From Octopus sinensis (taxonomy: Eukaryota), in the NCBI RefSeq assembly GCF_006345805.1, contig NW_021835401.1:1-40277 (forward strand): a DNA stretch of 40,277 nt, read 5' to 3'. Of the stretch, positions 1 to 40,277 are shown one piece after another. Each line of letters begins with the position of its first letter. The stretch's first letter is position 1. The notes beneath the pieces were generated by a model. That model searched no databases and was not told the DNA's origin. It saw only the letters and a program-made list of their open reading frames with translations. The position numbers and the translations under genes are program-made.

Positions 1-15928: not shown

Positions 15929-17000
15929 CACCGCGAGTGTCGCGTTGCTCTCAAGCAACTCTGCCGTCCTGGGTCGACCTTAAGTGACTTCAACACAACC
16001 AAAGCATTCTATAGGGGTTTAGTGGAGGGGAGGTACGACGACGAGCTCGGGGCGAACCTGGACGTCGACGAGGAGTACCTGACCCGCCTGTTCAGGACGG
16101 CTTTCGGGCCAGGGCCCATGGACAACTTCCAGAGATCCCTGGCCTGGCAGTGCTACCGAGAAGCGCTAGCCGTTCGGGATAAGCTCTACAGACACGGCTC
16201 GAGAAACACGGGGCCGACCTGCCCGAGATGCAGTCAGAGCGACGAAACCGTTCTGCACGCACTCGTTCAGTGTCCAACAATTTCCGACCTGTGGGCTTAT
16301 GTCGAACAACTGCTGTCACGTGTGGGACGAGTCGGTTTATCAGCTGAGTCTATCGTCAATATTGTCACACCTCTTCCTTCAAACGGGAAGGAAGAGCTAT
16401 TTTCATCATCCTGTGCTATGGCGAAAGAATGTATCTGGTGGACGCGTCTGAAAGGATTGGAGACAAACACTTTCCTCTCTGGTCAATCTCTCATCAACTT
16501 CTTCAAGTACCACTTGAAAAGGAAAGTGAGAGTAGAGAGGCAAGTTTTGTCTAGCGAATGTTTTAAAAAAAGATGGGTGAATGTAGCAAGAATGGCACGT
16601 ATGAATGACGAAGCCACCTTGAGCATAGTCCTATGAACCCAGAAATCGAAAACAGAGAGTTGCTTATTTGCAAAAAAAAAAAAAAAAAAAATATAAAATG
16701 TGACTTCATTGACCGAGGTTACCGTGGTCTTTTCCGTAGGCTTTTCTTTCCACGGGTAAACCTCACCTGTCCTCCCCCTTTAAACTTCATATTGACATTC
16801 TGTGATAACGATCCCTATTGATCAATTTTTTTCCTCTCCCCTTTTTTAACCCCCCTTTTTTTGTCCTCTTTCTCTCCTTTTACGATCCTTTTGATCGAAA
16901 CTCCCTTTCCTTTTTTTTTTTTTTTTAAACCTTCAAAAGAAAAGCTCTACCTGTAATTTGTTCTATCTGTGTGCAGCCCTGTGTGGCTAATAAAGAAACA
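15929..17000 (+). mobile_element. Tx1 family A, copy A2 (5'-truncated, near-identical to A1)
   Basis: ORF 16022-16636 is the ORF2 C-terminus; 3'UTR matches A1; followed by (CTAT)(CTAC) at 17001-17032. Confidence 0.93.
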
Positions 17001-17032
17001 TATCTATCTATCTATCTACCTACCTACCTACC

Positions 17033-17244
17033 TTACCGTGGTCTTTTCCGTAGGCTTTTCTTTCCACGGGTAAACCTCACCTGTCCTCCCCTTTACACTT
17101 CATATTGACATTTCTGTGATAACGATCCCTATTGATCAATTTTTTTTCCTCTCCCCCTTTTTTTTTTAACCCCCCCTTTCTTTTGTCCTCTTTCCCTCCT
17201 TTTACGATCCCTTTTGATCGAAACTCCCCCTTCCTTTTTTTTTT
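17033..17244 (+). mobile_element. Isolated internal fragment of the family A 3'UTR
   Basis: Repeats TTACCGTGGTCTTTTCC...CGAAACTCCCCCTTCC(T)n of A1/A2, lacks the terminal tail and is fused to A3 ORF1. Confidence 0.88.
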
Positions 17245-18439
17245 CTGATGAACTAACGTTGACACCGAGTTACCTCGGCCAGAAGGTGACGAAAGTCATT
17301 ATCAGTGGTGTCCCCCAAGTGACTACCACACTGTGGATTACATCCGCTTTAACATCCGAAATGGAGGACTTAAACATCCTAGATATCGGTGTTTCGGAAA
17401 ACAAGGACTGGCTGGGAAAGAGAATAGAGTTCCTCTTCCACATAAGTCAAGAGGACATAAATAAAATCCCCACCCACGTACATCTTGAGGATGGCCGCAA
17501 GTTATACGTAGTAGTCGAGGGCAGAAGGCCACGATGCTATACATGTGGCAGTGAGGCACACCTCAAAAAGGAGTGCAAATCTGCCGCAAAATTACAACAA
17601 CAACAACAGCCACAGGAAAAATCACAAAAGCCAGGATTATTGCCCACACCACAATATGGACAGCTAGTCAAGAAGCTGTATGCGGAAATGCAGGAAAAAC
17701 AACAAAGAACAAGCCAACCCAACCAAACAACACCAACACCAGCGCCAAGAACAGAATCATCACCACCAACAACAAATAAACCAATTCCAACACCAAGAAT
17801 AACAACGAAGAAGACAAGTACCAAGGATGTAGGAGAGACAATAACCATAACAAACCCCCAGCAACACTCCCCGCCCACCACAACAATATCTACAACCGCA
17901 CAAACACACCCAGACGCTTTACCCTTGCCCCCTGCTGATTCGTCAGACTTTTCATCTAACGATGAAAGTTCGACAGAATGGCAAATAGCCACAGGGGGTA
18001 AAAGAAAAAGATCAAGAAAAACCAAACAAGAAATCGCAACCAAAGCAGGGAGATACCTGAACCTGAAAACTCCATACACAACAAAACAAGCACCAACACC
18101 ACAAAAACAATGCTATCAGCGATAGACACAAAAGACTCCAAACTAATGGAGTACATCACAGGATACACAAACATTTGTGAAGATGACTTTAAAAATAGCA
18201 ATCATCCACGCACTACACCACCCAAAACACATCAAAATACTACACATCACAAAAACACAACACCACAAACTCAAAGCCCTCTTCCCAAATGCTGTAGGGG
18301 TTTCCAGAAATATCTGTCCCAAAAACATATAAAAAACCTCCTCGAAGACACATCAAAGAACGAGGAAGCCAAAACTTTCGACACAAGTAAGCAGCTCTCT
18401 GTACTTTCATTTGTGTGTTTTAAAGCAACACCCCAATAG
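17245..18439 (+). pseudogene. A3 ORF1, partial
   Basis: ORFs 17214-18125 and 18110-18439 align with B ORF1 (DELTLTPSYLGQKVTKVII vs DEIIMVPYYKNQRVSRITI; DESSTEWQIATGGKRKRS). Confidence 0.85.
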
Positions 18440-18443
18440 AATC

Positions 18444-21400
18444 ATGGTCAAGATTGGTTGTGTGAATGCGCGTGGCTTGGGGTCTCCTTGGAAACAAGGA
18501 TACCTCCTAAATGACATCAAGTCACATGATTTGGGAATCATAGCCATAAGTGAGACCAGACTCCACGAGCCACGGGCCCTAAAGTCCATGTTTGGCGGAC
18601 AGTTTAACATTTATCGCTCCTGTCTGCCGAGGATGGCGGTAGTGGCACCGCGGTACTTTTTCACAAGAGCCTGGATCTCGAAGTCAAGACGATATTCGTA
18701 GACCCGGAGGGTAGACTGATCGTTCTGGATGTTGACGGCAGCAATGGGTGCGCTTTTCGACTCGTATCAGTCTACGCACCGCCCTTAAAAGGTCGGGCGG
18801 ATTTCTTTCGACGTCTAGAAGTATTCTTGGGAACGTCTCGTCCTTTACTCTTAGTGGGGGATTGGAATGCTACCTTGGACACGCATGTAGACTACGTGGG
18901 TAGAGACAGAAACAGAAGGGGAGGCAAATGCCTCAGAGACCTGCTCAGACGATTCCAACTGTCTGACAGGTACCGACTCGACCACCCAAATGCACCAACG
19001 TGGACATGGAGCAACCGCAGTGGGTCGTCGAGATCGTATCTAGATAGGATACTGTGTAGGACATAGACAAGGATAACTTAGGATGTCCACAATTCCACAC
19101 AGTCAGCTACACGGATCACAATTGGTGACGTGTACGCTAGACTTAGATAAGGCACATAGACAGGGTCCTGGGTACTGGAAACTGAACGCATCATTCCCGT
19201 CCAGACAAGTTTTCAGAGACCGGATTAGCACACTAGTAAGAGGGCTTTGACGGGAGCCATCATCAACAACAAATGGTGGTTTGCCCTCAAGAGAGCAGTA
19301 AAAGCAGAAGCGATTAGGTACAGCAAAGCACTAGCCATAGATAGAAATAGAGTAGAGGGTGAGCTAGTTAAGAAGCTAGAAGAGGCAATTAGAAGCGGCA
19401 TCGCATCCGACGTTTTGGCGGCGAGGTTGGCCCTCGACCAACACTTCAACGCAAAACACGAAGGATGTGCTGTCAGAGCTAGGATGCGTGCTCTAAGGAA
19501 CGAAGGTGTTGGAGCCGCGAGAGAGGCCCGGGTGGCAGAGGCGCAACAGGGCAACAAAACCACCATTCGGTCACTGGTAGATCAACAGGGGCGCGAATTG
19601 CTCGAGCCAAGTAAAATGTGTGAGGCCTTTCAGCAGCATTTTGCCCGACTGTTCGGGACGAGTGAGGGGCAAGAACGTAGGGTAGACTTCAGTGCCTACC
19701 TACATAGCCTGCCACGACTCTCGACAAGAAAGGCAGGGTGCTGCGAAGGTGCCATCACAGCGGCGGAAGTGCGGGAAGCGATGGCAGAATGCTCGAGGGA
19801 CAAATCACCGGGTTTGGATGGTCTACCCTACGAATTTTAATATTGTATGCCAGACTTGTTTGGAGACGTCTTGGCAGCGGTATACTGCAACTGGCAGCAA
19901 AACGGGAGCATACCCGGTTTTGTGAGTCGAGGAGTTGTAACTCTGCTGAAGAAAGATCCAAACAAGGGAAACATTATAGATAACTTTAGGCCAATCACTC
20001 TGCTCAATGCAGACCTGAAAATTTTGACAAAGGTGTTAGCCAAGAGGTTGGCGCTTGTCATGGAGAAACTGGTCGACAACGCACAAAAGTGCGCCGTGCC
20101 GGGCCGGAGCATCATGACAACCTCCATCTGATGCGCTACATCATAGACAGGGTAGTTAACGAACCTGGCATGGGTGGGGCCCTGATCAACTTGGATCAAT
20201 CGAAAGCCTTTGATAGGGTAGACCATCGATACTTGGAGGCAGTCCTGAGAGCGGCTGGTTTCGGTCCCGTCTTCCGCGGCTGGATAGCTGCCTTGTACAG
20301 GGGCATCCGTTCGGTAATCGCGTAAATGGACATCTATCGAGACCCTTCGACATTGCACGTTCGGTCCGTCAGGGATGCCCCCTCTCGGCGCTTCTATACG
20401 TATTGACTCTTGAGCCACTACTGCGGAAGCTGGCGACTCTGAGGGGCATCCCGCGAGAATTAGGATGCGGGATTAGCGTGTCTGCATACGCGGACGACGT
20501 CACCGTCATAGTGTCAAGCCACGAGCACATCGAGCGGGTCGGCGAGACACTGAAAGACTACGAAGCGGTGACAGGAGCAAAAATCAACCGGGAAAAGTCA
20601 TTGGGCTTGCGGCTCGGCACCTGGAGAAGCAAGCCCATGCCGTCCACCAGTACCTCCGTCGTGGGACGCTGGACAGACGGCCCGGTTGAGTTGCTCGGGG
20701 TCTGGTTCGGTCCGGACCTCCAAATGGAGAAGAACTGGAACGAGATAACGAGTTGGTTGGTCACTCTCGCCCAGCAATGGGCCGAGCGGAAACTGTCCCT
20801 AAAAGGTCGGGCGGAGGTGGTGAACGCGTACATCGCGTCCATCATCTACTACCGCCTGACCGTCGTACCTTGTCCCGACCCTACCATCACCAAACTAGAA
20901 CGCATCCTCTTCCGCTTCTTGTGGAAAGGATGCTTCCCGATGGTCAGGCGATCCATTTGCTGCCAACACCCGTTAAAAGGAAGGCTGGGCATGCCGTGGT
21001 TGATGATGCGCAGACACGCGCTGAGACTGCGACATCTCCGGCTCTATGTAGACGACGGTGAACAGGTGTGGTCGCCGTTTGTGAGGCACGCATTCCCGCA
21101 ACTCGTCTCCATGACCGAACTACAGTCGTGGATCAAAAAGAGGCCGAGGCAGGGCGAATGGCACCGCGCGAGTGTCGCGTTGCTCTCAAGCAACTCTGCC
21201 GTCCCGGGTCGACCTTGAGCGACTTCAACACAACCAAAGCATTCTATAGGGGATTAGTGGAGGGGAGGTACGACGACGAGCTCGGGGCAAACCTGGGCGT
21301 CGACGAGGAATACCTGACCCGCCTGTTTCAAACGACTTTCGGCCCGGACCTATGGACAACTTCCAGAGATCCCTGGCCTGGCGGTGCTACCGAGAAGCGC

Positions 21401-21873
21401 TACCCGTTCGGGATAAGCTCTATAGGCATGGCTCGAGAAACACGGGGCCGACCTGCCCGAGATGCGGGCAGAGCGACGAAACCGCTCTGCACGCAATCGT
21501 GCAGTGTCCAGCAATTTCCCACCTGTGGGCTTATGTCGAACGACTGCTGTCACGTGTGGGACGTGTCGGTTTATCAGCCGAGTCTATCGTTAATATCGTC
21601 ACGCCTCCTTCCTTCAAACGGGAAGGAAGAGCTATTTTTATCATACTTGTGGCTATGGCGAAAGAATGTATCTGGTGGACGCGTCTGAAAGGATTAGAGA
21701 CAGAACACTTTCCTCTCTGGTCAATCTCTCATCAACTTCTTCAAGTATCACTTGAAGAAAAAAGTGAGAGTAGAGAGGCAAGTTTTGTCTACGAATGTTT
21801 TAAAAAAAGATGGGTGAATGTAGCAAGGATGGCACGTATGAATGACGAAGCCACCTTGACTATGATTCTATGA
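18444..21873 (+). pseudogene. A3 ORF2 (APE-RT-zinc finger), frameshifted
   Basis: MVKIGCVNARGL, KSPGLDGLPYE, FRPITLLNADLKIL, LDQSKAFDRVDH, YADD, CPRCGQSDETALHAIVQC. Confidence 0.92.
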
Positions 21874-22248
21874 ACCGTAAAAATTAATACAGAGTTGTTG
21901 CTTATTTGCAAAAAAAAAGAAAAATAACATGACTTCATTGACCGAGGTTACCGTGGTCTTTTCCGTAGGCTTTTCTTTCCACGGGTAAACCTCACTGTTC
22001 TCCTCCCTTTACACTTCATATTGACATTTCTGTGATAACGATCCCTATTGATCAATTTTTTGCTCTCCCCCACACTTTTTTTTTATTTTTTATTTATTAA
22101 CCCCTCCATTTTTTTAGTCCTCTTTCTTTCCTTTTACGATCCCTTTTGATCGAAAACCACCACTCCCTTTTTTTTACCCCCTAAAGAAAAGCTCTACCTT
22201 GTAATTTGTTCTATCTGTGTGAAGCCCTGTGTGGCTAATAAAGAAACA

Positions 22249-22257
22249 TATCTATCC

Positions 22258-22321
<64 letters not shown>

Positions 22322-22351
22322 GCCTACCTACCTACCTACCTACCTACCTAC

Positions 22352-22382
<31 letters not shown>

Positions 22383-22485
22383 CTATCTATCTTCTACCTA
22401 CCTACCTACCTACCTACCTACCTATCTATCTATCATCTTCTCTATCTATCTATCTACCTACCTACCTACCTACCTACCTACCTAC

Positions 22486-22542
<57 letters not shown>
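22249..22542. repeat. (CTAT)n/(CTAC)n spacer between A3 and B2
   Basis: Directly visible. Confidence 0.98.
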
Positions 22543-22749
22543 CACTACGGACGTGCTATCACCTCGGCTCCCAAGGTAATCGTTTATTTTGACTATTTAT
22601 AGCCCATATTTTGTGTACATTTTTGTAAATAAGGTGTGTAAGGCACCCAACTTTCGTTTGAGTGCTTTTCCAAGGGAGGAATTCGCCCCTAGTGGCAGTT
22701 TCAACCCTATTAATTTGTGTATTTTTTTTCTTCTTCTCGACATTAAAAA

Positions 22750-24610
22750 ATGTCGAGAAATGTTATTGTAGAACGCTGGTCGCGTTCCTTTATGGACCAG
22801 CATTTTCGTAGTCTGGAAACGCTAGGAGAAAACAAGATCTTATGCACGCAAAGTGCAAACCTGAATGACGTGGTAGTGAACGCTGCAACCACTTGCGGTA
22901 ACAGCCCTGTCACCACCACCACCACCACCACCACCACTAACAACAACAACAACAACAACGAGACTACTACTGCTACCAGCACCACCTCCACCACCACCAT
23001 CACCATGACCAACATAAATGATAAAAATGAAACTCACGCGAATACTATTAACAAAAACAACAAGAACAATAATAAATATGAAATAAATATCTTACTATCT
23101 AATAGTGAAGATGTTAATATAAAAGAATCAACAACACCAGTAAATTTCGCTGACACTCTGCGTCAGAAAAAAGAAATAGTAAAATTTACGAATGAAGAGT
23201 TAATAGAAAGGAGAGCACTCTTTACAACACAAGGGCAGGATTTAGTGCTGCATACACCTCAACACATAAAGGAACAAATAGAAAATAAGACAATTATATA
23301 TAAATTATAAGAAAAAACAAAAAGCAAAATGAACAGATTACAAAGACGGATATAGAAAAGTGTTTAAAAAGCATAATTAAAAAAATATATATATATAAAC
23401 TGGGGTTCCCAGTTTAATACAGTGGTGGTCCGCTTCCCTAACCAGGAAGTGGCAAAAGCTCACTCTACAGAGTCTTTGGAAAATGATGATATCATCATGG
23501 TACCATATTACAAAGGCCAGAGAGTGAGCAGAATTAGCATTAAAAATGTACCCCCCGAGATACCTAACAAATGGATAACAGGGGCAATCTATTACCATTT
23601 GAAAAAGATAAATATATTAGAAACCGCCGCGTACAAAAACGACAGTTGGGGTGGTAAAACAATAGTAGTGACCATCCAGATTGAGGGGTCCTCTATCGAG
23701 AACTTACCTGATAGGATCCACTTAGAAAATGGGCAAAGCCTATATGTTGTAGCAGAAGGCAAAAGGCCTAGATGCTACAAATGTGGCAGCGCCAGAACAT
23801 TTAATTGCCAAGTGCACTCTGGCACAGAAAAACAAGAAAGAACAAATCAGAAAACAAATAAAAAAAAACGTTGTTGCCAACACCAACACCACACACTCAA
23901 TGCCAAGAAAAACAACAAACACCCCAACACATCACCAAGAAAAGAAGCAGTACCAACACATTCACCGTTGACGTCGCAACCAATTCAACATACTGAACCA
24001 AAAGATAGACCAACACAACACCACACCGAGGACGACAATTAAAAAGACAGAAACAGTGACGAGAAGACAAATTCTACCCCTAACAAACCACAACAACACA
24101 AACACCGCGCACAAAACATCAACAATTTCTGCAAGCATACATAGTAACGCAAATGCTTTGCCTTTACCCCCTTCTGATACGTCGGACGACGAAAGTTCGA
24201 CGGAACGGCAAATAGCCACAGGGGGTAAAAGGAAAAGATCAAAAAAGCCCACCAAACAAAGAAGTAAAGCAGGGAGATATTTAACTCCGGACAGCATCCC
24301 CCTAGACAATCAACAAATCAATGAACACGCAAAACCATACACACAACTAACTGCAATAGACACAGACAATAAAAAATTAATGGATTACGTTGCATCCAAC
24401 ACGGACATCTGTGAAGATGACTTTAAGACAAACACCACACCACCCAAACACATAAGAATTGTACACATAACACAAACACAACATTATACACAGAAAACAA
24501 TATTTCCAAATGCGGTAGGCGAGTTTCAACGATACCTCTCCAAAAAACTATACAAACACCTCATCAAAGACACCACAAAAGAAGAAGAAAATATGAAACT
24601 TTCGAAATGA
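22750..24610 (+). pseudogene. B2 ORF1, frameshifted
   Basis: ORFs 22750-23310, 23422-24042 and 24056-24610; MSRNVIVERWSRSF start; CYKCGS knuckle broken by a frameshift. Confidence 0.87.
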
Positions 24611-24684
24611 GTAAGTGACCTTCCCTCTTGCCTCTTGTCTCTTCCAATGTAGTGTGTGAAACACAATTTTCGTAAACGTCAATT

Positions 24685-27600
24685 ATGCTTAAATTAGGTT
24701 GTGTGAATGAGCGTGGCTTGGCGTCGGCTTGGAAGCAAGGTTACCTTCTAAACGACATCAAGTCACTGAACGTGGATATAGTAGCTATCAGTGAAACCAG
24801 ACTCAGCAAGCCGCGGGCTCTCGAGTCCATGTTTGGCGATCAATTTGACATTTATTTTTCTCCCTGTCTGCCGAACATGGGTGGTGGAGGTACCGCGGTG
24901 CTTTTTCGAAAGAGTCTAAATGTAAAAGTAAGAACAATATTCCTAGACCCGGAGGGTAGGCTGGTTGTCTTGGACGTGGATGGCAGAAATGGGTGTGCAT
25001 TCCGTCTGATGGCAGTTTATGCACCGTCCTTAACGGGTCGGGCGGATTTCTTCAGACGTCTAGAGGTTTTCCTGGGTACGTCTAGACCTTTACTGTTAGT
25101 AGGGGATTGAAACGCTACCTTGGACACGCATCTAGATTATGTGGGAATGGATAGGAATAGAAGGGGGTGTAAGTGCCTCAAAGACCTACTCAGACGTTTC
25201 CATTTGTCTGACAGGTTCCGACTCGAGCATCCGAACGTGCCAACGTGGACTTGGACAAACCGCGTCGGATCGTCGAGATCTTATCTAGATAGAATTTTAT
25301 GCAGGACAGAGGATAGGGATAGTGTAGGATGTCCACAATTTAAAATAGTCAGCTACACAGATCACAAATTTGTGACGTGTACGCTCGAGTTAGATAAGAC
25401 ACATAGACAGGGTCCCGGTTACTGGAAACTGAACACGTCGCTATTAGCGCGACAGGTTTACAGGAAGCGGATTAGCGAGTCAATTAAGAGGGCGCTGACG
25501 GGAGCCGTCGTTAACAACCGCTGGTGGTACGCCCTGAAAATGGCAATAAAATCGGAATCAATTAGGTTTAGCAAGGAATTAGCGATAGATCGAAATAGAG
25601 TAGAGGGAGACCTGGTTAAGAAACTAGAAGAGGCACTTACCACTGGCAGTGCAACCAACGTGCTGGCTGCGAGGATGGCCCTCGACCAACACCTCAACGC
25701 CAAGCACGGAGGTTGCGTCGTCAGAGCTAAAATGCGTGCCTTAAGGAAGGAAGGGATCGAAGCTGCGCGAGAGTCCCGGGTAGCGGAGGCGCAGCCTTGC
25801 AACAGAGACACCATTCGGTCTTTAATAGATCAACAGGGATGCAGTTTACTCGAACCCGAAAGGATGTGTGAGGCCTTTCAACAGCACTTTGCTCGACTGT
25901 TTGGTGCGAGTGGTGGGTCGGAACGTGGGATGGATTTCAGTGCCTACCTGACCGACCTGCCGCGGCTCTCGGCAAGAGAAGCGGAGTGTTGTGAAAGTCC
26001 CATCACAGCCGCTGACGTGTGGGATGCGATGGCGGGCTGCACGAGGGATAAGTCGCCTGGATTGGATGGTTTACCCTACGAGCTGTATTGTCAAATGCCA
26101 GACTTGTTTGGCGACCTCTTGGCATCAGTCTACTGCAACTGGCAACAAAACGGGAGAATCCCCGGTTTCGTGAGCCGAGGTGCAGTGACGTTGCTGAGGA
26201 AAGACCCCAACCAGGGGAATTTTATAGATTATTTCAGGCCCATCACTCTGCTCAACGCAGATTTGAAAATTTTGGCCAAAGTAATAGCCGAGAGGTTGGC
26301 GCTTGTCATTGATAAACTGGTCGACAGGGCGCAAACATGCGCCGTGCCGGGCAGAACCATACATGACAACCTCAATCTGATGCGCTACATTGTGGACAGG
26401 GTAGTTAAGGATCCTGGCATGGGTGGGGGCGATCAATTTGGATCAGTCTAAAGCCTTCGATAGGGTCGACCATCGGTACTTGGCGGCCGTCCTCAGGGCG
26501 GCTGGCTTCGGTTCCGTCTTCCGCGGTTGGATCGCTGCCTTGTATAGCGGCATCCGATCGGTGATTTGGGTGAACGGTCACCTGTCGAAACCGTTTGACA
26601 TCACACGTTCGGTCCGTCAGGGGTGTCCCCTGTCGGCGCTTCGGTATGTATTGACTCTCGAGCCGCTACTACGGAAGCTGGCGACACTGAGGGTCATCCC
26701 ACGGGAACTGGGTTGCGGGACGAGCGTGTCGGCATATGCGGACGATGTCACCGTCATAGTGTCGAGCGACAAACACATCCAGATGATAGGCGAGACACTA
26801 AGAAAATACGAAACGGTGACGGGAGCGAAGATTAACCCGGAAAAGTCAGTGGGTTTGCTACTCGGCACCTGGAGAAGCAAGCCCATGCCATCCGACTGCC
26901 GCTCAGTAGTGGGACGCTGGACGGACGGACCGGTTAAATTGCTCGGGGTCTGGTTCAGTCCGGACCTCCAAATGGATAAGAACTGGGACGAGATCATGAG
27001 TAGAGTGGTCGCTCTCAGCCAAACATGGGCCGAGAGAAAGCTGTCTCTAAAAGGCCGGGCGGAGGTGGCGAACGCGTACATCACATCCGTCATCGATTAC
27101 CGCCTGACCGTCGTACCTTGTCCCGACTCCACCATCACCAAACTGGAACGCATACTCTTCCGCTTCCTGTGGAAGGGTGGCGTTCCGATGGTGAGGAAGT
27201 CCATTTGCTGTCAACATCCGTTGAATGGAGGACTGGGCATGCCGTGGTTGATGATGCGCAGGCATGCGCTGAGACTGTGGCATCTCTGGAACTTCATCGA
27301 CGACGGTGAACAGGTGTGGGCGCCATTTGTGAGGCGCCTCTTCCCGCAACTCGTCCCCCTGACCGAACTGCAAACGTGGATCAAAAAGAGACCGAAATTG
27401 GGCGATTGGCACCGAGAGTGTCGCCAAGCTCTACAGCAGCTCTGCCGACCGGGGTCAAACTTGTGCAACTTACAAACGACTAAAGCGTTCTATAGAGGAC
27501 TAGTGGAGGGGAGGTCCGACGACACACTCGGGGCAAACCTGGGCGTCAACGAGAAATTCCTAACCCGCCTGTTCAGGACGACGTTCGGGCCGGGGCCTAT

Positions 27601-28105
27601 GGATAACTTCCAGAAATCCCTGGCTTGGCAGTGCTATCGAGACGCACTACCCGTTCGAGAGAAGAGCTACAGGCATGGTTCGAAAACCATCACCGGACCG
27701 ACCTGCCCGAGATGCGGTCAGAGCGACGAAACCGTTCTGCACGCACTCGTGCAGTGTCCAGATATTTCAGAGCTGTGGTCCTTCGTCGAACAGCTGTTGT
27801 CACGTGTAGGTCAGGCTCGCCTATCGGCCGAGTCTATCTGTCATATTGTTCCGCCACCTTCCTTTAACGGGAAGGGAAAACGGTTTTCGTTACGCTGATG
27901 GCTATGGCGAAAGAATGTGTGTGTGGACGCGTTTGAAAGGACTGCAAACAAACACCTTCCTCTCTGGTCAGTCTCTCGTCAACTTTTTCAAGTACCACTT
28001 GAAAAGGAGGATGAGAATAGAGAGGAAGGCTTTGTCGAACGAATGTTTTAATAAAAAGTGGGTAAAAGTGGCAAAGACGACACTATTTCAAGCATAAATC
28101 TGTAA
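24685..28105 (+). pseudogene. B2 ORF2 (APE-RT-zinc finger); in-frame TGA at ~25108 plus frameshifts
   Basis: ORFs 24685-25110, 25120-26451, 26423-27898 and 27846-28097 contain all APE, RT and CCHC motifs. Confidence 0.94.
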
Positions 28106-28415
28106 CGAAAAGAGACAACGAGAAGTAAGGCGACTTGCTCATGTGTTCTTTTTCGAATTGTCTGAGGTGACCTTGGTCTTTTTTGTAGGTTTTTCTTTCC
28201 AAGGCTACACCTAAACTGTGAACCTTATATATATATTATATATATATAATATATATATTATTTGCTTTTTTATACACCACACAACCCACAGATCCCTATT
28301 GATCAAACGTTGTTTTTTTTGTGCCCCACACATCCCACCTCGAAAAGAAAAAATTCTACATTGTACTTCGTCCATTTTTATTTTGTGTTTAGCCCTGTGT
28401 GGCTACAATAAAAAG

Positions 28416-28416
<1 letters not shown>

Positions 28417-28447
<31 letters not shown>

Positions 28448-28464
28448 ATATATATATATATATA

Positions 28465-28500
<36 letters not shown>
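28417..28500. repeat. (TATC)7 followed by (TA)n, right boundary of the nest
   Basis: Directly visible. Confidence 0.95.
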
Positions 28501-28503
<3 letters not shown>

Positions 28504-28507
28504 CGTT

Positions 28508-28880
28508 GTAAGTAGCTTGCTAACCAACCACATAGTTCCGGGTTCAGTCCCACTGCGTGGCATCTTGGGCAAGTGTCTTCTGCTATAGCCCCAGGCCGAC
28601 CAATGCCTTGTGAGTGGATTTGGTAGACGGAAACTGAAAGAAGCCTGTCGTATATATTTATATATATATATGTAAGTGTGTGTGTGTTTGTGTGTCCCCC
28701 TAGCATTGCTTGACAACCGATGCTGGTGTGTTTACGTCCCCGTCACTTAGCGGTTCGGCAAAATAGACCGATAGAATAAGTACTGGGCTTACAAAGAATA
28801 AGTCCCGGGGTCGATTTGCTCGACTAAAGGCGGTGCTCCAGCATGGCCGCAGTCAAATGACTGAAACAAGTAAAAGAGTA
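28508..28880 (+). mobile_element. tRNA-derived SINE family S2, slightly 5'-truncated, with internal (TA)/(TG) tract
   Basis: B-box-like GGGTTCAGTCCC, CTTGGGCAAGTG body, tail GGCGGTGCTCCAGCATGGCCGCAGTCAAATGACTGAAACAAGTAAAAGAG; matches 31996-32412. Confidence 0.8.
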
Positions 28881-29065
28881 ATATATATATGTATGTGTGT
28901 GTGTGTGTGTGCGCGCGCGCGTGTGTGTGTGTGTGTGTGTGTGTATATATTTAAATAATAAAGGTAAAAAATTGAATATTAACTTAATTAATATCAATTT
29001 AAACCAGTGGCCTAGCATATTGAAAAAAATCTGAAGATTCACAAAAAATAATATTACATACATAT

Positions 29066-29101
29066 TAGAGGGTGGTGGTCATTCCTCTTATATGTGTGTT
29101 T

Positions 29102-29132
<31 letters not shown>

Positions 29133-29174
29133 ACGAAATTTAGAGGACTGACCACTAAAAGTGGACACCCTGTA
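29066..29174. mobile_element. Decayed Tc1/mariner-type MITE with TA-flanked inverted ends around a (TG)/(TA) tract
   Basis: Left TAGAGGGTG-GTGGTCATTCCTCT vs reverse complement of the right end TACAGGGTGTCCACTTTTAGTGGTCAGTCCTCT. Confidence 0.45.
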
Positions 29175-29247
29175 TGCTAGATATAGACGTCAATTGGTTT
29201 TAATTGATTAATATTAATTTCTACCCTTATGTAATTTTATATATATA

Positions 29248-29335
29248 CTAGCAGTATCGCCCGGCGTTGCTCGGGTTTGTAAGGGAAATAATTATATAAG
29301 CATTATTAGAGAGTTATAGCCAAAAAATAGGATTC
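29248..29335 (-). mobile_element. Helitron-like 3' terminus
   Basis: Minus strand reads CCCG-AGCAACGC-CGGG hairpin, 8 nt, CTAG, then T. Confidence 0.7.
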
Positions 29336-30003
29336 CTCTCTGTGTCACGCTGAATATCCCCGAGAACTACGTTAAGGGTACACGTGTCTGTGGAGTGCTC
29401 AGCCACTTACACGTTAATTCCACGAGCAGGCTGTTCCGTTGATTCGGATCAACTGGAACCCTCATCGTCGTAACCGACGGAGTGCTCCGGCAGGGAGTGG
29501 TGGTGATCCCTGCTGTACTCTTTCACCACAACTTTCTCTCACTCTTACTTCCTGTTTCTGTTGTACCTGTATTTCAAAGGGCCGGCCTTGTCACTCTCTG
29601 TGTCACGCTGAATATCCCCGAGAACTACGTTAATGGTACACGTGTCTGCGGAGTACTCAGCCACTTACACGTTAATTTCACGAGCAGGCTGTTCCATTGA
29701 TTCGGATCAACTGGAACCCTCATCGTCGTAACCGACAGTGCTCCTGCAGGGGATGGTGGTGAACCCTGCTGTACTCTTTCACCACAACTGTCTCTCACTC
29801 TTACTTCCTGTTTCTGTTGTACCTGTATTTCAAAGGGCCGGCCTTGTCACTCTCTGTGTCACGCTGAATATCCCCGAGAACTACGTTAAGGGTACACGTG
29901 TCTGTGGAGTACTCAGCCACTTACACGTTAATTCCACGAGCAGGCTGTTCCGTTGATTCGGATCAACCGGATCCCTCATCGTCGTAACCGACGGAGTGCT
30001 TCC
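29336..30003 (+). repeat. Headless tandem array of SINE family S4 (one partial plus two ~257-bp units)
   Basis: Units start at 29336 (partial), 29489 and 29745; followed by ATAAACAGGAGCAA (30004-30017). Confidence 0.85.
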
Positions 30004-30219
30004 ATAAACAGGAGCAAATCATCTCTAAAAAAAAAGGCGGAGCCTAAAGGATAGGGTGGAAGTAATGATCATTGAAATTCCCCTCCCACCGGGCAAAAGG
30101 AATAGGCGACGTCAAAAGGATGTGGGCGTGGCTAAGTTATTTGGGTCAGTCTATTTATATGGAGTAGGTGAGGTCAGGTCTGTTTGAAATGTATGCCTGG
30201 CAATCGTAGTCACAATACG

Positions 30220-30228
30220 TAGCTGCTG

Positions 30229-30262
<34 letters not shown>

Positions 30263-30368
30263 ACTGCTGCTGCTGCTGCTACTACTACTACTACTACTAC
30301 TACTACTGCTGCTACTACTACAACTGCTGCTGCTACTACTACTGCTGCTGCTGCTGCTACTACTACTA

Positions 30369-30400
<32 letters not shown>

Positions 30401-30410
30401 ACTACTACTA

Positions 30411-30473
<63 letters not shown>

Positions 30474-30554
30474 TGCTGCTGCGCTGTACTACTACTAACT
30501 ACTACTACTGCTGCTGCTGCTGCTGCTACTACTACTACTACTACTATACTGCTG

Positions 30555-30587
<33 letters not shown>

Positions 30588-30666
30588 TGTGCTGCTGCTG
30601 CTTGCTGCTACTACTACTACTACTACTACTATACTACTACTACTGTTACTACTACTACTACTACTC

Positions 30667-30699
<33 letters not shown>

Positions 30700-30786
30700 T
30701 CTACTACTACTACTACTATTCTACTACTACTCTACTACTACTACTACTACCACCACCACCATCACAACTGCTGCTGTTACTACTAC
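30220..30786. repeat. Compound (CTA)n/(CTG)n trinucleotide tract
   Basis: Directly visible. Confidence 0.95.
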
Positions 30787-30859
30787 TAAAACTATAAAAC
30801 AAAACCCAAAACAACAAAACCGTCATTAGAGCTTTAGGAGTATCTTTTATATGTAAGAC

Positions 30860-31281
30860 GTGTGTGTGTGTGTGTATCTGTGTGTGTGTGTGTGTCTTGT
30901 GTGTTGTGTGTGGTGTGTGTGTCTTGTGTGTATCTGTGTGTGTGTGTGGTGTGTGTGGTGTGTCTGTGTGTGTATCTGTGTGTGTGTGTGTGTGTGTCTG
31001 TGTGTGTATCTGTGTGTGTGTGTGTGTATCTGTGTGTGTGCCTGTGTGTGTATCTGTGTGTGTGTTGTGTGTCTGTGTGTCTGTGTGTGTATCTGTGTGT
31101 GTGTGTGTGTCTGTGTGTGTGTGTGTGTCTGTGTGTGTATCTGTGTGTGTGTGTGTATGTGTCTATGTGTGTATCTGTGTGTGTGGTGTGTGTGTCTGTG
31201 TGTGTGTGTGTGCACGCGCGCAAACACACACACACACGCGCACACACACACACGCACACACGCACCACACACACACACACT
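30860..31281. repeat. (TG)n tract switching to (CA)n across a GCACGCGCGC centre
   Basis: Directly visible. Confidence 0.92.
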
Positions 31282-31386
31282 CACGTATATATACAGACAG
31301 ACAGACAGATAGATAGATACAAGTATGTATGTATGTGTACATGTGTGTGTGTGTGTGTACAAATATACAAACACACATACATATAT

Positions 31387-31546
31387 GGAGTGGCTGTGTG
31401 ATAAGTAGCTTGCTAACCAACCACATGGTTCCGGGTTCAGTCCCACTGCGTGGCATCTTGGGCAAGTGTCTTCTACTATAGCCCCGGGCACACCAACGCC
31501 TTGTGAGTGGATTTGGTAGACGGAAACTGAAAGAAGCCTGTCGTAC

Positions 31547-31625
<79 letters not shown>

Positions 31626-32166
31626 ATATAATATAGGCGCAGGAGTGGCTGTGTGGTAAGTAGCTTGCTAACCAACCACATGGTTGCGGGTTCAGTCCCA
31701 CTGCGTGGCATCTTGGGCAAGTGTCTTCTGCTATAGCCCCGGGCCGACCAATACCTTGTGAGTGGAATTGGTAGACGGAAACTGAAAGAAGCCTGTCGTA
31801 TATATGTATATATATATAGGCGCAGGAGTGGCTGTGGTAAGTAGCTTGCTAACCAACCACATGGTTCCGGGTTCAGTGCCACTGCGTGGCACCTTGGGCA
31901 TGTGTCTTCTACTATAGCCTCGGGCCGACCAATGCCGTGTGAGTGGATTTGGTAGACGGAAACTGAAAGAAGCCCATCATATATATATATATATAGGCAT
32001 AGGAGTGGCTGTGTGGTAAGTAGCTTGCTAACCAACCACATGGTTCCGGGTTCAGTCCCACTGCGTGGCACCTTGGGCAAGTGTCTTCTACTATAGCCCC
32101 GGGCCGACCAATGCCGTGTGAGTGGATTTGGTAGACGGAAACTGAAAGAAGCCCGTCGTATATATG

Positions 32167-32199
<33 letters not shown>

Positions 32200-32412
32200 T
32201 TGTGTTTCTGTGTTTGTCCCCCTAGCATTGCTTGACAACCGATGCTGGTGTGTTTATGTCCCCGTTACTTAGCGGTTCGGCAAAAGAGACCGATAGAATA
32301 AGTACTGGGCTTACAAAAGAATAAGTCCCGGGGTCGAGTTGCTCGATTAAAAGGCGGTGCTCCAGCATGGCCGCAGTCAAAATGACTGAAACAAGTAAAA
32401 GAGTAAAAGAGT
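31387..32412 (+). repeat. Tandem array of SINE S2: four head-plus-body units separated by (TA)n; only the last carries the 3' half
   Basis: Units start at 31387, 31636, 31819 and 31996; the tail ends TAAAAGAGTAAAAGAG. Confidence 0.87.
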
Positions 32413-32437
32413 ATATATGCATGTATATATAGTCGCG

Positions 32438-32587
32438 GGTGTGGGCTATACTCTAAGCAGTTTGCTTCCCAACCACATGATTCCGGGTTCAGTCAGACCC
32501 ATGACATGGCACCTTAGGTGACAGTCTTCCATAACCTCGAGTTTTCTGAGTAGCTCCGAAAGAAGAAAACTGAAAGACGCCTGTCCT
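32438..32587 (+). mobile_element. Highly decayed S2 SINE 5' half
   Basis: CCAACCACATGATTCCGGGTTCAGTC...AAACTGAAAGACGCCTGTC. Confidence 0.6.
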
Positions 32588-32598
32588 TTATATACATA

Positions 32599-33478
32599 TC
32601 TTTATATATAAAAGTGAAGTTGTGTGAGTGTCTGTCTCCTACGATTTTAAACTGCGGTGCAGTTTAACCAAAACTGGGTATCTTATAGTCGTGATTCATA
32701 TCGAGCCCGTCTGGGTATTAGCGCGCGTCTACGATGAGTCTACGATTTTAAAAATAATTTACCATAATTTTTTCCATTTTAACGCATATTTTTTCGTGTG
32801 TCGATGGCGGCGGAGTTGGCGTCCACGCTCACACCTGCACCTGTGTTGCTTCTCCCACTTCTTCCCTCCCTCGTGAAGCTGTGGGGAAGGGAGTGTAAGG
32901 AAATCAACGTCGTAAAGCATTGTCAAGGAGACCAGCGTTCTTTTAGAACAAGGACTTCATGGCTTGAAGTCGCCAAAACAGAAATCGCTAAAAAAGCTGA
33001 AACAGATCCACAAAAACGGCAAAAACCGCCACACAGGGCAGGTTTCCTGTGCAAACAATTTGCACAACCGAATGTTTTAGTTGTTGCACAAATCTTTATA
33101 TATAAAAGTGAATTTGTGTGTCTGTCTGTCTCCTACGATTTAGATTCCTAACTACTCCCACATTTTGCGGTGCAGTTTAACCAAAACCGGGTATCTTATA
33201 GTCGTGATTCATATAGAGCCCTTCTGGGTATTAGCGCGCGTCTACGATGAGTCCACGATTTAAAAAATAATTTACCATAATTATTTTCCATTTTAACGCA
33301 TATTTTTTCGTGTGTCGATGGCGGCGGAGTTGGCGTCCACGCTCACACCTGCACCTGTGTTGTTCTTCCTCCCCCTTCTTCCCTCCTCGTGAAGCTGTGG
33401 GGAAGGGAGTGTAAGGAAATCAACGTCGTAAAGCGTTGTCAAGGAGACCAGCGTTCTTTTAGAACAACGACTTCATGG
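32599..33478 (+). mobile_element. Two tandem Helitron-like 5' segments (32599-33092 and 33093-33478)
   Basis: Both begin A|TCTTTATATATAAAAGTGAA (TC start after A) and share ~370 bp; no CTAG end on this strand. Confidence 0.6.
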
Positions 33479-33935
33479 TACAAAGAAACAGGAAGTAAGA
33501 GTGAGAGAAAGTTGTGGTGAAAGAGTACAGCAGGGTTCACCACCACCCCACCACCATGGAGCACTCCGTCGGTTACGACGATGAGAGTCCCAGCTGATAC
33601 GATCAACGGAACAGCCTGCTCGTGGAATTAACGTGCAAGTGGCTGAGTACTCCCACACACGTGTACCCTTAACGTAGTTCGCGGGGATATTCAGCGTGAC
33701 ACAGAAGAGTGACAAGGCCGGCCCTTTGAAATACAGTACAACAGAAACAGGAAGTAAGAGTGAGAGAAAGTTGTGGCGAAGAGTACAGCAGGTTCACCAC
33801 CATCCCCTGCCGGAGCCTCGTGGAGCTTTAGGTGTTTTTCGCTCAATAAACACTCACAACGCCCGTCTGTTAATCGAAACCGCGATCCTATGACCGCGAG
33901 TCCGCTGCCCTAACCACTGGGCCATTGCGCCTCCA
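33479..33935 (-). mobile_element. SINE S4: complete headed unit plus a partial second unit
   Basis: tRNA-like head TGGAGGCGCAATGGCCCAGTGGTTAGGGCAGCGG...GGTTTCGATT; body matches 29489-30003; preceded on the minus strand by ATAAACAGGAGCAA (33949-33936). Confidence 0.85.
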
Positions 33936-34031
33936 TTGCTCCTGTTTATATACTCTAGCTGAATAGTTAAGCGTTAAGCATTGGCATTACGAGGTTTTGG
34001 GTTCGATTTCACCCTGTGTTATCTTTATTTA

Positions 34032-35570
34032 AGGCGGCGAGCTTGCAGAAACGTTAGCACGCCGGGCGAAATTCTTAGCGGTATTTCGTCTGCCGTTACG
34101 TTCTGAGTTCAAATTCCGCCGAGGTCAACTTTGCCTTTCATCCTTTCGGGGTCGATTAAATAAGTACCAGTCACGCACTGGGGGTTGATATAATCGCCTT
34201 AATCCGTTTGTCTGTCCTTGTTTGTCCCCTCTGTGTTTAGCCCCTTGTGGGTAGTAAAGAAATAGGTATTTTGTCTGCCGCTACGTTCTGAGTTCAAATT
34301 CCGCCGAGGTCAACTTTTATCTTTCATCTTTTCGGGGTCGATTAAATAAGTACCAGTCACGCACTGGGGGTTGATATAATCGAATTAATCCGTTTGTCTG
34401 TCCTTCTTTGTCCCCTCTGTGTTTAGACCCTTGTGGGTAGTAAAGAAATAGGTATTTCGTCTGTCGTTACGTTCAGAGTTCAAATTCCGCCGTGGTCAAC
34501 TTTGCCTTTCATCCTTTCGGGGTCGATTAAATAAGTACCAGTTACGCACTGGGGTCGATGTAATCGACTTAATCCCTTTGTCTGTCCTTGTTTGTCCTCT
34601 CTGTGTTTAGCCCCTTGTGGGTAGTAAAGAAATAGAAATAGGTATTTCGTCTGCTGTTACGTCCTGAGTTCAAATCCGCCGAGATCGACTTTGCCTTTCA
34701 TCCTTCAGGGTCGATTAAATAAGTACCAGTTACCCACTGGGGTCGATATAATCGACTTAATCCCTTTGTCTGTCTTTGTTTGTCACCTCTGTGTTTAGCC
34801 CCTTGTGGGTAGTAAAGAAATAGGTATTTCTTCTGCCGTTAAATGTTCTGGGTTCAAATTCCGCCGATGTCGACTTTGCCTTTCATCCTTTCGGGGTCGA
34901 TAAATTAAGTACCAGTTACGCACTGGGGTTGATGTAATCGACTTAAACCATTTGTCTGTCCTTGTTTGTCCTCTCTGTGTTTAGCCCCTTCTGGTAGTAA
35001 AGAAATAGGTATTTCGTCTGCTGTTACGTCCTGATTCACATTCCTTCCGCCGAGGTCGACTTTGCCTTTCATCCTTTCGGGGTTGGTTAAATAAAGTACC
35101 AGTTACGCACTGGGGTCGATGTAATCGACTTAATCCGTTTGTCTGTCCTTGTTTGTCCCCTCTGTGTTTAGCCCCTTGTGGGTAGTAAAGAAATAGGTAT
35201 TTCGTCTGCCGTTAGTGTTCTGGGTTCAATTTCTGCCGAGGTCGACTTTGCCTTTCATCCTTTCGGGGTTGATTAAATAAAGTACCAGTTACGCACTGGG
35301 GTCGATGTAATCGACTTATTATCCCTTTGTCTGTCCTTGTTTTGTCCCCTCTGTGTTTAGCCTTGTGGGTAGTAAATAAATAGGTATTTCGTTCTGCTGT
35401 TAGTCGTCCTGAGTTCAAATTCTGCCGAGGTCGACTTTGCCTTTCATTTCATCCTTCGGTCAATTAATAAGTACCAGTTACGCACTGGGGTTGATGTAAT
35501 CGACTTAATCCGTTTGTCTGTCCTTGTTTGTCCCCTCTGTGTTTAGCCCCTTGTGGGTAGTAAAGAAATA
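34032..35570 (+). repeat. Tandem array of SINE S1 (tail type 2): one tRNA head plus eight ~182-190-bp body-tail units
   Basis: Head AGGCGGCGAGCTTGCAGAAACGTTAG; units start at 34081, 34266, 34452, 34642, 34824, 35009, 35197 and 35384, each ending GTGGGTAGTAAAGAAATA(G). Confidence 0.92.
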
Positions 35571-36087
35571 ATATATACACATATGATGGCTATTCCTCAC
35601 GACTGAGGAAAACCATCGACGGTCGTTAACAGCATCGTACACACAGACAGAATTATACTTTACACTTGTGTCCCCACTGATGACAAATGATTCCAGCTCT
35701 TTATAAACATTCTTTCTTCTTTATTCCTTAAACCCTCCAGCGCGGAGTGTAGGCCACATATAGTTGAATTCCATGTCGCATAATTCTTTGCTCTTGTACT
35801 TATACTCTGCCATGTATGTCCCCTTTTCTCTAGTTCCTTATGTGTTAATCTCCGCCACGAGTTCTTAGGGCTAACTCTTCTTCTATATGCAACCGGTTTC
35901 CACCTTAAAGCACTTTTTGCTATATTTGGTGTGTCTTTTTCTTTGTGCCTTTAACCCTCCAACGCTGAGTATAGGTCACTTATGTCCCCCTTTCTCTAGT
36001 TCCTTTTGTGTTGATCTCCGCCACGAGTTCTTAGACCTACCTCTCCTTCTATATCCAACCGGTTTCCACTTTAAATCACTTTTCACA

Positions 36088-36218
36088 GAACTTGAGGCGA
36101 TCGTACGTAGCTACACGAAGAGATAGCCTCTGTGCAGCATATAAGCTACTGGGAAAGACTCAAGAGATTAAGACTCTATTCCTTGAAGCGTCGGCGAGAA
36201 AGATATGCCATAATATAC
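36088..36218 (+). mobile_element. CR1/L2-like LINE C-terminal fragment
   Basis: Translates as LEAIVRSYTK..ASVQHISYWERLKRLRLYSLKRRRERYAIIY. Confidence 0.7.
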
Positions 36219-36220
36219 AT

Positions 36221-36282
36221 ACTCTTACTCTTTACTCTCTTACTTGTTTCAGTCAGTCATTGGACTGCGGCCATGCTGGAGT
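36221..36282 (-). mobile_element. 3' tail fragment of SINE S2
   Basis: Reverse complement of CTCCAGCATGGCCGCAGTC...TGACTGAAACAAGTAAGAGAGTAAAGAG. Confidence 0.75.
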
Positions 36283-36782
36283 ATAGGCCACTTATGTCCC
36301 CCTTTCTCTAGTTCCTTATGTGTTAATCTCCGCCACGTGTTCTTAGGCCTACCTCTCCTTCTATATCCAACCGGTTTCCACTTTAAAGCACTTTTCGCTA
36401 CATTTGGTGTGTCTTTTCTAATTGTGCTACCAATCCACAACCACTTTTTCTTAAGTATTTGCTCCCTAATCGAAACTTGATTTGTTCTTTGACATCGCTC
36501 CATATTGCTTATGTGTTGGGGCCATTTAATTTTAAGTATACTACGCAAGCATCTGTTGATGAATGATTCTATTTGCTTATTTGACTTAACTGTTGTTCGC
36601 CATGTCTCAGGCCCATACAATAACAACGCATGTTTTTTGTAAAAAATTCTTATTTGTTCTTTATTGAAATTACACTTGCACTCCATATTTTCTTTAACAG
36701 GTGAAAAGCGGTCCTTGCCTTACTTATTCTCGTCCTAATATCTTCCTCGGTGCCGCCTGAAAACGTTATCTTACTTCCTAAA

Positions 36783-36900
36783 TATGTAGAAACACTGCCA
36801 GATAAGAATGGAACCTGGTGCAGCCTTCTGGCTTCCCAGACCCCGGTCTAACCGTCCAACATATGCTAGCATGGAAAACGGACGTTAAACGAAGATATGA

Positions 36901-36954
<54 letters not shown>

Positions 36955-37111
36955 ATGTAGCACCCACTACACTCACGGAGTGGTTGTGTTAGGAAGGGCA
37001 TCAAGCTGTAGAAACTCTGCCAATCAGACTGGGGCCTGGTGCAGCCTTCTGGCTTCCCAGACCCCAGTCAAACCGTCTAAACCTTTGCTATCATGGAAAC
37101 GTACGTTAAAC

Positions 37112-37152
<41 letters not shown>

Positions 37153-37323
37153 GCACTCAGTACACTCTTGGAGTGGTTGGCGTTAGGAAGGGCATCCAGC
37201 TGTAGAAACCTGCAGATCAGACTGGGGCCTGGTGCAGCCTTCTGGCATCCCAGATCCCCGGTCGAACCGTCCAACCCACGCTAGCATGGAAAGCGGACGT
37301 TAAACGATGATATGATGATATAA

Positions 37324-37368
<45 letters not shown>

Positions 37369-37727
37369 GCACCCCTACACTCACGAGTGGTTGGCGTTAG
37401 GAAGGGCTTCCAGCTGTAGAACACTGCCAGATCTGACTGGGGCCTGGTGCAGCCTTCTGGCATCCCAGATCCCTGGTCGAACCGTCCAACCCACGCTAGC
37501 ACGGAAAGCGGACGTTAAACGATGATATGATGATATATATATATATATATATATTACATATGTAGCACCCCTACACTCACGGAGTGGTTGGCGTTAGGAA
37601 GGGCTTCCAGCTGTAGAAACACTGCCAGATCTGACTGGGGCCTGGTGCAGCCTTCTGGCATCCCAGACCCTGGTCGAACCGTCCAACCCATGCTAGCATG
37701 GAAAACGGACGTTAAACGATGATACGA

Positions 37728-37770
<43 letters not shown>

Positions 37771-37925
37771 GCACCCCTACACTCACGGAGTGGTTGGCGT
37801 TAGGAAGGGCATCCAGCTGTAGAAACACTGCTAGATCAGACTGGAGCCTGGTGCTGCCTCCTGGCTTCCCAAACCTCAGTCAAACCGTCTAACCTTTGCT
37901 ATCATGGAAAACGTACGTTAAACGA

Positions 37926-37993
<68 letters not shown>

Positions 37994-38160
37994 AGCACTC
38001 ACTACACTCTTGGAGTGGTTGGCGTTAGGAAGGGCATCCAGCTGTAGAAACACTGCCAGATCAGACTGGGTCTTGGTGCAGCCTTCTGGCATCCCAGATC
38101 CCCGGTCGAACCGTCCACCCACGCTAGCATGGAAAGCGGACGTTAAACGATGATATGATG

Positions 38161-38195
<35 letters not shown>

Positions 38196-38365
38196 ATATG
38201 TAGCACCCCTACACTCACGGAGTGGTTGGCGTTAGGAAGGGCTTCCAGCTGTAGAAACACTGCCAGATCTGACTGGGGCCTGGTGCAGCCTTCTGGCATC
38301 CCAGACCCTGGTCGAACCGTCCAACCCACGCTAGCATGGAAGCGGACGTTAACAATGATATGATG

Positions 38366-38446
<81 letters not shown>

Positions 38447-38613
38447 GCACCCCTACACTCACGGATTGGTTGGCGTTAGGAAGGGCTTCCATCTGTAGAA
38501 ACACTGCCAGATCTGACTGGGGCCTGGTGCAGCCTTCTGGCATCCCAGACCCTGGTCGAACCGTCCAAACTATGCTAGCATGGAAAACGGACGTTAAACG
38601 ATGATATGAATAT

Positions 38614-38661
<48 letters not shown>

Positions 38662-38826
38662 GTATGTATATAGCACCCACTACACTCACGGAGTGGTTGG
38701 CGTTAGGAGGGCATCCAGCTGTAGAAACACTGCCAGATCACACTGGGGCCTGGGCAGCCTCCTCCTGGCTTCCAAAACCTCAGTCGAACCGTCCAACCCG
38801 TGCTAGCACGAAAACGGACATTAAAC
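36783..38826 (+). repeat. Tandem array of ten SINE-derived (family S3) ~165-bp units separated by (TA)n
   Basis: Unit ATGTAGCACCCCTACACTCACGGAGTGGTTGGCGTTAGGAAGGGC...GGACGTTAAACGATGAT; starts at ~36783 (internally deleted), 36956, 37148, 37363, 37560, 37766, 37990, 38197, 38442 and 38670. Confidence 0.9.
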
Positions 38827-38884
38827 GATGATGATGATGATGATGATGGTGAGGTGATGGTGATGGTTAATAATAATAATGATG

Positions 38885-38932
<48 letters not shown>

Positions 38933-39247
38933 CGATGATAATGACGACGACGACGATGATGACGACGATGATGACGATGATGATGATGATGATGATTATG
39001 ATGATTATGATTATGATGATGATGATGACGATGATGATGACGATGATGATGATGATGATGATGATGTTGTTGATGACGATGATTATGATGATGATGATGA
39101 TGATGATGTTGATGAGGATGAGGATGATGAGGATGATGACGATTATGATGATTATGATGATTATGATGATGATGAGGATGATGAGGATGATGATGATGAC
39201 GACGACGACGACGACGATGATGACGATGATGATGATGACAATGATGA
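38827..39247. repeat. (GAT)n tract with GAC/GAG variants, continuous with the S3 tail
   Basis: Directly visible. Confidence 0.96.
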
Positions 39248-39307
39248 TCTTCAAATTATAAAAGCCAAAAAGCCATCTTGTGATTTCATTTTATTCCTTT
39301 TTTTCAG

Positions 39308-39441
39308 GTCTGCGAGATGAATGATGGATCAAAGGCGGTGAAACTTGGAGATTTTGGATTAGCAACCGATGCAAAACAACCCTTGTTCGTTGTTTGCGGA
39401 ACCCCTACTTATGTGGCCCCGGATATTCTGTCAGAAAAAGG
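39308..39441 (+). CDS. DCLK: Internal coding exon of a doublecortin-like (DCLK-family, CAMK group) Ser/Thr kinase, subdomains VII-VIII; paralogue not determined
   Basis: Polypyrimidine TTTTCAG acceptor and GG|GTAAGT donor; 134 nt, open in phase 0: [48 protein letters not shown] plus CGTPTYVAP matches DCLK1/2 [12 protein letters not shown] and DCLK3 ILSEKG as recalled. Confidence 0.9.
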
Positions 39442-39456
39442 GTAAGTGTTTATATA

Positions 39457-40277
39457 TATTTCTTTACTACCCACAAGGGGCTAAACACAGAGGGGACAAA
39501 CAAGGACAGACAAAGGGATTAAGTCGATTACATCGACCCCAGTGCGAAACTGGTACTTAATTTATCGACCCCGAAAGGATGAAGGCAAAGTGGACCTCGG
39601 CGGAATTTGAACCCGAACACTTAACGGCAGACGAAATACTTATTTCTTTACTACCCACAAGGGGCTAACACACAGAGGGGACAAACAAGGACAGACAAGG
39701 GATTAAGTCGATTACATCGACCCCAGTGCGTAACTGGTACTTAATTTATCGACCCCGAAAGGATGAAAGGCAAAGTGGACCTCGGCGGAATTTGAACCCA
39801 GAACACTTAACGGCAGACGAAATACCTATTTCTTTACTACCCACAAGGGGCTAAACACAGAGGGGACAAACAAGGACAGACAAACGGATTAAGTCGATTA
39901 CATAGACCCCAGTGCGTAACTGGTACTTAATTATCGACCCCGAAATGAAAGGCAAAGTCGACCTCGGCAGAATTTGAACCCAGAACACTTAACGGCAGAC
40001 GAAATACCTATTTCTTTACTACCCACAAGGGGCTAAACACAGAGGGGACAAACAAGGACAGACAAACGGATTAAGTCGATTAAATAGAACCCAGTGCGTA
40101 ACTGGTACTTATTATCGACCCCGAAAGGATGAAAGGCAAAGTCGACCTCGGCTGAATTTGAACCCAGAATAGTTAAAGGCAGACGAATACCTATTTCTTT
40201 ACTACCCACAAGGGGCAAACACAGAGGGGACAAACAAGGACAGACAAAGGGATTAGTCGATTACATCGACCCCAGTG
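39457..40277 (-). repeat. Second tandem array of SINE S1 (tail type 2), at least 4.5 units, continuing past the window end
   Basis: Reverse complement of the 34081-type units; unit 3' ends at 39457, 39641, 39827, 40009 and 40192. Confidence 0.92.

What the first reader, a model, noticed from the sequence alone, without database searches (positions are those of the whole stretch)
34230..34264. SINE S1 tail matches the Tx1 3' end: candidate LINE-SINE partnership
Seen: the SINE terminal 35 nt TCTGTGTTTAGCCCCTTGTGGGTAGTAAAGAAATA match the family A terminus TCTGTGTGCAGCCCTGTGTGGCTAATAAAGAAACA (16966-17000) at 28/35 positions without gaps. They match family B TCTGTGTTTAGCCC (15423-15436) at 14/14. 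Both are at the extreme 3' end. Known: many SINEs borrow the 3' tail of the LINE that mobilises them (e.g. eel UnaSINE1/UnaL2). Inference: this SINE is, or was, retrotransposed by these Tx1 enzymes. Tx1-dependent SINEs are rarely reported.
Basis: partly seen in the sequence, partly recalled or inferred. Interest (0 to 1): 0.8.

Follow-up and report, generated by a model that had tools for sequence, protein, structure and literature searches.

The report
Octopod SINE tail copied from Tx1-type LINE
The last ~40 bases of a short non-coding repeat (SINE) in this octopus-like genome are a copy of the conserved 3' end of a neighbouring family of Tx1-type LINE retrotransposons, the usual sign that the SINE borrows that LINE's enzymes to spread; the principle is textbook, but I found no earlier report of a tail-sharing pair for the Tx1 group or for octopod SINEs.

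Summary
Window 34230-34264 matches the LINE family A terminus at 28/35 and family B at 14/14 (24-25/35 over the full length). The only other hits of at least 24/35 in the window are the SINE's own copies and the termini of all five LINE copies. Shuffles never exceed 22/35 in the same register.

The LINEs have an endonuclease, a reverse transcriptase and a zf-RVT zinc finger. Their closest solved structure is human L1 ORF2p. Their fish relatives sit inside U2 snRNA genes, like the Tx1-clade element Keno. All five copies lie head-to-tail in one (TATC)n microsatellite. That is a Tx1-type, target-specific LINE.

The terminal ~30 nt is the best conserved part of the 3'UTR across LINE subfamilies and species. 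In Argonauta hians, two or more SINE types with unrelated heads carry it. They match that species' own LINE tail at 33/37, and some copies have target-site duplications.

The partnership with this LINE lineage is therefore well supported. The exact partner of S1 is not settled. Family A is only 80% identical, an Argonauta (ATT)n-type relative matches as well or better, and S1 here is not in (TATC)n. The local S1 copies are 186-bp tandem units that probably grew at the DNA level.

Verdict: a new member of a known kind, of moderate interest.

The parts
34230..34264 (+). The finding: the 3'-terminal LINE-like module of the first, full-length S1 copy
   Evidence: 28/35 to the LINE A terminus and 14/14 to LINE B. 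A local alignment extends the match to S1 positions 189-230.
34033..34264 (+). Full-length S1 SINE copy (232 nt). It has a head with box-B-like GAGTTCAAATTCC, a shared body, and the LINE-like tail.
   Evidence: The head is about 76% identical to the S3 family heads at 871 and 5441. ARAGORN and Rfam find no tRNA.
34265..35570 (+). Seven tandem 186-bp units equal to S1 positions 48-232. Each ends with the tail, and the array ends ...AAAGAAATA|ATATATAC.
   Evidence: Pairwise identity is 89-96%.
39457..40277 (-). Second, inverted array of the same 186-bp units (about 4.5 units, running off the window). Its 3' end is ...AAAGAAATA|TATATAAAC.
7995..9525 (+). LINE family A, 5'-truncated copy. Its tail is at 9491-9525.
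9575..15457 (+). LINE family B, full-length copy with broken reading frames. Its tail is at 15423-15457.
   Evidence: 90% identical to 22543-28416.
15929..17000 (+). LINE family A, 5'-truncated copy.
17033..22248 (+). LINE family A, long copy with ORF1 (CCHC knuckle) and ORF2. Its tail is at 22214-22248. Its first ~210 nt duplicate part of the family's 3'UTR.
22543..28416 (+). LINE family B, full-length copy (5.87 kb): ORF1 with a CCHC knuckle, then APE, RT and zf-RVT in three frame-shifted pieces. Its tail is at 28382-28416.
7724..7990 (+). (TATC)n microsatellite upstream of the first LINE, with no LINE tail before it. This is the target microsatellite. Further stretches lie at 9528-9572, 15458-15928, 17001-17032, 22249-22542 and 28417-28447.
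5441..5653 (+). S3, a second SINE family with a head and body related to S1. It is embedded in (ATT)n, and its tail ..CCAGGCCTTGTGCTTATAATAGAAATG resembles the tails of the (ATT)n-type LINE relatives.
   Evidence: Alignment to the L002 tail is weak, z = 3.7. Match to the L015 LINE tail is 31/47.
871..1083 (+). S3, second copy, immediately followed by the 4.3-kb (TTA/ATT)n array.

Best explanation
Window 34230-34264 is the LINE-derived 3' tail of a tRNA-type SINE (S1).

What the sequence shows:
- The tail is homologous to the conserved 3' terminus, roughly TCTGTGT..RGCC-loop-GGCTAATAAAGAAA, of an octopod lineage of Tx1-type LINEs. These belong to the L1 superfamily, have an ORF1 with a CCHC knuckle and an ORF2 with APE + RT + zf-RVT, and insert into microsatellites.
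- The module is kept at the very end of every LINE subfamily examined while the rest of the 3'UTR diverges.
- Unrelated SINE heads have acquired the module repeatedly.

What I infer, by analogy with the 'stringent' LINE/SINE pairs such as UnaL2/UnaSINE1:
- The LINE's ORF2 protein recognises this terminal RNA module, probably a short interrupted hairpin, to start target-primed reverse transcription.
- A pol III SINE transcript ending in the same module is copied in trans.

Families A and B in the window belong to the partner lineage, but S1's own partner may be a sister subfamily. Apart from the first full-length copy, the local S1 copies are 186-bp tandem units that most likely multiplied by unequal exchange or replication slippage after insertion.
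For: 1. The match is real and terminal in both elements. Identity is 28/35, or 33/42 when extended (z = 9.2). The only hits in the window are the five LINE termini. Shuffles reach at most 22/35 in register.

2. The LINE is Tx1-type. It has Exo_endo_phos, RVT_1 and zf-RVT domains. Human L1 ORF2p scores 77 bits against 49 for R2. The fish relatives P0089 and P0109 score 183 and 169 bits, and their 3' ends abut U2 snRNA (Rfam U2, E 1e-19 to 1e-24), as Keno's do (PMC4494074). Five of five copies lie head-to-tail in (TATC)n.

3. The module is under constraint in the LINE. In an alignment of eight 3'UTRs from the window, Argonauta and a JGI contig, the terminal ~30 columns are the most conserved: 0.84, against 0.15-0.66 for most of the UTR. 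Relatives with 63-73% protein identity keep the module.

4. An independent replicate exists in Argonauta hians. SINE and LINE tails align over 70 columns (z = 14.4), and 33/37 of the last bases match. That is better than any cross-species pairing, so tail and LINE match by species. Two or more SINE types with unrelated heads carry the tail there, about 15 copies in 43 kb. Some copies have 13-15-bp or longer target-site duplications, so they are genuine retro-insertions.

5. The second SINE family, S3, sits in (ATT)n, and the LINE relatives L002 and L015 end in (ATT)n with a similar tail. This suggests subfamily-specific pairing.

6. Ages are comparable. S1 units are 89-97% identical pairwise, and LINE copies within a family are 93-99% identical.
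Against: - No functional test exists, so recognition of the tail by the RT is inferred.
- The hairpin is weak. Folding z-scores are -0.3 to -1.9 for most tails. Only the Argonauta SINE tails reach -2.5 and -3.1. RNAalifold gives no consensus structure on the MAFFT alignment.
- S1 is only 80% identical to family A and 70% to family B.
- S1 does not sit in (TATC)n.
- S1 in this window shows no target-site duplication and no dispersed copies, only arrays.
- The SINE head is not recognised as a tRNA by ARAGORN or Rfam.
- I could not survey the other LINE clades of this genome (RTE, CR1, Dong-R4, L2), so a better tail match elsewhere is not formally excluded.
- Placement in the Tx1 clade rests on relatives and architecture, not on a phylogeny with reference Tx1 elements.
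Confidence: 0.75

Rival explanations
1. The lineage is right but the partner is wrong. S1 is mobilised by a sister subfamily of the same Tx1-type lineage, for example an (ATT)n- or (TA)n-associated one that is absent from this window, and not by families A or B.
For: - S1's tail matches the Argonauta L015 (ATT)n-type LINE at 29/37 (36/46 over the longer stretch, including the upstream GTCCCCTCT). It matches window family A at 28/36 and B at 25/36.
- S1 ends in ..GAAATA, as L015 does.
- The S1 arrays are followed by TA-rich sequence, not (TATC)n.
- In Argonauta the true pair reaches 33/37, which shows how close a current partner can be.
Against: - The best-matching LINE comes from another species.
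- The differences between candidates are only 1-3 bases.
- No such subfamily has been seen in the source genome.
Confidence: 0.45
2. The S1 copies in this window are a SINE-derived satellite. The tail is a passive relic, and the 186-bp units spread by unequal crossing-over or slippage, not by LINE enzymes.
For: - Twelve units all start at the same internal position (S1 position 48), in two arrays in inverted orientation.
- No flanking target-site duplication is present.
- Identity within and between arrays is 89-99%.
- Other SINE-like repeats in the window also form tandem arrays.
Against: - This explains the local copy number only, not why the unit ends in a LINE terminus.
- In Argonauta the same tail is carried by dispersed copies with target-site duplications.
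- Complete SINE copies in direct tandem there (L015, about 5040-5360) are compatible with repeated insertion next to an existing tail.
Confidence: 0.6
3. The direction is reversed. The LINEs captured their terminus from a SINE, for example by template switching, so the similarity says nothing about recognition.
For: Template switching between LINE and SINE RNAs is documented in general (discussed in PMC4824008). LINE copy A3 carries an odd 5' duplication of its own 3'UTR, which shows that such rearrangements occur here.
Against: - The module is present at the terminus of every LINE subfamily sampled: A, B, two or three in Argonauta, and the JGI contigs at 63-73% protein identity. A GGGCCTTGTGACC-like motif also lies near the 3' end of a 44%-identical relative.
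- The SINE families carrying the module have unrelated heads.
- The simplest history is therefore an old LINE feature acquired several times by SINEs.
Confidence: 0.05
4. The resemblance is chance or compositional, for example a shared AATAAA-type polyadenylation signal plus a T/G-rich context.
For: Part of the shared block is AATAAAGAAA in the LINE and AGTAAAGAAA in S1, which resembles a poly(A) signal. The family B match alone is marginal.
Against: The shuffle and binomial controls, the exact terminal register in five of five LINE copies, and the 70-column alignment in Argonauta with z = 14.4.
Confidence: 0.01

Closest known systems
Stringent-type SINE/LINE pairs with a common 3' tail (eel UnaSINE1/UnaL2; tortoise Pol III SINE/CR1; Bov-tA/Bov-B; tobacco TS/RTE), reviewed in PMC3747384
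   Same: A SINE with a tRNA-like head ends in about 40-70 nt copied from the extreme 3' end of a LINE in the same genome. The LINE tail is the conserved part of its 3'UTR. A small stem-loop is predicted. Both elements end in short repeats.
   Different: The LINE belongs to the Tx1 group of the L1 superfamily, not to L2, CR1 or RTE. The text I read of the 2013 survey of 58 pairs mentions Tx1 only when describing LINE phylogeny, never as a SINE partner (I saw only the first rows of its Table 1). The LINE is also target-specific for microsatellites.
SINEU / Tx1-Mar in crocodilians (Kojima 2015, PMC4494074)
   Same: Non-autonomous short retroposons proposed to be mobilised by Tx1-clade LINEs. The target preference of the LINE is shared by the SINE. 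Here that is suggested for S3 and the (ATT)n-type LINEs.
   Different: SINEU has snRNA-derived heads and poly(A) tails. The link was inferred from shared insertion sites and shared 5' heads, not from a shared 3' tail. Here the head is tRNA-like and the link is a shared 3' terminus.
Microsatellite-specific Tx1-clade LINEs (Kibi (TC)n, Koshi (TTC)n, crocodilian (TTCC)n/(TTTC)n families) and U2-specific Keno (as summarised in PMC4494074)
   Same: The architecture is APE + RT + zinc finger. Copies form head-to-tail arrays in one microsatellite. The nearest vertebrate relatives found here are Keno-like elements inside U2 genes.
   Different: The target repeats here are (TATC)n and, in relatives, (ATT)n. 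I did not find these listed as targets. The host is a cephalopod. No SINE partner was described for Kibi or Koshi in the papers I read.
L1-clade stringent lineages in plants and algae (maize/sorghum L1 with ZmSINE-type SINEs; Chlamydomonas L1-1_CR/SINEX-3_CR; PMC3747384, PMC3472496)
   Same: These are members of the L1 superfamily that, unlike mammalian L1, share a specific ~50-80-nt 3' end with SINEs, with a hairpin.
   Different: They are plant or algal L1 proper, they end in poly(A), and they are not target-specific.

Membership tests
Tx1 clade of non-LTR retrotransposons (LINE families A and B) | ORF2 with an N-terminal apurinic-type endonuclease, an RT, and a C-terminal Cys/His zinc-binding motif, as in the L1 superfamily | tested here: met
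   Pfam gives Exo_endo_phos (E 1e-8), RVT_1 (E 1e-19) and zf-RVT (E 4e-6). The best solved structure is human L1 ORF2p (E 7e-21), ahead of R2 (3e-12).
Tx1 clade of non-LTR retrotransposons (LINE families A and B) | Sequence-specific insertion into a multicopy gene, transposon or microsatellite | tested here: met
   Five of five copies lie in the same orientation, each flanked by (TATC)n. The first (TATC)n stretch has no LINE tail before it. The relatives L002 and L015 end in (ATT)n.
Tx1 clade of non-LTR retrotransposons (LINE families A and B) | The RT groups with reference Tx1 elements (Xenopus Tx1, Keno, Kibi, Koshi) and not with L1 proper | tested here: inconclusive
   No reference sequences were available and no tree was built. 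Indirect evidence: the fish relatives P0089 and P0109 (183 and 169 bits, against 77 bits for human L1) are inserted in U2 snRNA genes, as Keno is. Octopus repeat surveys list L1-Tx1 as the only L1-like LINE type (PMC13282606, PMC8967140).
SINE (S1) | Pol III promoter head derived from tRNA, 7SL or 5S RNA | tested here: inconclusive
   ARAGORN finds no tRNA and Rfam has no hit at E <= 1. By eye there are only a box-B-like GAGTTCAAATTCC and a box-A-like TAGCACGCCGG. The 157-bp Argonauta SINE has a much more tRNA-like head.
SINE (S1) | Short, non-coding, and present as dispersed copies flanked by target-site duplications | tested here: inconclusive
   S1 is 232 nt. In the window it occurs only as one full copy plus two tandem arrays, with no target-site duplication. 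The homologous Argonauta SINE is dispersed, with duplications of 13-15 bp or more. The metagenome scan for more S1 copies found only chance bacterial hits.
Stringent-type SINE/LINE pair | The SINE's 3' end is homologous to the extreme 3' end of a LINE in the same genome | tested here: met
   Identity is 28/35 (33/42 extended), terminal in both elements, z = 9.2, and shuffles reach at most 22/35. In Argonauta it is 33/37, with 70 aligned columns and z = 14.4.
Stringent-type SINE/LINE pair | A conserved 3' stem-loop supported by compensatory changes | tested here: inconclusive
   The same hairpin topology is predicted in all 17 tails, with a core GCC/GGC stem and flanking pairs that vary (A-U, G-U, G-C). 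Energies are not better than shuffles for most tails. RNAalifold gives no consensus structure.
Stringent-type SINE/LINE pair | The same terminal repeats or the same target as the partner LINE | tested here: not met
   This applies to S1 against families A and B. The LINEs end in (TATC)n. The S1 arrays end ..GAAATA followed by ATATATA or TATATAA. The feature is met in Argonauta, where both end ..GAAATCTAT(T), and it is suggested for S3 with the (ATT)n LINEs.
Stringent-type SINE/LINE pair | Tail-dependent trans-mobilisation by the LINE's proteins | not testable with these tools
   This needs a retrotransposition assay.

The most novel reading that the evidence does not exclude
Octopod Tx1-type LINEs use stringent, tail-specific RNA recognition, which has not been described for the Tx1 group. 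On this reading they drive a large share of the octopod-specific SINE expansion. Each LINE subfamily would pass both its tail variant and its microsatellite target, (TATC)n or (ATT)n, to its own SINE families. Because each inserted tail recreates the target, LINEs and SINEs would pile up head-to-tail. That would explain the frequent tandem SINE and LINE arrays and would link retrotransposition to microsatellite and satellite growth in these genomes.
Probability: 0.3. Interest if true: 0.65.

Novelty: new member of a known kind. Interest (0 to 1): 0.5.

Why it matters
SINEs are among the largest components of octopus genomes (11.6% of O. vulgaris, PMC13282606), and their expansion is specific to octopuses (PMC8967140). 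None of the papers I could search names the LINE that moves them.

A tail shared with Tx1-type LINEs gives a concrete candidate driver that can be tested. It would also add the Tx1 group to the LINE clades that recognise a specific 3' RNA element. That bears on the open question of whether stringent recognition is ancestral in the L1 superfamily (PMC3747384).

It would further allow a target-specific LINE and its SINE parasites to be studied together, including how they seed microsatellite-linked tandem arrays.

Tried and rejected
1. Metagenome scan for more S1 copies with the tail TTGTGGGTAGTAAAGAAAT. It gave 8 hits, all unrelated bacterial coding sequence.

2. tRNA origin of the S1 head. ARAGORN found nothing, and Rfam at E <= 1 found nothing.

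3. Consensus structure of the tail. RNAalifold on the MAFFT alignment A2 predicts no pairs. Single-sequence folds share one topology but are mostly no more stable than shuffles. The hairpin is therefore reported as an inference only.

4. Naming the LINE clade from database names. The hits carry only 'hypothetical protein' or 'reverse transcriptase domain' names. I rejected this route and used the genomic context of the fish relatives (U2 insertion) instead.

5. P0004 could not be located on any contig. L003 and L014 end before the LINE tail.

6. SINEBase supplementary sequences, needed to see whether S1 equals the published octopus SINEs OK, OR1 or OR2, are not held. The octopus genome paper is not held either.

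7. S3 against the L002 tail is only z = 3.7, and the S3a copy gives nothing. The pairing of S3 with the (ATT)n LINEs is therefore kept as a suggestion.

8. I looked for microhomology that could explain the fixed 5' truncation of the 186-bp units. The only shared string, GAAAT, is in the wrong place, so I rejected that explanation.
Full report
**1. The observation**

Window 34230-34264 (TCTGTGTTTAGCCCCTTGTGGGTAGTAAAGAAATA) is exactly as described. It matches 16966-17000 at 28/35 without gaps. Its first 14 bases equal 15423-15436.

I scanned both strands of the whole 40-kb window for ungapped matches of at least 24/35. The only hits are the SINE's own repeat units and five other sites: 9491, 15423, 16966, 22214 and 28382. 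Each of these is the last 35 nt of one LINE copy, immediately before a (TATC)n run.

The binomial expectation for at least 28/35 anywhere in the window is 3e-6. With the register fixed, 100,000 mononucleotide shuffles reached at most 21/35 and 20,000 dinucleotide shuffles at most 22/35. The best hit anywhere in the window for 300 dinucleotide shuffles was 24/35. A local alignment extends the similarity to 33/42 ungapped, ending 2 nt from the end of both elements, z = 9.2.

The family B match alone (24-25/35) would be marginal. It counts because it lies in the exact terminal register.

**2. What the LINEs are**

BLAST of the longest copy against the window shows five copies, all on the + strand:

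| Copy | Coordinates | State |
|---|---|---|
| A1 | 7995-9525 | 5'-truncated |
| B1 | 9575-15457 | full length |
| A2 | 15929-17000 | 5'-truncated |
| A3 | 17033-22248 | long copy |
| B2 | 22543-28416 | full length, 5.87 kb |

- Every copy is bracketed by (TATC)n. The first (TATC)n stretch, 7724-7990, has no LINE tail in front of it. The microsatellite is therefore the target, not merely a tail carried by the element.
- The reading frames are broken in all copies.
- ORF1 carries one CCHC knuckle, for example CYKCGSPEHLIAKC.
- ORF2 carries Exo_endo_phos, RVT_1 and zf-RVT.
- The closest solved structure is human L1 ORF2p (77 bits, E 7e-21), ahead of R2 proteins (49 bits).
- The closest proteins in the large database are a JGI metagenome contig (73% identity) and Argonauta hians (63%). 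Further away are cuttlefish and teleost proteins. The window therefore comes from an octopod.
- I fetched two teleost relatives from Aldrovandia affinis, P0089 and P0109 (183 and 169 bits). Their 3' poly(A) ends run directly into U2 snRNA sequence (Rfam RF00004, E 3e-24 and 4.5e-19), and the next copy starts after the first ~30 nt of U2. That is the defining behaviour of Keno, a U2-specific Tx1-clade element (PMC4494074).

Architecture, target specificity and Keno-like nearest relatives together make 'Tx1-type' a well-supported label. Published octopus repeat surveys also list L1-Tx1 as the only L1-like LINE type (PMC13282606, PMC8967140). I built no tree with reference Tx1 sequences, so formal clade membership remains inconclusive.

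**3. What the SINE is**

A full-length S1 copy (232 nt) lies at 34033-34264. It is followed, without spacer, by seven 186-bp units equal to S1 positions 48-232, up to 35570. A second array of the same units lies inverted at 40277-39457.

- No tRNA is detected in the head by ARAGORN or Rfam. Only box-A-like and box-B-like motifs are visible.
- A related family, S3 (head and body about 76% identical), occurs at 871-1083 and 5441-5653, with a partial copy at 645-785. The first two copies are embedded in (ATT)n.
- Because all 12 partial units begin at the same internal base, and no target-site duplication flanks the arrays, the local copy number is best explained by DNA-level tandem amplification. 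The retrotransposed ancestor was a single S1 insertion.

**4. Evidence from elsewhere**

The Argonauta hians loci L001 and L015, and the JGI and ENA contigs L002 and L013, hold related LINE 3' ends. All carry the same terminal module:

| Locus | Terminal sequence and what follows |
|---|---|
| L001 | ...TCTGTGTCGGCCCTTGTGGCTAATAAAGAAATC, then TAT.. |
| L015 | ...GTCCCCTCTATGTTTTTGCCCTTGTGGCTAATAAAAGAAATA, then (ATT)n |
| L002 | ...GGGCCCTTGTGGCCAATAAAAGAAATC, then (ATT)n |

In an alignment of eight 3'UTRs, the terminal ~30 columns are the most conserved (0.84, against 0.15-0.66 for most of the UTR). A second conserved block lies just after the stop codon.

The Argonauta loci also contain about 15 SINE copies ending in this module:
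- a long family whose body is about 71% identical to S1;
- a 157-bp family with a clearly tRNA-like, unrelated head, with three complete copies in direct tandem after an (ATT)n run (L015, about 5040-5360);
- at least one further variant.

Several copies have target-site duplications. Examples are CTATTTCAAGGAA at L001 13620-13759(-), TATTATCTTTnTGCC at 2803-2948(-), and an imperfect duplication of about 24 nt at the copy ending at L015 15229.

The Argonauta SINE and LINE tails align over 70 columns (z = 14.4). In the last ~37 nt they match 33/37, against 26-29/37 for pairings with LINE tails from other sources. Both end ..GAAATCTAT. Tail and LINE therefore match by species. That is what an ongoing dependence predicts, and what a frozen ancient similarity does not.

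**5. Which LINE moves S1?**

Over the last ~36 nt, S1 matches family A at 28/36, family B at 25/36, Argonauta L001b at 26/36 and Argonauta L015 at 29/37. Over 45 nt, L015 gives 36/46 against 34/45 for A, and shares the upstream GTCCCCTCT. S1 ends in ..GAAATA, like L015, and is not followed by (TATC)n.

S3 sits in (ATT)n and its tail weakly resembles the (ATT)n-type LINE tails (z = 3.7; 31/47).

My reading is that the partnership is with the lineage, and that individual SINE families pair with individual LINE subfamilies.

**6. Mechanism**

Shown:
- homology of the termini;
- selective conservation of the terminus in the LINE;
- acquisition of the terminus by SINE types with unrelated heads;
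- target-site duplications on the Argonauta SINE copies;
- microsatellite-specific, head-to-tail LINE insertion.

Inferred:
- the ORF2 protein recognises the terminal RNA module to start target-primed reverse transcription, as in UnaL2/UnaSINE1 and other stringent pairs (PMC3747384);
- the module folds into a short interrupted hairpin, with TCT/AGA and TGT/AYA arms around a GCC/GGC stem and a 5-6-nt loop.

The same topology is predicted for all 17 tails. Stability is not better than shuffles for most of them, with z from -0.3 to -1.9. Only the Argonauta SINE tails reach -2.5 and -3.1. RNAalifold finds no consensus on the MAFFT alignment. The structure is therefore a hypothesis.

It is also an inference that an inserted tail plus its short terminal repeat recreates the target. 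That would explain the head-to-tail LINE array here and the tandem complete SINEs in Argonauta.

**7. Comparison with what is known, and novelty**

SINE/LINE tail sharing is textbook.
- In the 2013 survey of 58 pairs, the text I read mentions Tx1 only in the description of LINE phylogeny, never as a SINE partner. I saw only the first rows of its Table 1 (PMC3747384).
- Tx1 does not occur at all in the main text of SINEBase (PMC3531059) or of Kojima 2018 (PMC5786205).
- The one Tx1-dependent SINE group I found, SINEU with Tx1-Mar in crocodilians, was inferred from shared targets and has poly(A) tails (PMC4494074).
- The octopus repeat papers I could read list abundant SINEs and L1-Tx1 LINEs but name no partner (PMC13282606, PMC8967140, PMC9115989).
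Prior annotation of this tail there cannot be excluded.

I rate it a new member of a known kind. It is of moderate interest because it names a candidate driver of the octopod SINE expansion and would extend stringent 3'-end recognition to the Tx1 group.

**8. Limits**

- Only about 40 kb of the source genome and about 43 kb of Argonauta were available.
- The metagenome scan for S1 yielded only chance hits.
- No other LINE clade of the genome could be compared.
- There is no phylogeny and no experiment.

Noticed in passing
window 7724-28447: Five Tx1-type LINE copies from two families (82% identical to each other in the last 1 kb) lie head-to-tail in one (TATC)n microsatellite. All are in the same orientation and three are 5'-truncated or rearranged. 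This is a nest of repeated target-specific insertions.
   Followed up: yes
window 34080-35570 and 39457-40277 (minus strand): S1 forms two inverted tandem arrays of a 186-bp unit that always starts at S1 position 48. The unit junction GAAATA-GG-TATTTC is a perfect 6-nt inverted repeat, so the two ends of a unit are complementary. The mechanism behind the fixed truncation is unexplained.
   Followed up: partly
window 17033-17244 versus 16719-16920: The long family A copy begins with a ~210-nt duplicate of an internal part of the family's own 3'UTR, joined directly to the 5' region and ORF1. This is either a natural 5'UTR/3'UTR repeat or a template-switch chimera.
   Followed up: partly
window 16708-16770, 9202-9263, 28157-28219: A second block is conserved between families A and B and is visible in the cross-species 3'UTR alignment. 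It lies shortly downstream of the ORF2 stop codon and contains complementary arms ACCGTGG...CCACGGGT. It may be another structured RNA element.
   Followed up: no
window 871-1083, 5441-5653, 645-785, 1082-5441: A second SINE family (S3), related to S1, is embedded in (ATT)n next to a 4.3-kb (TTA)n array. The LINE relatives from Argonauta (L015) and a JGI contig (L002) end in (ATT)n with a similar tail. This suggests subfamily-specific SINE/LINE/microsatellite trios.
   Followed up: partly
window 29336-30000 (inverted copy about 33480-33800), 31390-32180, 37114-38841: Three other SINE-like repeats, with units of 256, 179 and 206-244 bp, also form tandem arrays. Two of them have units separated by (TA)n. 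Tandem SINE arrays seem to be a general habit of this genome. The tails of these repeats do not resemble the Tx1-type tail.
   Followed up: no
L015 about 5040-5360 (Argonauta hians, BAAFZT010000007.1): Three complete copies of a 157-bp SINE lie in direct tandem just after an (ATT)n run. The SINE has a tRNA-like head fused almost directly to the LINE tail. This is compatible with repeated insertion next to an existing tail.
   Followed up: partly
L016 and L017 (Aldrovandia affinis, JAINUG010000960.1 and JAINUG010001020.1): Keno-like Tx1 LINEs are inserted in tandemly repeated U2 snRNA genes that are flanked by (TG)n/(GTGA)n. This confirms with Rfam that the fish relatives of the octopod LINE are U2-specific.
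   Followed up: yes
protein P0004; JGI samples 3300045642, 3300037598, 3300045673: A protein 63% identical to the octopod LINE ORF2 is deposited as 'MAG: zinc-binding domain-containing protein [Herbaspirillum sp.]'. Several JGI metagenome contigs also carry close LINE relatives. These are probably cephalopod host DNA in metagenome bins.
   Followed up: no
L001 2803-2948 (minus strand), 5' junction: One Argonauta SINE insertion has about 10 extra G residues (ATGGGGGGGGGGAC) between the target-site duplication and the SINE's 5' end. This may be untemplated addition at the end of reverse transcription.
   Followed up: no
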